Source: an uncultured Bdellovibrio sp. (lineage in GTDB: Bacteria; Bdellovibrionota; Bdellovibrionia; Bdellovibrionales; Bdellovibrionaceae). From it: a stretch of DNA of 64,000 nucleotides. Shown in pieces: positions 1 to 64,000 of the stretch. Position 1 is the first letter of the stretch. Each line of letters begins with the position of its first letter. The notes below the pieces were generated by a model, which saw nothing but the letters and a program-made list of their open reading frames with translations, made no database searches and was not told the DNA's origin. Where the stretch lies: positions 55-64,054 of the forward strand of contig CAWVRN010000027.1 in NCBI GenBank assembly GCA_963932905.1. Direction: 5' to 3'. A program made the translations under genes and the position numbers.

Positions 1-23
1 TCTTAATTGGCCTTAGCCGCAGG

Positions 24-680
24 CTAAGGGGCCAGTTCAGATTTCTTTTTCTCTGGCGACGCAGCTGCGGGTTTTTGTGTTGCCGTGGCTGGACCACCTT
101 TGGCTGACGTTCGTTCGCTGGAATCAAACTTAGGAATACGTCCCGCTTCGATTTCCTTATCCCAAACGTCAAAATATTCTTGTGAAAACTCTAGATCCCA
201 AAATCGCTTTAAACTATTCAAAAATGCTACGACCTCAGCTTTCTTTCCTTCACGGAGCAAATCACTCAATACCGACATATCATGATAAGGTGGACCAAAT
301 GTGTTTAACTGCGGTGAACCTGGAGTCTTTGCGGCTTCAGTCATGTGATGAATAGCACTATCAAATTTTTTATCTTTGGCTTCGCACGATGCATACGCCA
401 TGTGGCCATCAAAAATCGCGTTACCATAATTCCAATTAGAAGAATAATAGGGAGCCACTGCCAACAATTCGCCCGCTAAGCTTTGCATTTTAGGACAATC
501 TTTAGATTTTACAGCACGCTTTAATCGCTCTGACAAAGAATAGAAATAATGCATTCCTAGTTCCGTGCTGTGCTCGACCAATTCCTTATCATTAAGCTTA
601 GAAGTTTTGACTGTGAATGGATCCGAATAGCATCCACTCAAAACTAGCACCGACGTCAGCAATAAAAGATACGTTTTCAT
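24..680 (-). CDS. Putative lipoprotein, unknown function
   Basis: 218-aa ORF. The N-terminus MKTYLLLLTSVLVLSGC has a signal peptide plus lipobox Cys. It is the last gene of a tightly packed 5-gene minus-strand operon. Confidence 0.55.
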   Translation of the reverse strand: MKTYLLLLTSVLVLSGCYSDPFTVKTSKLNDKELVEHSTELGMHYFYSLSERLKRAVKSKDCPKMQSLAGELLAVAPYYSSNWNYGNAIFDGHMAYASCEAKDKKFDSAIHHMTEAAKTPGSPQLNTFGPPYHDMSVLSDLLREGKKAEVVAFLNSLKRFWDLEFSQEYFDVWDKEIEAGRIPKFDSSERTSAKGGPATATQKPAAASPEKKKSELAP

Positions 681-705
681 AGTAACAACGTATACCCGTA
701 GGCAT

Positions 706-1914
706 TTAAATGTAAAGTCCCTTTAGCTTAAAGGCCTTTTTAAATACATCTGGTGAAGCATCGTTAATTTTGCCATTTGCATCCATAAGGCTAGCGAAAA
801 TTACAGACGGCGTCAGCATCGCGGTTTCTTTTTCAGCCATCATAGGTTGCAGTGTTTGTGTTGAAAGAGGCATACCCACTAATACAGAAACACCAATCGG
901 ACTGTACTGAGGATCTAACAAACGACTGCGACCAACAATAACTTCCGGTTTCAACTTGGGCGACATAACAATCATTGAATTCGAGAATGGGTTGTGATCT
1001 TTACCACCGCTTACGTTCAACGCGGGAGTCCGCGTGAAATCAGAAGATACTACGACTGTCGTTAAATCTAAAAGTGATTTACCCGAATTCTTATACTGAA
1101 TTGTGCTCAAAGCATCCAAATATTTAGCGATTGTTTGGAAGTTTTCAACCAATGATTTTTTATGAGTATTTGCATGATCGCTGTGAGTATCCAAACTTCC
1201 CGACAATCGAATAAATGCCGCTGGGTACACTTGCGAAAGAAATCCCTTAACAAGATTGCTAACATTGGTATCAGTAACAGCGCTTAACTGAGTTTTGTAT
1301 TCTTGCGCAATTTGATTTAGCTGCATAGAAACCTTGCTCAAAGTGCTATAGGAATTTGAAATTATACCCGACTTACCTGCCGCTGCCATAGTTCCACTGG
1401 CCGTGAATGAACTAATACTTGAAATATTATCAGACGTAACAATTTTATAATTGCGGCCTGCTGTTTCTACTGTCGCGTTGGCAATGATTGATGCTGATTG
1501 ATTTCTATAATACAAATCCATGAACTGACATACGTAACTAGGTTCTGAACCATCAGATGCACCCGATACCGCAAATGTAGCTGGACTTGGATGACCAACT
1601 TCCACCGGGCTCATCATCACACCATTAAATATCGTCATGCGTGGAAAATATTTTTGTACCGGAGCCATCGTCGGCCCGACAAAACCATTTCCAAATTTCA
1701 AGGTGTCATTCGCAGAGTATTCGATAAATATTTTTTTAGGATCTGGTGTAGTAGCAAAATTCCAAGCTTCTGTCATCAATGTCGTATCCCAGCCAGCATC
1801 CATGTAAAATTGTAGCAAGAACTGTGGTCCCGACTCCTGCGATAAAGCCCAACTAGGGAACAGGCTTAATGATGATAGTGCTATCGTACTTTGAATAAAT
1901 TCACGTCGTTTCAT
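706..1914 (-). CDS. Tat-signal DUF1501-like (sulfatase-fold-like) protein
   Basis: 402 aa. It has a twin-arginine leader (MKRREFIQSTIALSSLSL...). Motifs MDAGWDTT, GSLDTHSDH and SSDFTRTPALNVSGGKDHN resemble my recollection of the DUF1501 signature (SEFGRTP..GGRDH). No HMM was run. Confidence 0.6.
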   Translation of the reverse strand: MKRREFIQSTIALSSLSLFPSWALSQESGPQFLLQFYMDAGWDTTLMTEAWNFATTPDPKKIFIEYSANDTLKFGNGFVGPTMAPVQKYFPRMTIFNGVMMSPVEVGHPSPATFAVSGASDGSEPSYVCQFMDLYYRNQSASIIANATVETAGRNYKIVTSDNISSISSFTASGTMAAAGKSGIISNSYSTLSKVSMQLNQIAQEYKTQLSAVTDTNVSNLVKGFLSQVYPAAFIRLSGSLDTHSDHANTHKKSLVENFQTIAKYLDALSTIQYKNSGKSLLDLTTVVVSSDFTRTPALNVSGGKDHNPFSNSMIVMSPKLKPEVIVGRSRLLDPQYSPIGVSVLVGMPLSTQTLQPMMAEKETAMLTPSVIFASLMDANGKINDASPDVFKKAFKLKGLYI

Positions 1915-1921
1915 ATCAACC

Positions 1922-2617
1922 CTAGTATTTCAGTAAGTAGTCGTTAATGATGGCTTTCTTATAGGCGCTGGCTATAAAATCGCTAATTTTCATCGCGCCA
2001 TCGGCAGAAGCTTGTACACCTAATTCTTTCTTTGATTCATCTAAATAGTCTTTAGGAATTAAATTTGCTGACCCAAATACTTTTAAAAAAATAATATCGA
2101 TTAGCTTTTCCTTAACTTCCTGAGAAAGCACTTTGGCGTCTACCTGCGTAAAAGTAGACGACGATAGCGTGTAGAGATAACTCCAGCCTGGAGAATTTTG
2201 TGCTGTGGGATAATAGGCAGCTCTCCATTTCTCAAGTTCCTGATACCCAGTTTCGCTTATCAATTTTTTAACATTGGCCTCAGTGTAATACGAGAAAAGT
2301 TGCTTCACTATTTTCCCAATGCACGTATCAAAATGCAAAACATACGCAGCATCTGGCGATTGAATCAATCGCTCGCCGCTGTCTATATTGTTGAAACCCA
2401 ATTCATATAGATCTTTTTCTCGCGATCCACCACGTGGCTCGCGATAAGAAATACAGCCCAATAGATCATAGGTGTTAGCCGGCAATGCGTCGCCATAAAA
2501 AACATCAGTTAACAATTGCAAAACATCCTGTTGGCCAACGTAGTGACCACTTGTTGTCTCGAATGCTCCAGCGACAGAACCAATCGATAAGAAAATTACT
2601 AAAAATAGTTTTTTCAT
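1922..2617 (-). CDS. Secreted hypothetical protein
   Basis: 231 aa with an N-terminal signal peptide (MKKLFLVIFLSIGSVAGA). Its start codon directly abuts the upstream gene's stop (2617/2618). Confidence 0.5.
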   Translation of the reverse strand: MKKLFLVIFLSIGSVAGAFETTSGHYVGQQDVLQLLTDVFYGDALPANTYDLLGCISYREPRGGSREKDLYELGFNNIDSGERLIQSPDAAYVLHFDTCIGKIVKQLFSYYTEANVKKLISETGYQELEKWRAAYYPTAQNSPGWSYLYTLSSSTFTQVDAKVLSQEVKEKLIDIIFLKVFGSANLIPKDYLDESKKELGVQASADGAMKISDFIASAYKKAIINDYLLKY

Positions 2618-4147
2618 TTACTTACCCTCAAAGTCAGGAGCACCCTGAGACAGCCAGTTATTCAATCGAGTGATTTCTGCATCCGTGAAATCTCTCTTAC
2701 CTTCTTTAGGTGGCATTTTACCTTTGTGAAGCTCTGTCTTTACACGTCTCATCCAGTCAGAGCGATCTTCATTTTTCTTATTACTGATCAACGCATACCA
2801 ATCCAAATTCTGAACTTCAAAATTTTCGTTTTGTTGATTATGACAGCCTTGGCATTTCTTAAGTGTTTTATAGGCACTTACTGTAGCCAACTGAGATTCC
2901 GTATATTGAACCGGAGTATAGAAGTCCTTTTTCATTACCAGGTGTTTGATGAAATCTTGAGGCTTTTGGTTTACATCTTTAAATGCTTTCACCAATTCGA
3001 TTTCTTGTGACGGAGTTAAAATGCTGTTCTCACCATAAATCCATTTCCAAAAATGTCTGACTTGACATGAAAAATAGTCTTTTTCAGTAGTCAGAACAGA
3101 ACCCAGGTTACCAATACCATCGACTGTATGTTTGCTGAACTCACCATCTTCATTATAATAGTTAAGTGCACCTATCGATGCTTTGGCGTTCAACCGATTT
3201 GGTGACAGATTAAATAAATCACCCAGCGGATCAAGCTGCTTATGGCAATGCTGACAGTCCACATTCGTTCCGTGAATTTGTGTCATCTTGGTATGGTTAA
3301 CTAAATCGTTCTCTGTGTACTGACCTTCTCCAGCTAGAGCCAATTTCTTATTTTCGTCCACGCCCTCTTTAGGAACGGGAATCGACGCGACCATATCTTT
3401 ACAAAGAAACGTTCTAAACACAGCCGCAGCTCTGCGGCGATTGCTATTAACACCCGTCGTTACGTAACGACTCAAAAAGCTTGGTGTTGTTAAAGCACCG
3501 GCAATACGTTTATCGTCGCCAGGAAAACTAATACGAACACCAGTGAAATTCTCTGCGTCTGAATTATAAGTCTTATCCAGCGACGTATCTGTTAGTTCCG
3601 AAATGGGAAGCATATCGAATTCTTTCAGTTTAGGCTGCAAACCTGAATAGAATAGCAACTGTTGCAAGCCAAAGTCAGACTCGTTCTTTGAATAAAAAAC
3701 AAAATAATTCTTACGATTCAAAATATCAGTCCATGGACTATTCGTTTCCAATATCTCGCGTACTAACAAATGAAATGCAGAATATCCGTATTTGTAACTT
3801 CCATATTCTGGAGACAACGGAACGCCAGAATATTTTGAATAGTCCGACGTGAAATTGTAACTGATTGGCGCTTGATCCATTCTAAATGTATCCGAAACCT
3901 TATTCGCAAACTTCATTCCGAACTCTTTAGACTTCAAATATTCATCCAGTTTTAATTCTAAAACTTTTTCCACCGGCATAGATTTCAATTTCTCAACCAC
4001 ATCTACATACTCAGCCGCCGATGGATTTTTTCCGCGCACTACGTAACTTAGTTTCTTAAGTTTATGTTCAATGGCAAGTTCTTGCGCAACAGAAGTTCCG
4101 CAATTTATAAGTAGTAAAAATGAAATGAAAATGTTAAGCGCGCGCAT
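2618..4147 (-). CDS. Secreted protein with two CxxCH motifs (DUF1588/PSCyt-like putative heme-binding protein)
   Basis: 509 aa with a signal peptide. CQHCHKQLDPLGDLF resembles the CxxCH..DPxG motif of the DUF1588-type family. The C-terminal CQGCH ... MPPKEG..FTDAEITRLNNWLSQGAP resembles a planctomycete-type cytochrome c domain. Confidence 0.6.
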   Translation of the reverse strand: MRALNIFISFLLLINCGTSVAQELAIEHKLKKLSYVVRGKNPSAAEYVDVVEKLKSMPVEKVLELKLDEYLKSKEFGMKFANKVSDTFRMDQAPISYNFTSDYSKYSGVPLSPEYGSYKYGYSAFHLLVREILETNSPWTDILNRKNYFVFYSKNESDFGLQQLLFYSGLQPKLKEFDMLPISELTDTSLDKTYNSDAENFTGVRISFPGDDKRIAGALTTPSFLSRYVTTGVNSNRRRAAAVFRTFLCKDMVASIPVPKEGVDENKKLALAGEGQYTENDLVNHTKMTQIHGTNVDCQHCHKQLDPLGDLFNLSPNRLNAKASIGALNYYNEDGEFSKHTVDGIGNLGSVLTTEKDYFSCQVRHFWKWIYGENSILTPSQEIELVKAFKDVNQKPQDFIKHLVMKKDFYTPVQYTESQLATVSAYKTLKKCQGCHNQQNENFEVQNLDWYALISNKKNEDRSDWMRRVKTELHKGKMPPKEGKRDFTDAEITRLNNWLSQGAPDFEGK

Positions 4148-5082
4148 TATTCCACCGTAACCATATAAGATGTATATGTTTCACGAGTTAAATATTTAAC
4201 TCCGCTGAATACTTCACGATTTATAAGATTTTTGGGAATACTTTTTGGCAAAGGCAAAGAATAGGTTTTTTCGATCGGCTGTTGATCGGCGATGCCTAAG
4301 GCGCCAATTATAGATTTTTCTAGCCGAACTTGAATTGAACATTGGCGTTGATTGTTTTCATAGTAAATTGTGTTTGGATCAGTAACGGGAATCAGTCTGT
4401 CGACATCCTCAGCACCTTCGGGAACCACGACCTGCCAAGAATTCGTTCCTACAGATTTTAGCTCGACGTCGTTAACTTGGAAACTGGTCTGATTCTCATT
4501 CTTTTTTGAAATTGAATTTTGTCGCATAGTTTCGAAACCCCAAGCTGAAACCAAAATATTTTGGGATGGCGTTTTAGGCAGGTTTAATAACCAGGCATCT
4601 GAATCACATTTTAAGATGGGGCCTTTTTTAGAAACGATGGCATCCACAGTGGCCAAACCCGAAATACTAGCATCATTTAGGGTCATCATGAGCTTAGTTT
4701 TGTTGTTATATACATTCACAATTACTACCTGCTTAAGCTTGCTAACGTCGGGGTGTTTGCTCCAAACGAACCTGATATCATAAGAACCAACCTCATAAGT
4801 CCACGAGCAATTTTGAGGCAAAACATCGGGAAAACAAATATTCTCTTTAACCACAGCTTTACTTACCGCTTGGTATTTTTTGCGAACACCGATGATCAGA
4901 CTGGCTTCACGCCCATCAGCAAAAATCAATTTAGTTTCCGTTGGCGATAGTTCCCACTTAGCCAATGGTGGCTTTGTAGCAGGCACTGGCGCCGAAGCGG
5001 CCGGTGCGGCTTGCGCATACGCCGTATCTACATTAGAGAAAAATATCAACGCCGCTAATAGAAAAAGTAGAAGGTATTTCAT
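4147..5082 (-). CDS. Secreted hypothetical protein (first gene of the operon)
   Basis: 311 aa with a signal peptide (MKYLLLFLLAALIFFSNVDTAYA). Its stop overlaps the next gene's ATG by 1 nt (TAATG at 4145-4149). Confidence 0.5.
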   Translation of the reverse strand: MKYLLLFLLAALIFFSNVDTAYAQAAPAASAPVPATKPPLAKWELSPTETKLIFADGREASLIIGVRKKYQAVSKAVVKENICFPDVLPQNCSWTYEVGSYDIRFVWSKHPDVSKLKQVVIVNVYNNKTKLMMTLNDASISGLATVDAIVSKKGPILKCDSDAWLLNLPKTPSQNILVSAWGFETMRQNSISKKNENQTSFQVNDVELKSVGTNSWQVVVPEGAEDVDRLIPVTDPNTIYYENNQRQCSIQVRLEKSIIGALGIADQQPIEKTYSLPLPKSIPKNLINREVFSGVKYLTRETYTSYMVTVE

Positions 5083-5209
5083 CGGGTATAAGTTTTACCA
5101 CGTACATTCCAAAAACTAATAGATAGAATTAGATGCTGATTTTTCGGAGTGAAAAATAGTGCCTACTGTTCATGATTTGGACGGCGGCTATAGTCACTTT
5201 GTCGTGTAT

Positions 5210-5956
5210 TTAGACATTCTTCAAAACGCGTCCATTTTTATAGAAATAATGGCAGGTGACAACAAACAATACCAAGCTAATCCATGTCGAAATAGATACC
5301 AGCGGTGCGTTCCCTCTAAAATCGTCCCGCAGGAATTCGATTAACCCGCGACCGATACTATGCAGAAGCATCCAAATATAGAACAGACGCTCAGGATTTT
5401 TCTTAAGTATCAATTCGTTCTTGGACTCGTAAGCTAGCAAAAATATAAATACACCCAGTTCCCACAACGACGAATAAATTTGCGTCGGATGCCGACCATT
5501 CACCGCCCAAATTAGCGAGCACGTTTTCCCGTAGCAACAGCCTTCCAAAAAACACCCAATGCGGCCTAGCATATACACTAACGATAAAATTGGCGTGTAT
5601 AACTGCATATAGATTTTCAAATAAACCATTTTATCTTTTATTAGCAAAAACGTAAGGCCCGATAAAAAACTCAGTACAAAGCCGCCGTAAAAAACAAATC
5701 CACCTTCCCAAAAATAAAGGACCTTAATAGGATTTTGAATATAGTGCTCGGGATTTTCGAAAATGACGTGCACAAATCGCGCACCCAAGACCGCGCCGAC
5801 GACTAAAACAAATGCTAAATCTAGAGAGAAATTTTCATCAACATGCAGTTTTCTTGAACGTCGTGTTGTCAGAAAAAAGGCTAGACCCATAAGGCAAGCG
5901 ATCACCACAAAAAAAGTAGGAACTTGAAAAAAACCGACGTCGATAATTGGATACAT
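5210..5956 (-). CDS. lgt: Prolipoprotein diacylglyceryl transferase
   Basis: 248-aa polytopic membrane protein. GRIGCFLEGCCYGK matches the Lgt signature region, and size and topology are typical. Confidence 0.85.
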   Translation of the reverse strand: MYPIIDVGFFQVPTFFVVIACLMGLAFFLTTRRSRKLHVDENFSLDLAFVLVVGAVLGARFVHVIFENPEHYIQNPIKVLYFWEGGFVFYGGFVLSFLSGLTFLLIKDKMVYLKIYMQLYTPILSLVYMLGRIGCFLEGCCYGKTCSLIWAVNGRHPTQIYSSLWELGVFIFLLAYESKNELILKKNPERLFYIWMLLHSIGRGLIEFLRDDFRGNAPLVSISTWISLVLFVVTCHYFYKNGRVLKNV

Positions 5957-6075
5957 ATTTGTTTTCAGTCTAATATGGCGCTGAAAAAATACCTACTAGA
6001 CCTTCGACTTCTTTTACTATTTTTTGACGGAAAGTCCTCGATTCAAATTTGCGTTTGCTATCATAATGGTAGTGT

Positions 6076-7500
6076 ATGGGGTTACATCCAGTAGATATCA
6101 CTAAAGAACTTAGAAAGTTTGCTTTTTTTAAGACATTTAGCGATGAGATGCTTTTACAAATTGCTACAATGACCGTGGAAAAGAATTTCCGTGCGTCTGA
6201 CTTTATTCTTCGCGAAGGTGAACTCAATACTAAGTTATATTTTTTAAGATCTGGAGTAGCCGAAATCACTTTAGAGAATGAAGTCGTCGCTATCTTGCAA
6301 ACGGTCGGCGATGTCATGGGCGAAATGAGTGTTGTTTTAAAACGTCCGGTTACATCGTCCATCGTTGCCAAATCTGATGTCAGTGTTTTTGTGATCGATT
6401 CAGATCATTTCGGCCATGTACCGCAAAAAGACTTCGATAAATTTAACTCATTATTATACCGAGTCTACTCTACAGTTCTTGCCGATCGTTTGATTCGCAC
6501 AAATGAAAAAGCACGTCTATTTGAAATTGCCAATCGCGAACTTTTCGAAGCTCAAGCTAGCCTTGAAAAAGCTGGTGACAAAAGTGTTCTGTTAATAGAT
6601 ACAGATCGCAAACAGTTGGTCTTAGCAAAAATGGCCGTAGGCAGTTCAGGTGTTCGCATGGACATCGCTTCTGATGTTGAATCTGCTAAGCAGTTATTAT
6701 TACTAAACAAGTATGATTTAGTCGTATTTGATGACACTTGTTCAGATATTGTCGACTCCATCACCGATATTAAAAAAGCGGTGATGATCACGTCTAAAAA
6801 AGTACAAGAGAATCTGCCTATCCTGAAAAAGAACAAGAAAGTTAATAATCTGATCACTCGCGATGTCGAAGATAAACAGTTAACCATTAAAACTCTATTG
6901 ACGACACTTTCCAAACTTCTAAACAACGACGTCTTTGGAATTGAAAAATATCTTTCTTGGGGCGTTGATATCCAAGCTAAAAAAGTCACAGCCAGTAGCG
7001 AACGCATGAAATTAAAAGACGACATGGTCGTTTATTTCAAGCGTCTTGGTATCCGCAACACGATTTTAGAAAAAATGTATCTTGTGACCGAAGAATTATT
7101 GATGAATGCGATTTACGATGCGCCAACTGATAAAAGTGGCAAAGCAATGTACAACCACTTGCCAAGAAAAACAGAAGTCGTTTTAGATTCTCATTTACAA
7201 TCTGTAATTAAATACGGTTGCGATGGAATCTACCTTGCCGTATCGGTGACGGATCCATTTGGCTCGCTGACTAAAGATGTTATTATCAACTACTTAGAAA
7301 GTTGTTACGCTGGAAATGCAGGATCCTTGAACGGGGGCAAAGGCGGCGCAGGTCGCGGTCTTCATCAAATAGTTGAAAATTCAGACCTGACCATTTTCAA
7401 TGTAAAACCAGGTCAACGCACAGAAGTTATTAGCATCTTCTTCACCGAAACAAATAAAAAAGAACCGAATCCATCATTCCACTATTTTTTTAATGAATAA
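6076..7500 (+). CDS. Cyclic-nucleotide-binding domain protein fused to a receiver-like segment and a C-terminal HATPase (RsbW/SpoIIAB-like) domain
   Basis: 474 aa. The N-terminal cNMP-binding fold reads FAFFKTFSDE...FILREGE...LYFLRSG...GEMS. The central part reads VLLIDTD...YDLVVFDD...VMITSK and is REC-like. The C-terminus has EELLMNAIYDAP (N-box-like) and GGKGGAGRGLHQI (G-box-like). Confidence 0.65.
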   Translation: MGLHPVDITKELRKFAFFKTFSDEMLLQIATMTVEKNFRASDFILREGELNTKLYFLRSGVAEITLENEVVAILQTVGDVMGEMSVVLKRPVTSSIVAKSDVSVFVIDSDHFGHVPQKDFDKFNSLLYRVYSTVLADRLIRTNEKARLFEIANRELFEAQASLEKAGDKSVLLIDTDRKQLVLAKMAVGSSGVRMDIASDVESAKQLLLLNKYDLVVFDDTCSDIVDSITDIKKAVMITSKKVQENLPILKKNKKVNNLITRDVEDKQLTIKTLLTTLSKLLNNDVFGIEKYLSWGVDIQAKKVTASSERMKLKDDMVVYFKRLGIRNTILEKMYLVTEELLMNAIYDAPTDKSGKAMYNHLPRKTEVVLDSHLQSVIKYGCDGIYLAVSVTDPFGSLTKDVIINYLESCYAGNAGSLNGGKGGAGRGLHQIVENSDLTIFNVKPGQRTEVISIFFTETNKKEPNPSFHYFFNE

Positions 7501-7522
7501 CCCGAAGACGAAATTGACAAAG

Positions 7523-7548
7523 AGCTAGCGGTCTATCGCCAGCTTTTC
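7523..7548 (+). terminator. Candidate rho-independent terminator after the cNMP-domain gene
   Basis: AGCTAGCG / CGCCAGCT stem (one A.C mismatch) followed by TTTTCG, 23 nt after the stop. Confidence 0.4.
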
Positions 7549-7568
7549 GCGTTTATGGGAAAATAACT

Positions 7569-8075
7569 TTAATTCTGGTTGGCCACGGACGGTGTACGCT
7601 TTTTTTCAAGCAACATCACCAAAATCAAAATACCAACGCCGCATACAATGGCCGAATCAGCGATATTAAAAGCGGGATAGCTATATTTATTATATAGATG
7701 GAAATCTAAGAAATCGATGACATATCGATAGTTCAATCGATCAATATAGTTTCCTAAAGCCCCTCCGCAAATCAAAGACAAAGCCGCAATTTGCAGATTA
7801 TCGTCATCTTTCACTGTTCTTAAAATTGTAAAGATAATAACTACTGCAATCGGCGGCATCGACAAGAAGAAGATTTCCCTGAATGTGGGATGACTTTCCG
7901 CCAAGAAACCAAACGCGGCTCCATAATTTCGAACGTAGGTAAAGTTAAACAAGTTTTCGATCACTGTGTAAGACTCACCCAATTGAAACCGAGTGTGAAT
8001 GTAGATCTTTGTTAATTGATCCAACGCGATCACAATCCCAGCGATGATCAATAATAAAATATATTTTTTCTTCAT
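7569..8075 (-). CDS. lspA: Lipoprotein signal peptidase (signal peptidase II)
   Basis: I set the start at MKKKYILLLI (ATG 8073-8075), which overlaps the ileS TGA (8072-8074) as ATGA. Motifs FNFTYVRNYGAAFG and FNIADSAI are typical of LspA. ileS-lspA synteny is conserved. Confidence 0.85.
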   Translation of the reverse strand: MKKKYILLLIIAGIVIALDQLTKIYIHTRFQLGESYTVIENLFNFTYVRNYGAAFGFLAESHPTFREIFFLSMPPIAVVIIFTILRTVKDDDNLQIAALSLICGGALGNYIDRLNYRYVIDFLDFHLYNKYSYPAFNIADSAIVCGVGILILVMLLEKKRTPSVANQN

Positions 8076-10858
8076 GTTAGTGCCTCTACACATTTAGGAC
8101 AAATACCGGCGTGTTCACCCGCTGATGCAATCTGCGTTGAATATGTCCAACAACGGACACATTTTTCACCTAGAGCTTTATCTGCCTTGATAGCAAATTC
8201 GCCCTCTTTTACGTTTACATCAGAAACGATTAAAAATTCTCGTAAGCCTTTAAATCCAGTTAATGCTTTGTATTTTTCCGTCGGTGCCGTGATAGTAACT
8301 TGGGCTTCTAACGATGCACCAATTACTTTCTGAGTTCTTAAACCTTCAAGCACTTTTTGAACTTCTGTACGAACTTCAATTAACGATGCAAATTTCTCTT
8401 TCAAACTCGGATTTTTCCAATCACTGCTGGCTTTAGGGTAATCGGTTAAGAAAATTGAATCCTTCGTTTTAAATGCATAGTGTGAATATGATTCTTCCGC
8501 TAGGAAAGACAAAATCGGCGCCATCATTCCCATCAATGATTCTAGCATATAGAAAATCACTGTTTGGGAAGCACGACGTGGCACTCCGTCCACTTTCCAA
8601 GTGTAAAGACGATCTTTCAATACATCCAAGTACACTGCAGACAAGGTAACTGTGCAGAACTGATTAAGTGCATGGTAGACTTTGTAGAAATCAAATGTTT
8701 CGTAAGCGGCTTCTACTTTTTCCATCAGTTCATAAAGTTCATTCAAGGCCCATTGGTCTAATTCCGGCATTTGCGAAACAGACACTTTATCCTTTTTAGG
8801 ATCAAAATCAGAAACGGAACCCAGCAAGTATCTCATCGTATTACGCAAACGACGATAGGTTTCTGTGACTCGAGTTAACTCATCTTTCCCACACGAAACG
8901 TCTTGCCCATAGTCGCCGTATGCGGCCCAAAGGCGAACGATTTCGGCACCACTTTTACTTGATACTTCATTTGGATCAATAACGTTACCCAACGATTTAC
9001 TCATTTTGCGACCTTGAGGATCCATTACGAATCCATGAGTCAGCAATGTCTTAAACGGCGCTTGTCCCGATGTCGCCATCGACGACAACATCGACGTGTT
9101 GAACCAACCACGATGTTGATCGCTGCCTTCCAGGTAAATATCCGCAGGCCCGGTCTCTCCCATACGTTTCTTTTGAACAGCTGCATGTGCCACTCCAGAA
9201 TCAAACCAAACATCTAGGATATCTTTACCGTGACGGAAACCTTCGGATCCAAATTTATCTTTGTTCTTTGGATTACCCGATTTTAATTCGTATTTTTTAT
9301 TTCCCAAGAATTCAGCTACTGGAGTCGAATGGAATCCTTCGATACCTTTCTTCTCGATCACATCAGCAACCTTCATCATAACGTCGTGATCCACCAAAGG
9401 TTCAGCAGTCGCAATACAGTAGAATATTGGGATTGGCACACCCCAGATGCGTTGACGGCTTAAGCACCAGTCAGGACGATTTTCCATCATCGCTGTGAAG
9501 CGTGCTTTACCCCAATCTGGAACGAATTTGATTTTCTCGATCTGTTCAATCGTTTTTTTTCTGATTTGTGATTGTTCTAAATCAATACCCAAAAACCATT
9601 GCGGCGTTGTTCTAAAAATCAATGGTGTTTTTGATCTCCAGCAATGCGGATAGGAATGCTCGATCTCGACCATTTTGATTAATGCGTTCACTGATTTTAA
9701 TTTTTCGATGATCAAAGGATTCGCTTTAAAGATATTCATCCCTTGCCATTCAGGAACTTCTTCCGTGAATTTTCCAGAATCATCCACGGGGCAAAGTACC
9801 GGCAAATTATAACGAAGACCAACTTTAAAGTCGTCGGCACCGTGACCAGGAGCCGTGTGAACCGCACCGGTACCAGCATCTAGGCTTACGTGCTGACCAA
9901 GAACAATGCGTGATGTGCGATCGATAAATGGATGGCTCGCTACGACTGATTCTAAATCAGAACCTTTGTGAGTCGAAACTAAGCTCAACGTCATTGCATT
10001 TTCTTTAGCAAACGCATCTGCTAAACCTTTAGCGATGACTAAATTTTCTGATCCCGTATTGTAAACACCATATTCAAAATCGGGATGAAGTGCGATCGCG
10101 ACATTCGCAGGCAGTGTCCAAGGGGTTGTCGTCCAGATAACGAAATATGTTTTTCCTTTTGGCGAACCTAGGGTTGAAAGACTTTTCCCATCTTTCACTT
10201 CGAACTTTACATAAATCGAAGGTGATTTATGCATGTGATATTCAACTTCAGCATCTGCCAAAGCTGTTTTCAAAGTCCAGTTCCAGTAAACCGGGCGTTC
10301 ACCACGGTAAACGACTCCGCGTTCGTAGGCACGTGCGAATTCGCGCACTTCTTCAGCTTCGTAATCGTGAGCCATAGTTAAATATGGATTTTCCCAATCG
10401 GCTAAGATACCTAACCGTTTAAACTGAACACGTTGTTGATCGACCCACTTAGACGCTTCCGCACGACAAAGCGCCAGAATTTCTTGATCTGTTTTTACTA
10501 ATTTTTTATCCGTTAAATCCTTCATCACTTTGTGTTCGATCGGCAAACCATGACAGTCCCAACCCGGGATGAATTGAGTTTTAAAACCCTTCATAGATTT
10601 ATATTTTACGACGATATCTTTGAGAGTTTTATTTAAGGCGTGACCAATATGAATGTTGCCATTCGCATACGGAGGACCATCTTGAAACGTAAAGCTCTTA
10701 CCCGCTTTGTTTTTTTCAAGCATCTTGTTGTAGATTTTTTTCTCGTCCCAAACCTTGATCATTTCCGGCTCTTTAATATTCAAATCGCCCTTCATGGGAA
10801 ATGAAGTTTGAGGAAGCCTGATCGTAGATTTGTAATCTTTTGATTGAGTCGTGCTCAC
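8072..10858 (-). CDS. ileS: Isoleucyl-tRNA synthetase
   Basis: 928 aa with class I aaRS HIGH (PYANGNIHIGH) and KMSKS (GRKMSKSLGN) motifs. The C-terminal zinc-binding CVRCW...CPKC is present. It has a GTG start. Confidence 0.95.
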   Translation of the reverse strand: MSTTQSKDYKSTIRLPQTSFPMKGDLNIKEPEMIKVWDEKKIYNKMLEKNKAGKSFTFQDGPPYANGNIHIGHALNKTLKDIVVKYKSMKGFKTQFIPGWDCHGLPIEHKVMKDLTDKKLVKTDQEILALCRAEASKWVDQQRVQFKRLGILADWENPYLTMAHDYEAEEVREFARAYERGVVYRGERPVYWNWTLKTALADAEVEYHMHKSPSIYVKFEVKDGKSLSTLGSPKGKTYFVIWTTTPWTLPANVAIALHPDFEYGVYNTGSENLVIAKGLADAFAKENAMTLSLVSTHKGSDLESVVASHPFIDRTSRIVLGQHVSLDAGTGAVHTAPGHGADDFKVGLRYNLPVLCPVDDSGKFTEEVPEWQGMNIFKANPLIIEKLKSVNALIKMVEIEHSYPHCWRSKTPLIFRTTPQWFLGIDLEQSQIRKKTIEQIEKIKFVPDWGKARFTAMMENRPDWCLSRQRIWGVPIPIFYCIATAEPLVDHDVMMKVADVIEKKGIEGFHSTPVAEFLGNKKYELKSGNPKNKDKFGSEGFRHGKDILDVWFDSGVAHAAVQKKRMGETGPADIYLEGSDQHRGWFNTSMLSSMATSGQAPFKTLLTHGFVMDPQGRKMSKSLGNVIDPNEVSSKSGAEIVRLWAAYGDYGQDVSCGKDELTRVTETYRRLRNTMRYLLGSVSDFDPKKDKVSVSQMPELDQWALNELYELMEKVEAAYETFDFYKVYHALNQFCTVTLSAVYLDVLKDRLYTWKVDGVPRRASQTVIFYMLESLMGMMAPILSFLAEESYSHYAFKTKDSIFLTDYPKASSDWKNPSLKEKFASLIEVRTEVQKVLEGLRTQKVIGASLEAQVTITAPTEKYKALTGFKGLREFLIVSDVNVKEGEFAIKADKALGEKCVRCWTYSTQIASAGEHAGICPKCVEALT

Positions 10859-10959
10859 GCGTATGCCTTTTCGTTATAAGTATCTGATAAATATATTGAA
10901 TTCTGTTTTCTTAAACAAGTGGTAATTTGGTTAGCGGCACTGTCCAAAGACAGATGTGC

Positions 10960-11520
10960 CTAAAGGAGCTTTTTAGTCTTGTTATACCCGACCTGAATCA
11001 GCATTTTTAAGGCTTCTTGGTTTGTCGTTAGGTTCAATTTCAGACGAACTTCATTGATTAGGGCGATTGACGTTGAATCTAGCTCCAAAGAACCCGACAT
11101 TGAAGACACTGCCTGGGACGGTTGGGTATTCACATGAGTAGTCAGACCCGAATTATACTTTTTCTCCAAAGCCTGGAAATCCAAAGTTAATGCCTCTGCT
11201 ACTTTTTGAGGCGATTCACGCTTCGGTGGACCTTGAATATTCAAAGCATCCGCAGACTTAGCAGCGACCGCAGGAGTCCCCTCTTTTTCAAACTCACCCA
11301 TCAAACCTGCTAATTGTTTAAGCTCATGCTTAAAATTTTGGATCGAAGGGCGATCTAAAGCAGCGTCGCCGTCGCGAGTGGCTTTTAAATACAGACTGAC
11401 TAAAATATCAGGCGTGGTTGCCATTTCTTTTAGAGATGGATCCTGATTTTGCAACCAAGCGTACGCTTTTAAGAGCGAGTCTTTCGTGTAAGCTTGAGGT
11501 GGAATCGGATTCATTGTCAT
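10960..11520 (-). CDS. Hypothetical protein
   Basis: The ORF track gives a 199-aa frame from a TTG. I placed the start at the first ATG (MTMNPIPPQ...). There is no recognisable motif and the start is uncertain. Confidence 0.4.
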   Translation of the reverse strand: MTMNPIPPQAYTKDSLLKAYAWLQNQDPSLKEMATTPDILVSLYLKATRDGDAALDRPSIQNFKHELKQLAGLMGEFEKEGTPAVAAKSADALNIQGPPKRESPQKVAEALTLDFQALEKKYNSGLTTHVNTQPSQAVSSMSGSLELDSTSIALINEVRLKLNLTTNQEALKMLIQVGYNKTKKLL

Positions 11521-11700
11521 AGGAAAAACGACCCTAAGAATGTATCGCCTTCGAGTCAATACATCTTATTCGTCCATAAAAATAATGAATGGCATTATAA
11601 AAATTAATTATTTGGTGGCCAAAAATTTGAACATTTTCCTAAATAGCGTGAAATAGCTTGCCAGCGCTCATTTCACAAAAAATCATTCCACTTTCGTTAC

Positions 11701-12243
11701 TTAGTTTTTCTCTACAAATTTTTTAAGCGCTTTTAGTGTCTTAATTCGGGGTTTATGCTCGGAAATTTTAGTGTTGAGCGCGACACTCTGATCGATTTTT
11801 CCCGGCTCATTAATATCGAACACAAATCCTTGTTGCCAATAATCAGATGATCGACCTGACATTGGCTCTAGGGTTAGAATTGACAAAATTCTAAGTCCGC
11901 TATTAGATGTTTTTGCGGCAGTCGCCATTACGGCATCGACGGAAACAATATTCCAACCATTTTCAACTGTCGCCAGTTCGACTTGATCTACTATGTTTTT
12001 TCCGTCAGCTAAAACAAATTTAGGAACTTGAGACTCGCCACCAAGCTCTGAAAATGCAAATACAATTGTCTTTCCTTTTAAAGATCCTGAACTAATTTTA
12101 AAAACTTGGTCGAAATCTAATGTGTACCCAGGCATTGATGACGAATCGATGTCTGATTTCGCAATTTTCTCCAACAGGCCAGCATTTACGTTGCTAAGAA
12201 CACAGAAACAAATAGCAGCGACTATGTAAAATATTTTGCTCAT
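11701..12243 (-). CDS. Secreted hypothetical protein
   Basis: 180 aa with a signal peptide (MSKIFYIVAAICFCVLSNVNA). Confidence 0.5.
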   Translation of the reverse strand: MSKIFYIVAAICFCVLSNVNAGLLEKIAKSDIDSSSMPGYTLDFDQVFKISSGSLKGKTIVFAFSELGGESQVPKFVLADGKNIVDQVELATVENGWNIVSVDAVMATAAKTSNSGLRILSILTLEPMSGRSSDYWQQGFVFDINEPGKIDQSVALNTKISEHKPRIKTLKALKKFVEKN

Positions 12244-12403
12244 CGTTCCTATATAGTCAAAAACGTTTAAAGGCCTGTCAATGATCGATATGTTTAGTAT
12301 GACCGATTGTGACCAGCCTCTAACATCTAAGGCTAGCCTATACTACGGCACTATAGATTTCCCATTTTCATCCGATGAACACCTCATTAGGGGGACCATC
12401 TCT

Positions 12404-13300
12404 ATGATAAACAAGACTTTAGTATATTTCATAGTGGCTAGCTTAATGGCGTTTATTCTTTCCTCGTGCGATCAGGAAAACAAAACAGTGATTGTTGCTG
12501 GTGATAGCTGGGCTCAATTCGTTTGTGTCTATAAAAGTTTAGACACGGCTTTAAAAAAACAAAATATAAATAATGCAAAAACAAATTCAACCTGCCCGGC
12601 GACGACTCGAATCGGAATGCACGCGGACAATTGGTTATCTTCTAACTATGACAAAGCGACCGAGCTCGCACTGCTGGATCCGACCGTAAAAGTTCTTTAC
12701 TTGAGCATCGGTGGAAACGATGTTTTAAGTTCTTGGAATAAGAATCTTACACCTCAAGAAGAGGACGTCATTTTTAATAAAATTGTTTCCGACGTGAATA
12801 AAATTATCGAAAAATACGCAAAGCAAAGACCCGATGTTAAAATTTTGCTATCTGGATACGATTTTCCACGTTTCACGGAAGACAATGCCATCGAAGAATA
12901 CAAAAATATGTACTTTCAAATGGGGCAACCAAAAGCACTGGAAATTAACTCAGCGATCGTTAAGTTCTCGAACATGATGGCTGATGCCATAAAAACACCA
13001 AATGTTTTCTACATTCAGCACTACGGATTGATGCACTACTATTTTGGAAACTCTGGCAGCGGACTGGCTGCCGGAGTCACATCATCGCCCGACCTAATTT
13101 CTAGTCCTAGCAATATCAAACAAATTGGCGGGGACAAGAATTTATTAACTGACGCCAAGGCGATGATGACAATCGACTCGTCTGGTGTTGTTTTAGGTGA
13201 TGCGTTTCACCTTAGCAAAACCGGTTACAGCTACTTAGCTGACCATACGGTTTTCCATTATTTGAAAAATTGGCTAGAGGCCAAGGAAAATAAAAACTAG
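12404..13300 (+). CDS. SGNH/GDSL-family hydrolase (lipase/esterase-like), probable lipoprotein
   Basis: I moved the start to ATG 12404, preceded by AGGGGGA. It has a signal peptide with Cys (ILSSCD). Blocks VAGDSWAQ (GDS), SIGGNDV and GDAFHLS (DxxH) are present. Confidence 0.65.
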   Translation: MINKTLVYFIVASLMAFILSSCDQENKTVIVAGDSWAQFVCVYKSLDTALKKQNINNAKTNSTCPATTRIGMHADNWLSSNYDKATELALLDPTVKVLYLSIGGNDVLSSWNKNLTPQEEDVIFNKIVSDVNKIIEKYAKQRPDVKILLSGYDFPRFTEDNAIEEYKNMYFQMGQPKALEINSAIVKFSNMMADAIKTPNVFYIQHYGLMHYYFGNSGSGLAAGVTSSPDLISSPSNIKQIGGDKNLLTDAKAMMTIDSSGVVLGDAFHLSKTGYSYLADHTVFHYLKNWLEAKENKN

Positions 13301-13309
13301 TTAATCTGT

Positions 13310-13795
13310 CTACACTTTAACTGCTTTAGAAGCCGCTTCGTAATCTGCACGCAATTTCTTTCTGATCTTCGCTTGCTCATTACGTCTGCGCTCTACTTCG
13401 TTCTCGATAACTAACGGAGGCACATCCGAAGGCTTCCGATCTTTATCGACCGACACCATCGTGAAGAAAGACGACATCACATGACGAGTCGTTTTGCTGC
13501 GCGTGTCTTCCGCAATAACTTTAATCCCGACTTCCATCGACGTTTTTCCAGTGTAGTTCACAGAGGCTTTAAAAGTCACCAGCTCACCAACATGAATAGG
13601 CTCACGAAAAAAAACTTGGTCCACAGATAGAGTCACTACATATTGCCCAGAATAGCGAGCGGCACAGGAATAGGCTGCTTGATCTAGATATTTAAGAATC
13701 GCACCACCGTGAACATTTCCAGCGAAATTAACCAAATCCGGAGTCATTAGAATGGTCATTGTTAAACGCTTGTTGCTGGCAATTTCATTTTCCAT
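13310..13795 (-). CDS. Acyl-CoA thioesterase (hotdog fold)
   Basis: 161 aa. NVHGGAILKYLDQAAYSCA and the overall layout match YciA/BFIT-type thioesterases. Confidence 0.75.
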   Translation of the reverse strand: MENEIASNKRLTMTILMTPDLVNFAGNVHGGAILKYLDQAAYSCAARYSGQYVVTLSVDQVFFREPIHVGELVTFKASVNYTGKTSMEVGIKVIAEDTRSKTTRHVMSSFFTMVSVDKDRKPSDVPPLVIENEVERRRNEQAKIRKKLRADYEAASKAVKV

Positions 13796-13951
13796 GGTAA
13801 CCTCGCCTCCAAATTGTAGAGCTATTTTGATTTTGGTTACAAGGAGATATCCAATATTGGGCGATATTTATTTCTGTAGTAAGGAATTTAGATTCAGGAT
13901 TCAGAAAGCCTAAATAGATCCAACCAAGCACAGTCATAATTTTGGTCGGCT

Positions 13952-14350
13952 TTAAAAACCCTCTTTCTGGATATCATTAGTAACACCCAGAACTGAGTTT
14001 AGATTACATCTAACGTCGCTTTTAACTTCGCCAAAAGGCACGGCTACATTCAAATACGCATTTCCATCGGGTTGAATTGATAACAAGAAAAGTACGATTT
14101 CATCTCCATCGTTCCTGCCCATTCGTTTCAACGTGCGAACGCCGTCTACTGTTTCATCCGTTATAATCGGATTCACCATATTCAAGTATTTAGTTTTAAC
14201 TCGTGATTCTAATGTTCCATCCTGAACACGCAAGATTTCCACACCAATTTGATCTTTCTCATTAACGCAAACTAACTCAACATTTGAACTTGCCGTCTGA
14301 GCCAATGTAGTTAAAGAATAAAAAAGTAAAAAGATTGAGAACAATTTCAT
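13952..14350 (-). CDS. Small secreted hypothetical protein
   Basis: 132 aa with a signal peptide (MKLFSIFLLFYSLTTLAQT). Confidence 0.5.
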   Translation of the reverse strand: MKLFSIFLLFYSLTTLAQTASSNVELVCVNEKDQIGVEILRVQDGTLESRVKTKYLNMVNPIITDETVDGVRTLKRMGRNDGDEIVLFLLSIQPDGNAYLNVAVPFGEVKSDVRCNLNSVLGVTNDIQKEGF

Positions 14351-14413
14351 AAATCACCTCTAGTAAAATACATAGCCCTAGAATAACTTCTCTTAAAAAT
14401 TCTATTAAAAGTA

Positions 14414-14436
14414 CAAAAAAGACGAATCTCTCGTCT
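14414..14436 (-). terminator. Rho-independent terminator ending the rSAM-peptide-kinase-regulator operon
   Basis: The minus strand reads AGACGA-GAGAT-TCGTCT followed by TTTTTTG, immediately after the regulator stop codon (14437-14439). Confidence 0.6.
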
Positions 14437-15996
14437 TTACTCGCCGCTGTAATCCTTAGCTACGATGCCGTACTTTTCGATTTTTCGAAGAAGGGTCTTT
14501 TTAGGAATATTTGCGTGTAAGGCCGTTTGATTTATGCGACCTTTGAATGTTTTTAATGCTTTTATTATAAACTCTTTTTCAAACGTCTCTTTTTGAGCGT
14601 TGAAATCAAGTTCGCCGTTGAACGTAACCTTCATTCCCGCGCCGTCCATATCTATCTCGTCAGACTCCTCGTCGGAATCAACATCGGACTCTTCGACAAC
14701 ATCGATACCCGAATCCATAAATATCGGGCCCTTCGCCAACACCGACGACTGAGACTCCGCGAATTGCTTTTCAGCCTCGATCATTTTTTCCAAATCAAAC
14801 AGACTAACTCCAACTGCATCCAGAACCGCTTCTGGCAGCGATGACAAGGTGATCATATGGGAAGACTCGAGTACGAATGAATGCTCAATAACGTTCTCAA
14901 GCTCTCGAATATTTCCTGGCCAGTTGTATTTTTTAAGGATGTTCATTGCATCTACGGTTACACCAGAAATTTTCTTTTTATGAACTTCGTTAAACTTCTT
15001 AACGAAAATTTGGATCAAACGTTCGATGTCGTCTTTACGTTCAGCCAATGCTGGCAAGAATATAGGTACGACATTCAAACGATAGAATAAATCTTCACGG
15101 AAGGTTCCCGCTTTGATCATCTCTTCTAACGGACGATTTGTCGCTGCTATAATACGAACATTAGATTGAATTTCGCGGTTAGAACCAACCGGAGTAAATA
15201 ACTTCTCTTGAAGCACGCGCAGAATCTTAACCTGCATTAACTGCGGCATATCGCCGACTTCATCCAAGAACAGTGTTCCACCTTCAGCGAATTGGAATTT
15301 GCCAATCTTTCTTTCTGAGGCACCCGTGAATGAACCTTTTTCGTGACCAAACAACTCAGATTCAAATAAGTTTTCAGGGATCGCCGAACAGTTGATAGCT
15401 ACGAACTTGTCATCTTTTCTAGACGAGTTGAAATGGATCGCCTTCGCCACCAATTCTTTACCTGTACCCGATGATCCACGGATAAGAACTGGAGTATCTA
15501 CCTTCGCTAGTTTATTGATGATGTTAAACACCTTCTGCATTTGCGATGTATTACCGATAATTTTACGACCCGCTTCTACCAATACAGGCGAGCTAGCGGC
15601 GATGTTTGAAATTAATGAATGGGCATGGATCGCTTTTTCTACTAACGCGATTAAGTCTTCGGCCGCTACTGGCTTAGAAATATAATTGTAAGCGCCATCT
15701 TTGACCGCAACAACGGCGTCGTTCAAAGTAGCATGCGCTGTTAGCATTAACACGATCACACCCGGATCGAATTCTTTCATTTGTTTTAAAGCTTGAAGAC
15801 CGTTCAAGCGAGGCATGTCGACATCCAGTAATACGATATCGATTTTAGAACCTTCAGCGGTAGCTGCTTTGATTTTTTCAAGGGCGTTAATACCATCGAA
15901 TGCTTCAGAAACTTCGAATTTTTTTAAGGCTGCAAAAGCTGATTTGATAGAAAAACGCAATCCTGCATCGTCATCAACCACTAGAATTTTAAACAT
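14437..15996 (-). CDS. Sigma-54-dependent response regulator (NtrC family enhancer-binding protein)
   Basis: 519 aa. The REC domain reads ILVVDDD...LLDVDMP. The AAA+ domain has Walker A GSSGTGKE and ESELFGHEKGSFTGA (GAFTGA loop). A C-terminal Fis-type HTH is present, with an acidic insert (EESDVDSDEESDEID) before it. Confidence 0.9.
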   Translation of the reverse strand: MFKILVVDDDAGLRFSIKSAFAALKKFEVSEAFDGINALEKIKAATAEGSKIDIVLLDVDMPRLNGLQALKQMKEFDPGVIVLMLTAHATLNDAVVAVKDGAYNYISKPVAAEDLIALVEKAIHAHSLISNIAASSPVLVEAGRKIIGNTSQMQKVFNIINKLAKVDTPVLIRGSSGTGKELVAKAIHFNSSRKDDKFVAINCSAIPENLFESELFGHEKGSFTGASERKIGKFQFAEGGTLFLDEVGDMPQLMQVKILRVLQEKLFTPVGSNREIQSNVRIIAATNRPLEEMIKAGTFREDLFYRLNVVPIFLPALAERKDDIERLIQIFVKKFNEVHKKKISGVTVDAMNILKKYNWPGNIRELENVIEHSFVLESSHMITLSSLPEAVLDAVGVSLFDLEKMIEAEKQFAESQSSVLAKGPIFMDSGIDVVEESDVDSDEESDEIDMDGAGMKVTFNGELDFNAQKETFEKEFIIKALKTFKGRINQTALHANIPKKTLLRKIEKYGIVAKDYSGE

Positions 15997-16038
15997 CGAG
16001 GCCTCCTGAGCAGGCTCCCAACGTCTTGGAAACCTTAG

Positions 16039-17910
16039 TTAAAGCTGCGGCAATTGTACTACAAAAATCGTCCCTTTACCAGAGTCCGACTCTACAAATA
16101 TTTGCCCTTGGTGAAGCTCTGTAAAATATTTAGCCAGATATAGGCCCAATCCTGACCCTTTTATCGGCGAGCTCTTCGCATTTGCGCTCCTATAGAACTT
16201 CGAGAATAGGTGAGGCAATTCTTGGGCCGCAATGCCGGGTCCTTGATCCGCAATCACAAAAAATACGAAGCCATCTTTTTCATAGGTCTTTACGCTAATT
16301 TGCGTCTGCTCGGGCGCATATTTAATGGCATTTTCCAAAATATTCGAAAAAACCTGCCTCATCAGGTCTGGATCCATCCTAATTGGGAATAGAGGCTCAA
16401 GTTCAGAATGGATCTTCATCTTTTTGATCTGTGCCAAGAACTCGTGCTTTTTGATTACATCAGTGATTAGATTGTTTGGGTCCTTAGACTGCCAGTGCAG
16501 CTCAACACCCTGGAATTCAATTTTAGCGTAATTTAAAATAGAATTAATGAACTTCAACAAATCATCGCTAGACGATCTAATTGTGTCTACCGCTTCCCTT
16601 TGAGGAAGGCTGACACTTTGCTGATCCGCCAAAATAACATCCGTCATTCCCTTAATACGCGCAATAGGTGTCTTTAAATCGTGGGACATCATCGAAATGA
16701 AATTCGTTTTTAATTCCTCAACCTGTTTTAAAAGCCTGTTCTTTTCGTAATATTCCCAGCTACGACGATTCTCGATAATCAAGCGATAGGGAATGAAGAA
16801 ATAGTAACATAGAAAAATTGCCAGCAGCGGATGGGCCATTGATATCCAAAATCCAAATGGCCAAAATGCAAAATACGCGATCGCCACATACGATACCAGC
16901 AACGAGATAATAATTAACAAGCCCACGGCCGGACGAACCGCAAATACGATGTAAACAGTAATGATCGAGATCAAAATAGTCAGGGCTAAATTGAGCCACA
17001 CGGGTGCACGCACAATCGCGTTGTTCAGTATCAACGTATCAAACATATTGGCGTGCATTTCCGTCGTCGTCATCGCAATCGATGAACGGGAATACGGAGT
17101 CAGGATATAATCTTTTTCAGTTAATTCTAAATTCTGACCAATGATAACGATTTTATCTTTGATCGCCTGAGCTGAAACTTTGCCTTCCGCAAAATAGTGG
17201 AATGGAATTTTGTCATAGGAATTAGTCGGACGGAAATGAATATAAATTTGATCGGTTTCTAAGAAATTAAATAAACCTCGAATTTTATATTTTTCAGCAA
17301 CATCAGGATTATAGGTCGACGCCAGAAACGGATGGATCATGACTTGATCTTGGTAATTAACCATCATCCGGCGAGTTACACCATCTTTAGCAAAGTTGGC
17401 CGTGTCCGTGCTTTTAGGACCCGAAAATAATTTAATGCCCTCAAAAGGCTCGCTCATTTTAAGCTTACCTTCTTCACCACGCATTTCTAAAAAATTGGTC
17501 AGAACAAAGAGTTGTGGAAATGGTTCCGCCGCTTTTGCAAAATCCACTTTCTCTTTTTGATTTCCACTGATTTCGTCATAATTTAAATCATAGACGATGG
17601 CTCGTGGGCCAAGCTTTTTAATTTCTTCTAAAACTTTGGTGTGATCACTGAACTTTGGGATGCCTTTAAAATACTCAACTGATTCCGGATTGATTTCGGC
17701 TATCAAAATGTGCCCTGATGTTTCAGGAGCGGGAGAATATCGAACGCGTAGGTCGTAAAGGTAAGCTTCAAAGAAATCCAGCTTGATTTGATTGATAAAC
17801 AAAGCCAGACCGGTCGCTAGCGCCACTCGGAAAACCATGATTCCTAGAAATTTTATTCTGTCCCAACGGGACGTGGTATCAGTGGTTTTAAGCGAGGGCG
17901 GTAGTGCCAT
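16039..17910 (-). CDS. CHASE2-domain sensor histidine kinase
   Basis: 623 aa. Layout is an N-terminal TM helix, a periplasmic region of about 270 aa with a CHASE2-like pattern (ILIAEINPESVEYFKG...RAIVYDLNYDE), a cluster of TM helices, an H-box (SHDLKTPIARIKG) and an HATPase domain (GSGLGLYLAK). Confidence 0.8.
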   Translation of the reverse strand: MALPPSLKTTDTTSRWDRIKFLGIMVFRVALATGLALFINQIKLDFFEAYLYDLRVRYSPAPETSGHILIAEINPESVEYFKGIPKFSDHTKVLEEIKKLGPRAIVYDLNYDEISGNQKEKVDFAKAAEPFPQLFVLTNFLEMRGEEGKLKMSEPFEGIKLFSGPKSTDTANFAKDGVTRRMMVNYQDQVMIHPFLASTYNPDVAEKYKIRGLFNFLETDQIYIHFRPTNSYDKIPFHYFAEGKVSAQAIKDKIVIIGQNLELTEKDYILTPYSRSSIAMTTTEMHANMFDTLILNNAIVRAPVWLNLALTILISIITVYIVFAVRPAVGLLIIISLLVSYVAIAYFAFWPFGFWISMAHPLLAIFLCYYFFIPYRLIIENRRSWEYYEKNRLLKQVEELKTNFISMMSHDLKTPIARIKGMTDVILADQQSVSLPQREAVDTIRSSSDDLLKFINSILNYAKIEFQGVELHWQSKDPNNLITDVIKKHEFLAQIKKMKIHSELEPLFPIRMDPDLMRQVFSNILENAIKYAPEQTQISVKTYEKDGFVFFVIADQGPGIAAQELPHLFSKFYRSANAKSSPIKGSGLGLYLAKYFTELHQGQIFVESDSGKGTIFVVQLPQL

Positions 17911-17917
17911 TAGTTTT

Positions 17918-18058
17918 TTATCTTATTGGTAAACAGCCTTCGCCACCTTTGGCTTTAATAGCAGCTGATTCGCTATTAGCACCTTTAGATGATGATTTTG
18001 GCTTAATTTTTTTAATACTTTTAGATTTCATAATCGTTCCTAGTTCGATGTTTAACAT
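17918..18058 (-). CDS. Unannotated short ORF: candidate precursor peptide ending in CLPIR
   Basis: Hand translation of the minus strand gives MLNIELGTIMKSKSIKKIKPKSSSKGANSESAAIKAKGGEGCLPIR (46 aa from ATG 18058, with GGGG upstream). The alternative is 37 aa from ATG 18031, with AGGAA 6 nt upstream. The TAA stop at 17918-17920 lies 7 nt before the kinase ATG. It is below the 60-aa ORF-track cutoff. Confidence 0.5.
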   Translation of the reverse strand: MLNIELGTIMKSKSIKKIKPKSSSKGANSESAAIKAKGGEGCLPIR

Positions 18059-18107
18059 ATATACCCCTTTTTAAAAAATTTCAATTTTAATATCCGTTTT
18101 CAGACCA

Positions 18108-19463
18108 TTAAGCGGTCTGTTCCTCTCTGGCGATGGCATAGTAGTATAATGCTAGCGCCAGTAAAAATCTCGTTCTTTCACAGAATTGCAAACTTTTCTG
18201 TAATGTGTCCTTTTTCGACGTTGTTTGGTGGATAAACGAGCATCCCCCACCACACATATATTTCGCCCAACACGACTGACAGTTATTACGCTCTATAATC
18301 GTTTCTTCAGCGTATCCCGCTAGTTTAGCTTCATCCAGCACCGACCCACTACCTAGGCGATCCTGAACGCTGCCAACGGTCCAAGGACAATTGAACACTT
18401 GGTTGCGGCTATCAATCACCGCAAAACTTCGGCCCAATCCACAATGGTTTTCTAAACGTTCTTGTGAATCCAAGCGATCGAAATAGTTATCAAACAAATA
18501 GATCTTACGCAGTTCTGTTTCGCCGCCTAAATCCCATGCGGCTTTCGCGGTTTTCGTAACTTCTAGCATGTACTGCTCATTCGAAGCTTCGTCTAAATCG
18601 CTAACAGAATAAATAAAATCAATCCAATCGAAATTGAATTGTCTGAAATACTCATACGTTTCTAAAACCGCCGTGTGATCTTTAGTAAATACAGCGTGAA
18701 CGGCTACTGGACCGATCTCTGAACGAACTAAGTTCAATTTCGCTAACGTACTTTCAATCGCTTGCGATGTTGGTTTATTATTTTTTTGCGGACGGAAACG
18801 ATCGGTAATTTCAGGTTTTCCATCCATGCTGATCACAACCGTCGGTTTGTAAGTAGAAAGTAAATTTAAAATTTCATCATTCAGCAATGTGCCATTCGTT
18901 GTGATTTTGTATGACGGCAAAAAACCTTTTTCTTTAGCGGCCCCCGCAACGTACTCACAAATCGCGCGAATCCCCGCTGGGTACAGCAATGGTTCGCCAC
19001 CCAAGAAACTAATATGGAAGCGCTCACCTTTATCCAGTTTAGAAATAAAATAACTCAGCTGAGGTAATGTTTTTTCAATTTCAATACGCTTAACAGGATC
19101 GCCGTAACTACCATCACCGCCAGCGGCGCAGTAAGTGCATTTCAAATTACAAATTTGCGTCACGTTGATATTTAAACTTCTGGCTTTGAATTGAGTTTTA
19201 GTTTTTTTCAATTCAACAACGGGAGATTCTTGGCTCCATGTTTTTAGTTCGTTCGCATTTTCTGCCGACAAATCGGCACCAAATGTTTGTGGAATGATCG
19301 CGGATTTCAATGAAACTTTTGTCAGGCCATTGAACACCTCAGGCGTAAGTCTAGCCACTTCCAAGCTGTCGCTTTGAAAACCAATAAACGCATCCTTACC
19401 GTGCCCCAAAAAAGAGGCGGCGTTAAAGGCAGCTAGGTTTTGATATCGGCTAAGGTCTAACAC
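18108..19463 (-). CDS. Radical SAM/SPASM-domain enzyme (anSME-like peptide maturase candidate)
   Basis: 451 aa from a GTG start with GGAG 7 nt upstream. It has C105-x3-C109-x2-C112 (ICNLKCTYC). The full 7-Cys SPASM pattern is C341-x17-C359, C395-x2-C398-x5-C404-x3-C408 and C428. About 100 aa precede the rSAM motif. Confidence 0.85.
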   Translation of the reverse strand: MLDLSRYQNLAAFNAASFLGHGKDAFIGFQSDSLEVARLTPEVFNGLTKVSLKSAIIPQTFGADLSAENANELKTWSQESPVVELKKTKTQFKARSLNINVTQICNLKCTYCAAGGDGSYGDPVKRIEIEKTLPQLSYFISKLDKGERFHISFLGGEPLLYPAGIRAICEYVAGAAKEKGFLPSYKITTNGTLLNDEILNLLSTYKPTVVISMDGKPEITDRFRPQKNNKPTSQAIESTLAKLNLVRSEIGPVAVHAVFTKDHTAVLETYEYFRQFNFDWIDFIYSVSDLDEASNEQYMLEVTKTAKAAWDLGGETELRKIYLFDNYFDRLDSQERLENHCGLGRSFAVIDSRNQVFNCPWTVGSVQDRLGSGSVLDEAKLAGYAEETIIERNNCQSCWAKYMCGGGCSFIHQTTSKKDTLQKSLQFCERTRFLLALALYYYAIAREEQTA

Positions 19464-19500
19464 TTTTTGACTCCAGTTGCATGTTCCGCTTAATTACCTA

Positions 19501-19516
19501 TGCAAAAAGGAAACCA
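19501..19516 (-). promoter_or_regulatory. Candidate sigma-54 (-24/-12) promoter upstream of the rSAM operon
   Basis: The minus strand reads TGGTTTCCTTTTTGCA. The GG and GC dinucleotides have the canonical spacing of TGGCACG-N4-TTGCW. The -24 half is degenerate (TGGTTT). It ends 37 nt before the GTG start. Confidence 0.35.
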
Positions 19517-19687
19517 ATTTCCAACAAAAACAATTTACGTTTTCATCTGTTATTTCAAATAGATAACTAACTTTTTAACGGTGCCTTTTTGTCCCCCATT
19601 AACGAAGGACTGGCCAGCCTTCAGGCAAACCTAAAAAAAACACAGGGTTCTAGTTTCAGTTTGCACCTCAAAGTCCGATGAAAATGC

Positions 19688-20347
19688 ATGAATTTCCTAG
19701 GGTATAAAAACCTAATTTTTCTATACGTTCTAGCCGTTGTAGTTCTGCAAATGGGCTGCAGCAAAGGCGTCTATTTAGGTCCCGAGTCTGCCGAATTTTT
19801 GGCAACGGCATCAGAAGAAGACTGCGGCTATTTACAGAACGAATATGGCCAACGAGTTTCGTGGAAAGAAAATTTACCGGCAGAATTTTTCGTTTCCAAA
19901 ACTATACCCGAAGAATTTCGTCAAGATATTATCGACGCAGCCGAGGTTTGGAACAAATCGGCTGGAAAAACTGTTTTCAAAATTAACCTATCTGACTTAG
20001 ACGCCGGTCTTTCGACCTCGGATTCAAGAAATACAATCGCGGGCTACCAAACTTGGGACGAAGACAAAACGACTCAACAAGCAGTCACTATCGTAAAATA
20101 TCGCAGCAACCTAATTACAAGTGCCGATATAAAAGTTAACTTACATGATTTTGTTTATTACTCAAAAGATCCACAAAATTCAAAGCAAGTTCATTTTGGT
20201 AGTTTGCTAGTTCACGAACTTGGTCACGCGATGGGTTTAAAACACGCTTCGATTCGTCCAACAGTTATGTGGGCTACACTGGGTTTTGATATCGTCAGAA
20301 CTTCGATTTCAACAACCGATCAAAAATCGATAGGATGCGAGTACTAA
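19688..20347 (+). CDS. Metzincin-type zinc metalloprotease, probable lipoprotein
   Basis: 219 aa. It has a signal peptide with a lipobox-like LQMGCS, the HELGHAMGLKH motif (HExxHxxGxxH) and a downstream TVMW Met-turn candidate. Confidence 0.7.
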   Translation: MNFLGYKNLIFLYVLAVVVLQMGCSKGVYLGPESAEFLATASEEDCGYLQNEYGQRVSWKENLPAEFFVSKTIPEEFRQDIIDAAEVWNKSAGKTVFKINLSDLDAGLSTSDSRNTIAGYQTWDEDKTTQQAVTIVKYRSNLITSADIKVNLHDFVYYSKDPQNSKQVHFGSLLVHELGHAMGLKHASIRPTVMWATLGFDIVRTSISTTDQKSIGCEY

Positions 20348-20995
20348 ATGAAAAAAATATTAGCTCCATTAATTGTTTTCATTCTAATCGCTGCAAGCAC
20401 CTTAGTTTTCAGAAATCAAAATTTACGTCAACCATCTTCAGTGAATGTCGATCAGAACGGAATTCTGAAATTGATCGATAACGATCTATCAAGAAACGAA
20501 AACAAAAAACAAATCAAACGAGCTATTTTGCAAAGCTTAGATTGGAATTTTTCTGTTGAAAAATCGCAGCTCTCTTTTAAATTCGAAAATATTAAACTCC
20601 CTAATGGTAGCCAAACCAGCGACCTTTGCACTGCTTATTCACAGGCCACAATAACGCTAGAGGCACCCAACGTCAGTTACAGTGGCGAGCACCCGGAAAT
20701 AAATATTATTCAAAACTGCGAGAGCTTAGGAAATATTGTACAGTTTGAAATAGATCTGGGTTTACTGACTGATGTTTCCATACTGCAAACCGTGAAGGAA
20801 CAATCCAAATCGCTTGATTCCAGCATCCGCATAAACAATTGGGATGACGACGCCCCAGACAAATGGCGCGTAAAACAAGTGATCTTTCACAGTGCTTCAA
20901 AAACTCAAAAGCAAAATTTCGAAATAACAAAATATGAAATTCTTTCTGTACTTGGCTATTCTGTTGAATTTCAAACCACAGCAAAGAAACAATAA
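20348..20995 (+). CDS. Secreted hypothetical protein
   Basis: 215 aa with a signal/anchor (MKKILAPLIVFILIAAS). Its ATG directly follows the protease TAA (TAAATG). Confidence 0.5.
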   Translation: MKKILAPLIVFILIAASTLVFRNQNLRQPSSVNVDQNGILKLIDNDLSRNENKKQIKRAILQSLDWNFSVEKSQLSFKFENIKLPNGSQTSDLCTAYSQATITLEAPNVSYSGEHPEINIIQNCESLGNIVQFEIDLGLLTDVSILQTVKEQSKSLDSSIRINNWDDDAPDKWRVKQVIFHSASKTQKQNFEITKYEILSVLGYSVEFQTTAKKQ

Positions 20996-21007
20996 TAAGG
21001 AACCTGA

Positions 21008-21277
21008 GTGAAAGCCAAAGTTACAATTAATTCCGTTGAATACGAAGTGAATACTGATCCCAAAGAACCTCTACTTGAGTCGTGTTTGCGTGCGCAAATA
21101 GGTCCGCCCTATTCATGTCTCGAAGGTGTTTGCTCTTTTTGCGAAGCCGAAGTTACAAACGGTGAAGTTAGAGTTAGACCAGGTTGCGAAACCGAGTCGC
21201 ATCCAAAGACAGTAAAAACGTGTCAGTCCTTTCCTGTATCAAAGACTGTAAATTTAAAATATTTAAAAAACACTTGA
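21008..21277 (+). CDS. Small 2Fe-2S ferredoxin-like protein
   Basis: 89 aa from a GTG start preceded by AAGGAA. It has the C-x4-C-x2-C spacing (SCLEGVCSFC) plus a distal Cys (KTCQSFP). Confidence 0.6.
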   Translation: MKAKVTINSVEYEVNTDPKEPLLESCLRAQIGPPYSCLEGVCSFCEAEVTNGEVRVRPGCETESHPKTVKTCQSFPVSKTVNLKYLKNT

Positions 21278-21308
21278 TGCACAAAATACTCCATGGAACC
21301 CTTTAGGT

Positions 21309-22307
21309 ATGTCACTTTATGTTAAATTTTGGGGAGTTAGAGGATCCTTACCTTCGAGTATGACACCGCAAGGTTGGACGTCACACATCCAAAATATACT
21401 AACAAATTACGATTCCAGCAAATCATCCACGGGTGGCATGGGTAACACGTCGTCGAGTCCATCAAAATTTTTATCAAATAAAAAAATCCATGAAATCGGT
21501 GGTTACGGCACCGGTACAACTTGTGTAGAAGTTAAATCTGCAAAAACTCAATTGATCATTGACGGTGGAACCGGCATTCGTAATTTCAGCGAAAAAATAA
21601 TGTCCGGAACATCGGGCCATGTAAAAGGTCCTTACCACATCTACATGACACATTTCCATTGGGACCACGTCATGGGTTTACCATTCTTCACACCGCACTT
21701 TGTTTCTGGTACACAAATTCACTATTACGGAGTTCAGAAAGACATCGAAGCATTAATCCGGGGTATTTTTAAACGCCCTTATTTCCCTGTCGCGTTTGAA
21801 CAATTAGCTGCAAAAATTCACTTTCATGTTCTAGAACCACGCCAAGCTTTTCAAATTGGTGATATGACAATTACGCCTTATTTGCTTGATCATCCAGATC
21901 CATGCTGGGGGCTAAAAGTCGAAGCTGGTGGCAAATGTTATTCTCACTGCGTGGATACAGAGGGTACTCGCGTAAGCCGCGAAGAACTTGGCTATGATTT
22001 AAAACTTTATGAAAATGTCGACTTAATGTATTTCGATGCCCAATATACATTTCCTGAGCTAGCCGAGAAAGCAAACTGGGGCCATAGCGCTGCACAGATT
22101 GGTTTAGATTTAGCCTTCCGTGAAGGTATCAAAAAAGTATTGTTTGCCCATCATGATCCGGGTGCAACAATCGAACAAATTCAGTCTATCAAAGATCAAA
22201 CTCTAGAATACTTTCAGTGGCGACTTGATCACGCTAAAGAATGCAACGAAGAAATCCCTATCTGCGAATGGGATTTTGCCTACGAAGGTTTAGAAATTAA
22301 ACTATAA
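21309..22307 (+). CDS. MBL-fold metallo-hydrolase
   Basis: 332 aa. It has the HFHWDH (HxHxDH) motif, later H and D ligands, and a KFWGVRGSLPS N-terminus. Confidence 0.75.
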   Translation: MSLYVKFWGVRGSLPSSMTPQGWTSHIQNILTNYDSSKSSTGGMGNTSSSPSKFLSNKKIHEIGGYGTGTTCVEVKSAKTQLIIDGGTGIRNFSEKIMSGTSGHVKGPYHIYMTHFHWDHVMGLPFFTPHFVSGTQIHYYGVQKDIEALIRGIFKRPYFPVAFEQLAAKIHFHVLEPRQAFQIGDMTITPYLLDHPDPCWGLKVEAGGKCYSHCVDTEGTRVSREELGYDLKLYENVDLMYFDAQYTFPELAEKANWGHSAAQIGLDLAFREGIKKVLFAHHDPGATIEQIQSIKDQTLEYFQWRLDHAKECNEEIPICEWDFAYEGLEIKL

Positions 22308-22316
22308 AGGTGTCCA

Positions 22317-22889
22317 GTGATTGGAATTTTTTCGAAATGCTTACTGTTCTGCATTTTAATTTCTTCACTGTCGCATGCGTCAGCCATTCTTGGTTTAGAC
22401 TATATTCTTTTTACAGATAAAAATACTGTCGAAGCCAATACTTCGTCGTCATCAAACAAATCTATGTACGTGTTCAATTTAGGCTTCACTATCAATCAAA
22501 AAAAATCGTTTTATTTTGGCTGGTCCGTTTATAGCGTAATTACTAAAGACGAAACCAACAACCAGTTTTCTAACTATACAACCCAAGACATGGGTCCTAG
22601 CTTTCGATATGAGTTTGGCCGCGGTGGTTGGTATTTCTTAAGCTTTATCTACGGTATACGCACACAAACTAGCTTCGACACTGGCGGCACCGAGGAAACC
22701 TGGTTAGGCACAAATTATTTGTTCCAAGCAGGTGTTTCACCCGAACTTTCGGAAAGTTTTCATGTTGTTTTTGCGTTCAATTATTTCCATGGCGGTTCCA
22801 CTAAAAAATTAGTTTCTGATACACAGACAGACGTTACCTATTCTAAGGCTTTCATGACCCCAACCCTTGGGGTCACTTATAAATGGTAA
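22317..22889 (+). CDS. Putative outer-membrane beta-barrel protein
   Basis: 190 aa from a GTG start. It has a signal peptide, alternating aromatic/polar strands and a C-terminal aromatic residue (..GVTYKW). Confidence 0.45.
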   Translation: MIGIFSKCLLFCILISSLSHASAILGLDYILFTDKNTVEANTSSSSNKSMYVFNLGFTINQKKSFYFGWSVYSVITKDETNNQFSNYTTQDMGPSFRYEFGRGGWYFLSFIYGIRTQTSFDTGGTEETWLGTNYLFQAGVSPELSESFHVVFAFNYFHGGSTKKLVSDTQTDVTYSKAFMTPTLGVTYKW

Positions 22890-23165
22890 CTATTTAGTTG
22901 CTGTCCCTGTATAAATTGGGGATGTCGGAGTCGACCAGGTAACGCTGAGGATAAAGTAGTACCGCTTTTGGATTTATCTTTTGCACAACCTAGAACGACT
23001 ATGGAAGTGGTTTTTAACATTCCTTTGTCTCATATTGGGAATCCACACTCTTTCCAGAATTCTTTGGCATGATGATTCAAACAACTAGTACTGAATGGCA
23101 GCATTTCAGGTCCTGACTTGCATGCTGACACAGAGTAGTCGATCCTAACTACAGGGAAGAAATAT

Positions 23166-23834
23166 ATGAATTTATTAATAGTAGAAGATGATCCAATTAT
23201 AGCACGCGGACTTCAGGTTTTTTTGGAGTCTGCCAATTTTAAAGTTTCACACGCTAGCACTTTAAAACGCGCTTTTGAATTATTTGAAAAAGAAAAATAT
23301 AATTTAGCCGTATTAGATCTAGGCCTGACAGATGGCTCCGGTCTAACTTTTCTTGGACACGTTCGTGACAGCGGATCGTCACTACCTATTATTATCTTAA
23401 CAGCAAAGACTGATGAGGATTCGGTAGTTGAAGGCTTGCAAAAAGGAGCCAACGATTACATGAAGAAACCTTTCAGTAATCGCGAACTCCATGCGCGAAT
23501 CAATTCAGTTTTAAGAGTTCCCCCTCCATCAGAAAATACGGTAACATTTGGCGAGATGCAAATTTCAAAAGATCAGCGCATTGTAAAAATCAAAGATAAG
23601 ACTGTCGAACTTAATCGTCGCGAATTTGATTTACTTGTTCTTCTCAGTATAAAGCCCGACACGATTCTAACTCGCGAAAGAATTCTGACCGTTCTAGATA
23701 AGGAAGGTGAAATCTTTGATCGCACCGTAGATTCCCATATCAGCCATCTACGTTCTAAATTAAGACAAGCCGGCGCTGAAGGAATTAAAATTTCATCAGT
23801 CTATGGCGTTGGTTATCGATTGGAGAAAGTGTGA
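23166..23834 (+). CDS. OmpR-family response regulator
   Basis: 222 aa. The REC domain reads LLIVEDD...VLDLGLTDG...KP. The C-terminus is a winged-helix domain (..VYGVGYRLE). Confidence 0.9.
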   Translation: MNLLIVEDDPIIARGLQVFLESANFKVSHASTLKRAFELFEKEKYNLAVLDLGLTDGSGLTFLGHVRDSGSSLPIIILTAKTDEDSVVEGLQKGANDYMKKPFSNRELHARINSVLRVPPPSENTVTFGEMQISKDQRIVKIKDKTVELNRREFDLLVLLSIKPDTILTRERILTVLDKEGEIFDRTVDSHISHLRSKLRQAGAEGIKISSVYGVGYRLEKV

Positions 23835-25384
23835 TTACTACTCGCATTTACCAGAAGTATTTTTTAATGGCTGTATCACTCATTCTCGTATTTATAATTT
23901 TGGGTGTAGCTTTTAATAACTACATGATGGAACTAATGCGTCCTCAGAAGCGCGAATCTATGGCGCCAATTTTCATTGCCAGAATTATCGATAGAATTAA
24001 TCCCACGGACAAAGCAAAGTCCATTGAGGAACTTCAATCCTGGGATCGTGGACCAATGAGTCCTAGATTATCCTTAGTCAATCAAACTGGTGAATGCTTA
24101 TATCCTAAAAGCTGTGACTTAGGTATCGATTGGAAAACTGTGGTTTTCCCGAAAAACACTTATGAATTTACGACGATAAAAAATAAAGTTGATCAGCCAC
24201 CACGACCGCCAAATTTTGGATTTTTTCCACCACTTGGTGGACCTGGAGTCCCCGGTGGGCCTGGTGGTCCCGGCGGACCGGGTGGCCCTGGCGGTCCCGG
24301 TGGTCCACCATTCATGCACATGGAGCCAACACTTATTAAATTAAATAATCCGGAACCATTGTACTTGGTTGTTATGGCAGGAAATCCGCCTCCAATGCCT
24401 CCGCCAGGCGGGGCCTACGGTCCCTTGCTTGGAATTGGGTCACTTCTTATATCTTTATTTTTAGGCGTAGGTTTCACAGTCGCTATCATTTTCAATTCCA
24501 TGCGCAAAGGTGTAACAGAAGCCGACCGAGTTATTTCTGAAATTAAAAGTGGGAATTTGAAATCACGCTTTAAAGTAAACCGTAAAGATGAATTTGGTCA
24601 GGCCATGCAACGCTTCAACACAATGGCAGACGAAATTGAAAAACTAGTTCACGGTTTAAAAACATCAGAACAAGCACGAACAAAAGTTCTTCAAGAACTA
24701 GCACATGATTTAAGAACACCGCTGGCATCACTCAGAAACCTAATCGACACACTTCATTCCAGTATAGATCGTTTAGACAGTGACACACGAAACGAATTAC
24801 TCACACTCTCATCGAAAGAAATCGACTACTTCGAACGTCTTGTTGAAGACCTATTATTTTTAGCGCAATTGAAAGAACCGGACTATGTAGATGTTCGTTC
24901 CACATTCAATCTGCCGGAAACTATCTTGGATGTGACGGAAGACTGCCTATTTATGTATTCTCAAAAAGGAAAAAAACTGGAACTAGTTGAAAATTTAAAA
25001 AACCAACAGCAACAATTTGCCGGCGACCAACATCCTATCAAACGATTGGCGCGGAACGCAGTCGAGAACGCCTGTTCATTTGCAAAATCTAAAGTGACTG
25101 TGAAATTAGAAAACGTCGATAATAGGATGATTCGACTGACCATCGCTGACGACGGTCCAGGATTTAAAAACGAAGATCTAGGCCAGTTTGGACAAAGAAA
25201 TATTAGCCGAAAATTAAATACGGATGCAAATGGTCGCGTTTCATTGGGATTAGGCTCTGTCGTTATCAAAACAATTTGCGATGTTTATCATGGCACCGTT
25301 TCTATACAGAATATAAAAAGCAGTTCGGGAGCGGTACTTGGTGCAGAAATCAGGATCGAACTACCTAATAACCTGTACGCATAA
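23831..25384 (+). CDS. Sensor histidine kinase (HAMP-HisKA-HATPase) with a Gly/Pro-rich sensor region
   Basis: 517 aa from a GTG start that overlaps the regulator stop (GTGA). It has two TM segments, a HAMP domain, an H-box (HDLRTPLASL) and an ATPase domain (DDGPGF, GLGSVV). Confidence 0.85.
   Translation: MITTRIYQKYFLMAVSLILVFIILGVAFNNYMMELMRPQKRESMAPIFIARIIDRINPTDKAKSIEELQSWDRGPMSPRLSLVNQTGECLYPKSCDLGIDWKTVVFPKNTYEFTTIKNKVDQPPRPPNFGFFPPLGGPGVPGGPGGPGGPGGPGGPGGPPFMHMEPTLIKLNNPEPLYLVVMAGNPPPMPPPGGAYGPLLGIGSLLISLFLGVGFTVAIIFNSMRKGVTEADRVISEIKSGNLKSRFKVNRKDEFGQAMQRFNTMADEIEKLVHGLKTSEQARTKVLQELAHDLRTPLASLRNLIDTLHSSIDRLDSDTRNELLTLSSKEIDYFERLVEDLLFLAQLKEPDYVDVRSTFNLPETILDVTEDCLFMYSQKGKKLELVENLKNQQQQFAGDQHPIKRLARNAVENACSFAKSKVTVKLENVDNRMIRLTIADDGPGFKNEDLGQFGQRNISRKLNTDANGRVSLGLGSVVIKTICDVYHGTVSIQNIKSSSGAVLGAEIRIELPNNLYA
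24236..24307 (+). repeat. In-frame 8 x 9-nt (GGN-GGN-CCN) tract encoding GGP GVP (GGP)6
   Basis: Read directly: ggtggacct ggagtcccc ggtgggcct ggtggtccc ggcggaccg ggtggccct ggcggtccc ggtggtcca. The units differ at synonymous positions. Confidence 0.9.
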
Positions 25385-25517
25385 GTAAAGTTTTATCGCC
25401 TATACAACGAACAAGTTTCCGGGTATGAAATCTGCCAATAGCGACAGAATTCGCACGCTAGTAACATGAACCAATGCCTATCGGTTTATCGATCAAATCA
25501 TTAATTTATCGGCACAA

Positions 25518-25973
25518 TTACTTGCGCTTACGATCTTGGTGACGCTTGCGAATAGCTTCGCGTCGTTGAGGCGAAAGGCTTTTGTATTTTTTAAGATTAT
25601 TTTTAATCTTTTCGCGCTTTTCCGGAGACATGCTTTTCCAACGTGCGTAGTTATCACGAATTTTAGCTTTGCGATCATCCGGAAGATTTTTATAACGGTT
25701 CCAGTTTTTCACTAGCTCAGCCCGGTGCTCCGGTGGCAATTGTTTAAATTTTTGGAATGATGCTATTAGCGTTTTCCTTTTTTCTGGAGTCAACGCTTTG
25801 AAACTTTCCCATTTTTTCTGAAGTTCGGCCCTTTGCTCAGGAGTTAGGGAATCCCATTTCTGTTTTTGACCCTTTAAATATGTATCTTCGCCTGCAACTT
25901 CGCCCTGGGCTTTGGCTTGCAGGCCAATCAGTGGAACAATGGATAATAGCTGAACAAATTGACGGCGTTTCAT
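25518..25973 (-). CDS. Secreted DUF3106-like repeat protein
   Basis: 151 aa with a signal peptide carrying an RR (MKRRQFVQLL). There are six W/F/Y-x-x-x-K-x-L/M-(T/S/P)-P-E-x-R-like repeats, e.g. KWDSLTPEQRAEL, FKALTPEKRKTL and WKSMSPEKREKI. Confidence 0.6.
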   Translation of the reverse strand: MKRRQFVQLLSIVPLIGLQAKAQGEVAGEDTYLKGQKQKWDSLTPEQRAELQKKWESFKALTPEKRKTLIASFQKFKQLPPEHRAELVKNWNRYKNLPDDRKAKIRDNYARWKSMSPEKREKIKNNLKKYKSLSPQRREAIRKRHQDRKRK

Positions 25974-25976
25974 AGA

Positions 25977-26144
25977 CTATTCCTCTTCCAATTTTAAATC
26001 TTCAGGCTCATCTGTTGATTTTCCATCTGTTTTTTCGGCGTCTTCTAGATTCTGAATCATGTCCCAATCTTTTTCATTTTGGAGCAACTCCATATTTATC
26101 AGCATATCTAGATTTTTTAATAATTCTTTATCATCATCATTCAT
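25977..26144 (-). CDS. Unannotated 55-aa acidic small protein
   Basis: Hand translation gives MNDDDKELLKNLDMLINMELLQNEKDWDMIQNLEDAEKTDGKSTDEPEDLKLEEE. AAGG lies upstream. The ORF starts 9 nt after the anti-sigma stop and ends 3 nt before the next ATG. Confidence 0.45.
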   Translation of the reverse strand: MNDDDKELLKNLDMLINMELLQNEKDWDMIQNLEDAEKTDGKSTDEPEDLKLEEE

Positions 26145-26153
26145 ATATATACC

Positions 26154-26546
26154 TTACGAATTTTCTTCATCGTCAGAATACGCTTCCAGTAAATCTAAGT
26201 CCTCAATCACTTCTAAATTATTCGCCATTTCTAGACTGTCTTCGTCCATTTCCAGAGCAGCAAATGTTTGCAAATCTACGTCAGCGGGATTGTTAGCCGC
26301 CATACCCAGGTGGGGCTCTTCACCGCTTGGAATCACCGGCCCACGGGCAGCCTTTTTATTTAAGAACCATAATCCAAACGCCGTTAATGCAGCTGTCGAA
26401 GCCACTGGCATCCACACTTGGAACCAGCGTTTATTGCTATGAATTTGGCTGTTTTCTTTTAAAACCGGAGCGACTTTGGCAAATACAATAGCATCTAGTT
26501 CCGCCGGAGGATTAACTAGGAAGGTACTATCATCATGTCTTTCCAT
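26154..26546 (-). CDS. Putative single-pass anti-sigma factor
   Basis: 130 aa. It overlaps the ECF sigma gene's 3' end by 14 nt. It has one TM helix (WFQVWMPVASTAALTAFGLWFL) and an acidic C-terminal tail. No zf-HC2 motif was seen. Confidence 0.5.
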   Translation of the reverse strand: MERHDDSTFLVNPPAELDAIVFAKVAPVLKENSQIHSNKRWFQVWMPVASTAALTAFGLWFLNKKAARGPVIPSGEEPHLGMAANNPADVDLQTFAALEMDEDSLEMANNLEVIEDLDLLEAYSDDEENS

Positions 26547-27093
26547 GATATCTCCCTTTAAATTCCTTTTCCAAATTCTGTTTCGCTCGATGAATAAGTA
26601 CCTTCACATGGTTCACAGTCAGTTTCATTTGCTCAGCAATTTGGGAATGTTCCAAATCTTCCACTAGAAATAATACGATCGCAACTCTTTGATTTTCTGG
26701 CAAGTCGTTAATGATTTCTGCTAGAATTTGGTTTTTCTCTTTATCAAAGTACTCTTTTTCAGTTTCAGCTATGTCTGCGACCTTGTTTAACTCGTCATCG
26801 CCGACTTTATCTTCCCATTTGTCACGCTTGATCTGATTTAAGAATAAATTGCGCGCGATTTGAAATGACCATGCTTTAAACGAATTAAGAGCTTGATAAG
26901 AATTTGCATTTTCCGAAATTTTGATCCAGGTATCTTGGTAAATGTCTTGCGCTCGCATGTTCTCTCCTGTCAGGTACACACAAAACCCGTAGAGGGCGGC
27001 TTTGTGTTTTTTGTAGAGGGATTCGAACGCTTTCGAATCCCCTTTAGCTACTTTCTGCAGTAGTTCATAATCATTATCTATTTGTGAGCTCAT
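26533..27093 (-). CDS. ECF (group 4) sigma-70 family factor
   Basis: 186 aa. Region 2 reads DIYQDTWIKI. Region 4 reads LPENQRVAIVLFLVEDLEHSQIAEQMKLTVNHVKVLIHRAKQNL. Confidence 0.85.
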   Translation of the reverse strand: MSSQIDNDYELLQKVAKGDSKAFESLYKKHKAALYGFCVYLTGENMRAQDIYQDTWIKISENANSYQALNSFKAWSFQIARNLFLNQIKRDKWEDKVGDDELNKVADIAETEKEYFDKEKNQILAEIINDLPENQRVAIVLFLVEDLEHSQIAEQMKLTVNHVKVLIHRAKQNLEKEFKGRYHGKT

Positions 27094-27981
27094 TTACTCA
27101 CAGTAGCTCAACTCAATTTTTGATGTTTGTCCATTTTCTTGTAAAGATGCAACACCGCACTCATTAGTAAATGTTACTGTCGCTGATCCAGTCTTAGATC
27201 CACTGAAAGCAATGCTTAGTGATCCAGAAACCGGGTAACAAGAGCAATCACCCCATGCGATGTCATTTGCCGTAATAACTGACGAAAACTTAGCTAGGTT
27301 ATGATTCACTTCTAGTTGACCATTAGATACATGGCGGGCCGCACGTGTTAATCCACCGGTTACTTCCAAAGGTTGCAATGTTCTAACCGATACATTGAAC
27401 AACTGACGGCCGTTACGGTCCATTCGTTTGTGCTTACCTAAGATATCTAAATTATATCCCGCCGCAGTTTTAGTTAGTTTCGCGCCGCCACCGTATGAAG
27501 TACCGCGATAGTCCGTTGCTGAATCACTTGAATTCGAAACAACACCACCACGAGGCCCAGTAATCGCTGTACTATACGTACGCGTTACGTAGTCACCGTT
27601 AGAATTCAAAGTACAACTGGCATTCGAGAATGACAATTTCACATTGCCCGCCATTTGGCGCACACCATTTAGTGTCGAACAATCAGAATATTCAATTTGC
27701 TTAACACCAGCTGAACAGGACTGTAAGTAGGCGCGAGAACACGTAGCCGCTTGTGCTCTATCTATTAAGAGAGTCGACCAGATTGAGTTAGGCTTAACTG
27801 ATTGAAACGCAAAGCTAGAATTTGATTGTTCATCCATGCTGCCAGAAACCGCGGTCATACCCGATTCCACGACTGCCTCTGTTTCACTGATACTAGAGTT
27901 GTCCTCGTCTGCGTTCTTATTTTTACATCCTTGAGCCACGGCAAAGATCATCGCAATTGTAATTAACTTAGAAAACTTCAT
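27094..27981 (-). CDS. Cys-rich lipoprotein, unknown function
   Basis: 295 aa with a lipobox (AVAQGC). The mature part has eight further Cys. Its stop directly abuts the sigma factor ATG. Confidence 0.55.
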   Translation of the reverse strand: MKFSKLITIAMIFAVAQGCKNKNADEDNSSISETEAVVESGMTAVSGSMDEQSNSSFAFQSVKPNSIWSTLLIDRAQAATCSRAYLQSCSAGVKQIEYSDCSTLNGVRQMAGNVKLSFSNASCTLNSNGDYVTRTYSTAITGPRGGVVSNSSDSATDYRGTSYGGGAKLTKTAAGYNLDILGKHKRMDRNGRQLFNVSVRTLQPLEVTGGLTRAARHVSNGQLEVNHNLAKFSSVITANDIAWGDCSCYPVSGSLSIAFSGSKTGSATVTFTNECGVASLQENGQTSKIELSYCE

Positions 27982-28174
27982 ATAAGCTCCTTATTAGTTA
28001 TAGGTAATACAATTGAGAAGGCGTTAAGTTACAGGAAATTTAAAACCCTTACGTGTATATCAAAAATAGTCACTGTCTCATTCTGAAACGTCCCTATTCA
28101 ATTCTATTAGATCTTTTTTGGCACACTTCCTGTACCTCTATACTTTGAAGAACCTTTTTTTAGGTGAGGTAATT

Positions 28175-28903
28175 ATGTGGCGTTATATAACATTAGGTCT
28201 ATCTGCGCTTGGCTTGACTGTACTGCTTATCGCTTGTGGCGAGAACAAACAAACAAGCACGGCAAATCCGTATGCAACTAATAACGGATGCCCGGCCGGT
28301 ACATACTACCAAAATGGATTCTGTTACAATTCAACAGGAACCCAAGGCTACTACGGTTCTAACAGCATCAACTTTGTCAGTGACAACTATAAATATAAAG
28401 ATGTCAGAATCACCGATTCTGCTACTTACAAAAGCTTTTTAAAGAAAGCAATGCAAGTGTGTGATCAAGCTCATTCTAGCGGTGGTATCTATGACTGCAG
28501 TTCATGGTCAGTTGGCCAGTTTCAATTGAATGTACAAATGGCTGCGACCAATTCAACATCATTAAAAGCTACATTTTCGGCATATCCACAAACTAATAGC
28601 TACTACTGGTATGGTTATTCATTGCCATCAGCAAGTGACTTCTTTTTCGGATACTTTGGATTTCCGGTTTACACAGCAACGATCATTACTTTAAATCCAC
28701 TTCCAATTGATAATATGGTTGTATCGCTGATCAATGATTCAAAAGGCTTTGAAGCCCGTGCCTATGGTGATGCTCGCACGGTAGCGAATAGAAGTTTAAT
28801 CCAACTGCAAGTACTTGAGGGCAAATTAGACCAGTCTGCGTTTGACTACCAAGTTGGTTTTGAAGGCAAAATTTTTGCTAAAGGCCGTCTACAAAGATAC
28901 TAA
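28175..28903 (+). CDS. Lipoprotein, unknown function
   Basis: I moved the start to ATG 28175, preceded by AGGTGAGG. The N-terminus MWRYITLGLSALGLTVLLIACG has a signal peptide plus lipobox. Confidence 0.55.
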   Translation: MWRYITLGLSALGLTVLLIACGENKQTSTANPYATNNGCPAGTYYQNGFCYNSTGTQGYYGSNSINFVSDNYKYKDVRITDSATYKSFLKKAMQVCDQAHSSGGIYDCSSWSVGQFQLNVQMAATNSTSLKATFSAYPQTNSYYWYGYSLPSASDFFFGYFGFPVYTATIITLNPLPIDNMVVSLINDSKGFEARAYGDARTVANRSLIQLQVLEGKLDQSAFDYQVGFEGKIFAKGRLQRY

Positions 28904-28943
28904 TAGACAATCAGTATCTTTCACTGGATGATAGTTGAAAGCT

Positions 28944-29159
28944 ATGAAACCATTGATAGTCACGTGTCCCACGTGCGGAAAGAAAATCGAATACTCTGCG
29001 CAAAACAAGCATCGACCTTTTTGTAGTGATCGATGTCAGCTGATTGATCTTGGCGAGTGGGCCTCTGAATCTTATAAAATTCCTGTAAAAAATGTTGAAT
29101 TTGATACCTCTTCAAATGATCAGGCCGGTGATGATATCCCGGAGAATGAAGACCAGTAA
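28944..29159 (+). CDS. yacG: DNA gyrase inhibitor YacG (zinc-ribbon protein)
   Basis: CPTCGK...[17 protein letters not shown] closely parallels E. coli YacG. I set the start at the first ATG; the track ORF begins at an upstream TTG (28935). Confidence 0.8.
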
Positions 29160-29295
29160 GCCTTCGCGACTTTTCAAAAAAATTAAAATACTCGAAAAAA
29201 AGATATTGACGCCGATTCAATTATGCATTCTGATTGGTCTATAACAAACGACTGCTAAGGTTGTGGTCGTAAATAATATTCATAAGGAGTGTGAT

Positions 29296-29568
29296 ATGAA
29301 TAAAGCGCAATTAATCGAAAAGATCGCAATGGAAACTAAAGTGTCTAAAGCTCAAGCTGAAACTCTTTTAGATTGCACAATCGAAAACATCAAAAAAGCT
29401 GTAAAAAAAGGTGATGATGTTAAATTAGTTGGTTTTGGTACATTTACTAAAGCTAAACGTAAAGCTCGCGTTGGTCGTAACCCACAAACTGGTAAAGCGA
29501 TCAAAATCCCAGCTTCTAACGCTCCAAAATTCCGCCCAGGCGCTGAATTTAAAGCTCTAGTTAAATAA
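29296..29568 (+). CDS. hup: HU-family nucleoid-associated DNA-binding protein
   Basis: 90 aa from ATG 29296, preceded by AAGGAG. MNKAQLIEKIA...GFGTF...RNPQTGKAIKIPA...PKFRPG matches the HU/IHF signature. Confidence 0.9.
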   Translation: MNKAQLIEKIAMETKVSKAQAETLLDCTIENIKKAVKKGDDVKLVGFGTFTKAKRKARVGRNPQTGKAIKIPASNAPKFRPGAEFKALVK

Positions 29569-29614
29569 TTAACTGCAAAGCTGCTGTTAAATAATTTTAA
29601 CTAAGACTAAAAAA

Positions 29615-29643
29615 AGCCGGCCCACAAGGTCGGCTTTTTTTTA
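29615..29643 (+). terminator. Rho-independent terminator after hup
   Basis: AGCCGGCC-cacaa-GGTCGGCT forms an 8 bp stem with one G.U pair, followed by a T9 run. Confidence 0.8.
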
Positions 29644-29724
29644 TGTTTTTCATCTTAGAATGTTTCAAAGGTATCAAAAGCTAAGTAAGCTGTACGTTTC
29701 AAACATTTTCTCTAGCAGGAATCT

Positions 29725-30714
29725 ATGGCTCAACATCAAAAGAAAATTTCTCGAATTGGATTATATACCAGTGGCGGCGACGCCCCCGGCATGAATGCAG
29801 CGATTCGCGCGGTTGTCCGAGTTGCCCATTCGATGAACATCGAAGTCTTGGGAATTTTTCAAGGCTATATCGGTATGATTGAAAATCATGTGGCACCTTT
29901 GAATATTCGTGACGTGGCCAACATCATTCAGCGCGGTGGAACTATCTTGAAAACTGGACGCAGCACTGATTTTCACAAACCCGAAGTGCGCACCCGTGCA
30001 GTAGACACATTAAAAACGCACAATATTGATGGGCTGATCTGTGTGGGTGGCGATGGTTCATTCCGCGGCGCTCATGCTTTATGGAAAGAACACAAGATTC
30101 CTATCGTAGGAATTCCTGGAACTATCGACAATGATATTTTTGGATCTGATCTAACTATTGGTTTTGATACAGCTGTGAATACTGCGCTGGACGCGATTGA
30201 CAAGATTCGTGACACAGCGGACAGTCACGATCGCGTTTTCATCGTAGAAGTTATGGGCCGAAACTCTGGATTTATCGCGTGTCATGTTGGTCTTGCTGGC
30301 GGTGCTGAAGAGATCTTTGTACCTGACGGAAATACAAACATTGATAAATCCATCGATCGTATCAAAGATTCTATCAAAAAAGGCAAACGCAGCAGTATTT
30401 TGATCACGGCTGAAGGACAAAAGCCAGGTCGCGCGTACGATTTGGCAGATGCGATTCGCAAAAAGTCTGGTATTGATCCTAAAATTTGTATTCTAGGACA
30501 TATCCAGCGGGGTGGATCTCCAACGTCGGTGGATCGCGTACTAGCGTCACGCATGGGTGCTGCAGCCATCGATAATTTATCCAAAGGCTTTTGCGATATC
30601 ATGATCGGATCAGATGGTCCTAATTTATTGCAAGTGCCATTTGAACTAGCGACTACAAAAGAAAAGCGCAGTCCTTTAGAATACGTACAACTAAGCCAAA
30701 TTTTAGCTATTTAA
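29725..30714 (+). CDS. pfkA: ATP-dependent 6-phosphofructokinase
   Basis: 329 aa. Motifs TSGGDAPGMNAAIRAVVR, GGDGS, PGTIDND and MGR are typical of the PFK-A family. Confidence 0.9.
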   Translation: MAQHQKKISRIGLYTSGGDAPGMNAAIRAVVRVAHSMNIEVLGIFQGYIGMIENHVAPLNIRDVANIIQRGGTILKTGRSTDFHKPEVRTRAVDTLKTHNIDGLICVGGDGSFRGAHALWKEHKIPIVGIPGTIDNDIFGSDLTIGFDTAVNTALDAIDKIRDTADSHDRVFIVEVMGRNSGFIACHVGLAGGAEEIFVPDGNTNIDKSIDRIKDSIKKGKRSSILITAEGQKPGRAYDLADAIRKKSGIDPKICILGHIQRGGSPTSVDRVLASRMGAAAIDNLSKGFCDIMIGSDGPNLLQVPFELATTKEKRSPLEYVQLSQILAI

Positions 30715-30756
30715 TTTTAACTCTTCATAGAGTGGGAATTTAGTTTAGATGAAAAT

Positions 30757-30778
30757 ATCGTTCGGAACGATTTTTATT
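30757..30778 (+). terminator. Candidate terminator after pfkA
   Basis: ATCGTT-cgg-AACGAT hairpin followed by TTTTTATTTTT. Confidence 0.45.
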
Positions 30779-30862
30779 TTTCTCTTTATTAATCCACGGA
30801 ATTTTATTCTTTGCTTTGTCATCTTTTAAAAAAGATACGCTAATGGATAAAATCCAGTCTTA

Positions 30863-32458
30863 CTATCGAAAATTTTTCAAAATCGTCGCCGCAGCCTTAA
30901 CCGCAGAGGTTTCCGCACTTTCGTAACTTGGTGAAATATAGTTATCCTGGTTCGCAAACAAAACATTACCCACAGGCTGACTCGCTAAAGCCAATTGAGG
31001 CGACGATGCAAACTGTGCGCGACATACAGGAACCGAATGTCCCCACAATGTCATTCTTACCGCCGCGATATCCGACGCTGTAATACCTAATTCAGGGAAA
31101 TACGCTTGAAGATCGGCCAGCATATAATCCCGATGTTTATTATGCGCAAATGGATTTAATAAAAATTGGCGTGCGCCTTGGTAGGGGAACGATTTGTAGA
31201 ACGTTAAAGTGCAGGGAGACCCCTTATCCCCTTGAGCCCAATTCGCAAAAATCACATCCGTGAAACCTTTTGTAAATGGCGCTGCCGAAGACGGAGTTTT
31301 AGGAACTTCTTTTTTCAAGCAATATAGATCGTAACCTTTAGATGGAATATTTCTTCGCAAAGTGACATTACCGACCATGAACGATCGATATTCAATATTG
31401 TTCATCGATTGCATCTGTGCCGCGGGGATATTTGTAATAATTCGCTTCGCCACGAATTTTGGTGCGGCCATAATAACAAATTTAGTTCGAATTGTTTTTA
31501 ATTTATTTAAACTCTCTTCAACCACCACATCCACGAAACCATTACCTGGAATCACTTTCAGGACGGCACTTTTTGTGCGCATCTGAGTCGGCCCAACTGA
31601 TGCCACTAAGTTTTGATATAAACTTTGAGCAATCAAACTATTGCCACCTGGAAATACCATCACACCGTGCTGTTCAGACGCTTGCCACGAAAAAAACTCG
31701 CCGGCCGCAACTTCATCTAACGTGGCACCAAAAGACGACCACGCGTAATACTGGAAGTATTCATACAAAGTCGTCGTAATTTGTGGAAAGTTACGCTGAA
31801 TCCACTGATTCACAGTCATGGAGTTGAAATTAGACGCATTGGACTCGAAACCTTTAAGCAGTTGTTTCATTTGAGCAAACACTTTGGCGTCTTCGTGTTG
31901 ACCACTCCAAAATTTTGGTAGGACTTTACCATTTAAAAAAACTTCTTTATCCGCCGCCGTTTCTAAACGTGCGTATTTCAATACGCCAATATCGTTCAAC
32001 ATTCTATGCGATGCCGAATTCTGCTCTGGAATAGAAATGTACGCAGGTCCTAAAGAGTAGTAACTCGAATTGATCGTTTCACCTTTTGAGTTACCACCAA
32101 ATTGACTGGCTTGCTCTAAAATCAATGGTTTTAATTTTTTTAAATGATAGCCAGCGATCAAGCCGCTTAATCCACCACCCACAATAACCACATTCTGCTG
32201 CTCGCTTGGTACAGGGATACCACCACATTTTTGAATATAGCCATCGACATTCCAAAAACGCTCATGATTTGGATCCGGCTCATCACCGGTAAATTCAGCG
32301 GTAGAGGCCAAACCCGTTAATTTAGTAATGGGATCTTGAGGAGTCGTCGCCCGATACGAAGGCGCGGCCGACAAAGGACTGCATAGTCCGCTCATAGCGG
32401 CCAGCGACGTTATTGTTAACTTATGGAACTCCCTACGGCCTAATCTATAGTCACTCAT
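30863..32458 (-). CDS. Tat-exported FAD-dependent oxidoreductase (amine-oxidase-like)
   Basis: 531 aa with a twin-arginine leader (LGRREFHKLTITSLAAMSG). It has a Rossmann dinucleotide motif (VVIVGGGLSGLIAG). Confidence 0.7.
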   Translation of the reverse strand: MSDYRLGRREFHKLTITSLAAMSGLCSPLSAAPSYRATTPQDPITKLTGLASTAEFTGDEPDPNHERFWNVDGYIQKCGGIPVPSEQQNVVIVGGGLSGLIAGYHLKKLKPLILEQASQFGGNSKGETINSSYYSLGPAYISIPEQNSASHRMLNDIGVLKYARLETAADKEVFLNGKVLPKFWSGQHEDAKVFAQMKQLLKGFESNASNFNSMTVNQWIQRNFPQITTTLYEYFQYYAWSSFGATLDEVAAGEFFSWQASEQHGVMVFPGGNSLIAQSLYQNLVASVGPTQMRTKSAVLKVIPGNGFVDVVVEESLNKLKTIRTKFVIMAAPKFVAKRIITNIPAAQMQSMNNIEYRSFMVGNVTLRRNIPSKGYDLYCLKKEVPKTPSSAAPFTKGFTDVIFANWAQGDKGSPCTLTFYKSFPYQGARQFLLNPFAHNKHRDYMLADLQAYFPELGITASDIAAVRMTLWGHSVPVCRAQFASSPQLALASQPVGNVLFANQDNYISPSYESAETSAVKAAATILKNFR

Positions 32459-32597
32459 GCTGTTCTGCTACTTTAGAGAAGTCTGATTATCAATTTTATT
32501 TCGGCGATGAGTTATAATTGAAAGACAGTTGATAATGTCAGCTGTCACCCCCTATGCTTAACCAGCTGACCATCGTTTAATCCAATAGGAGCGGCTT

Positions 32598-33089
32598 ATG
32601 AAACTGCTGTTATCATTGTTGTTTTTATATACTAGCGTTTCTTTAGCCAAATCTCGCATCGGCGAATGGGCCGCCTATAATTACGAAGAACGCACGGCTA
32701 CGAGGTCAATTAAAGGTACCCTAATCAAAGAAATCGTCGAAGTTAAAAAGCGGGCTGGCCCAAATGGTAAGCTAGTGAACTACTTTAAAATCAGCGAAAA
32801 ATTACTACCGATTGGATCAGCTCCAATGGAAGTTTTCACCTGGGAACCCGAATCGCAGTATCCGCCAAATCTATTTTTAAATTTCTTCGTGTTTAAATGT
32901 ACACTCATCAAAAGCATGGGAACTATCGAAAAAATCAAAGTGCCAGCCGGTAAATTCAATACGTGTCACGTAAAAGATCAAAACAGCTGGATCGCTGCGG
33001 TTCCTTTCAATCATGTGCTCTTCATCCAAGACGAAGAAAATATTTTCCGTCGCTTGGAATTGATCAAGTATTCTTGGAAGAGAAAATAG
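32598..33089 (+). CDS. Secreted hypothetical protein
   Basis: 163 aa with a signal peptide (MKLLLSLLFLYTSVSLA). Confidence 0.5.
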   Translation: MKLLLSLLFLYTSVSLAKSRIGEWAAYNYEERTATRSIKGTLIKEIVEVKKRAGPNGKLVNYFKISEKLLPIGSAPMEVFTWEPESQYPPNLFLNFFVFKCTLIKSMGTIEKIKVPAGKFNTCHVKDQNSWIAAVPFNHVLFIQDEENIFRRLELIKYSWKRK

Positions 33090-33092
33090 TTT

Positions 33093-34319
33093 CTATTTTA
33101 AAATATTCAATAGGGCCGTAATAAAAGCAGCATTGATAAAATCAATAAAGCATGACCCCACAAGTGGCACAATTAAAAATGCTTTGGGTGCAATTCCATA
33201 TTTACGCGTAAGTGACGACATGTTTGCCAGCGCATTCGCTGTCGTACCCATCATAAACCCTACAAAACCACTACTAATAATAGCGGATTCGTATGTCTTA
33301 CCCATAAATTTATACACTAGGAACAATGATCCCAATACAACCAAAATTCCCTGAAGCAACAGGGACACTAATACTGGCAAAGCCGCATTTTTCAATTGTC
33401 CTAAATCCAACGTTACTATCGCCATTGCGATGAATACAGATAAACAGGTATTACCAATTTCTTCTAACGTACTTTCTTTTAATTCAAACCAGTTTGTTTG
33501 ATCGTCAATATTGCGAACGATGGCTGCCACAATCATGGATCCAATATAGATAGGAAGAGTCACACCGATTTGTGAAAAAATAGGCGAAATGTAGGTTCCC
33601 AAACCGACAAATAAAATAATCCCCAACACGTGCTGAATAAATGTATCCGGGCTAAATTTCTCCATCGCTTCGATACCTACCTCAGCAAATGGCATGTCGG
33701 CTGTTTCTTTAGTCGTAATTGTGACTTCTTTTGTTTTTACAAACTTACCTGACACTTGCAGTTTATCACGATTAATTAGATAGGTAGCCAGCGGAGTTCC
33801 CAAGATACCACCCATTAAAATACCACCCAAAGCCGTCGTTAATCCCAATGTCGACGCATTCACCACGCCATTAGATTCAAACAAAGGCGCGAATGCCAAC
33901 GACGTCCCTGGTCCACCAGCAAGGGCGACTGAGCTCATTAAAATACCCGAAATACTTGGCATACCCATCGCTACGGCAATACCAATACCCAAAGCAATTT
34001 GAATCGCTAAAAATACAACACTTAAGAAAAGGAAAAACAAAACTTCACGGCCACCTTTTTTCAAAGATATCCAAGAAGCGCCAAAACCTAATGAAGCGAA
34101 AAACGCAATCATCAAGGGTTCTTGAAATGTTTTATCGAATTTAATTTCCAAACCCAGGCCTTCTTTTAGGACTAAAAATAAAAGCGCAAATAATAGTCCA
34201 CCAATTACAGGAGACGGAAAGTTATAACGACTTAGAAAGCTAACTCGTTTCACCAATATTTGACCTACAATAATAACAATGGCGGCCAGAGCTAAAGTTT
34301 GCAATCCATTGAATGACAT
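33093..34319 (-). CDS. gltS: Sodium/glutamate symporter
   Basis: 408-aa polytopic membrane protein. The N-terminus (..VSFLSRYNFPSPVIGGLLFAL) parallels E. coli GltS. Confidence 0.8.
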   Translation of the reverse strand: MSFNGLQTLALAAIVIIVGQILVKRVSFLSRYNFPSPVIGGLLFALLFLVLKEGLGLEIKFDKTFQEPLMIAFFASLGFGASWISLKKGGREVLFFLFLSVVFLAIQIALGIGIAVAMGMPSISGILMSSVALAGGPGTSLAFAPLFESNGVVNASTLGLTTALGGILMGGILGTPLATYLINRDKLQVSGKFVKTKEVTITTKETADMPFAEVGIEAMEKFSPDTFIQHVLGIILFVGLGTYISPIFSQIGVTLPIYIGSMIVAAIVRNIDDQTNWFELKESTLEEIGNTCLSVFIAMAIVTLDLGQLKNAALPVLVSLLLQGILVVLGSLFLVYKFMGKTYESAIISSGFVGFMMGTTANALANMSSLTRKYGIAPKAFLIVPLVGSCFIDFINAAFITALLNILK

Positions 34320-34370
34320 AGTTCTCCTTAAGAGTTATTGTTCTAAATTGTATAGTATAAGGAGGAATCT

Positions 34371-34778
34371 ATGGTCAAAATGAAAGCGCTTTATCAAGGG
34401 TCAAAACACTGCTTATTGACTCACCTTCCCTCACAATCTGAAATTCAAACAGATGCACCAAAAGATAATCACGGCAAAGGAGAATGCTTTTCCCCAACTG
34501 ATATGACTGCTGCATCACTATTATCATGTATACTAACGACGATGGCGATCAAAACAGAACCGATGGGTTACAAATTAGATGGCATTCACGGAACGGTAGA
34601 AAAAATAATGGCGACAGAGCCTCGTCGCATCGGCGAATTGCGATTGGAAATTCATCTACCAAAATCACTAACATCAGATCAAAGATTAAATCTAGAAAAC
34701 ATAGCAGCCGGATGCCCAGTGAAAGAATCGCTTCATCCAAACACACTAATCTCATCAACCTATTTTTACGATCTATAG
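34371..34778 (+). CDS. OsmC/Ohr-family protein
   Basis: 135 aa. The FSPTDMTAASLLSCILTTMAI segment and the C-terminal AAGCPVKESL are typical of the OsmC family. Confidence 0.7.
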   Translation: MVKMKALYQGSKHCLLTHLPSQSEIQTDAPKDNHGKGECFSPTDMTAASLLSCILTTMAIKTEPMGYKLDGIHGTVEKIMATEPRRIGELRLEIHLPKSLTSDQRLNLENIAAGCPVKESLHPNTLISSTYFYDL

Positions 34779-34782
34779 CAAA

Positions 34783-34851
34783 AGGTACCTCCTAACATTC
34801 TGGTATCCAGCGCGTCTAACGCTGCGGATACCAGAATGTTAGGAGGTACCT
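34783..34851. repeat. Perfect 26-bp inverted repeat (long hairpin) between convergent genes
   Basis: AGGTACCTCCTAACATTCTGGTATCC (34783-34808) is separated by 17 nt from its exact reverse complement (34826-34851). The spacer pairs further (AGCG/CGCT). Confidence 0.9.
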
Positions 34852-34857
34852 CTGAAA

Positions 34858-35799
34858 TTATTTTCCGGAAAGTAAGCAGAGTAGTTCGAATACGACGTCG
34901 ACCCCGGCTAATCCAGTTATGTCGGCGTGATCTGTGGGCGGGGAAATTTCTACTAAATCTCCGCCGACTAGATTTTTGATTTTTAGTCCACGCAGAATTT
35001 GTTGAACTTCATAGCTAGTTAATCCACCAGGAACCGGAGTTCCCGTTCCCGGTGCATACGCGGGGTCCATACAATCTATATCGAAACTCAAATAGGTAGG
35101 CTCGTCGCCAAATACGGGAATTGATTTTACAAAATCAGAAATATGGCCCTTTTTAATATCGTCCATCGTATACACAGTGATTTGATGCTTCTTAATAAAA
35201 TCTAAATCACTTCCGTCAGCCAATGGACCACGAATACCGATTTGCACCATTCGCTTTGGATCAACTAAACCTTCTTCAACCGCGTGACGCGCAAACGCGC
35301 CGTGATGATACTCGTGTCCCCATGCCGCAGGATAGGTATCCAAATGAGCATCGAAATGAATAAAGCTTAATGGTCGTCCGTATTTTTTTCGAAGAGCACG
35401 CAGGACTGGTAAGGTTGTAGAATGATCTCCGCCAACCGAAACGAATTTTTTATTTTTACTAGCCAGATGAGACACAAAACTTTCGATTTTTTCGTACGTA
35501 TCACTGATCGATATAGGAACAGTCTGGCAATCACCAATGTCGGCAACTTTTACACTTTTAAACAAATTCGTCCCTCGAGTCCAATGATACGATCGTCCCA
35601 GTGACGAGCATTCACGTACATGTGACGGAGCGAATCTAGCGCCGGGACGATACGAAACACCACCATCAAACGGGATTCCAAAAATGCCGATATCATAGTC
35701 TTCGTCGACCGCCACATGTGGCAATCGAAAGAATGTTTTAATAGCTGAAAAGCGCGGAAATTCGCGACCACTAATAGGAAGATATTTGTCTGTACTCAT
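34858..35799 (-). CDS. speB: Agmatinase (ureohydrolase family)
   Basis: 313 aa. Motifs GIPFDGGVSYRPGARFAP, GGDHS, FDAHLD and SFDIDCMDP are the Mn-binding ureohydrolase motifs. Confidence 0.8.
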   Translation of the reverse strand: MSTDKYLPISGREFPRFSAIKTFFRLPHVAVDEDYDIGIFGIPFDGGVSYRPGARFAPSHVRECSSLGRSYHWTRGTNLFKSVKVADIGDCQTVPISISDTYEKIESFVSHLASKNKKFVSVGGDHSTTLPVLRALRKKYGRPLSFIHFDAHLDTYPAAWGHEYHHGAFARHAVEEGLVDPKRMVQIGIRGPLADGSDLDFIKKHQITVYTMDDIKKGHISDFVKSIPVFGDEPTYLSFDIDCMDPAYAPGTGTPVPGGLTSYEVQQILRGLKIKNLVGGDLVEISPPTDHADITGLAGVDVVFELLCLLSGK

Positions 35800-35921
35800 G
35801 CCTTAAGTCTAAGCCTTGTTTCCTTTAAGTCAATATCACTAGCGCCATCCACCGATTCAAAAGACTTGAACTGCAATCATGCAAATTGACATTACAGAGA
35901 TTAAAAAGCACCCTAATTTAG

Positions 35922-36665
35922 ATGAATTATCCGTTTGATGGTGAACTATTTTTAAGTCAGAAAAAGCGATTCGAAGAAGTCGTTTTCTTCGTACATTTCT
36001 ACGAAGGATCTAAAACTCAAATGAAGCGTCATATTGATTTGGTTAACGAATTCGGATTCGATGCATTCGCATTTAATTTGCGAAGCAAGGGGGCGTTTCT
36101 AGTCAACCCCATCAGCCGCAAGAAGGTTCCGGGAATAAAACATATTTGGGCTGATCAAATTTCAGATTTACTTAATTTAATTCCACAAAAAAAAATCATA
36201 TTTAGCTTTTCAAATCCATCGGCCTCAGCGATTGAAGCAATGGCCGATCGAAACAACAACGACACAGTCGCCTTGATTTGCGATAGTGGTCCATCGAATC
36301 AATTTCTTGGATCTGCTTTTCAGTTGTTTCAACATTTAAAAAAAGATGGGCTACTGGCTAGCTTCACAAAAACAATCGTAACTCCACTGATCTGGAGCCC
36401 CTATTTACACAGCGATCTCCATCCACAACTAGATACATTTCCAAAAGGGTTTCGCCTTCTTTCTATTCGTGGATGGAAGGATCCATTGATTCCGCCTAAC
36501 CATATCGACGGCGTTTTTGAACCTCACGCAAATTTAGATTGGCGCAAGCTGAGCCTGCCGAAAGCGGGACACTTGACTGGCCTTAAAGATTTCCGTGACG
36601 AATATATTGCTGGTCTAAAACCATTCTTGGAAGAAGTCGCTACCCCGATTCAGAAATCAAAATAG
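35922..36665 (+). CDS. Hypothetical protein (possibly alpha/beta-hydrolase-like)
   Basis: 247 aa. No clear GxSxG nucleophile elbow was seen, so the fold call rests only on size and pattern. Confidence 0.35.
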   Translation: MNYPFDGELFLSQKKRFEEVVFFVHFYEGSKTQMKRHIDLVNEFGFDAFAFNLRSKGAFLVNPISRKKVPGIKHIWADQISDLLNLIPQKKIIFSFSNPSASAIEAMADRNNNDTVALICDSGPSNQFLGSAFQLFQHLKKDGLLASFTKTIVTPLIWSPYLHSDLHPQLDTFPKGFRLLSIRGWKDPLIPPNHIDGVFEPHANLDWRKLSLPKAGHLTGLKDFRDEYIAGLKPFLEEVATPIQKSK

Positions 36666-36669
36666 CGGA

Positions 36670-37371
36670 CTAAGCTTTGCGTTTTGCGACCAACAAACCT
36701 TCGCTAGTTCCAATAAAATAAGATGAGTAGTTTGGATTCTGAATTAAACTCTTATTGAATTCAATCATTCCCAGCGACTGCTTTTTCGAAAACGGCGTAT
36801 CGTCCAAACCCCAAACTGAACCACTTAAGAAAACATTATCTGCCAAAATCAGATACGATCCTTTCAAATGAGTTTCGATCCATTTTAAATAGTCAGGATA
36901 CGCCGATTTGTTGGCATCAATGAACGCACCACCGACGTCACTAGGTGGTTGCCAGTTGGCCAGGGCTTCTTTCGCATCTCCCCGCATAACGACTACTTTT
37001 TTTCCGCCAAGCTCAGGAACCAACGATGTGTTTTTGAATAAATTCGCTATGAAGTCAGCACAGTAGGGATCCTTTTCGAAACAAAATAAAGTGCCGCCCG
37101 TTTTCAATCCGCGCAATAGAAACAATGCCGAGTATCCCGTCAATGAGCCCAATTCCATGTAGGACGAACATCCAGCTTGTTTTACTTGTTCCGAAATTAC
37201 GTAAGCTTCACTTAACGATACAGAAATTCCTTCTTTATTCAGTTTGCGTGATTCCGCTCGCGCATGCTCGGCCAAAGCCAAGAACTCTGGACTTAAGTTA
37301 GATTGGTAAACTGAGTTCAGGTAATTAAATTTTCCGTATTCATATGAGTCTTTGTTTTCTTCGGATCGCAT
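36670..37371 (-). CDS. Class I SAM-dependent O-methyltransferase (family 3, caffeoyl-CoA OMT-like)
   Basis: ELGSLTGYSALFL (motif I) and FIDANKSAYPDY are typical of this family. I placed the start at the first ATG (MRSEEN); the track ORF begins at TTG 37413. Confidence 0.7.
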   Translation of the reverse strand: MRSEENKDSYEYGKFNYLNSVYQSNLSPEFLALAEHARAESRKLNKEGISVSLSEAYVISEQVKQAGCSSYMELGSLTGYSALFLLRGLKTGGTLFCFEKDPYCADFIANLFKNTSLVPELGGKKVVVMRGDAKEALANWQPPSDVGGAFIDANKSAYPDYLKWIETHLKGSYLILADNVFLSGSVWGLDDTPFSKKQSLGMIEFNKSLIQNPNYSSYFIGTSEGLLVAKRKA

Positions 37372-37452
37372 AAGACCTTTTAAATGACACGACTTTAGTT
37401 TATTGACCAGCAAATTCTAAAGGTTCAACTCTAAAAGACCGAAAAAACCCCT

Positions 37453-38355
37453 ATGGTACAAACTGGAAAAATTTGGATTTTTTACGATTCTAAAAATAAA
37501 AAACAAAGCAAGCCGTTGAATTTGACTCAAGCACAAGCGTTAATTTTAAACTTGGCTCAAAAGAAAAATTTCCAAGCCTATATTTGGACACCCGGTTGGG
37601 ATGAGTGGGTTGATCTGAAGTCATTTTTAGAAGTCGACCAAGATTACTTTGTTGTTCCCCCATCAATCAAGAAGAAGACTCTGGATAAAACATCTGTGAC
37701 AAAAACCCTAACTCGTTTTCGCGAATCACAGACCATGACGTCAACAGTAACTGATAATTTTGACAAAACTCTTTTGGTTCCGCTAGACCCAGATAACTTA
37801 GTGGTCAAAGAACCGAAACCTACATTCACTGAAGTTTCTAAAGATGCGTCTCCGAATGCTAAAGTAGACTATGGCTACTTCTATCCAGACTTCAGAGCTG
37901 AAAATATAGATTTGGATATTACACGCCTTAAAGGCCGCTTGAAATCGGCTCCAAAAGCGCCTACTGCGAGTTCTGAAAATGCAAAACTAGAATCCAGTGT
38001 TTCCGCCGATCGCCGTGAAAACATCCGTTATAACTTTGCCATCGAAGTTATTTTGATTACGAAAAAAGGTAAAACATTTAAATCGCAATCCGAAAATATT
38101 TCTGTTTCCGGGGTAAAATTAAAAGATTCTATTCCACAGGAATTTTTGATGACCGATTTTAGTGTCATCATCGCTAATAAATTAGAAAAAGATCCCAAAA
38201 AAGCTCGTATACATTTCAATTCAAAATGCGTTGGTGATGTCGCCGATTCAAAACGTTTAGTGTTTTTAAATCCGGACGTGAAAAGCCAAAAAGTTTTAGA
38301 AGAAATGATTAGTTCGTACATCCAACAAATTCAGAAAAAAGAAAAGGCTGGTTAG
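37453..38355 (+). CDS. GYF_2-like / PilZ-domain c-di-GMP-binding protein
   Basis: 300 aa. The N-terminal W..Y.....G....L......L.....WTPGWDEWV pattern is GYF_2-like. The C-terminal RRENIR ... NISVSG matches the PilZ RxxxR / (D/N)xSxxG motifs. Confidence 0.7.
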   Translation: MVQTGKIWIFYDSKNKKQSKPLNLTQAQALILNLAQKKNFQAYIWTPGWDEWVDLKSFLEVDQDYFVVPPSIKKKTLDKTSVTKTLTRFRESQTMTSTVTDNFDKTLLVPLDPDNLVVKEPKPTFTEVSKDASPNAKVDYGYFYPDFRAENIDLDITRLKGRLKSAPKAPTASSENAKLESSVSADRRENIRYNFAIEVILITKKGKTFKSQSENISVSGVKLKDSIPQEFLMTDFSVIIANKLEKDPKKARIHFNSKCVGDVADSKRLVFLNPDVKSQKVLEEMISSYIQQIQKKEKAG

Positions 38356-38364
38356 TCCAGCCTT
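38344..38364 (-). terminator. Hairpin terminator for the downstream-facing response regulator gene
   Basis: AAGGCTGG-ttagt-CCAGCCTT is a perfect 8 bp stem. On the minus strand it is followed by TTTCTTTTTT. It spans the PilZ gene's stop codon. Confidence 0.5.
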
Positions 38365-38392
38365 CCAATTTAAATACAATTCGAAACGCGAT

Positions 38393-38893
38393 CTATTCTT
38401 CCGCAGAAATTTTCAAAAGAGTCTTCACTGTTTTTTTCAATTTATCGATATCAAATGGCTTTTTAATATAGTCATGCGCACCCACAGCAAATGCACGTCT
38501 CATGTCTTCTTGTGAGGCTTGACCGGATACGAATACCAACGGGATCTTTTTAAGATCTTTAGTTTCTTTTAGAAGTTCTGCCAGTTCAAAACCGTTAATC
38601 CACGGCAAACCAATATCAAGCAGGATTAAATCGACCGGTGTATCATCTAGTACATCTGATAACTCATTCGCTTGCGCTGCCAATTTAACTAGGTAACCTT
38701 CGGATTCAAGAATACGCTTGATAGACGCGCGCATTGTTTCATCATCATCAATCACAAGAATTGTTTTCGGTTCTTCTTTTTTTCTAGTTTCGCGGAATTT
38801 ATCCAAAGGAACTACATCTTGCGAGGCAATTCGAGCTTTTGTTATCTTTTCAATCTTCGTGATTAAATCTTTGGTATTAATTTTTTTCGTCAT
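38393..38893 (-). CDS. Single-domain (CheY-like) response regulator with an N-terminal extension
   Basis: 166 aa. ILVIDDD...LLDIGLP...VSG...KP covers the REC hallmarks. About 40 extra N-terminal residues are present. Confidence 0.8.
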   Translation of the reverse strand: MTKKINTKDLITKIEKITKARIASQDVVPLDKFRETRKKEEPKTILVIDDDETMRASIKRILESEGYLVKLAAQANELSDVLDDTPVDLILLDIGLPWINGFELAELLKETKDLKKIPLVFVSGQASQEDMRRAFAVGAHDYIKKPFDIDKLKKTVKTLLKISAEE

Positions 38894-38926
38894 TATGCCT
38901 CTTGCAATGATATCCGTGTTAGCTTT

Positions 38927-39871
38927 TTATCCGTGCGCTGCTGCTTCTTGTGCTTCTAACCAACGTTCTGCATCGATAGATGCCATACAACCAGTTCCCG
39001 CCGCAGTAATTGCTTGGCGATACACTGGATCTTGAACGTCACCAGATGCAAACACACCCTCGATATTCGTGTACGTCGAACCTGGTTTAGTTTTTAAATA
39101 GCCAGTTTCATCCATATCTAAAATACCTTGGAATAAATCTGTGTTGGGTTTGTGTCCGATCGCAATAAACAAACCGTCCAAAGCCATCTGACGTTTTTGG
39201 TTTGTCTTTGTATCATTAACAATAACCGCATTCATTTTTTTTCCATCACCTAAAACTTCAGTGATTTCAGAATTCCAAACCACTTCGATTTTTGGATTTT
39301 TCATCGCACGTTCAACCATGATTTTTGAGGCACGGAACGAATCGCGGCGGTGGAAAATATAAACTTTGCTTGCAAAACGAGTTAGGAAGTTAGCTTCTTC
39401 CATTGCGGTGTCACCGCCACCAACAACACCCACGTTTACATTTCTAAAAAATGCACCGTCGCATGTGGCGCAGGCAGAAACCCCACGGCTCATGTATTGT
39501 TTTTCTGACGGTAAGCCTAAAAGTTTAGCTTTTGCCCCAGTGGAAATAATAATTGTTTTTGCTTGGTATTCTTGATCGCGAATCCAAACTTTGAATGGAC
39601 GTTTGCTAAAATCAACTTTAGTTACATTTTTCGTGATAAAGCGAGTTTCAAAACGTTTCGCTTGGTTACGCATAACCGCGATCAAATCGGGACCTGGTAA
39701 ACCGTGTTCAAAGCCAGGAAAGTTTTCAACATCTGTTGTGATCATCAACTGACCACCGGCTTCTTCGCCTTCGATCATTAAGGGTTTTAAATTTGCTCGG
39801 GCGGCATAGATAGCTGCCGTTAAACCAGCGGGACCTGAACCAATAATTATAACGTTTTCAACGTGGATCAT
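38927..39871 (-). CDS. trxB: Thioredoxin-disulfide reductase
   Basis: 314 aa. It has GSGPAG FAD-binding and GGGDTA NADPH-binding motifs and the CATCDG redox centre. Confidence 0.9.
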   Translation of the reverse strand: MIHVENVIIIGSGPAGLTAAIYAARANLKPLMIEGEEAGGQLMITTDVENFPGFEHGLPGPDLIAVMRNQAKRFETRFITKNVTKVDFSKRPFKVWIRDQEYQAKTIIISTGAKAKLLGLPSEKQYMSRGVSACATCDGAFFRNVNVGVVGGGDTAMEEANFLTRFASKVYIFHRRDSFRASKIMVERAMKNPKIEVVWNSEITEVLGDGKKMNAVIVNDTKTNQKRQMALDGLFIAIGHKPNTDLFQGILDMDETGYLKTKPGSTYTNIEGVFASGDVQDPVYRQAITAAGTGCMASIDAERWLEAQEAAAHG

Positions 39872-40084
39872 ACATTAACCTCTATAAAACTCTATTACCG
39901 ATTTTTACTCGATTCGAAGGGTAAATCCTACAACTATTTGCCTTCAAAGTTAATGACTAACTGCAAGAGTTGTCGAGCGTCCTGATCAGGCTTGTTTAGA
40001 CGCACAGTACATAGGGCAATAGTACAAAAGATAGGCAGGTCTCATATAGACCAATAGCAGGGACCTAAGCTACTATATCACAAT

Positions 40085-40390
40085 ATGACAATCTATTTTT
40101 CATCAGCAAAACCCCATCTGACTCCGATTGCGGTTTCTGCTGAGGATGCAAAAAATAAAAATTTGATGACGTTGCTACTAGAAGCCAATCGTCCGGTGGC
40201 ATCATCGTGTAAAGGCGATGGTATTTGTAGCAAATGTCGCATAACGATTCTTGAAGGACATTCACACCTAAGCGGCCAAACCGATCTGGAAGCTAAAACT
40301 AAGGTAAAAAATAAGGTAGATGAGCACGAACGTCTCAGCTGTCAGGCCCACCTGCTAGGTGATGTAGTTATAGATACCAGTTATTGGTGA
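40085..40390 (+). CDS. 2Fe-2S ferredoxin-like protein
   Basis: 101 aa. It has C-x5-C-x2-C (SCKGDGICSKC) plus a distal Cys (LSCQAHL). Confidence 0.6.
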   Translation: MTIYFSSAKPHLTPIAVSAEDAKNKNLMTLLLEANRPVASSCKGDGICSKCRITILEGHSHLSGQTDLEAKTKVKNKVDEHERLSCQAHLLGDVVIDTSYW

Positions 40391-40394
40391 ACGA

Positions 40395-41513
40395 CTAGTG
40401 CAAACCTAAATTAAATTCGGCATCATCACTAGGATATTGATTGTTTTTCAACTCCGCCTCACGTGCACGTGATTTCATCGGTTTAGTCAACAGCGAGGAT
40501 TCAAAATGTGTACGACTTTGATATCCCGTCTGTCGAACACCCGATTGTCCTTTGGGCATTAATGAGCTCATGAATACCAACACCGCATGGATCAGCTCTG
40601 GGAACATAGCGCCACCCAATATGTGCAACTTTCCAATGGGTGACAAAACCAATTCCGTGTCGCCAATCGAAGATGCTTTTAAAACTTTTTTAGCCACTGT
40701 CTTTGGTGCCATTGATAGAAACGGCATATTGTCAGCGAAATCAAACCATGCGAACTCTTTTTCATGATCACCTTTGAATACAGCTTGGATAGGTGACCCT
40801 GTTCGCATCAAACTCGGATAAACAGTGGTAACCAAAATATTGTCCTGATGTAATTCGACCGCTGACCCTTGTGAAAAGCCGGCTAAAGCAAACTTCGATG
40901 CGTTATATGGTAACATGTGCGGGACGGCACTCTTTCCACCCGCCGAACAAATATTAATAATGCGACCACCACCACGACGTTTGAAATAGGGTCTAACTAA
41001 ATCAGTGGCTTCAACTACAGCATACAAATGAAGTTTCATCTGCGCCTCAAAATCAGCGTGTGTCATAGATTCCAGAGGTCCTACGCTAATCGTACCCGCA
41101 TTATTAACAATGGCGTCCAAAACACCAAATACGTTGATAGATTCTTTCAATGCTGTGGCCAGTTCTGCTTTTTTAGTAACATCGCAAATGACCGTACACA
41201 CCTCGGCACCAGGATGTTCATTCAACAAAATTTCACGCGCACGAGCCAATTCTTCAAATTTCCTGGCGGCAATTGTGACTTTGGCTCCCTCTGATAAAAA
41301 TTCACGTGCTAGCGCCAAACCTAAACCACGCGACCCACCGGTGATAAAAACTGATTTACCTTCCCAATTGAAAGGTTTTGTTCCCGACGTTAAACTCAAT
41401 CCCGCTGAAAAGCCGGCCATCACAGCAGCGGTTTTTGGTCTTCGCGCCAATAAACACACCAAGGCACCTAGCCCTGAAACGATAGCTAATTCATTTTTTA
41501 ACGTTTTTCTCAT
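40395..41513 (-). CDS. SDR-family oxidoreductase with N-terminal membrane anchor and C-terminal extension
   Basis: 372 aa. It has the ITGGSRGLGLALA cofactor motif, NNAG and a YNASK catalytic motif. Confidence 0.8.
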   Translation of the reverse strand: MRKTLKNELAIVSGLGALVCLLARRPKTAAVMAGFSAGLSLTSGTKPFNWEGKSVFITGGSRGLGLALAREFLSEGAKVTIAARKFEELARAREILLNEHPGAEVCTVICDVTKKAELATALKESINVFGVLDAIVNNAGTISVGPLESMTHADFEAQMKLHLYAVVEATDLVRPYFKRRGGGRIINICSAGGKSAVPHMLPYNASKFALAGFSQGSAVELHQDNILVTTVYPSLMRTGSPIQAVFKGDHEKEFAWFDFADNMPFLSMAPKTVAKKVLKASSIGDTELVLSPIGKLHILGGAMFPELIHAVLVFMSSLMPKGQSGVRQTGYQSRTHFESSLLTKPMKSRAREAELKNNQYPSDDAEFNLGLH

Positions 41514-41555
41514 GAACTTTCCCCCTTTGAAAAACTCGTACTATTTTTTTAATGC

Positions 41556-42164
41556 CTACTTTTTTTCTTGAAAAATTTTTTCCTCAGGCAACCCCGTCTT
41601 TTCATTTTGTCCTTGAATTTTTAGCATGATGACTTTGCGAAACGGGGGCAGGAATGTAATTTCTGACTCTGCATAAATTTTGTCTAAAGTTAAAGCTGAA
41701 GCCAGCTTACTCTCACCCAAAGTATCAAACGAAGACTTCACAACACACGATTTTCCGTCTTTGCGTGAACTGACTTTGACATATGCATTTTCTAAAGTTC
41801 GATCCACTTTGGTCAGGTCTTTGACTAAGACGGTAAAATTATTTCGCTCCTGCGGAAATGTTGATGGAGTTTCAACCTGTAATCGTTTGCTAATTCCCCT
41901 TCGAATTAAAGGGTGTACTGGCTTATAATTTTTGCGATCCATCAACCAATAAAACCCAAACACAGGCACATTTGAATTTTCGGGATTCAATTCAAATAGA
42001 CAGTTGTCGTCTAAGCGTGTGTAGACCACTAAAATATTTTGCGGGTTTTCGCTTTTTTCTAACCTAAAAACTTCGTAATGTTGGCCAATTGGAACCAACG
42101 TTTTAACGCCGCTGGCAACGGATATATTAACTATGAGTAAAAGCAAAAAAGCGTAGGATTTCAT
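41556..42164 (-). CDS. Secreted hypothetical protein
   Basis: 202 aa with a signal peptide (MKSYAFLLLLIVNISVASG). Confidence 0.5.
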   Translation of the reverse strand: MKSYAFLLLLIVNISVASGVKTLVPIGQHYEVFRLEKSENPQNILVVYTRLDDNCLFELNPENSNVPVFGFYWLMDRKNYKPVHPLIRRGISKRLQVETPSTFPQERNNFTVLVKDLTKVDRTLENAYVKVSSRKDGKSCVVKSSFDTLGESKLASALTLDKIYAESEITFLPPFRKVIMLKIQGQNEKTGLPEEKIFQEKK

Positions 42165-42284
42165 GTCACCCGATAACTATGCAATTCCTATGACTGAAAC
42201 TGAATGCTCTAGAAGAATTTAGACGGTGTTTAAGGGGAAAAGTTTCCCCTTCCAAAGGAAAAACACCTCAAGTTGGCATGCTGC

Positions 42285-42896
42285 CTATTCGTGATACGTG
42301 TGATATTTCCAACTGCGATTTGATCTATCAAAAGATAGTTCGTATAAGCAACAGTTAGGAATGACGATGGCTTGCTCTGGCGAATTATCTGCCGCGTGAA
42401 CCAGACGCACTAAAGATCCACCATGAGTAGAAATAGCAACCCGCTTGAACTGAGGATTCGCAATTAATGCGGTCTCCAAGTATTCTTTTAAACGCTTCAA
42501 ATGTTGTACTTTTGTTTCCCCATTGGGAAAGCCCATCATTTGATGTTCCGGCTTGATAGAACGCCACTGAATAAGCATATCTTCGCCGTACTTTTCGATA
42601 ATTTGAACTTGCGATTGGCCCTCGACATCACCTAAATGCGTTTCACGCAAAGCAGCTGAATACAGAAATGGAACTGTGTGTTTTTCTAATGCAATTTTTG
42701 CCGTTTCAATCGCACGATCCAAATCGGAACACAAACAGGCGTCTAATTTAACTGCCGCCAATTTTTTTTGTAGGCTTTGAGCTTGGTCACGACCTTTTTG
42801 ATTCAATGGAATATTGGTGTGACCCTGGAATTTTTTATTCAAATTCCAATCTGTTTCACCATGTCTAAAAACCATAAGCTGAACGACATCACTCAT
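42285..42896 (-). CDS. Histidine phosphatase family protein (phosphoglycerate-mutase-like)
   Basis: 203 aa. It has the RHGETDWN catalytic motif and a later ISTHGG motif. Confidence 0.8.
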   Translation of the reverse strand: MSDVVQLMVFRHGETDWNLNKKFQGHTNIPLNQKGRDQAQSLQKKLAAVKLDACLCSDLDRAIETAKIALEKHTVPFLYSAALRETHLGDVEGQSQVQIIEKYGEDMLIQWRSIKPEHQMMGFPNGETKVQHLKRLKEYLETALIANPQFKRVAISTHGGSLVRLVHAADNSPEQAIVIPNCCLYELSFDRSNRSWKYHTYHE

Positions 42897-42899
42897 TGT

Positions 42900-43598
42900 C
42901 TACTCTTTTCGCAAAAGCACGTAATTGATTTTGATACCCTGATTTATAAATATCTTTTCGAATCCGGTAACAAAATTATCTGCTGCTTTCTCAGATTGAT
43001 GCAAATCAAAAGTTAAAAACTCAACTTTGTAACGACTTTGTTTGATTTCTTCCAATGCCCACTGGAAATAGACCAGGGAATCTGTCTTAAATTCTAAAAA
43101 CGAACCTGGCTTTTGCAGGTCATACAAAATTTCTAAATTTCTAAGCTGAACAAATCGATTCTTTGGCTTCTTTGGTGAAGTCCAAGGATCAGGAAAGTGC
43201 ACAAATACATTGTTTATTTCACCCTGCTCAAACATCAACGGGATATCAAATGCGTGATAACGACTGACCACTGCATTGGTTGCACCAGCAACTAAAGTAC
43301 GTCGGATGGTTTGAATTAGCGGTTTATATTTAATTTCGATTCCGACCAAGTTTCTTTCAGGGTGTTTTAAGGCGCGGTGTTTGAAAAAATACCCAGCTCC
43401 GGTTCCAACCTCAAGGTCAATTGGTAAATCAGGATTGGTAAAAACCTCGCGCCATTTACCTTTGTTCAACGGGGTACGTTCTTCGTTAAAGGCATATTTT
43501 CTAAACTCACCATCAAGAGCCAACGTGTATTGATTTGGTCTTGGCAAGTTTCTAGTCAGATTAATTCGGCTATTTTTTGGAGTGTCTAGTGTCTGCAT
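42900..43598 (-). CDS. trmB: tRNA (guanine-N7)-methyltransferase
   Basis: 232 aa. Motifs LEVGTGAGYF, VGIE and FPDPW are typical of TrmB. Confidence 0.85.
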   Translation of the reverse strand: MQTLDTPKNSRINLTRNLPRPNQYTLALDGEFRKYAFNEERTPLNKGKWREVFTNPDLPIDLEVGTGAGYFFKHRALKHPERNLVGIEIKYKPLIQTIRRTLVAGATNAVVSRYHAFDIPLMFEQGEINNVFVHFPDPWTSPKKPKNRFVQLRNLEILYDLQKPGSFLEFKTDSLVYFQWALEEIKQSRYKVEFLTFDLHQSEKAADNFVTGFEKIFINQGIKINYVLLRKE

Positions 43599-43794
43599 AA
43601 AGTGGTGGTTTTATATCACCAAAAAATAAAGAAATACATAGATTAAATACCCTATTTGACCTGTGATAAGGGGAATTGACATTTTTACAGGGAGGCCTGT
43701 CTGGAAAATGGTATATTGCCCGATCGCTACCCAATCGCGATGGCATTGACCACTTTTGAGGTCGGAACTATTTTCATCAAAGAAAATAAAAATC

Positions 43795-44793
43795 CTATGA
43801 GTATGACTCAGTAACTGATTTGATCATGTGATTGCTGTCAAAACTAAAACGTTTTTGGAAAGGTGACTGCCTAACTGGACAATCACTGACATCACAAGCG
43901 GTACAGTACTTTCTACCACATGGATCCAAATGAAATGCGAATTCTCCGTCGTAGGGATAATCAGTCACGACTCTTTTTTCAAAGTCGTGCGTTACTTTGT
44001 GAACTTTAGCTACATCCCAAAACTCAGGAACAATTAAATGAGCATCGATATGATGAAAACTGCCCGACCGAATCGATCGTAGATTATGAATATTGATAAT
44101 CCCAGGTCTAACATTTTCCTGAATCGCAACGGCCAACTCTTTCAAAGTTTCTTGGTCCATTTCATCCGTTAGCCCAGAAACAGATTTTCGCACAATCTTG
44201 TAACTTTCAACTAACAGATGCAAAGCAACCAGTGCCGACACAACCGAGTCAATCCACATCAACTGGGTGAATTTAACTAGCAACAACCCAGCTAAAACTC
44301 CCGCCGTAGTATAAACATCGCTCATCAAGTGAACAGAACTAGCGATCAGGGTTACCGATTTTTGTTTTTCGCCTACTTTCCGTAAGCCCAGAGCCATGAA
44401 CAAATTAATTAAAGAAGCGATAAAGATGAAAACCATCCCCGTTTCAATTTCCACTAAAGCCTGTTGTGATTTAAAAGCGCGGGCACTTTCGATCAAAATA
44501 GAAACACCGGCGAAAAATACCAGCCCCCCCTCAAAGGCGGCTGAAAAAAATTCTAATTTGCCATGACCATAGGGGTGATTTTCATCTGCAGGCATCGCCA
44601 CGAAAAGAATGACCGTCAATGCCGTAAACGCGGTTAACACATTCACTAAAGTTTCAAGGGCATCCCCAAAGATAGCTGTAGAGCCCGACACATAGTACCC
44701 CGCAAACTTCAATGCCAGCACGGCAAAGCTAACGGCGATATTTATCTTCGCTATTTTAATTTTTTCAATTTCAGCGGGGCTCTTTGAGTTCAT
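43795..44793 (-). CDS. Cation diffusion facilitator family transporter with a Cys-rich C-terminal tail
   Basis: 332 aa with six TM segments. It has HxxxD-type sites (HLMSDVY) and a cytoplasmic domain. The tail reads C-x4-C-x2-C-x4-C (CGRKYCTACDVSDC). Confidence 0.85.
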   Translation of the reverse strand: MNSKSPAEIEKIKIAKINIAVSFAVLALKFAGYYVSGSTAIFGDALETLVNVLTAFTALTVILFVAMPADENHPYGHGKLEFFSAAFEGGLVFFAGVSILIESARAFKSQQALVEIETGMVFIFIASLINLFMALGLRKVGEKQKSVTLIASSVHLMSDVYTTAGVLAGLLLVKFTQLMWIDSVVSALVALHLLVESYKIVRKSVSGLTDEMDQETLKELAVAIQENVRPGIINIHNLRSIRSGSFHHIDAHLIVPEFWDVAKVHKVTHDFEKRVVTDYPYDGEFAFHLDPCGRKYCTACDVSDCPVRQSPFQKRFSFDSNHMIKSVTESYS

Positions 44794-44839
44794 ACCTCAG
44801 AACTAACTTGCTTTCATTTAGTTTTCAATTAGAATTCCG

Positions 44840-45133
44840 CTATTTTTGTTCGTCCAAATAGGATTTCGATAACGCTTTACTTGTTTTTAGCAAACCAGGC
44901 GGAATCGTTTCAAAGCTCTTCTGCTTGCTACAGTACTTTTCCAGTATTTCATGATCTATTTCAGAAACAGCTAAGCCTTTTTCTTTATTTAAGAAAAAGG
45001 CTTTCGAGGCATTTAGCATGGCGTTAATCTGGGGATTTTCTGGCAGGTAACGAATATAAGGATCGCACGTCGATGAATCTTCAATACACCTCTCGGCACT
45101 CGCTTTGTAGGCCTCTGATAAGCAATGAGGCAT
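44840..45133 (-). CDS. Small hypothetical protein (shortened from the 174-aa track ORF)
   Basis: I placed the start at ATG 45133 (MPHCLSEAYK...), which avoids a 209-nt overlap with the GGDEF gene. There is no motif, so support is weak. Confidence 0.3.
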   Translation of the reverse strand: MPHCLSEAYKASAERCIEDSSTCDPYIRYLPENPQINAMLNASKAFFLNKEKGLAVSEIDHEILEKYCSKQKSFETIPPGLLKTSKALSKSYLDEQK

Positions 45134-45155
45134 AACGAGATTAAGCAAAAAAATT

Positions 45156-46220
45156 TCATCCCGCTTTATTTTTACGTTTTTTAGCAGATGCAGTAGACGT
45201 GGCCTCTGTTTTTCTCTTTTTAGATGACTCTGTAACGGCGGCTTCTTTTGCCTTGTTATTCTGACGTTCCAACGCTTCTTCAGAACTTTTGTTTTTGTAA
45301 TAACATACTTTGTTGCGGCCATTTTCTTTAGCTTCGTACAATGCATGGTCCGCACGACGAACAAGTTCTTTTGGAGAAATATTTTCGTATGGGTCCGTCA
45401 CTGCAAAACCAACGGAAATAGTAAGTTGTATTTCATCATCCCCACTGCGGAATGTGGTACCTTCTACCGATTTACGAAGACGCTCACAGTAAAAAAGAGC
45501 GCCGTCGAAATTAACCTCGGTTAATACGATTAAAAATTCATCTCCACCGTACCGAGCCGGAATGTCGATATTACGAGTATTGGCGCGAACAATTTTGCCC
45601 ATCTCAGAGATAACGAAACTACCAAATAAATGGTCATGCCCATCGTTAACACCTTTGAAGTGATCCATATCAAACATGATCACGCACACTTGACGACCGA
45701 AACGACGCGCACGTTGCAACTCGAACTCAAGTTTTTGGTACAGCGAGCGCATATTCAGAAGACCTGTTAAGTCATCTGTGTCTGCAAGCTCTTTCAGCTT
45801 TTCATTGGCGTACATTAATTGCTCTTGTAAATCGCGGATACGTAGATGAGTCCGAACACGTGCTAGCAATTCAAGCGGAACAAACGGTTTCACGATATAA
45901 TCGTCAGCACCGCTGTCTAAGCCTAAAATGATAGATTCTGTTGATGACTCGTCACTCAATAACAACAATGAAGCAAATGGACGAATTTCACGAATTTTTG
46001 CGATAGCGCGGATGCGTTGATCTTTGTCTTTGAAATCAACAACGATGATAGCCGGCATCCATGAATCGATAACGCGAATTCCTTCTTCCAGCGAATCCAC
46101 GCCCACGGCGTTGTAGCCTTCCCATTTTAATGGCTCCAAGATGACGTCTATCCCCTGGGGGTCGTCATCGATAACCAAAATTTTTCTAGATTTCGCGGGC
46201 CGTTCAATATCTTGAGACAT
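45156..46220 (-). CDS. Response regulator with GGDEF diguanylate cyclase output
   Basis: 354 aa. The REC domain reads ILVIDDD...KP, followed by a coiled linker. It has the RYGGDEF active site and an RxxD-like site, then a Lys-rich C-terminal tail. Confidence 0.9.
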   Translation of the reverse strand: MSQDIERPAKSRKILVIDDDPQGIDVILEPLKWEGYNAVGVDSLEEGIRVIDSWMPAIIVVDFKDKDQRIRAIAKIREIRPFASLLLLSDESSTESIILGLDSGADDYIVKPFVPLELLARVRTHLRIRDLQEQLMYANEKLKELADTDDLTGLLNMRSLYQKLEFELQRARRFGRQVCVIMFDMDHFKGVNDGHDHLFGSFVISEMGKIVRANTRNIDIPARYGGDEFLIVLTEVNFDGALFYCERLRKSVEGTTFRSGDDEIQLTISVGFAVTDPYENISPKELVRRADHALYEAKENGRNKVCYYKNKSSEEALERQNNKAKEAAVTESSKKRKTEATSTASAKKRKNKAG

Positions 46221-46345
46221 CTCCCTAGTTTACGGCACAATTTGGCCAGAACAATAGATCCAGGTCGGCCAAAGTCCACCTAATCTGTCCCTCCGTCCGG
46301 TATTTTCTGATTGAAGATTTCGTAAGAAAAATCTAGTATTCCCAC

Positions 46346-48748
46346 ATGAATAATTCTCACGAACTCGAAAAAAAATGGCAGGCCCAATGGGCCAAAGAAA
46401 ACGCATTCAAAGCTGACCCAAAGTCGACTAAACCAAAGTACTACGCATTAGACATGTTTCCGTATCCGTCGGGAACAGGATTGCACGTGGGCCATGCGGC
46501 TTCGTATATGCCGACAGAAGTCATTTCACGTTACAAACGCGCCAAGGGATTCAATGTCCTACACCCAATGGGATATGATGCGTTTGGTTTGCCGGCAGAA
46601 CAATTTGCCATCCAAACCGGAATTCACCCAGCAATTACAACCGAAAAAGCTATAGGTAATTTCCGCCGCCAATTACAATGTGTGGGTTTAAGCTTCGATT
46701 GGAGTCGCGAGATTTCAACGTGTGAACCAAAGTACTACAAATGGACTCAGTACATTTTCACAAAACTCTATGAACGTGGACTAGCTTACCAAAAAGAAGT
46801 TCCTGTTAACTGGTGTCCGGCTTTAAAAACAGTTCTAGCCAACGAAGAAGTTGTAGACGGAAAAAGTGAACGTGGTGGTCACCCTGTTATCCGAATGCCG
46901 ATGAAACAGTGGATGCTGAAGATCACTGACTACGCAGATCGCTTAGCCACAGATCTTGACCTGATTGATTGGCCAGAAAGAACAAAAGAGGGCCAAAGAA
47001 ATTGGATTGGTAAATCAGAAGGCGCAAAAGTCGATTTTGAACTTCAAGGATCAAAAGAAAAAATCACTGTGTTCACTACTCGCCCCGACACTTTATTTGG
47101 CGTAACGTTCATGGTACTAGCACCAGAAAATCCGATCGTACCAAAAATTTCTACAGCGGCTGAATTACCAAAAGTTCAAGCTTACATTCAAAAGACATTG
47201 GCTAAATCTGAGGTTGACAGAAAGGCAAACACTGAAAAAACGGGTCAATTCACTGGCGCGTATGCAATCCATCCGCTGACTCAAAAGCCAGTGCCTATAT
47301 GGATCAGCGATTACGTTCTAAATGACTATGGAACTGGTGCAATTATGGCGGTTCCGGCTCACGACACTCGAGATTTTGAATTCGCGCAAGCCTTCAAACT
47401 CGATATCATCCCCGTTCTTCAAGCTCCGAACAATGAGTCGCTTCCGTTCGAAGGCGACGGTAAATTAATCAACAGTGATTTTCTAAATGGCTTAGATAAA
47501 AAATCGGCGATTCAAAAAATGAATCAACATTTGGAAGCTACAAAGAAAGGTCAAAAAGAAGTTCAGTATAAACTGCGTGACTGGCTATTTTCGCGCCAAC
47601 GCTATTGGGGTGAACCGTTCCCAATAGTTCGCTTCCCTGAAAAAGGTTTAGCGGCATTGCCAAAAAATGAACTTCCCGTTTTATTGCCCGATGTAGCCGA
47701 CTACGAACCAACTGAAAAAGGCGAGCCACCATTGGCCCGCGTTCCTTCGTTCGTAAATTACAAATCACCAGATGGCCAGGTAGGAGTTCGTGAAACAGAC
47801 ACGATGCCTGGCTCCGCAGGATCATCATGGTACTTCCTACGATTCACAGATCCTCACAACGAAAATGAGCCATTTTCGCAAGAAGCTCAAAAATATTGGA
47901 TGCCCGTCGATTTATACGTTGGGGGACCTGAACATACCGTCGGTCACTTGCTGTACGCACGCTTCTGGCAAAAAGTTCTGTTTGATGCGGGCTTAGTTTC
48001 CCACCCCGAGCCATTCAAAAAATTAGCTCATCAAGGGATGATCTTAGGAAAAGACGGCGAAAAAATGTCTAAATCTCGTGGCAACGTAGAACCGCTTGAG
48101 GAAGTAATTGAAAAATATGGCGCCGATACTGTGCGAACATTCATTTGCTTCCTGGGACCCATGGACAAAGACAAAGCTTGGTCACCAACTGGCGTCGACG
48201 GGGTAAAACGATTCCTTGATCGAGTTTCTCGTCTTGTGTTTGATGACAATGGCGGCGTGATCGCGAAAGACATACCGATGTCCGACGACCTAAAGAAATC
48301 TTTGCACAAAACTATTAAAAAAGTGACTAACGATATCGAAACAATGGGATTTAATACGGCTGTCAGTCAGATGATGATTTTAGTGAACGAAATCTACAAA
48401 CAAGAAACTCGTCCTAAAGAGTTAATGCTGACTCTATCGCAATTGTTAATGCCGTTTGCTCCTCACTTGGCCGAAGAAATCTGGCACAAGCTGGGTGGAC
48501 AAGGATTTGTGTCCTTAGCGCCATGGCCAAATTACGACGAGGCCCTGTGCAAGGATGACAAAATTACATTGGGTGTACAAGTAAACGGCAAGATGCGCGG
48601 AACGATCGAAGTTAGCCCCGAAGAGGCTCAGGATTCGGCTGTGGCGCTTGCGATGCAAGTGGCGACTGTAACAAATGCGCTGGGTGGAAAAACACCTGAC
48701 AAAATTATTTACAAAGCGGGCAAAATTTTAAATATGATCGTGAAATAG
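46346..48748 (+). CDS. leuS: Leucyl-tRNA synthetase
   Basis: 800 aa with HIGH-type (PYPSGTGLHVGH) and KMSKS (EKMSKSRGN) motifs. Confidence 0.95.
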   Translation: MNNSHELEKKWQAQWAKENAFKADPKSTKPKYYALDMFPYPSGTGLHVGHAASYMPTEVISRYKRAKGFNVLHPMGYDAFGLPAEQFAIQTGIHPAITTEKAIGNFRRQLQCVGLSFDWSREISTCEPKYYKWTQYIFTKLYERGLAYQKEVPVNWCPALKTVLANEEVVDGKSERGGHPVIRMPMKQWMLKITDYADRLATDLDLIDWPERTKEGQRNWIGKSEGAKVDFELQGSKEKITVFTTRPDTLFGVTFMVLAPENPIVPKISTAAELPKVQAYIQKTLAKSEVDRKANTEKTGQFTGAYAIHPLTQKPVPIWISDYVLNDYGTGAIMAVPAHDTRDFEFAQAFKLDIIPVLQAPNNESLPFEGDGKLINSDFLNGLDKKSAIQKMNQHLEATKKGQKEVQYKLRDWLFSRQRYWGEPFPIVRFPEKGLAALPKNELPVLLPDVADYEPTEKGEPPLARVPSFVNYKSPDGQVGVRETDTMPGSAGSSWYFLRFTDPHNENEPFSQEAQKYWMPVDLYVGGPEHTVGHLLYARFWQKVLFDAGLVSHPEPFKKLAHQGMILGKDGEKMSKSRGNVEPLEEVIEKYGADTVRTFICFLGPMDKDKAWSPTGVDGVKRFLDRVSRLVFDDNGGVIAKDIPMSDDLKKSLHKTIKKVTNDIETMGFNTAVSQMMILVNEIYKQETRPKELMLTLSQLLMPFAPHLAEEIWHKLGGQGFVSLAPWPNYDEALCKDDKITLGVQVNGKMRGTIEVSPEEAQDSAVALAMQVATVTNALGGKTPDKIIYKAGKILNMIVK

Positions 48749-48840
48749 TCTTGCGGTGACGGGGTTTTTAAAATACAAACAATTTCGTTTAACAATTTAA
48801 AGAAATAGCAGCCTCACCGGCTGCAGTTACAAGGGGCGCG

Positions 48841-50829
48841 ATGGAAAACAAATCCACTCATGAAACGACGTTAGTATCTGAAAACTCTCTTCCCGTTCAA
48901 AGCAAATCGAACCCTTTAAAAACTGAGCCGTGGACTCCAGAAGAAAGTGCTGAGCTTTATGGAATCAACAACTGGGGAAATGGTTACTACCGAGTTAATG
49001 CAAATGGAAATGTTCAAATCACTCCGACTGGCGCCAATGGCCCTTCTGTGGACCTTCACGAGCTAACTCAAGATTTATTAGATCGCGGTATTCGTGTTCC
49101 TATCATGATCCGCTTCACCGACATTATCAAAGCCCGAGTTCAATTACTTTATAACTGTTTTAACAAAGCCATCTCTGAATTTGGCTATAAAGCTGAATAC
49201 AACGGCGTTTACCCAGTTAAAGTGAACCAACAACGTCACCTAGTTCAAGATATCGTTCACTTCGGTAAAGACACGCGTTTAGGTCTTGAGTGTGGTTCAA
49301 AACCAGAATTACTGGTTGTTTTGGCATTAATGAATAATCCAGATGGCGTTATCATCTGCAACGGTTTCAAAGATATCGAGTACATCGAAACAGCGATTCT
49401 TTCTCAGAAGCTTGGAAAAAGAACGATCATCGTAGTGGACCGCAAAGAAGAATTGAAAATGATCATCCAAGTGGCGAAGAAATTTAACACTCGCCCAAAA
49501 ATTGGTTTCCGTGCAAAACTAAATACTCAAGGTGCGGGTAAATGGGTGGATTCTTCGGGTGCCCGATCAAAATTCGGCTTAACTGCAATGGAAATCGTTG
49601 AAGGGATCGAGCTTTTAAAAGCAGAAAACATGATCGACTGTCTTGAGCTCCTTCACTACCATATCGGATCCCAAGTTCCTTCCATCCAAAGTATCAAGTC
49701 ATCATTAAAAGAAGGCGCGCGTTTCTATACTGAAATCCATCAAATGGGCGCAACGGGCCTTAAATACATCGACGTAGGCGGTGGTTTAGGCGTGGATTAT
49801 GATGGAACTGGTCACTCTGATTCATCAATCAATTATTCTGAACAAGAATATGCCAACGACGTCGTTTCTATTCTTCAAGCCCTTTGCGATGAAAAAAATA
49901 TTCCTCATCCAAATATCGTAACGGAATCTGGTCGTGCATTAGTTGCGCATCACTCGGTGTTAATTTTCAACGTACTGGGCGTCAATCACTTACATAGAAG
50001 CGCACCTCCGCGCCTAGTGACGAAAAAAGATCCCGGCATTATGCAAGATCTTCAGTACATATACGAAAAAGTGAATCGTGATAATATTAACGAATGCTTC
50101 AACGATTTAACTCAATCAAAACAAGAAACACTTCAGTTATTCACATATGGCGTTCTAAATTTAGAACAACGTGCTTGGTGTGAAACTATGTATTTTTCGA
50201 TCGCAACAAAAATGCTTCAAATCGCTAAAACGGCTTCTGACGTGGAAGATATCGAAGCAACTCTTCGCCAAGAGTTATGCGATACTTATTACTGCAATTT
50301 CTCGGTATTCCAATCGGTTCCAGATTCATGGGCTGTGGGACAACTGTTCCCAGTTATGCCAATCCACCGTTTGAAAGAAGAACCGCACCACGAAGCTACA
50401 TTAGCGGACTTAACTTGCGATTCAGATGGTAAAATCGAAAAATTCATCGATTCTAAAACTGGTCAGTACAAGCAGACACTTCAAATCCACGAAGTGAAAG
50501 AGAACGAACCGTACTACCTAGGCGTATTCTTAACAGGCGCTTACCAAGAGATTCTGGGCGATTTGCACAATCTATTCGGCGATACAGATGCCGTTCATGT
50601 TTCTATCGGCCCAGCTGGCTACACAATTGATCATTACGTTCCAGGCGACACTGTGACTGAGGTTCTTTCTTACGTTCAGTACGACCGTAATAAGATGATT
50701 GATAACGTTCGTCAGGCCTCTGAAGAATTCATCCAAAAAGGCAGCATCTCTAAACAGGAAGCAAAGCTATTAATTAAGCATTATGAAGAAGGTTTATCAG
50801 GTTATACATACCTAGAGGACTTAGAGTAA
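48841..50829 (+). CDS. speA: Biosynthetic arginine decarboxylase
   Basis: 662 aa. The YPVKVNQQ PLP-lysine region, GGGLGVDYDG, and the size and layout match SpeA. Confidence 0.9.
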   Translation: MENKSTHETTLVSENSLPVQSKSNPLKTEPWTPEESAELYGINNWGNGYYRVNANGNVQITPTGANGPSVDLHELTQDLLDRGIRVPIMIRFTDIIKARVQLLYNCFNKAISEFGYKAEYNGVYPVKVNQQRHLVQDIVHFGKDTRLGLECGSKPELLVVLALMNNPDGVIICNGFKDIEYIETAILSQKLGKRTIIVVDRKEELKMIIQVAKKFNTRPKIGFRAKLNTQGAGKWVDSSGARSKFGLTAMEIVEGIELLKAENMIDCLELLHYHIGSQVPSIQSIKSSLKEGARFYTEIHQMGATGLKYIDVGGGLGVDYDGTGHSDSSINYSEQEYANDVVSILQALCDEKNIPHPNIVTESGRALVAHHSVLIFNVLGVNHLHRSAPPRLVTKKDPGIMQDLQYIYEKVNRDNINECFNDLTQSKQETLQLFTYGVLNLEQRAWCETMYFSIATKMLQIAKTASDVEDIEATLRQELCDTYYCNFSVFQSVPDSWAVGQLFPVMPIHRLKEEPHHEATLADLTCDSDGKIEKFIDSKTGQYKQTLQIHEVKENEPYYLGVFLTGAYQEILGDLHNLFGDTDAVHVSIGPAGYTIDHYVPGDTVTEVLSYVQYDRNKMIDNVRQASEEFIQKGSISKQEAKLLIKHYEEGLSGYTYLEDLE

Positions 50830-50865
50830 TTTGCAGATTGTGCTCCTTTGGTGGAGCAATAAAAA

Positions 50866-50889
50866 AATGGCGCTATAAATAGCGCCATT
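50866..50889. terminator. Bidirectional rho-independent terminator
   Basis: AATGGCGCTAT-aa-ATAGCGCCATT is a perfect stem flanked by A7 and T7 runs. It lies between convergent speA and the 50920 gene. Confidence 0.75.
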
Positions 50890-50919
50890 TTTTTGAAGAT
50901 TTAAACTAAAAAATTCGAA

Positions 50920-51324
50920 CTACAGACACTTATATGTTGAAGACGCTTGAATTTTAGCTGCCTTGAACACTAAATGTAATTTGCCTCTTTTAGATTTATC
51001 AGGTGTTGGTCTTGCTGAAGAGGATACATCTAAAGTTAAAGCTACATCGCCGCTATCAAAAGTATAAGAATCGCCACCCATACGTCGTACGACCTGTACT
51101 GGCATTACTTGGCCTTGAACCGCTTCAGGCTGAACAAGAAGAAAATTTTTGCTTACAGAGCTACATACGGTAATTGTTTTCGCAAACTGTGCTGCGACTT
51201 CATGATCACCGGGAGCTGGAGTTGATGTACAAACACCGACTGATTTAGTACCAATTGGGCAAACAAGTGGTCCTGCAAAAACGGACGTCGTTACCAGAAC
51301 TAGTGATAAAACTAATGATTTCAT
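50920..51324 (-). CDS. Small secreted hypothetical protein
   Basis: I moved the start to MKSLVLSLVLVTTSVFA (ATG 51324), which is a signal peptide. Confidence 0.5.
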   Translation of the reverse strand: MKSLVLSLVLVTTSVFAGPLVCPIGTKSVGVCTSTPAPGDHEVAAQFAKTITVCSSVSKNFLLVQPEAVQGQVMPVQVVRRMGGDSYTFDSGDVALTLDVSSSARPTPDKSKRGKLHLVFKAAKIQASSTYKCL

Positions 51325-51431
51325 ATGGCCTCGGGGGTTACTGGTTTGATTACAGTAACAACTGTAATCCATCGCCCCCGGGGAACTCAGCTGTCAGATT
51401 TTAGACAGGGAAAAAATACATGAACTGACAA

Positions 51432-52376
51432 CTAGCGACTGCGCTCGGCGCTCGGTTTGCCTCCTTGACCACGCCTATGTCGGGCTCCATTGCTGATCTC
51501 TGCCGCTTCTGACTTATTAAATGCAGTAACACTTTCATTACAAACCCAATTATCTAATAAATCACCCTCAGGTGTCAGCCCAAACTGCTTATAGTATTTT
51601 TCACCGCGAAACGCCTGAGCTCTATATTCACAGTCATTCTGCCTGCTCTCATTTTCTTGCTTTCTATATTTAGGATAGTCCTCTTCACCTTTAGGGGCCC
51701 TAGGTGTAAATTCCATTTTTATAGAATCTAAAGCACACACATTATTAACCACTTTGAAATTATAAATTCGTTTATATTCGCCTGGTTGCGCCGCTCCTCC
51801 CGTTCCATATTCCTTGCGCTGTTCAAATGAAGGAACTCGGTCTGCGCCAGCAACAGTTAAAGTCCACGTTTCTTCGGTAGTCTTTTTGTCCACTTTCGAC
51901 GATGCATAAATGGCATTAGCACTGGCAAAACCAGGCCCCTTTCCAGGGTTAACAATAGTGAAATGAAAATTCGGCTGTCCACTACCCAGTAAAGTTAATG
52001 CCATACTTGTTTTTACAGAAGCATCTGGTTTTTTCAGACTACCAAGACCACGATTTGCTAAAATTTTATTCGCAAAATCCGTGCACGTAGTTTTATTAGG
52101 CACTTCTCGTAGGCTACCAAATAAAGGTGCATTGCCTTTCATGCCTTTACAATATGCGTTTTTTGCCTTCTCGATACAGGCGTCGTTAGCTTCTTTGACA
52201 ATGTCTTTGCATGAATTCACAATTTCGGCAGATCCTTCAGGACTCACTGCTGTGGCCTTTGCTTCGGCATCTACGCAGTAGAAATAGCGCTGGGTCGACT
52301 TTGTGCTCTTAGAATCTTTAGCGAACAAAAAATCACTCGCACCTAGCACCAACAATACTGAACAAACAACTTTCAC
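51432..52376 (-). CDS. Secreted hypothetical protein
   Basis: The likely start is GTG 52376, preceded by AAGGAG. It encodes VKVVCSVLLVLGASDFLFA, a signal peptide. The track ORF extends 17 codons further upstream. Confidence 0.5.
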   Translation of the reverse strand: MKVVCSVLLVLGASDFLFAKDSKSTKSTQRYFYCVDAEAKATAVSPEGSAEIVNSCKDIVKEANDACIEKAKNAYCKGMKGNAPLFGSLREVPNKTTCTDFANKILANRGLGSLKKPDASVKTSMALTLLGSGQPNFHFTIVNPGKGPGFASANAIYASSKVDKKTTEETWTLTVAGADRVPSFEQRKEYGTGGAAQPGEYKRIYNFKVVNNVCALDSIKMEFTPRAPKGEEDYPKYRKQENESRQNDCEYRAQAFRGEKYYKQFGLTPEGDLLDNWVCNESVTAFNKSEAAEISNGARHRRGQGGKPSAERSR

Positions 52377-52538
52377 AGAAATCTCCTTTTCAGACGCTGA
52401 CTTAGTCGTTTCGGCAGAATGGATCACTTCTTAATAGGACTCTACTTAGAGCTAGGGACGAAGCCAAAAAAAGCCCCTCGATTTTCATCGAAGGGCTATA
52501 ATAAAAACTTAAAATTTAAAACTTACTAAACTGGAAAA

Positions 52539-54449
52539 TTATTTTCCAACATTTCCGTTTTTCATTTCAGTCATACCCTGTTGGATACGAGACTGAAATT
52601 CATTTTCCATTTCAATCAAGTTGTTAGCAGAAAGACTTAGAGTCGTTCCCGCTGGGCAGCTTGTACCTTTTGCTGAAACTACTTTTAGTTCAGCAATTGG
52701 ATTTTGAGCCGTCGGTTGGTTAGTTAAGCGTAGAACATCGCCTTCGTCTAATTGACATTGACCACCGCTAGACTCTTCAACCGTTAAGTCCGAGTGAACA
52801 ACCATCAAGCGGCCCGCAGTCAAGATTTGAGCTGGGTCCATTGTCGAGTTGTTTTGAACCGCTGATTGTTGTTGTCTAAGAGCTTGTTCAACTTGAGAAC
52901 GAATTTCTTCTTTGATTTGTTCGTTCAAAGCGACTTGGTTGTATTGTTGTTGAACCGCAAGAACTTCGTTATCCGCTGCAATACGGTCGTAGTTAGATTG
53001 GATCAATGACATTAACAAGTAGTCTGTTAACCAATACGCTGGAGAGTAGTAGTTAACATATGGACGATAATAGCTGTTGTACCAAGGATTGTAACTCCAG
53101 TGCCAAGTGTAAAGAACCGGACGTGACCATGCCGTTAAAGTCCAGTTGTAGTAGCCGTAATCATAGTATGACGGGCGATAGAAATATGAAGGGTATCCGT
53201 AGTAGTTATTTTGAACATACACAGTTGTGTAGTTGTTGTTGTACTGACGGTAAATCACTGGCCTGTTGTTCCAGGTAGAGTACTTCTCTTGGTATACAGT
53301 TTTACCATAACGATCTTGTTGGTATCTTAAACCATCACGAGTTCTGATTTCAGAAACACCACTTTTGTACTTAGTAACAACGTCACCATTTGCACGGCGT
53401 TCAGTATCGCTGATTTTAACTTCTTTACCAGTTCTGTCGTAACGGATTGATTCTTTACGAGTGTTTCCGTTTTTGTCTATGAAAGTATGAGTGTAGCCTC
53501 TACCATCTTTGTGAACTTTATCCGTAGTTCCATCTGCACGAACACGGCTTTGTCCCGGCTGCAGTTCTTTTAAAAGAACAGTACCGTTTTTGTTAGTTTG
53601 TGGTTGGTTATTCGAGTATCCACCATTGTACTTTGGTTGAACTGGTTTTCCAATGTCATACTTAGGTTTTGAATAAGTGTAGTCATTGTATTTGTAGTTA
53701 GAAGACGAACCATAGTTTGGTTTGCTTGAACTTGAAGACGACGACGAACCAGAGTTACCTTTTGGAGACGATGAGTTTCCATAAGTTACTGTCGGTGCAT
53801 TGTATTTATAATTAGAAGATGATGAACCATAACTTGGAGTTGAATAAGTAGGCTTGCTGGAAGAACCGCTGTTACTTGGAGTTACAGTTGGTTTTGGAGT
53901 CGACTTATTGAAAGTGTAGTCATTGTATTTGTAACTAGAAGATGAACCACCATAATTCGGAGTCGTAGACTTAGAAGAAGAAGATGATGATGAACCATAG
54001 CTAGGAGTTGAATAAGTAGGTTTGCTGCTAGAAGAAGACGAACCATAATTGTAGCTAGATGAAGAGCCACCATAGTTTGGTTTGCTGCTAGAAGAAGAAC
54101 CGTAAGAACTGCTTTTTGAAGACGACGAGTTGCCATATGTAACCGTCGGAGCATTGTATTTATAGCTAGATGAAGATCCGCCATAATTTGGTTTGCTGCT
54201 GCTAGAATAGCTTGATGAGCTACCTTTACTTGAGCTGCCGTAAGAAGAGCCGGAGCCGTAAGAAGATCCACCGCTGCTTTTTGAAGACGATGAGTTTCCA
54301 TAAGTTACTGTCGGAGCATTGTACTTATAGCTAGATGAAGATCCGCCATAATTTGGCGTGCTGCTAGGTTTTTTGTTATCCGCGTGGGCAGAGAACGCAA
54401 ACATAGAAGCAACAACCGCTAACGAAAGAACATTCAATGTGTTTTTCAT
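52539..54449 (-). CDS. Secreted Ser/Tyr/Gly/Asn-rich repeat protein with an aromatic-rich C-terminal domain
   Basis: 636 aa with a signal peptide (..FAFSAHA). Residues 27-262 are low-complexity repeats of PNYGGSSSSYKYNAPTVTYGNSSS. The C-terminal half is non-repetitive and rich in Y and W. Confidence 0.7.
   Translation of the reverse strand: MKNTLNVLSLAVVASMFAFSAHADNKKPSSTPNYGGSSSSYKYNAPTVTYGNSSSSKSSGGSSYGSGSSYGSSSKGSSSSYSSSSKPNYGGSSSSYKYNAPTVTYGNSSSSKSSSYGSSSSSKPNYGGSSSSYNYGSSSSSSKPTYSTPSYGSSSSSSSKSTTPNYGGSSSSYKYNDYTFNKSTPKPTVTPSNSGSSSKPTYSTPSYGSSSSNYKYNAPTVTYGNSSSPKGNSGSSSSSSSSKPNYGSSSNYKYNDYTYSKPKYDIGKPVQPKYNGGYSNNQPQTNKNGTVLLKELQPGQSRVRADGTTDKVHKDGRGYTHTFIDKNGNTRKESIRYDRTGKEVKISDTERRANGDVVTKYKSGVSEIRTRDGLRYQQDRYGKTVYQEKYSTWNNRPVIYRQYNNNYTTVYVQNNYYGYPSYFYRPSYYDYGYYNWTLTAWSRPVLYTWHWSYNPWYNSYYRPYVNYYSPAYWLTDYLLMSLIQSNYDRIAADNEVLAVQQQYNQVALNEQIKEEIRSQVEQALRQQQSAVQNNSTMDPAQILTAGRLMVVHSDLTVEESSGGQCQLDEGDVLRLTNQPTAQNPIAELKVVSAKGTSCPAGTTLSLSANNLIEMENEFQSRIQQGMTEMKNGNVGK
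53664..54371 (-). repeat. Coding tandem/dispersed repeats within the Ser-rich gene
   Basis: The motif YKYNAPTVTYGNSSS recurs at residues about 41, 96 and 215. Out-of-frame track ORFs starting at 53782 and 54301 both begin METHRLQK, 519 nt apart, which confirms repetition at the DNA level. Confidence 0.8.
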
Positions 54450-54501
54450 AATGTTACCTTTTTGGTTTGGTTATAATAAGTTAATTGGACCCCCGCTTTA
54501 T

Positions 54502-54518
54502 TTGCCAAAAATTGGCAA
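54502..54518. promoter_or_regulatory. Perfect palindrome TTGCCAA-AAA-TTGGCAA (candidate operator)
   Basis: Read directly. It lies 53-69 nt upstream of the Ser-rich gene ATG, inside a 445-nt non-coding divergent region. Confidence 0.3.
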
Positions 54519-54927
54519 ATTGCAATAGCAATATGACAGTAATCTTTACCTGGCAAAATTCTTAACAGGTGGATTTTACAAAGGAAACTGGTGCAAAAAG
54601 GACCAACGTTGCTGGGGTCACTTTGCTCGCCGATGCAAGCGACGATTATCCAATCAAAAACACTCACGAATTAGTAAACAAATTGAATCAATCTAAGATG
54701 CGCTCACACCAACGATTTGCGGTGATTGCATTATGACACCAACTCCAACGTTTTTTCCGATGTCTCAACATGATACAAAGTTTACACATTCAAAAAGTTA
54801 TGATGCGAAACGTTTACAAATTTCGTCTCTGAAATTCACTTTCTCAGAGTGAAACACGCGGCGATGATTAAACGAGTTTCCACAGGCATGCCTCTTGTAC
54901 TTAGGTATTGGCAAGAGGAACACAATT

Positions 54928-55620
54928 ATGAAAACACTAAGCTTATCATCACTAATCATCCTGGCAGTCTGTTTCCAGAATTTTAACTTCGTAAATCTAC
55001 TAGATAAAAAGTATTTCGTAGACGAAAAAGCCCGAGTTTCCCACGCTCGCGAAATTTTAGGAAAAGACTATAAGAAGAGTGATATCTCTAAACTCGAAGG
55101 TGTTAAGTTCTTCCATATCTACTTGTATGATCTAGCTCTAAAAAATCTACCTCAAAAACATAAAAAGCACTCTAATCGAATTACAAAAGCTATCATTAAA
55201 GAAGCAAATGCATATGGAATCGATCCTGTGTTTATAGCCTCTATAATTCAGACTGAAAGCTCATTTAACCCAGAAGCCAGAGGCTTAGCTGGTGAAGTTG
55301 GTTTAATGCAAATAATGCCATCAACCGCAAAAGAGATCGCAGAACGCCTTAAAATCCGCTGGAGAGGCCCTAAAACATTGTTAGACCCTGTTAACAACAT
55401 CCGCATCGGAACCGCTTATGTAAGCCAATTACGCGGGTTTTTCGAGAACAAACCATATCGCTACATGGCCGCTTACAATGTAGGACCGGGCAAGATCTTG
55501 AAAATCGAAAACAGTGAAGACGTACCTAAATTCTATTCAACAAAAGTTATGAAATACTACGAACAGTTCTACAGAAAAGTATCTGTGATCCAAGTTCCAG
55601 ATAATTTAGCGTCGAACTAA
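54928..55620 (+). CDS. Lytic transglycosylase (SLT domain)
   Basis: The start is ATG 54928, preceded by AAGAGGA. It has a signal peptide. IIQTESSFNPEARGLAGEVGLMQIMPSTA and AYNVGPG are SLT family motifs. Confidence 0.8.
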   Translation: MKTLSLSSLIILAVCFQNFNFVNLLDKKYFVDEKARVSHAREILGKDYKKSDISKLEGVKFFHIYLYDLALKNLPQKHKKHSNRITKAIIKEANAYGIDPVFIASIIQTESSFNPEARGLAGEVGLMQIMPSTAKEIAERLKIRWRGPKTLLDPVNNIRIGTAYVSQLRGFFENKPYRYMAAYNVGPGKILKIENSEDVPKFYSTKVMKYYEQFYRKVSVIQVPDNLASN

Positions 55621-55658
55621 ACTAACCACTTAAATTAAATCAAACTAAACAAAAAAAA

Positions 55659-55687
55659 ACGCGTTCTGGGATTTCCCAAGAACGCGT
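55659..55687. terminator. Bidirectional rho-independent terminator
   Basis: ACGCGTTCTGGG-attt-CCCA(A)GAACGCGT forms a 12 bp stem with a 1-nt bulge. It is flanked by A9 upstream and a T-rich run downstream, between the convergent SLT gene and infA. Confidence 0.7.
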
Positions 55688-55718
55688 TTAAAATTTTATT
55701 TTTAATTTTATCTACTCT

Positions 55719-55940
55719 TTAGCTTTTATGCCTGTGAGTGATAAGACCGTGAGAAGGGTCATAAGGAGAGAGTCCTACTGAAACTCTGTCACCTAAAATT
55801 ACCTTGATCTTGAACTTTTTCATTTTTCCGCACAGTCGGGCCGTAATTGTCAGCCCGTTTTCAAGTTCAATATGGTAAGTTCCGCCACCTGAAAGGTTTG
55901 AAACTTTACCCTCAACTGTGACTAAATCATCTTTAGCCAT
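55719..55940 (-). CDS. infA: Translation initiation factor IF-1
   Basis: 73 aa. MAKDDLVTVEGKV...ARLCGKMKKFKIKVILGDRV has an S1-like IF-1 pattern. Confidence 0.9.
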   Translation of the reverse strand: MAKDDLVTVEGKVSNLSGGGTYHIELENGLTITARLCGKMKKFKIKVILGDRVSVGLSPYDPSHGLITHRHKS

Positions 55941-55969
55941 TACAGTTAGTCCTTAGTTTTAAGAACAAA

Positions 55970-56314
55970 CTAGTAACGAGGTTTTCTATCGTTGTATCCG
56001 CCACCGAAAGACTTACGAGGTCCGCCGCCGCCGAAACCACCACGACCACCGCCGCCTTCGCGTGGAGCCATTGGTTTAGCTTCGCTAACGTTGATAGCGC
56101 GACCTGATTGCTCAGTGCCGTTTAATTTTTCGATTGCTGAAGAAGCTTCTGCTTCAGTAGACATTTCTACGAAACCGAAACCTTTGCTGCGACCTGATTC
56201 TCTATCAGTCACAACTTTTGCAGATTCAACAGTACCGAAAGCTGCAAAGATGTCAGATAATGATTGATCATCAATAGCGTATGATAAGTTGCCTACGTAA
56301 ATTTTCTTGCCCAT
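55970..56314 (-). CDS. RRM-type RNA-binding protein with a Gly/Arg-rich tail
   Basis: 114 aa. It has RNP2 (KIYVGNL) and RNP1 (KGFGFVEM), and a C-terminal GGGGRGGFGGGG tail. Confidence 0.85.
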   Translation of the reverse strand: MGKKIYVGNLSYAIDDQSLSDIFAAFGTVESAKVVTDRESGRSKGFGFVEMSTEAEASSAIEKLNGTEQSGRAINVSEAKPMAPREGGGGRGGFGGGGPRKSFGGGYNDRKPRY

Positions 56315-56627
56315 GAGTTCCTCCTTAGGATTGGGTGGTCTTCTAAAGGAATTGAGCCTAATGCTATTCTCTTAAGACGGACGCGTACATTGAGCCTCTG
56401 TTTCTACACGTTTTTATTTAAAATGCTACAAAAAAACACAGGGCGTTGAAGCCTTCAAATCAATAATAATGGCTATGGTTGGCCGCTACCTGGTAAAGTT
56501 GTTATAAACTGGTTAAAAAGTTATTTTTTCAAACACCCATCTGGGGAAAAATTCCTCATCAAATTGAATCTATAAATTGTTAAAATATGTTGAGGTTAGC
56601 AAAGCCGGTCCCCTACAATATAACTTC

Positions 56628-57242
56628 ATGGCTAAATCAAAACATGCTCTCTACCTGGCATCCATTGGACACTCTTTGAGTAAATCAGATCTTCGCCGCC
56701 TGTCGATGATCGAATCAGCAATTAAAGGCATAGCCGATGAAGGGCTCGAAGGGGCCAATTTCGAACGAGTCGCAAGACAATTGAAAGTACGTCGGTCCCA
56801 TGTCACTTACTATTTTAAAGATCGTGATGAATTGGTTTTAGCCGTAATCAAATACGTGATTACGCTAGCTCAAGACATGACAAATAAAAAAATTGAAGCA
56901 GCCCCCGACATGACGGCAAAAATTCTAGCCATAAACGAAGTCACTTTTGAGTGGGCTAACAATTTTAAAGATCACGCTCGCACATTGATCGTTTTTTTCT
57001 CTCATTGTGCAAGCAACCCTAGTTTTAAAAAATTCAATACAGCATTACGAAAAGAGGGCACTCAGAGGATTTTAAATATTTTCAAAGACTACGGCTATGC
57101 CGGTTTAGAAGACGAACTTTTGGTAAAGGCACAGACAATTCAAAGTATTATCATGGGATTTGTACTTGAGCACATGGCTAGCAGTGCAATTTCAAACTGT
57201 AAAACTCTCAGCGCCGCGCAGATTCGACTGACTCTGAAATAA
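56628..57242 (+). CDS. TetR-family transcriptional regulator
   Basis: I placed the start at ATG 56628 (MAKSKH...). The HTH region reads FERVARQLKVRRSHVTYYFKDRDEL. Confidence 0.7.
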   Translation: MAKSKHALYLASIGHSLSKSDLRRLSMIESAIKGIADEGLEGANFERVARQLKVRRSHVTYYFKDRDELVLAVIKYVITLAQDMTNKKIEAAPDMTAKILAINEVTFEWANNFKDHARTLIVFFSHCASNPSFKKFNTALRKEGTQRILNIFKDYGYAGLEDELLVKAQTIQSIIMGFVLEHMASSAISNCKTLSAAQIRLTLK

Positions 57243-57301
57243 AATATTTTTATGGACTCAGAAATCTCGTTGAAAATGATAATGCCCAAGTTAACCTATA
57301 T

Positions 57302-58051
57302 TTAAAACCCATAGCTAAGCTGGATTTTTAAAATCTCAATAATTGGGATATTATAAATAAGATCGATCGTTGTGTTGGCTTTGTCGCGATCGCTTGCAGT
57401 CATATAGTTGAAAATTTCTGTATTTTTTGTTTTTCCAAAAGAATGGAAGTAGATAGAAAACCAGTCAATACCCAAACTTAACCCATTTTCCCAAGTAAAT
57501 TGGTTACCCAAACCAAATTGAAAACCAAAAGAACCAAAATCGAAAAGAGGAGCGATGGGTACTGACATTCCCGGGAACATTGATAGGCTTAAAGCCGCAC
57601 GGAAATCATATTTCATCAAGCCATAGGCTAGGTAAAAACTTTGCGAATCCCCGAAGCTTTTCAAAATCAAACCATATTTAGATTCACGAATACCGCCTAT
57701 GTCGATACTGAAAACAGGAAATTTAATACTTTGAGATTGATACTCAGCGGTTAATGTCTTTCGTTCTGAAAAATTATAACTCAAATTTACGCCTAATTTG
57801 CTAGGTAACCACATCGACATCAGACCCCAGCTGACTCCTAGATTTACTGATTTATCATAACGCAATTGTCGATTTGTTCTGCGCTCTACCGTGGTGTCAG
57901 TTTTATTCTTGATAGCGTTTTTCTCTTCAATAGTGCGCTTTGAATCACCTTGTTCGATGGCACCAGGCACGTCACCTGTTGCAGTTTCTGAATTTTGAGC
58001 AAATGCAATGTGAGCAGCGAGAACGATGAAAATTATTTTTTTACCGACCAT
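57302..58051 (-). CDS. Putative outer-membrane beta-barrel protein
   Basis: 249 aa with a signal peptide (..AAHIAFAQN). It has alternating strand patterns and a C-terminal ..QLSYGF. It overlaps the upstream SBP gene by 19 nt. Confidence 0.5.
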   Translation of the reverse strand: MVGKKIIFIVLAAHIAFAQNSETATGDVPGAIEQGDSKRTIEEKNAIKNKTDTTVERRTNRQLRYDKSVNLGVSWGLMSMWLPSKLGVNLSYNFSERKTLTAEYQSQSIKFPVFSIDIGGIRESKYGLILKSFGDSQSFYLAYGLMKYDFRAALSLSMFPGMSVPIAPLFDFGSFGFQFGLGNQFTWENGLSLGIDWFSIYFHSFGKTKNTEIFNYMTASDRDKANTTIDLIYNIPIIEILKIQLSYGF

Positions 58052-59646
58052 GTACTTAATCCAACTCCGTAGTTAAACGTATCTTTAGGTTTATTAAATC
58101 TGTTTACGTGCGCATAGTAATTATACTTATCCATAAATAAAAATAAATAAGGATTATCATCTGAGATCATTTGATACACCTTTTCAAAAACTGTTATTCG
58201 CTTTTTCCGATCTAGAATCATTCGACCGCTATCGATTAATCTATCCACTTCCACATTTTTATATCCTACGAAATTGGAACCGCCCTTAATAGACGATTCT
58301 GAATGCCATAACTGTTTTGGGTCCGGATCCACACCACCACCAGCCCACGATAATGCTAGCGCATCAAAACCTAAATCATTTTTCGCTTTCATCATCAAGT
58401 TGAAGTCTTGGAATTTAAGTTCCATATCAATACCAACCGCACGATAGTCCTCACGCAAAAACTGCCACACTTTTTCAAAGTCCTTGTTTGCGTAGGTAAG
58501 GACAAATTTGAAATCGATGCGGACACCATCTATGGTCTTGTCTAAGACGCCATCTTTATTGCTATCAACCCAACCCACTTTTTTCAGCAGTGCCATCGCC
58601 GCTTTGACATCATGAGCAAATGGTTTAATTTTGGCGCCATATTCCTGACTGTGCAGGAACGGCCCATTGATTACACTCAGTTGATTGTCGAAGAATACTT
58701 TATTAATTTCTTCTTTATTCACCAGCAAGTTCAACGCTTTACGCACATTCAAATCTGAAAATATGGGTTTAGCTAAGTTCCAGCCTATAAACGACCACGC
58801 TTTGGGAATTTTATTTTCTATTTTAACTTTAACTAAAGTTTTCTGAACGACATCATTGGATAATTTACGTTCAAGTAAATCCGCATTTGGAAATTCCAAG
58901 AAATCGATTTCTGATTTTTTCAGTTTATCGACGCGAATGTCTTCGTCTTTAATGATTTGAAAATCAACTGCCTGAAAGTTGTTGTATCCTTTTAAATAGT
59001 TCACATTAAAACCAAAATATTTTTCGAATAACTTCAGGTTTATCTTTTTACCTTTTTCATAGCCATCTAGTTGATAAGGACCTGCACACACTAGCTGATT
59101 CGGCTGCTGGTTTTTTACGTCATACACAGATTTTGGTAAAATCCAGTTCGTCGCCGCCACTTCAAAATTTTTAAAGTAACTATTTTTAAATGTAATTTTA
59201 ACTTTCAAAGGCGATAGAATCTCTACTTTATCAATTCCATCAAAATAGGCAGCTACCGAAGAATTAATCGACGCATTCTTTTTATATATATCAAATGAAA
59301 ATTGAATATCTTCGGCTTTTAATTTTTCCCCATTGTGAAAGAAAACGTTATCACGCAAAAAGAAAGTGACCGACGAATTGTCTTTAGACACCTCCCACTT
59401 TTCTGCGATCGAACCCTGCCACGCATAGGTATCTAAGTCCCTTTTTAGCAATGAATCACAGGCCCACGTTTGCACATCGACTGCGTAGTCCGAAGTTGAA
59501 AGTAATGGATTTAAAATCTCGGGATCTTCACTCAGCACCATTCTGAGCTGCCCTACGTGGTTTTTAGCAGCAAAGGATGTGAAATGAATACATAAAACGA
59601 AAATCAAAATCGGTAAGGAAGATATCTTTTGGTTCATAGATTCCAT
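58033..59646 (-). CDS. ABC transporter substrate-binding protein, family 5 (peptide/nickel type)
   Basis: 537 aa with a signal peptide. Length and sequence pattern (..GPYQLDGYEKGKKI.., ..YAHVNRF..) are typical of SBP_bac_5. No cognate permease or ATPase genes are adjacent. Confidence 0.75.
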   Translation of the reverse strand: MESMNQKISSLPILIFVLCIHFTSFAAKNHVGQLRMVLSEDPEILNPLLSTSDYAVDVQTWACDSLLKRDLDTYAWQGSIAEKWEVSKDNSSVTFFLRDNVFFHNGEKLKAEDIQFSFDIYKKNASINSSVAAYFDGIDKVEILSPLKVKITFKNSYFKNFEVAATNWILPKSVYDVKNQQPNQLVCAGPYQLDGYEKGKKINLKLFEKYFGFNVNYLKGYNNFQAVDFQIIKDEDIRVDKLKKSEIDFLEFPNADLLERKLSNDVVQKTLVKVKIENKIPKAWSFIGWNLAKPIFSDLNVRKALNLLVNKEEINKVFFDNQLSVINGPFLHSQEYGAKIKPFAHDVKAAMALLKKVGWVDSNKDGVLDKTIDGVRIDFKFVLTYANKDFEKVWQFLREDYRAVGIDMELKFQDFNLMMKAKNDLGFDALALSWAGGGVDPDPKQLWHSESSIKGGSNFVGYKNVEVDRLIDSGRMILDRKKRITVFEKVYQMISDDNPYLFLFMDKYNYYAHVNRFNKPKDTFNYGVGLSTWSVKK

Positions 59647-59762
59647 TTATATTAATTCTTGGCTGAGCATATTCAATGCCGATTCAATAGAATGTTGTTT
59701 TCAATGCAAAAGTAGGGTACTTAGCTGTACCGCTCATCCAACTAATTTTGACTTGAGGAATT

Positions 59763-60815
59763 ATGATACAATTTGATCCATCAACTACAATCTCGTCTGA
59801 CTTCGGCATTTTTGGTATTCCGGCCAAAGAAGAAGAATCTAAAATCGTTCTTTTACCAGTTCCGTGGGAAGTAACGACATCATACGGGTCCGGCGCATCC
59901 TTTGGTCCAGTTATGGTTCGTCAAGCTAGTGAACAAATTGATCTATTTGATCTAGAAACAGGAAAAGCCTACGAAGAAGGCTACTTCATGCGTGAATACC
60001 CTGAAGCTATGAAAAAGAAAAACGACATTTTCAAAGAAAAAGCTCAGCAAGTCATTCGCATGAAAACGGAAATGAGCGACGACAAAGAAACAATAGAGAA
60101 ACTAACCAAAGAAGTTAATATCGCCTGCACAGAAATGACGAACTGGGTACGCGAACAATCAGAAGGTATTTTAAATTCAGGAAAAATTTTAGGATTAGTG
60201 GGTGGTGATCATTCTACTCCATTTGGAGCTATTCAAGCAGTAAGTAAAAAATTAAAAGGCGATTTTGGAGTTTTGCACATTGATGCCCACGCGGATTTGC
60301 GTACGGCTTACCAAGGATTCGAACAATCGCATGCGTCCATCATGTACAATGTGATGACTCATGCAGATCGTCCCAAAAAATTGGTTCAAGTTGGTATTCG
60401 TGATTTCTGCGAAGAAGAGTACAATTTCATTCAATCACGGTCCGACATTAAGACTTTTTTTGATTTGGAATTGAAAAAGCAATTACTGAATGGTTCTACG
60501 TGGGCGCTGCTTTGCCAAAAGATCGTCGATGAACTGCCTAAAAATGTGTATATTTCTTTTGATATTGATGGATTAGATCCCGTTTTTTGCCCGCATACAG
60601 GCACACCAGTTCCAGGTGGTCTAAGTGTCGATCAGATTTTCTATTTGTTTGAATCAATTGTTAGATCTGGGCGCAAGATCGTATCGTTTGACCTCAACGA
60701 AGTTTCCACGGGCGGTTTAAGCCCTGATGAGGCCGATGACTGGGATGGTAACGTTGGTGCGCGTGTTCTTTATAAACTTTGCGGATGGAGTATTGTTTCG
60801 CAAAAAAAGAACTAG
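59763..60815 (+). CDS. Arginase/agmatinase/formiminoglutamase-family ureohydrolase (second paralog)
   Basis: 350 aa with GGDHS, IDAHADL and SFDIDGLDP motifs. It carries an insert of about 60 aa (residues about 75-135) relative to the speB-like gene at 34858. Confidence 0.75.
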   Translation: MIQFDPSTTISSDFGIFGIPAKEEESKIVLLPVPWEVTTSYGSGASFGPVMVRQASEQIDLFDLETGKAYEEGYFMREYPEAMKKKNDIFKEKAQQVIRMKTEMSDDKETIEKLTKEVNIACTEMTNWVREQSEGILNSGKILGLVGGDHSTPFGAIQAVSKKLKGDFGVLHIDAHADLRTAYQGFEQSHASIMYNVMTHADRPKKLVQVGIRDFCEEEYNFIQSRSDIKTFFDLELKKQLLNGSTWALLCQKIVDELPKNVYISFDIDGLDPVFCPHTGTPVPGGLSVDQIFYLFESIVRSGRKIVSFDLNEVSTGGLSPDEADDWDGNVGARVLYKLCGWSIVSQKKN

Positions 60816-60879
60816 TGGTTTGTCATTAGTGTTCAATCCGTCGAACACTCAATCATTGCCCTAGCGATAGGGCTTCTAA

Positions 60880-61260
60880 TTAACCGCGTGCGTATCTTTT
60901 ATTTAAAGATTCGCGAATCTCAGCACCTTCGATGCTTAAACGCGTCCAAGGAATCGCTTTTAAACGCTCAGGCTCGATAGACTCCTCAGTCTCTTCGCAA
61001 ACACCGAATGAACCGTTTTCGATTCTAGCTAGCGCGCTTTCGATTTCGATCAATTGATTTCTAAGCCTGTCCTGCATGTTCACGAATTCTTGTTCTGCAA
61101 GCACACGCACTGTTTGATCTGCTTCGTCCCCCCCAGTTTCCATGTTATCCAACTGGCTACGAGCATCTCGCACTCTATTCAATAGATCCGTCTTGATATT
61201 CTGCAATTTTGCTTTGCACTCAGCTATCAAAGCTGGCTTTAGAACGGCATTCCCTGCCAT
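60880..61260 (-). CDS. DksA/TraR-family protein lacking the Cys4 zinc finger
   Basis: 126 aa. It has a coiled-coil with GGDEADQT (DxxDxA-like tip). The C-terminal GSFGVCEETEESIEPERLKAIPWTRLSIEG aligns with the DksA finger region but retains only one Cys. Confidence 0.6.
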   Translation of the reverse strand: MAGNAVLKPALIAECKAKLQNIKTDLLNRVRDARSQLDNMETGGDEADQTVRVLAEQEFVNMQDRLRNQLIEIESALARIENGSFGVCEETEESIEPERLKAIPWTRLSIEGAEIRESLNKRYARG

Positions 61261-61521
61261 AAGACCCCTCCTTGTTCTATTTTGCCAAATCTTTAGGCAA
61301 AATTAAATCAACCCCTCGTTTCCTCAGCAAAAACTCTACTTACATAGAGCCCTGAAAAGGAATGTACCTATTAATAGGTAAGTTTGAAATTTTTGCAACA
61401 GAATTCTTAAACAGACTTAAATTAAGATAAGTATATGATTATATAGGACAAACGTGCGTAAAGTTTATGGCAGGTATTAGCAAAACATAACCCAACCTAG
61501 ACAAATGTCAGGATCTTATTT

Positions 61522-61872
61522 TTACTTCACGCAAGATGCGACTTTTTTAATCAATTCGTCGGTAGCGCGATTGAGTTTGTTGATGATAACTTCTGTCTTA
61601 TCAACACGTTTGTTATGGGCCTTTGCACTTCGCAATGCTTGCTCTCGGACGTATAGACGTTGCTTCGGAGAATCCGAATACATCTTAATTGCTGTGTAAG
61701 ACACTTGCTCTGTGGCTGATTTATAGTTCTCTAAAAGGTTTTCGGTGATTTGGCTTTGAGCCGCTCGCATTTGCTTAAGCTCGTCTTTAAGAGAAGAACA
61801 ATCTGAAGCACCCCACACTACGTGCGAGAATGTCAGTGTAACCAAATAAAATAAAACGATGTAACGACCCAT
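61522..61872 (-). CDS. Small secreted hypothetical protein
   Basis: I placed the start at ATG 61872, preceded by GGAGG. It encodes MGRYIVLFYLVTLTFSHVVWG, a signal peptide. Confidence 0.45.
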   Translation of the reverse strand: MGRYIVLFYLVTLTFSHVVWGASDCSSLKDELKQMRAAQSQITENLLENYKSATEQVSYTAIKMYSDSPKQRLYVREQALRSAKAHNKRVDKTEVIINKLNRATDELIKKVASCVK

Positions 61873-61945
61873 TGGAAACCTCCGCCCGATGCAGAGGTTA
61901 GAGCAAGACTGGGTCCGCATTTAAGCCCAGCCAGTACCGATATAT

Positions 61946-62566
61946 TTAAATAGACACTTCAGTGTCTAGAAATTTTTCAAAGTCGTCTTTAGATTTGCCA
62001 ATTGAGTATGGCAACAGAAGGCGCACTAAATGGGTCTTTCCACGATGAACAGAAAGTTTACCCGCAGATTTTTCCGTGCTTTCAAAGAATTGGAGGAATG
62101 TTGTAGCCATTGCCAACAATGATTCGAACACATAAAGTAATTCTTTGTCGTTTTTGATTTGAACCATTTTACCATCAGCAACCCAGTGACGATAAAGTAC
62201 TTTCATTAACTTCATCATTTTAGCCATGTGGGTCTTCCACATTTTTGCCAATGCGGGATCTTTTCTACGAAGAGCATACATTTCGCGATGAAAGAATCTA
62301 TATTTCCAATAAACATCGAAGTTCTCTTCAACAAACTGGACCGGTGACATTGATGAAATATGTTTTGGACTCCAGATTTTGTATGTTTCCTTACACATTC
62401 TTCTGAATAGCTCTCCGATAATTTCTTCCTTATTATCATAATGAAAGTATAAATTGCCGGGAGAAATATTCATTGCTTTGGCGATGTGATTTGTAGTGAT
62501 AGCTACAACTCCGTTTTTATTAAACAACTCTACGGATACATCTAAGATTCTGTCTTTGGTTTTCAT
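61946..62566 (-). CDS. TetR-family transcriptional regulator
   Basis: 206 aa. The N-terminal DRILDVSVELFNKNGVVAITTNHIAKAMNISPGNLYFHYDNKEEI is a classic TetR HTH. Confidence 0.8.
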   Translation of the reverse strand: MKTKDRILDVSVELFNKNGVVAITTNHIAKAMNISPGNLYFHYDNKEEIIGELFRRMCKETYKIWSPKHISSMSPVQFVEENFDVYWKYRFFHREMYALRRKDPALAKMWKTHMAKMMKLMKVLYRHWVADGKMVQIKNDKELLYVFESLLAMATTFLQFFESTEKSAGKLSVHRGKTHLVRLLLPYSIGKSKDDFEKFLDTEVSI

Positions 62567-62690
62567 GGGACCCTTATAGGCTTAGGTCGAAGGATAGGCA
62601 ATAGAATTTTGGCTAAAAAAACCGTGAAATCGTTTGGCCGGACTTGAAGTTATTACAAATAAAGTATCTAATTAAAGTTCGCACAGAACT

Positions 62691-64000
62691 ATGTCGAACA
62701 AACATAAAGAAACTTACTTTTTGAGGTTGGTAAAATTGCATAAAAAAATCAAAATTCAGATAGGAATTTTAGTAAGCCTACTCGTCGCGTTCGTGACTTT
62801 AACCGCGTTCAACTACGATGACTCAGAGATTGAAGTTATTTCTAAACAAGTTAAACGCAACCTAGAGCAACGCACTCAGATCTCTAATACGATGTCTAAG
62901 TATATCAAAGCAGGCCAATTTCCCACAAATGTTGAATTCGACTGGTTTGATCGAAAAGACAAATTTCAAGTCAATTATACGTTAGACGACCGACTACAAG
63001 CCGATGCAGACAATCTTTTAAAACGTTATCGTCCAGACTATGGTGCCGTTGTATTGCTCGATGCAACCACGGGTAGAATATTGGCTCTATCTAGTTATCA
63101 AAAAGATGACCCTAAGGCGTCACACTTAGCTTTGCGCGCGACTTACCCAGCCGCTTCATTATTTAAGATTATCACAGCATCGGCAGCGATTGAAAAAGCC
63201 GGCGTGTCACCTTACCACACGATTAAATTTAATGGTGCTAACTATACTTTATATAAAAAGAACGTAATGACAGACAAAGAAAATCGCTGGACACGCAAAA
63301 TCACTTTGAAAGATGCATTTGCGCGTTCGATCAATACGGCATTTGGTCGCTTAAGTTTAGAATCTTTAGAACCTGCTGATTTATTAGATTTCGCAAATCG
63401 TTTTATGTTCAACCAAGCGATTCCTGCCGATTTTGAAGTGGAGCAAGGCTATGCGCACGTTCCTACAGAAAAAAGTTACGAGTTAACCCAAGTGGCTTCT
63501 GGTTTCAATCGCATCAATCGTTTAAGCCCAGTACAAGGTGCGATGATTGCTGCCGCGGTTGTGAACGATGGAAAAATGTTAGTTCCCTACATTGTGGATA
63601 GCATGAAGAATCCAGAAGGCGATGTTTTCTATCGTGGTGAGCCTCTTGAGAAAGGTTACATCATGACAGCAGAGTCAGCCGGACAAATGCGCAAGATGAT
63701 GGAACAAACTGTAATTGGCGGCACGTCTCGCAAAAGTTTCCGACAACTCGTTCGCGATCGTCGTTTTCGTGAAATTGAAATGGGCGGTAAAACTGGTCAC
63801 TTAACTGGTGACAACCCCAAAGGCCGCGTGGATTGGTTTGTGGGATATGCGACTGATGAGCAAAACAGAAAATTGGCCGTAGCTGCTATCACAATCAGTA
63901 AAAAGTTTTGGACAGTTAAGTCTTCTTATATTGGCCAGTATATGTTCCGTTCTTACTTTGAACCTGTCGTAAAAAAAAAGACGGTGGCTTTTAGGCAGTA
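62691..64000 (+). CDS. Penicillin-binding protein (transpeptidase), 3'-truncated by the window edge
   Basis: It is absent from the ORF track because no stop lies in the window. Hand translation from ATG 62691 (alternative TTG 62736 after GAGG) gives a membrane anchor (IGILVSLLVAFVTL), an SxxK motif (ASLFK) and a KTG motif (GGKTGH). The frame stays open to position 64000. Confidence 0.8.
   Translation, partial: MSNKHKETYFLRLVKLHKKIKIQIGILVSLLVAFVTLTAFNYDDSEIEVISKQVKRNLEQRTQISNTMSKYIKAGQFPTNVEFDWFDRKDKFQVNYTLDDRLQADADNLLKRYRPDYGAVVLLDATTGRILALSSYQKDDPKASHLALRATYPAASLFKIITASAAIEKAGVSPYHTIKFNGANYTLYKKNVMTDKENRWTRKITLKDAFARSINTAFGRLSLESLEPADLLDFANRFMFNQAIPADFEVEQGYAHVPTEKSYELTQVASGFNRINRLSPVQGAMIAAAVVNDGKMLVPYIVDSMKNPEGDVFYRGEPLEKGYIMTAESAGQMRKMMEQTVIGGTSRKSFRQLVRDRRFREIEMGGKTGHLTGDNPKGRVDWFVGYATDEQNRKLAVAAITISKKFWTVKSSYIGQYMFRSYFEPVVKKKTVAFRQ

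Follow-up and report, generated by a model that had tools for sequence, protein, structure and literature searches.

The known systems closest to the one reported here are the ranthipeptide systems of SCIFF (thermocellin, CteA/CteB) and freyrasin (PapA/PapB), in which a short precursor consisting of an N-terminal leader and a C-terminal cysteine core is encoded beside an rSAM enzyme with a CX3CX2C motif, a SPASM domain containing seven cysteines, and an N-terminal alpha/beta domain. The SPASM fold is also found in AtsB and anSME, where the target cysteine lies in a C-x-P-x-R context. On the regulatory side, autoregulated two-component systems of the NtrC family, such as NtrBC, ZraSR and AtoSC, have a regulator in which a receiver is joined to a Fis-type HTH and to a sigma-54 AAA+ domain bearing a GAFTGA-type loop. 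Their -24/-12 promoter is accompanied by a palindrome located upstream and by an AT-rich spacer, and the regulated transcript includes the genes of both kinase and regulator. Linkage of a ribosomal peptide, a modifying enzyme and a sensory system is known from agr, ComQXPA/ComCDE and the shp/rgg streptide rSAM operon.

Features of all these systems recur in a locus of an uncultured Bdellovibrio sp., which was analysed within a stretch of 64,000 nucleotides (GCA_963932905.1 CAWVRN010000027.1:55-64054, hereafter the window). We consider it fairly probable that this locus represents a two-component operon which depends on sigma-54, activates its own expression and carries RiPP-like cargo. Its single-cysteine peptide and the precursor family to which this peptide belongs have not been described previously, and the leader motif of the family, HIKKxKP, is new.

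Gene order and its conservation

Four co-directional genes on the minus strand (14437-19463) encode, in order of transcription, an rSAM/SPASM maturase, a short peptide, a CHASE2 sensor histidine kinase and an NtrC-type activator. The module is bounded by a -24/-12 promoter at its 5' end and by an intrinsic terminator at its 3' end (14418-14438, minus strand), which has a stem of 9 bp ahead of a T-run, overlaps the stop codon of the regulator gene, and has a folding energy of -12 kcal/mol (z = -3.1). Only 7 nt (17917-17911) separate the peptide stop codon from the kinase ATG, and 42 nt lie between the kinase stop codon and the regulator ATG; a hairpin search and folding revealed no terminator-like hairpin in the intergenic gaps of the module. 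The rSAM gene is preceded by a GGAG Shine-Dalgarno sequence and the regulator gene by AGGAGG, while AAGATAAAAAACTAATG, directly 5' of the kinase ATG, contains no GGAG-like Shine-Dalgarno. A first-pass annotation, made from the sequence of the window alone, had described this four-gene module with both spacings, the kinase without an obvious Shine-Dalgarno, the sigma-54-like element 5' of the rSAM gene and the clean terminator directly after the regulator gene, and all of these details of ORFs, domains, spacings, terminator and promoter were confirmed. The arrangement suggests that the four genes are co-transcribed.

The comparative genomics that the same annotation had recommended revealed near-universal synteny in the Bdellovibrionales. 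In about 135 loci of this order, every rSAM homologue is followed by a short ORF, the kinase and the regulator. The order rSAM-peptide-kinase was found in all 77 genome loci that reach far enough, and the regulator follows in 67 of the 68 that reach further. Among metagenome loci collected with the kinase as anchor, the rSAM and peptide genes are present in 59 of the 75 that could be evaluated. In rSAM-bearing loci the peptide gene is always located immediately 5' of the kinase gene, the two being 7-54 nt apart wherever the start can be clearly placed. The locus is flanked by genes for PBP1, an MBL protein and a ferredoxin and by ileS-lspA; it is a core site of the chromosome with vertical inheritance and does not resemble a mobile biosynthetic cluster. 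Within 8 kb on either side, the conserved neighbours include no exporter, transporter or leader peptidase. An M10 lipoprotein gene near the operon is restricted to the subclade of the window (11 loci).

The kinase and the peptide do not always co-occur, as 14 loci from the sister clade and two from within the clade (L093 and L133) contain the kinase-regulator pair without peptide or rSAM genes. In sister Oligoflexia lineages, positional orthologues of kinase and regulator retain the PBP1...HK-RR...ileS context, the promoter is located directly upstream of the kinase gene in 10 of 12 loci, and the same palindrome as in the Bdellovibrionales directly precedes the kinase, with no rSAM gene. The unit of promoter, kinase and regulator therefore appears to be the older, ancestral part of the locus. 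The first-pass annotation had held that the routine occurrence of such pairs without the rSAM and peptide genes would speak against its proposal of a peptide-linked circuit, and in these sister lineages and the two in-clade loci this is in part what was found.

The maturase and its candidate substrate

The rSAM/SPASM peptide maturase (451 aa, GTG start, 18108-19463, minus strand) matches the Pfam Radical_SAM family with an E-value of 3.4e-13. Its CX3CX2C motif (C105/C109/C112) is invariant in 15 diverse homologues, as are seven SPASM cysteines (C341, C359, C395, C398, C404, C408 and C428), which align with those of CteB and are the only invariant ones of the SPASM region in this set. The highest-ranking NCBIfam models are those of the PapB, nif11, QhpD and SCIFF maturases; the best of these, the PapB ranthipeptide maturase, scores 168 bits against a cut-off of 340, and the SCIFF maturase model 121 bits against 425. 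Since the enzyme stays below the cut-off of every curated NCBIfam family, it is related to the named equivalogs but does not belong to any of them.

Among PDB sequences, the enzyme matches CteB best (5wgg, 2e-41), compared to 1e-15 for anSME (4k36). Foldseek aligned an AlphaFold model of the enzyme (pLDDT 78) with CteB from end to end, N-terminal domain included (TM 0.70), compared to 0.54-0.57 for anSME. Residues 1-80 are modelled as an alpha/beta domain, with pLDDT values of 73-89 per 10-residue block; a search for a PqqD/RRE Pfam domain in the enzyme gave no match, and the modelled domain is consistent with peptide binding. The enzyme is thus closest to CteB, the thioether-forming SCIFF maturase. 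Identity with anSME was rejected, since the anSME model (TIGR03942) requires 349 bits and gives 88, the extra cysteines which anSME has in the aligned CGMNGTCTC segment are absent from the window enzyme, and the neighbouring substrate is a peptide of 37 residues. With seven SPASM cysteines, the auxiliary cluster I site would presumably be open as in CteB, whereas the clusters of anSME are fully ligated.

The candidate substrate, MKSKSIKKIKPKSSSKGANSESAAIKAKGGEGCLPIR (37 aa, 17918-18031, minus strand), is encoded by a conserved ORF in the rSAM-kinase gap. An alternative in-frame ATG upstream, at 18058, would yield a peptide of 46 residues (17918-18058); 3' of the second ATG, substitutions are mostly found at third codon positions, while 5' of it they are non-synonymous. 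An ORF of the same architecture is present in every rSAM-kinase gap (131 loci, 119 distinct sequences), which supports its interpretation as a genuine, conserved precursor-like peptide. The family is characterized by the HIKKxKP leader (H 83%, I 93%, K 82%, K 87%, V/I/L 90%, K 73%, P 75%) and by a G-x-x-C-x-P core with a single cysteine, present as the only cysteine in 116 of the 119 distinct peptides; the window peptide has the variants SIKKIKP and GEGCLPIR. The core falls into discrete types, namely CIPVR, CIPSGNPPD, CPPVGGD and CFPLG. The peptide, which is hydrophilic and strongly basic, has no signal peptide, as the first-pass annotation had already remarked for a module equally devoid of an exporter, and matches no Pfam or NCBIfam family. 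One locus (L032) carries two tandem copies of the peptide gene.

From the relationship with CteB, the product of the enzyme is most probably a thioether. An alternative chemistry would be conversion of the cysteine to C-alpha-formylglycine, as by anSME, or another modification of this single residue by radical chemistry, which would result in a reactive aldehyde peptide. The C-L-P-I-R end of the window peptide fits the sulfatase motif C-x-P-x-R, the proline at +2 is found in 95% of the peptides, R or K occupies the +4 position in 36 of 119, anSME is a significant relative of the enzyme by sequence and structure, and the 119 distinct peptides share no conserved residue near the cysteine that could accept a thioether. 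However, the commonest residue at +4 is G (55 of 119), so that the arginine of the sulfatase motif is not a feature of the family. Moreover, the enzyme is far nearer to the thioether-forming CteB, PapB and QhpD, and has the seven SPASM cysteines only. We therefore regard formylglycine or a similar product as very improbable, and retain the thioether as the proposed modification.

Proposed regulation of the operon

The sensor kinase (623 aa, 16039-17910, minus strand) contains the Pfam domains CHASE2, HisKA and HATPase_c. Pfam matches and alignment place a first transmembrane helix before a periplasmic CHASE2 domain (residues 35-316, approximately), which is followed by three more transmembrane helices, HisKA and HATPase_c. 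The NtrC-type sigma-54-dependent response regulator (519 aa, 14437-15996, minus strand) consists of a receiver (Response_reg, 1.7e-25), an AAA+ domain with a GSFTGA loop (Sigma54_activat, 2.5e-72; also AAA_lid_14), an acidic linker and a Fis-type HTH (HTH_8, 3.9e-6), and is 66-95% identical across loci. No orthology to a named system (AtoC, NtrC, ZraR, GlrR) could be assigned, as all NCBIfam matches remain below the equivalog cut-offs (AtoC 420 versus 714, NtrC 409 versus 559, ZraR 368 versus 760).

The sigma-54 (-24/-12) promoter element TGGTTTCCTTTTTGCA (19501-19516, minus strand), identified by motif search and conservation, is located 37 nt before the rSAM GTG start. Within the window alone the motif is not above chance (3 matches, with 4.8 expected), and it is conservation that distinguishes this copy: a strict match at a fixed offset 5' of the rSAM gene occurs in 65 of 81 loci, and in 71 of 81 if NGG is allowed, where about 0.01 per locus would be expected. 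The family consensus is TGG-N8-TTGCA (TGG-N8-TTGC). About 10 of the 81 loci, all from one subclade, have no recognisable -24/-12 element.

A palindromic enhancer-like site, GGGGACAAAAAGGCACC (19580-19596, minus strand), begins 80 nt upstream of the promoter TGG. It agrees with the family palindrome GGTGTCA-N3-TGACACC at 13 of 14 positions, and no second strong copy occurs in the 64-kb window. Such palindromes are found at fixed offsets (-80, -112, -56 and +40) in the genome loci, with 54 sites compared to 1.0 in shuffled sequences, and 18 of the 22 strict sites in 1.9 Mb lie at most 350 nt upstream of the operon. The palindrome is a candidate UAS, to which the co-encoded regulator may bind. 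In some clades a copy is present downstream of the promoter; in several clades this '+40' copy overlaps the Shine-Dalgarno sequence and start codon, and may partly reflect ribosome-binding-site composition. Between palindrome and promoter lies a conserved AT-rich element, TATCTATTTGAAATAAC (19549-19565, minus strand), which was spotted by eye in a listing anchored at the promoter and in many clades reads ATTGAAATTAC or ATTTGATTATAC; it resembles an IHF-type bending site, a likeness inferred from sequence.

Published expression data are available for B. bacteriovorus HD100, in which Bd3357-Bd3360 are the likely orthologues of the four-gene module, as assigned by annotation and gene order, not by sequence. 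These genes are co-induced 30 min into predation: one study (PMC2797640) gives values for Bd3357, Bd3358, Bd3359 and Bd3360, respectively, of 1.6, 2.2, 2.2 and 3.0 (p <= 4e-5), which we read as fold changes, and describes the up-regulation of Bd3359 and Bd3360 as specific to predation, in contrast to host-independent growth. At the protein level, Bd3360 increases by 1.96 log units with a peak at 3 h and Bd3359 by 0.86, compared to 0.27 log units for the rSAM protein (PMC12546842). As the rSAM protein changes far less than the regulator, internal promoters or differential stability could exist. The gene encoding sigma-54, rpoN (Bd0843), is present and expressed in HD100.

We propose that the periplasmic CHASE2 domain would detect a cue, which in HD100 would arise after prey entry, and that the kinase would then phosphorylate the NtrC-type regulator. 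Bound to a palindrome of the GGTGTCA-N3-TGACACC type about 80 nt 5' of the -24 element, the regulator would activate sigma-54 RNA polymerase at TGG-N8-TTGCA, giving a single transcript of rSAM, peptide, kinase and regulator genes up to the terminator. As this transcript would include kinase and regulator, the system would amplify itself; translation of the kinase is probably coupled to the peptide ORF. In the Bdellovibrionales the maturase-peptide pair appears to have been placed between the ancestral promoter and the kinase, so that the peptide would be made whenever the system fires. The CteB-like enzyme would dock the HIKKxKP leader on its N-terminal domain and modify the core at the single cysteine, where closure of one intramolecular thioether ring near C-x-P is the most probable outcome. 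The modified peptide would be an output of the circuit and a predation-phase product, not its obligatory input.

Role of the peptide and comparison with known systems

The first-pass annotation had suggested a peptide-linked, possibly autoregulatory, signalling circuit. The part concerning a conserved unit is upheld, as the four genes probably form one conserved, autoregulated unit; the part in which the peptide acts on the CHASE2 sensor is not supported. In such a model the peptide, once modified by the rSAM enzyme, would be exported from the cytoplasm and serve as the cognate CHASE2 ligand in a quorum-sensing-like autoinduction loop; the annotation itself had called extracellular sensing speculative and allowed for an intracellular action. 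The tight linkage of peptide and kinase genes, the missing Shine-Dalgarno of the window kinase and the diversification of the peptide core into discrete types are in agreement with this. Distances between peptide cores also correlate with CHASE2 distances when regulator distance is controlled for (partial rho 0.25, reached in none of 500 permutations), to about the same extent as with those of the rSAM enzyme (0.255) and more than with those of the neighbouring MBL gene (0.09) or the catalytic domain of the kinase (0.10), although differences in evolutionary rate and common phylogeny confound this test. The weak covariation is a hint of a role of the peptide beyond that of passive cargo.

Nevertheless, a ligand role is weakened by the sister-lineage orthologues of kinase and regulator that share promoter and palindrome and have neither peptide nor rSAM enzyme, and by L093 and L133, where both are missing as well. 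The CHASE2 residues conserved in at least 90% of the sequences form an identical set with and without the peptide, and the apparent faster evolution of CHASE2 in peptide-bearing lineages is a lineage effect, since the unrelated neighbour PBP1 shows it likewise. The absence of a signal peptide, and of a conserved exporter or leader peptidase nearby, also argues against this role. Overall we consider it unlikely that the peptide is the CHASE2 ligand, and somewhat less likely still that the modified single-cysteine peptide is a private, diversifying autoinducer of CHASE2 which times or synchronises Bdellovibrio growth inside prey.

Alternatively, the peptide could stay intracellular, as a SCIFF-like lineage-wide housekeeping product, a precursor of a redox compound or cofactor, or a direct modulator of kinase or regulator. 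Its hydrophilic and very basic character, the lack of export and processing genes and the vertically inherited chromosomal site, distinct from that of a mobile biosynthetic cluster, would fit such a role, as would the fact that the closest enzyme, CteB, belongs to a SCIFF system. SCIFF is conserved throughout its lineage and is not known to be accompanied by a dedicated transporter or protease. Yet positive evidence for any intracellular target is absent, and the sequence has neither signs of a cofactor pathway nor extra tailoring enzymes, making an intracellular function quite improbable in our estimation. The reading that we favour remains that of an autoregulated two-component operon with RiPP-like cargo.

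Bd3359 and Bd3360 have figured since 2010 among the predation-induced regulators of unknown role, while the rSAM gene of HD100 is still annotated as 'heme biosynthesis' and the peptide gene is mostly unannotated or hypothetical. Placing them in one sigma-54 operon with RiPP-like cargo gives this two-component system a testable output. The peptide defines a precursor family (HIKKxKP leader, single-cysteine C-x-P core) together with a branch of SPASM maturases not yet assigned. As a candidate CHASE2 ligand it would be cheap and specific, with the peptide-less sister lineages as a natural negative control; if this role were true, CHASE2 sensors would have their first assigned ligand class, and peptide signalling of a new type would be established for a Gram-negative predator.

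Compared to the ranthipeptide systems, the gene for the enzyme here precedes that for the peptide, and both genes form part of a two-component operon. SCIFF precursors have six cysteines in about 45 residues and PapA has repeated C-x3-D motifs, whereas the peptides described here have one cysteine; the window enzyme scores far below the family cut-offs, and neither Pfam nor NCBIfam contains a model of the HIKKxKP leader. SCIFF and PapB have Firmicute hosts, whereas the organism here is a Gram-negative, aerobic predator. With respect to AtsB and anSME, the enzyme lacks the extra cluster-ligating cysteines, its substrate is a 37-aa peptide instead of a sulfatase, and the arginine at +4 is not conserved. 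The system differs from NtrBC, ZraSR and AtoSC by its CHASE2 sensor, its maturase-peptide cargo and, in some clades, a palindrome downstream of the promoter. It differs from agr and com by the absence of an AgrB, ComQ or C39-ABC component, by its sigma-54 dependence, and by the existence of the kinase-regulator pair without peptide in sister lineages. Like the agr/com and shp/rgg-streptide circuits, the operon is probably self-activating.

Composition and conservation of the module

The four minus-strand genes described in the first-pass annotation were recovered as open reading frames, and their domains were borne out by Pfam: a radical SAM (rSAM) maturase (18108-19463; Radical_SAM), a 46-residue peptide ORF (17918-18058), a CHASE2 kinase (16039-17910; CHASE2, HisKA and HATPase_c) and an NtrC-type regulator (14437-15996; Response_reg, Sigma54_activat, AAA_lid_14 and HTH_8). 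The finer layout also agrees: 7 nt separate the peptide stop codon from the kinase ATG and 42 nt the kinase from the regulator, the kinase lacks a Shine-Dalgarno sequence (the rSAM and regulator genes have one each), and a terminator, consisting of a 9-bp hairpin and a T-run (-12 kcal/mol, z = -3.1), overlaps the regulator stop codon. Rfam produced only a sub-threshold match to the isrK sRNA (14415-14492, minus strand; 26.5 bits versus a gathering score of 50), which coincides with the terminator hairpin and is almost certainly spurious. In the regulator, an acidic low-complexity insertion (DVVEESDVDSDEESDEIDMD; 14640-14730, residues about 425-455) separates the AAA+ domain from the HTH.

A genome scan with one genome per species yielded 80 homologous loci (here given L numbers, as are those from metagenomes). 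The Bdellovibrio-type gene order was present in all 80, including two filed under unrelated taxa. The CHASE2 kinase follows the rSAM gene by 90-350 nt in all 77 sufficiently long loci, and the regulator comes next in 67 of the 68 loci of greater reach. Every gap between rSAM and kinase holds a short ORF of common architecture (131 loci, 119 distinct peptides), and this, with the co-occurrence across genomes, upholds the four genes as a real, conserved unit. For the window rSAM, a Tara Oceans gene gives an exact match, and the best genome match ('Bdellovibrio sp. 28-41-41') is 93% identical. The one locus without the regulator, L077, has a P-type cation ATPase in its place (11364-13892). It is labelled as a Streptomyces griseus MAG, and L052 as a Bacillota MAG; both carry a Bdellovibrio-type locus and are probably mis-binned contigs.

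The neighbouring genes are of the housekeeping type (PBP1, an MBL-fold protein, a 2Fe-2S ferredoxin, ileS and lspA), and the module occupies a core site passed on by vertical descent. Among these conserved neighbours, neither a transporter nor a leader peptidase was identified. In 54 loci a protein of about 180-200 residues without a Pfam family directly follows the regulator, before ileS/lspA. The window copy (10960-11559, minus strand) is parted from the regulator by inserted genes (thioesterase-like, SGNH-like and small secreted proteins). Divergent from the rSAM gene, the window also encodes a secreted-looking matrixin lipoprotein (19688-20347, plus strand; Peptidase_M10, HELGHAMGLKH) and its partner, a 215-residue protein (20348-20995, plus strand). 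This pair is confined to the window's own subclade (11 loci) and has a common intergenic region with the rSAM gene, containing the palindrome described below; it could be co-regulated with the module or serve as peptide processor. B. bacteriovorus-type loci (L037, 5583-7787, minus strand; also L021) encode a second, highly diverged CHASE2 histidine kinase of 734 residues, with 21% identity to the window kinase. Its gene, probably Bd3356 of B. bacteriovorus HD100, is in divergent orientation immediately upstream of rSAM.

Promoter, regulator and expression

Upstream of the rSAM gene, TGGTTTCCTTTTTGCA (19516-19501) matches the motif TGG-N8-TTGCW. Such matches number 3 in the 64 kb versus 4.8 expected; since a single match is therefore not above chance, the case for a promoter rests on conservation. 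The strict -24/-12 motif was found in 65 of 81 loci (71 if NGG is allowed), and in nearly all of those 65 it precedes the rSAM start by 28-150 nt. Locus L009 was not scored, as an assembly gap (an N run flanked by G-runs) falls exactly in its promoter region. No -24/-12 element could be recognised in one subclade, with CIPTGQPPDSAL-type peptides and the rSAM gene abutting the MBL gene (L011-L013, L016-L018, L039 and L067), where the promoter may have been replaced; L017 has three TTTGCA repeats with 11-nt spacing instead. In B. bacteriovorus-type loci (L021, L033, L037, L053-L057) only about 14-16 nt separate the end of the -12 element from the predicted ATG of rSAM, which would imply either a nearly leaderless mRNA or a mis-assigned start codon.

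A palindrome with consensus GGTGnCAAAAnGnCACC occurs in 54 copies in the regions upstream of rSAM, compared to 1.0 in shuffles, at fixed offsets from the promoter (-80, -112, -56 and +40). The window has a 13-of-14 copy at 19580-19596, with no other strong copy in the 64 kb, and no second pairing of promoter and palindrome was found within the window. The strict form, GGTGTCANNNTGACACC, was found 22 times in the 1.9 Mb of DNA retrieved, 18 of them no more than 350 nt upstream of the operon. A conserved AT-rich element between palindrome and promoter may be an IHF site. Taken together, these elements are arranged as in a classical enhancer-dependent sigma-54 promoter. A 5'-UTR RNA hairpin was rejected as the main reading of the palindrome, because copies are also present upstream of the promoter and in loci that lack the peptide, and the 5' UTR of the window does not fold. 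A +40 copy that overlaps both the Shine-Dalgarno sequence and the start codon, as in some clades, may be partly compositional.

The assignment of the palindrome to the regulator is supported by loci without rSAM and peptide. A metagenome search with the kinase as query gave 75 evaluable loci; rSAM and peptide lie upstream of the kinase in 59 and are absent from 16. A sister clade, with closest relatives labelled 'Oligoflexia bacterium', accounts for 14 of these 16, with kinases 39-45% and regulators 58-65% identical to those of the window. These pairs are positional orthologues, found in the matching chromosomal context (PBP1 ... HK-RR, a protein of about 170 residues, then ileS). Among 12 sister loci inspected, ten have a sigma-54 promoter directly upstream of the kinase, and GGTGTCA-N3-TGACAC-type palindromes are visible in nine to ten; the palindrome thus accompanies the regulator, in support of its being the regulator's site. 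The kinase-regulator pair is the older unit, and rSAM and peptide were inserted between promoter and kinase, or elsewhere lost from there. Within the Bdellovibrionales clade, L093 and L133 lack rSAM and peptide, with the kinase adjoining the MBL gene and, in L133, split by a frameshift, suggesting that the module is occasionally lost and degraded. With 14 sister-clade and two in-clade loci devoid of them, rSAM and peptide are not obligatory companions of the kinase-regulator pair. The four-gene unit, where present, is probably autoregulated.

The likely HD100 orthologues, assigned by annotation and six consecutive genes in matching order, are Bd3357 (rSAM), Bd3358 (peptide), Bd3359 (kinase) and Bd3360 (regulator). 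The table of Lambert et al. (PMC2797640) gives 1.59 for Bd3357 ('heme biosynthesis'), 2.23 for Bd3358 ('hypothetical'), 2.18 for Bd3359 and 3.02 for Bd3360 (all p <= 4e-5), values taken as fold changes from the main text, where Bd3359 and Bd3360 are described as up-regulated specifically in predation and not during host-independent growth. Induction of the four genes together, at 30 min of predation, is consistent with a single regulated unit. In a 2025 proteome time course (PMC12546842), where changes are in log units of unspecified base with attack phase mixed with prey as the reference, Bd3360 rises by 1.96 with a peak at 3 h and is down by 7 h, Bd3359 rises by 0.86, and Bd3357 rises by 0.27 and then falls by 1.0. 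Extra promoters or differing protein stabilities may explain the unequal amplitudes. In HD100, rpoN (Bd0843) is present and expressed, the Bacteriovorax marinus orthologue of Bd3359 belongs to a predator-specific core set (Crossman et al.), and Bd3357-Bd3360 are not listed in a Tn-seq supplement.

The precursor peptide and its maturase

The 119 distinct peptides are characterized by a leader, H-I-K-K-[VIL]-K-P (73-93% conservation per position), a variable spacer rich in Gly, Ser, Thr and Lys, and a core around a cysteine that is the only one in 116 of them, with G three positions before it (66%), a small residue directly before it (92%) and Pro two positions after it (95%). The peptide ends four residues past the cysteine in 48. 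In the window's subclade, substitutions past a second ATG (18031) are mostly at third codon positions, and those between the two ATGs change amino acids, which favours as the product the 37-residue form, MKSKSIKKIKP...GGEGCLPIR. None of ten peptide variants matched a Pfam or NCBIfam model (E <= 10), and phmmer with the 37-residue peptide against 1.84 billion representatives retrieved only two near relatives. One Bdellovibrio MAG (L032) has two tandem precursor genes (3473-3565 and 3591-3707) between rSAM and kinase.

The top NCBIfam matches of the rSAM enzyme are peptide thioether maturases, all below cut-off: PapB (168 bits), nif11-type (154), QhpD (127) and SCIFF (121); anSME, also below cut-off, scores 88 bits. 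By sequence the nearest solved structure is CteB (2e-41, compared to 1e-15 for anSME), and an AlphaFold model (pLDDT 78, pTM 0.81) superimposes on CteB over its full length, including the N-terminal alpha/beta domain, with a TM-score of 0.70 (0.54-0.57 for anSME). Only seven SPASM cysteines are invariant. Structural work on CteB and anSMEcpe reportedly shows that, with seven cysteines, auxiliary cluster I keeps an open iron, which binds the substrate cysteine in thioether formers. Because CteB is closest in both sequence and fold, and only seven SPASM cysteines are present, a single thioether ring is the favoured product. The 119 peptides contain no conserved thioether acceptor residue, so the partner carbon is not predictable. 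The window peptide ends in C-x-P-x-R, similar to the formylglycine motif of sulfatases, which suggests that the cysteine might be converted to formylglycine as by anSME. CteB and PapB are, however, much nearer to the enzyme than anSME is, the additional cysteines of anSME in the aligned segment are absent from the enzyme, and Arg at +4 is not conserved. As Gly is commoner there (55 versus 25 of 119), formylglycine is retained only as a minor rival to the thioether ring.

Peptide, CHASE2 domain and the nature of the circuit

One observation favours the modified peptide as ligand of the CHASE2 domain: with regulator distance controlled, peptide-core and CHASE2 distances give a partial rho of 0.25, reached by none of 500 permutations. 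This is about the value for rSAM (0.255) and exceeds those for the kinase catalytic domain (0.10) and the neighbouring MBL gene (0.09). We nevertheless consider such a role unlikely, since kinase-regulator orthologues exist without a peptide, the CHASE2 positions at least 90% conserved in peptide-bearing kinases all have the identical consensus residue in peptide-less ones, and the conserved neighbours offer no export route. Faster evolution of CHASE2 than of the kinase domain in peptide-bearing lineages was a strong-looking effect and was weighed as evidence of ligand co-evolution, but the unrelated neighbour PBP1 shifts likewise, and the acceleration is therefore a lineage effect and not specific.

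Of the peptide-linked signalling circuit proposed in the first-pass annotation, the conserved and probably autoregulated unit stands, whereas sensing of the peptide by the kinase is disfavoured. The maturase and regulator fall outside every curated equivalog of their kinds. The literature search retrieved no paper combining CHASE2, radical SAM and peptide, nothing specific on Bdellovibrio with ranthipeptide or CHASE2, and no description of the module. Compared to known systems, the module resembles in its working an autoregulated two-component operon of the NtrC type, into which a CteB-like maturase and a new single-cysteine precursor have been captured.

What the first reader, a model, noticed from the sequence alone, without database searches (positions are those of the whole stretch)
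17918..19463. Hidden short ORF ending in C-L-P-I-R (minimal sulfatase formylglycine motif) next to an anSME-like radical SAM/SPASM enzyme
The ORF track shows nothing in the 197-nt gap between the rSAM stop (18108) and the kinase start (17910). The minus strand there encodes MLNIELGTIMKSKSIKKIKPKSSSKGANSESAAIKAKGGEGCLPIR. The ATG at 18058 follows GGGG, and an internal ATG at 18031 follows AGGAA. The N-terminal half is very Lys-rich and leader-like. The single Cys sits in C-x-P-x-R at the extreme C-terminus. (C/S)-x-(P/A)-x-R is the core recognised by anaerobic sulfatase-maturating enzymes, which are themselves radical SAM/SPASM proteins. The adjacent enzyme has CNLKCTYC at residues 105-112. It also has a complete 7-Cys SPASM signature: C341, C359, C395-x2-C398-x5-C404-x3-C408 and C428. 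About 100 residues precede the rSAM motif. As far as I recall, canonical anSMEs lack such an extension, and in RiPP maturases this region usually holds the peptide-recognition element. No sulfatase gene is visible in the window. My inference is a RiPP-like system in which a free peptide, not a sulfatase, is the substrate. The product would carry either a formylglycine aldehyde or a Cys-derived thioether. I do not recognise this combination as a described family.
Basis: partly seen in the sequence, partly recalled or inferred. Interest (0 to 1): 0.85.

Follow-up and report, generated by a model that had tools for sequence, protein, structure and literature searches.

The report
Bdellovibrio radical-SAM peptide wired to sensor kinase
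The hidden short gene is real: it encodes the precursor of an unnamed modified peptide that predatory Bdellovibrio bacteria always keep in one operon with its radical-SAM modifying enzyme and a sensor kinase/regulator pair. The enzyme looks like a thioether cross-linker, not a sulfatase maturase.

Summary
A 46-aa ORF (17918-18058, minus strand; likely true start 18031, 37 aa) ends in GGEGCLPIR and lies between a radical SAM/SPASM gene and a CHASE2 histidine kinase.

A homologous short ORF follows the orthologous rSAM gene in all 78 related Bdellovibrionota loci that have downstream DNA. Across 147 distinct precursors the leader motif is HIKK(V/I)KP. The core has one Cys in an invariant C-x-P (147/147) and Gly at -3 (124/147). 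The Arg of "CxPxR" occurs in only 30/147, so the sulfatase-motif reading is largely coincidental.

The enzyme is not an anSME. TIGR03942 scores 88 bits against a cutoff of 349. It lacks the anSME fourth Aux-I cysteine. Its 7 Cys map onto CteB's 3-Cys AC1 and 4-Cys AC2, and its model superposes full-length on CteB, including the N-terminal leader-binding (RRE) domain. The best HMM hits are thioether formers (PapB, QhpD and SCIFF maturases).

rSAM, peptide, CHASE2 kinase and sigma-54 response regulator form a conserved four-gene operon behind a conserved sigma-54-type promoter. The gene order matches agrBDCA and comQXPA.

Most likely this is an undescribed single-thioether RiPP tied to an autoregulated two-component circuit, possibly a peptide signal. 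Neither the chemistry nor the signalling role has been tested.

The parts
19502..19516 (-). Sigma-54-type promoter element TGGTTTCCTTTTTGC (GG at -24, TTGC at -12; followed by A), 53 nt upstream of the rSAM GTG start
   Evidence: Read directly. TGG-N9-TGC lies upstream of the rSAM on the same strand in 65/80 loci (nearly all as TTGC), with about 7 more near-variants, against 8% of random 272-nt windows. It is the best-conserved block in upstream alignments of two clades. No sigma-70-like site was found on this strand upstream of the rSAM or the peptide.
18108..19463 (-). Radical SAM/SPASM peptide maturase, 451 aa, GTG start. It has CX3CX2C at residues 105-112 and a 7-Cys SPASM domain: AC1-type C341/C359/C408 and AC2-type C395/C398/C404/C428.
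   Evidence: Pfam Radical_SAM. The best NCBIfam hits are PapB, nif11 maturase, QhpD and SCIFF maturase, all below cutoff, with anSME far lower. PDB hits are CteB 7e-27 and anSMEcpe 5e-13. The AF2 model has pLDDT 90.4 and Foldseek TM 0.76-0.78 to CteB over its full length. Invariant residues are listed.
19188..19463 (-). N-terminal domain (about residues 1-92) of the maturase; putative RiPP leader-recognition element (RRE)
   Evidence: No sequence-level family hit. The predicted fold is beta-strands plus helices at pLDDT about 90. The whole model aligns to CteB over 460 columns, against about 380 columns for anSMEcpe, which lacks this domain. The CteB N-terminal domain is an RRE (established knowledge, Grove et al. 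2017).
17918..18058 (-). Precursor peptide gene (46 aa from ATG 18058; probable true start ATG 18031, giving 37 aa MKSKSIKKIKPKSSSKGANSESAAIKAKGGEGCLPIR)
17999..18019 (-). Leader motif S-I-K-K-I-K-P (family consensus H-I-K-K-V/I-K-P), the presumed RRE-binding determinant
   Evidence: I15, K16, K17 and K19 are at least 90% conserved and P20 is invariant in alignment A4. The motif is present in 145/147 distinct precursors. The binding role is inferred.
17921..17947 (-). Core G-G-E-G-C-L-P-I-R. It holds the single Cys (17933-17935) in the invariant C-x-P, with Gly at -3.
   Evidence: Anchored statistics on 147 distinct precursors: C 147/147, P(+2) 147/147, G(-3) 124/147; +1 I/V/L, +3 S/V/T/I, +4 G82/R30/K12.
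16039..17910 (-). Sensor histidine kinase, 623 aa: N-terminal TM, periplasmic CHASE2 (residues 35-316), TM bundle, HisKA and HATPase_c. It starts 7 nt after the peptide stop codon.
   Evidence: Pfam CHASE2 3e-26, HisKA and HATPase_c. An ortholog was detected at this position in 69/80 loci. Ten of the 11 others are truncated contigs, and seven of these still show the kinase N-terminus; L066, with 2050 nt of downstream DNA, is unresolved. The peptide-stop to kinase-start gap has a median of 19 nt, n=63.
14437..15996 (-). NtrC-type response regulator / sigma-54 enhancer-binding protein, 519 aa (REC, AAA+ sigma-54 activator domain, Fis-type HTH)
   Evidence: Pfam Response_reg, Sigma54_activat 2.5e-72 and HTH_8. 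NCBIfam AtoC/NtrC-like. It lies directly after the kinase in 64/80 loci and in L081.
14418..14438 (-). Terminator-like hairpin (AAAGACGAGAGATTCGTCTTT followed by TTTTG) at the response-regulator stop codon; probable end of the four-gene operon
   Evidence: Consensus scan only.

Best explanation
The window carries a four-gene, sigma-54-dependent operon that is a fixed feature of Bdellovibrionaceae and Pseudobdellovibrionaceae. Its gene order is an RRE-containing radical SAM/SPASM maturase, a 37-46-aa precursor peptide, a CHASE2 sensor histidine kinase, and an NtrC-type sigma-54 activator.

**Shown**
- The peptide gene is real and co-inherited with the enzyme in every locus.
- Its conserved elements are a Lys-rich leader, HIKK(V/I)KP, and a core, G-x-(G/A/S)-C-(I/V/L)-P-x-(G/R/K), with a single Cys.
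- The enzyme has the architecture and cluster-ligand pattern of the thioether-forming RiPP maturases CteB, PapB and Tte1186. It does not have that of anaerobic sulfatase maturases.

**Inferred mechanism**
1. The N-terminal RRE binds the HIKKVKP leader.
2. The lone Cys thiolate ligates the open iron of auxiliary cluster I.
3. The 5'-deoxyadenosyl radical abstracts an H atom from a nearby residue.
4. One Cys-S-to-carbon thioether closes a small ring near the C-terminus.

The acceptor residue is unknown. Gly(-3), which would give an NxxC-like spacing, or a residue at +1 to +4 are the candidates.

**Inferred circuit**
The response regulator activates the operon's own sigma-54 promoter. Peptide, enzyme, sensor and regulator would then be produced together in a feedback loop, with the same logic and gene order as agrBDCA and comQXPA. 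The modified peptide may be the signal sensed by the CHASE2 kinase.

**Sub-probabilities**

| Claim | Probability |
|---|---|
| Genuine precursor/maturase pair | about 0.95 |
| Not anSME/formylglycine chemistry | about 0.85 |
| Single thioether | about 0.5 |
| Functional regulatory coupling to the two-component system | about 0.85 |
| Peptide is the kinase's ligand | about 0.25 |
For: **Peptide**
- A short ORF follows the rSAM in 78/78 loci with downstream DNA and in L081.
- Close relatives show third-codon-position bias.
- C-x-P is present in 147/147 distinct precursors, and 145/147 have a single Cys.
- An exhaustive profile scan found 55 representatives, all of the same design.

**Enzyme**
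- NCBIfam bit scores: PapB 168, nif11 maturase 154, QhpD 127, SCIFF maturase 121, anSME 88.
- PDB phmmer gives CteB 7e-27 against anSMEcpe 5e-13.
- Foldseek aligns the model full-length to CteB with TM 0.76-0.78.
- The seven invariant Cys have the same spacing as CteB AC1 (C344/C362/C413) and AC2 (C400/C403/C409/C432). Se-XAS shows that the substrate Cys binds AC1 in PapB and Tte1186 (PMC10177961).
- anSMEcpe needs an extra Cys261 to ligate Aux I fully (PMC5715301). That residue is absent here.

**Operon**
- The kinase and regulator were detected at fixed positions in 69 and 64 of 80 loci. All but one of the loci without a detected kinase are truncated contigs.
- The median gap from peptide stop to kinase start is 19 nt.
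- A sigma-54-type promoter is present in 65/80 loci against an 8% background.
- A terminator-like hairpin follows the regulator.
Against: - No product was observed, so the chemistry rests only on homology and the ligand pattern.
- No acceptor residue is universally conserved apart from Pro(+2). Acidic acceptors of the PapB/QhpD type are absent from many cores.
- The enzyme scores below every equivalog cutoff, so a different radical reaction is possible.
- The cassette has no exporter, leader protease or signal peptide. How the peptide would reach a periplasmic CHASE2 domain is therefore unexplained.
- The core is more conserved than the enzyme. KGGEGCLPIR is identical at 53% enzyme identity. 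This differs from the pherotype diversification seen in agr and comX.
- A family-wide enhancer (UAS) site could not be defined.
- The promoter and terminator calls are consensus matches only.
Confidence: 0.6

Rival explanations
1. One reading: the enzyme performs anSME-type oxidation of the peptide's Cys to C-alpha-formylglycine, giving an aldehyde-bearing free peptide.
For: The invariant C-x-P overlaps the (C/S)-x-(P/A)-x-R sulfatase core, and 30/147 precursors have the full CxPxR. anSMEcpe is the second-best structural match. No conserved cross-link acceptor is evident.
Against: TIGR03942 scores 88 bits against a cutoff of 349, and PRK13758 scores 66 against 441. The fourth Aux-I cysteine of anSMEcpe (Cys261) is absent. 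An invariant Pro360 occupies the position of anSMEcpe Asp277, the proposed catalytic base (alignment; the role of D277 is recalled from Goldman et al. 2013 and not re-read). The Arg is not conserved. No Ser-type variant occurs among 147 precursors. The enzyme carries an RRE, as RiPP maturases do.
Confidence: 0.1
2. The peptide/rSAM pair makes a secreted or predation-related effector such as an antimicrobial or a prey-directed peptide. The two-component system only switches it on in response to an external cue; the peptide is not the kinase's ligand.
For: Many RiPP clusters are controlled by adjacent two-component systems. The CHASE2 domain is a large periplasmic sensor whose ligand I recall as unknown (not checked here). 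The core sequence is highly conserved and not diversified into pherotypes. The sigma-54 promoter and co-transcription fit simple regulation equally well.
Against: The cassette has no immunity, transporter or protease genes. It is universal, found at one locus per genome in all but one assembly among the 80 retrieved loci, and syntenic across the family, like a core regulatory module and unlike an accessory antibiotic cluster. The peptide gene sits between the enzyme and the sensor and abuts the kinase start.
Confidence: 0.3
3. The rSAM performs a different radical modification that does not consume the Cys as a thioether donor. Examples are a C-C or C-N cross-link, epimerisation, or a modification of the invariant Pro, with the Cys serving only to anchor the substrate to auxiliary cluster I.
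For: The enzyme falls below all curated cutoffs. In the CteB crystal structure, the Cys bound to AC1 was not the cross-linking Cys (PMC10177961). Pro(+2) is as invariant as the Cys.
Against: Four of the five nearest curated families (PapB, QhpD, SCIFF and CcpM maturases) act on Cys-containing precursors; for the nif11 maturase the chemistry was not checked. Having exactly one Cys in 145/147 precursors suggests the Cys is the reactive centre.
Confidence: 0.2
4. The enzyme is a housekeeping anSME for sulfatases encoded elsewhere, and the short ORF is a chance ORF.
For: A sulfatase-clan DUF1501 protein is encoded 16 kb away.
Against: The short ORF is conserved in 78/78 loci with coding-type substitution patterns. 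The DUF1501 protein has no (C/S)x(P/A)xR motif. No sulfatase signature occurs in the window. The enzyme fails the anSME model and ligand tests.
Confidence: 0.01

Closest known systems
CteB / Tte1186 (SCIFF maturases) and PapB (freyrasin maturase): ranthipeptide-type thioether-forming rSAM/SPASM enzymes
   Same: N-terminal RRE, a CX3CX2C radical SAM core, and a SPASM domain with a 3-Cys AC1 (open site for the substrate Cys) and a 4-Cys AC2 at the same spacing. A small precursor gene lies adjacent. These are the best HMM, PDB-sequence and fold matches.
   Different: About 20% identity, and scores below half of every equivalog cutoff. The precursor has one Cys, against six in SCIFF and PapA. It has a different leader (HIKKVKP), an invariant C-x-P and no conserved Asp/Thr acceptor. 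It occurs in aerobic Gram-negative predators and not in Clostridia or Paenibacillus, and it is hard-wired to a two-component system.
Anaerobic sulfatase-maturating enzymes (anSMEcpe, AtsB; TIGR03942)
   Same: The same rSAM/SPASM superfamily branch. The substrate motif shares C-x-P, and the core fold matches (TMt about 0.74).
   Different: No RRE in anSME. anSME has eight SPASM-region Cys with a fully ligated Aux I. Asp277 is replaced by Pro here. The substrate here is a free 37-46-aa peptide, the Arg is not conserved, and there is no sulfatase partner.
agrBDCA (staphylococci, clostridia) and comQXPA (Bacillus) peptide quorum-sensing cassettes
   Same: The gene order is identical: modifying enzyme, small precursor peptide, membrane histidine kinase, response regulator. 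All are in one unit whose promoter is plausibly activated by its own regulator (established knowledge for agr and com; inferred here).
   Different: None of the four proteins is homologous. The modification is by a radical SAM enzyme, not by a thiolactone-forming protease or a prenyltransferase. The sensor is a periplasmic CHASE2 domain, the regulator is a sigma-54 activator, and the host is Gram-negative. No export route is evident, and the core is conserved and not split into pherotypes.
NxxcB/NxxcA (streptococcal rSAM RiPP with a Cys-to-Asn(-3) beta-thioether)
   Same: A single short-range cross-link with donor Cys and a conserved residue three positions upstream. Here G-x-x-C is present in 84% of precursors.
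   Different: The resemblance is in spacing only and is recalled from the literature. Gly offers only a C-alpha position. The enzymes were not compared directly here.

Membership tests
Anaerobic sulfatase-maturating enzyme (anSME, TIGR03942 / PRK13758) | Scores above the curated HMM cutoff | tested here: not met
   88 bits against 349.45 for TIGR03942, and 65.6 against 441 for PRK13758.
Anaerobic sulfatase-maturating enzyme (anSME, TIGR03942 / PRK13758) | Both auxiliary clusters fully Cys-ligated, with an eighth Cys (anSMEcpe Cys261) upstream of the 7-Cys motif | tested here: not met
   There is no Cys between C341 and C359 in the query, and none is invariant in 62 homologues. The anSMEcpe ligand list is from PMC5715301.
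Anaerobic sulfatase-maturating enzyme (anSME, TIGR03942 / PRK13758) | Catalytic Asp next to the Aux-I Cys (anSMEcpe C276-D277) | tested here: not met
   The query has C359-P360, and P360 is invariant. The role of D277 is recalled from Goldman et al. 2013; that paper is not held.
Anaerobic sulfatase-maturating enzyme (anSME, TIGR03942 / PRK13758) | Substrate is a sulfatase carrying (C/S)-x-(P/A)-x-R | tested here: not met
   No sulfatase signature occurs in the window. The conserved partner is a 30-60-aa peptide in which the Arg is present in only 30/147. Whole genomes were not scanned.
Thioether-forming RRE-rSAM-SPASM RiPP maturases (CteB/PapB/Tte1186 clade; sacti-/ranthipeptides) | CX3CX2C plus SPASM with a 3-Cys AC1 and a 4-Cys AC2 | tested here: met
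   C105/C109/C112. C341/C359/C408 and C395/C398/C404/C428 are invariant and have the same spacing as CteB C344/C362/C413 and C400/C403/C409/C432.
Thioether-forming RRE-rSAM-SPASM RiPP maturases (CteB/PapB/Tte1186 clade; sacti-/ranthipeptides) | N-terminal RiPP recognition element | tested here: met
   Fold level only. The AF2 model (pLDDT 90.4) aligns to CteB over 460 columns including the N-terminal domain, TM 0.76/0.78. There is no Pfam PqqD hit.
Thioether-forming RRE-rSAM-SPASM RiPP maturases (CteB/PapB/Tte1186 clade; sacti-/ranthipeptides) | Adjacent Cys-containing precursor peptide with a leader and a core | tested here: met
   Present in 78/78 loci, with the conserved leader HIKK(V/I)KP and a C-x-P core.
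Thioether-forming RRE-rSAM-SPASM RiPP maturases (CteB/PapB/Tte1186 clade; sacti-/ranthipeptides) | Product contains a Cys-S-to-carbon (alpha, beta or gamma) thioether | not testable with these tools
   This needs MS/MS or NMR of the co-expressed product.
Specific equivalogs: PapB (NF047865), SCIFF maturase (TIGR03974), nif11 maturase (TIGR04064), QhpD (TIGR03906) | Score above the curated equivalog cutoff | tested here: not met
   168 against 340, 121 against 425, 154 against 519 and 127 against 453 bits. The enzyme is not a member of any named equivalog.
SCIFF precursor (TIGR03973, six Cys in forty-five residues) | Six-Cys precursor matching the model | tested here: not met
   There is one Cys per precursor. 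One of 48 peptides gives E=0.1 to TIGR03973 and none is significant.
agr / comQXPA-type autoinducing-peptide cassettes (functional class, not a homology family) | Gene order of modifying enzyme, precursor, histidine kinase and response regulator in one transcription unit | tested here: met
   A terminator-like site follows the regulator.
agr / comQXPA-type autoinducing-peptide cassettes (functional class, not a homology family) | Operon promoter activated by its own response regulator | tested here: inconclusive
   A conserved sigma-54-type promoter precedes an operon that encodes a sigma-54 activator. No family-wide activator binding site could be defined, and there are no expression data.
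agr / comQXPA-type autoinducing-peptide cassettes (functional class, not a homology family) | Mature peptide is exported and is the ligand of the cognate kinase | not testable with these tools
   No exporter, protease or signal peptide was found in the cassette.

The most novel reading that the evidence does not exclude
The radical-SAM-modified C-x-P peptide is a self-produced signal sensed by the periplasmic CHASE2 domain of the co-transcribed kinase, closing a sigma-54-driven autoinduction loop. That would be an agr/ComX-like peptide quorum- or self-sensing system in a Gram-negative predatory bacterium. As far as I recall, though I did not check it here, it would also be the first ligand assigned to a CHASE2 sensor. 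It could bear on how Bdellovibrio coordinates its attack-phase and growth-phase decisions.
Probability: 0.22. Interest if true: 0.85.

Novelty: new variant of a known kind. Interest (0 to 1): 0.66.

Why it matters
Radical SAM/SPASM-modified peptides are a known kind of natural product. This family differs in three ways:
- it has no curated model and no hit in the literature searched;
- its core is minimal, with a single Cys in an invariant C-x-P, so its chemistry cannot be read off from relatives;
- it is not an accessory cluster, but a fixed, syntenic operon across a whole family of predatory bacteria, fused to a CHASE2 kinase and a sigma-54 activator.

If the peptide proves to be the kinase's ligand, there would be three consequences. 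It would give Gram-negative bacteria an agr/ComX-style modified-peptide signalling system. It would supply a ligand for CHASE2, a sensor domain whose ligands I recall as unknown (not checked here). It would add a tractable regulatory handle on Bdellovibrio behaviour.

Even if it is only a regulated RiPP, the enzyme-substrate pair is small and clean. It would be a good system for defining what a one-Cys, CteB-like maturase does.

Tried and rejected
1. **Sulfatase or anSME housekeeping role.** Rejected on the HMM scores, the cluster-ligand pattern, the lack of any sulfatase signature in the window, and the universal peptide partner.
2. **CxPxR as the conserved element.** Rejected: it is present in 30/147 precursors, whereas C-x-P is present in 147/147.
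3. **A PapB/QhpD-type acidic acceptor.** Asp or Glu near the Cys occurs in many cores but not all, and at inconsistent positions. It is not claimed.
4. **A family-wide enhancer (UAS) inverted repeat, TTTGCC...GGCAAA, upstream of the sigma-54 promoter.** It is visible within two clades, but the strict pattern is found in only 6/81 loci. It is not claimed.
5. **Conserved neighbours as extra cassette members.**
   - The MBL-fold protein (21309-22307) is often divergent from the rSAM.
   - The 199-aa protein (10960-11559) usually follows the regulator, but here it is separated from it by about 2.9 kb of other genes.
   - The M10 metalloprotease (19688-20347) is adjacent only in some clades.
   
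   All three are treated as synteny, not as parts of the system.
6. **Literature.** Six searches found nothing describing this cassette: Bdellovibrio with radical SAM and RiPP, CHASE2 with radical SAM, Bdellovibrio with SPASM, Bdellovibrio with CHASE2, ranthipeptide with quorum sensing, and Bdellovibrio with sigma-54, kinase and rSAM. Goldman et al. 2013 (anSMEcpe structure) is not held.
7. The scan was repeated with database-derived peptides.
8. **RNA scans.** Rfam and tRNA scans of the window found nothing.
9. **Not possible with the tools.** An enzyme-peptide complex could not be modelled, whole genomes could not be scanned for sulfatases, and the B. bacteriovorus HD100 locus tags could not be recovered to look up expression data.


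Full report
**1. The observation**

The minus strand between 18058 and 17918 encodes MLNIELGTIMKSKSIKKIKPKSSSKGANSESAAIKAKGGEGCLPIR. It lies in the 197-nt gap between the stop of a 451-aa radical SAM gene (18108-19463) and the ATG of a 623-aa kinase gene (17910). CNLKCTYC is at residues 105-112. C341, C359, C395, C398, C404, C408 and C428 are invariant in 18 and in 62 homologues. The exact peptide sequence exists in public collections only as 'hypothetical protein' or unnamed.

**2. Is the short ORF real?**

The rSAM protein has hundreds of close homologues, essentially all from Bdellovibrionota. I fetched 80 genomic loci around orthologues with 39-93% identity. They include cultured B. bacteriovorus and Bdellovibrio sp. 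genomes.

- Every one of the 78 loci with DNA downstream of the rSAM gene has a short ORF directly after it or overlapping its 3' end. So does a 53%-identity locus obtained independently, whose peptide ends in ...KGGEGCLPIR.
- Among the window and three close relatives, differences concentrate at third codon positions: 9-15 changes against 1-7 at positions 1 and 2.
- Most amino-acid changes fall in the first nine codons. Other clades have only 2-9 residues before the leader motif. The true start is therefore probably ATG 18031, preceded by AGGAA, giving a 37-aa product.
- A profile of database-derived peptides, searched exhaustively against 1.84 billion representative proteins, found 55 proteins at E<=0.001, all of the same design.

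Pooling everything gives 147 distinct precursors.

| Position relative to Cys | Residues (of 147) |
|---|---|
| -3 | Gly 124 |
| -1 | small (G/A/S) |
| 0 | Cys 147 |
| +1 | I/V/L 125 |
| +2 | Pro 147 |
| +3 | S/V/T/I 110 |
| +4 | Gly 82, Arg 30, Lys 12 |

- 145 of the 147 have exactly one Cys.
- The leader motif HIKK(V/I)KP, or a close variant, is present in 145.
- 54 end four residues after the Cys. The rest carry tails of up to 13 residues, for example CIPSGNPPDAAN.

The conserved element is therefore C-x-P in a G-x-x-C-x-P frame. It is not the sulfatase motif CxPxR, which only 20% of members happen to have.

**3. The enzyme**

No curated family claims it.
- NCBIfam's best hits are PapB (168 bits, cutoff 340), the nif11-peptide maturase (154), QhpD (127), the SCIFF maturase (121) and CcpM (109). 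The anSME models score 88 and 66 bits against cutoffs of 349 and 441.
- Against PDB sequences the best match is CteB (7e-27), then anSMEcpe (5e-13).
- An AlphaFold2 model built on 62 homologues (pLDDT 90.4, pTM 0.90) superposes on CteB over 460 columns (TM 0.76/0.78). That span includes CteB's N-terminal domain. anSMEcpe matches only the core of about 380 columns. The support is at fold level only.

Two diagnostic features separate the enzyme from anSMEs.
- anSMEcpe ligates Aux I with four cysteines (C255, C261, C276, C330), one of them outside the 7-Cys motif (PMC5715301). Here there is no Cys between C341 and C359, and none is conserved in the family. The seven Cys instead map with identical spacing onto CteB's AC1 (C344/C362/C413, three ligands) and AC2 (C400/C403/C409/C432). 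PapB and Tte1186 share this pattern. Selenium XAS shows that in those two enzymes the substrate's cross-linking (Se)Cys binds AC1 directly (PMC10177961).
- The residue after the second Aux-I Cys is an invariant Pro (P360), where anSMEcpe has Asp277. Asp277 is the proposed catalytic base for the oxidation. That role is recalled from Goldman et al. 2013; the paper is not held.

The most economical reading follows. The single Cys of the peptide docks on the open iron of AC1 and is joined to a nearby carbon as a thioether. The acceptor cannot be named. Acidic residues are not consistently placed. Gly(-3) would give an NxxC-like spacing and necessarily an alpha-thioether. Residues +1 to +4 are the other candidates, because half of the family ends at +4. 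Formylglycine formation is not excluded, but it is disfavoured.

**4. The surroundings**

Downstream, 7 nt after the peptide stop, starts a histidine kinase. It has an N-terminal TM segment, a periplasmic CHASE2 domain (3e-26), a TM bundle, HisKA and HATPase_c. An NtrC-type response regulator follows, with a REC domain, a sigma-54 activator AAA+ domain (2.5e-72) and a Fis-type HTH.

- Orthologues of both were detected at the same positions in 69 and 64 of the 80 loci. Ten of the 11 loci without a detected kinase are truncated contigs, and seven of these still show the kinase N-terminus. L066 is unresolved.
- The peptide-stop to kinase-start gap has a median of 19 nt (n=63).
- A terminator-like hairpin sits at the regulator's stop codon.
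- Upstream of the rSAM gene, 53 nt before its GTG, lies TGGTTTCCTTTTTGCA (19516-19501, minus strand). It has the GG-N10-GC spacing of sigma-54 promoters.
- TGG-N9-TGC, almost always as TTGC, occurs on the coding strand within 260 nt upstream of the rSAM start in 65/80 loci. About seven more carry near-variants. Only 8% of random windows of the same size contain it.
- This element is the most conserved block in upstream alignments of two clades. No sigma-70-like site was found there.

An operon that encodes a sigma-54 activator and is itself preceded by a conserved sigma-54 promoter suggests autoregulation. This is an inference. I could not define a family-wide activator binding site.

**5. How it probably works**

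Shown:
- a conserved precursor/maturase pair;
- CteB-like architecture and cluster-ligand pattern;
- an invariant four-gene arrangement with a sigma-54-type promoter.

Inferred:
- the RRE binds the HIKKVKP leader;
- one thioether forms at the lone Cys;
- the regulator drives its own operon.

The order of modifying enzyme, precursor, membrane kinase and regulator is the same as in agrBDCA and comQXPA (established knowledge). The peptide may therefore be the signal for the CHASE2 kinase.

Three points count against the signalling idea. No exporter, leader protease or signal peptide is present in the cassette. The core is more conserved than the enzyme, which is the opposite of pherotype diversification. 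CHASE2 is a large periplasmic domain, and I recall no known ligand for it. The main functional rival is a regulated effector peptide, with the two-component system acting only as the switch.

**6. Comparison with known systems, and novelty**

The enzyme works like, and structurally belongs with, the RRE-rSAM-SPASM thioether-forming maturases. It is not a member of any named equivalog: PapB, SCIFF maturase, QhpD, nif11 maturase or anSME. The precursor matches no Pfam or NCBIfam model. Its homologues are unnamed or 'hypothetical protein', and it is not in the protein collection for B. bacteriovorus strain s4. Six full-text searches found no description of the cassette. I therefore rate it a new variant of a known kind. 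It is an undescribed RiPP family with a minimal one-Cys C-x-P core, fixed in the core genome of a predatory lineage and hard-wired to a CHASE2/sigma-54 two-component system.

**7. Verdict**

The RiPP pairing and the RRE hold up. The sulfatase-motif and anSME framing does not.
- Interest is 0.66. The conservation is striking, and the possible peptide-signalling role in a Gram-negative predator would surprise specialists. Both the chemistry and the signalling role are still untested.

Noticed in passing
window 706-1914 (-) and 2618-4147 (-): A DUF1501 protein (alkaline-phosphatase/sulfatase clan, with a Tat-like N-terminus MKRREFIQS...) lies next to a PSCyt2/PSCyt3 (DUF1549/DUF1588) protein. This is the pairing typical of Planctomycetes-type gene pairs. 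The DUF1501 protein has no (C/S)x(P/A)xR motif and only one Cys.
   Followed up: partly
window 19688-20347 (+), 20348-20995 (+), 21309-22307 (+): Three genes are transcribed divergently from the rSAM: a matrixin-like (Peptidase_M10) 219-aa protein, an unannotated 215-aa protein and an MBL-fold 332-aa protein. The MBL-fold gene is the immediate divergent neighbour of the rSAM (51-480 nt away) in many other loci. The protease pair is inserted only in the window's and a few other clades. Whether any of them processes the peptide is unknown.
   Followed up: partly
window 10960-11559 (-): A 199-aa protein with no Pfam or NCBIfam hit has a homologue downstream of the response regulator, directly after it in most cases, in 48 of the 80 loci. 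In this window it is separated from the regulator by about 2.9 kb carrying a 132-aa secreted-looking protein, a 4HBT thioesterase, a GDSL-like lipase and a 180-aa ORF.
   Followed up: partly
L032 3473-3565 and 3591-3707: One Bdellovibrio MAG carries two tandem precursor genes after the rSAM: ...TTGLSCIPIG and ...TTGLACIPSGLPNSSSN. It is the only duplication seen among the 80 loci.
   Followed up: no
L052 and L077 (genome contigs): Two contigs with the complete Bdellovibrio-type cassette are deposited in MAGs labelled 'Bacillota bacterium' and 'Streptomyces griseus'. This is most likely mis-binning, not horizontal transfer.
   Followed up: no
L029, L031, L036, L040, about 60-90 nt upstream of the rSAM start: One clade has a perfect palindrome, GTGTCAAAACGACAC, between the sigma-54-type promoter and the start codon. 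Related half-sites (TTTTGACAC/C) lie further upstream. This may be a regulator binding site specific to that clade.
   Followed up: no
window 23166-25384 (+): A second, unrelated two-component system (an OmpR-type regulator plus a HAMP histidine kinase) lies about 4 kb from the cassette.
   Followed up: no
L009, about 90-200 nt upstream of the rSAM start: A run of N followed by poly-G lies just upstream of the promoter region in this MAG contig. This is an assembly or scaffolding artefact.
   Followed up: no
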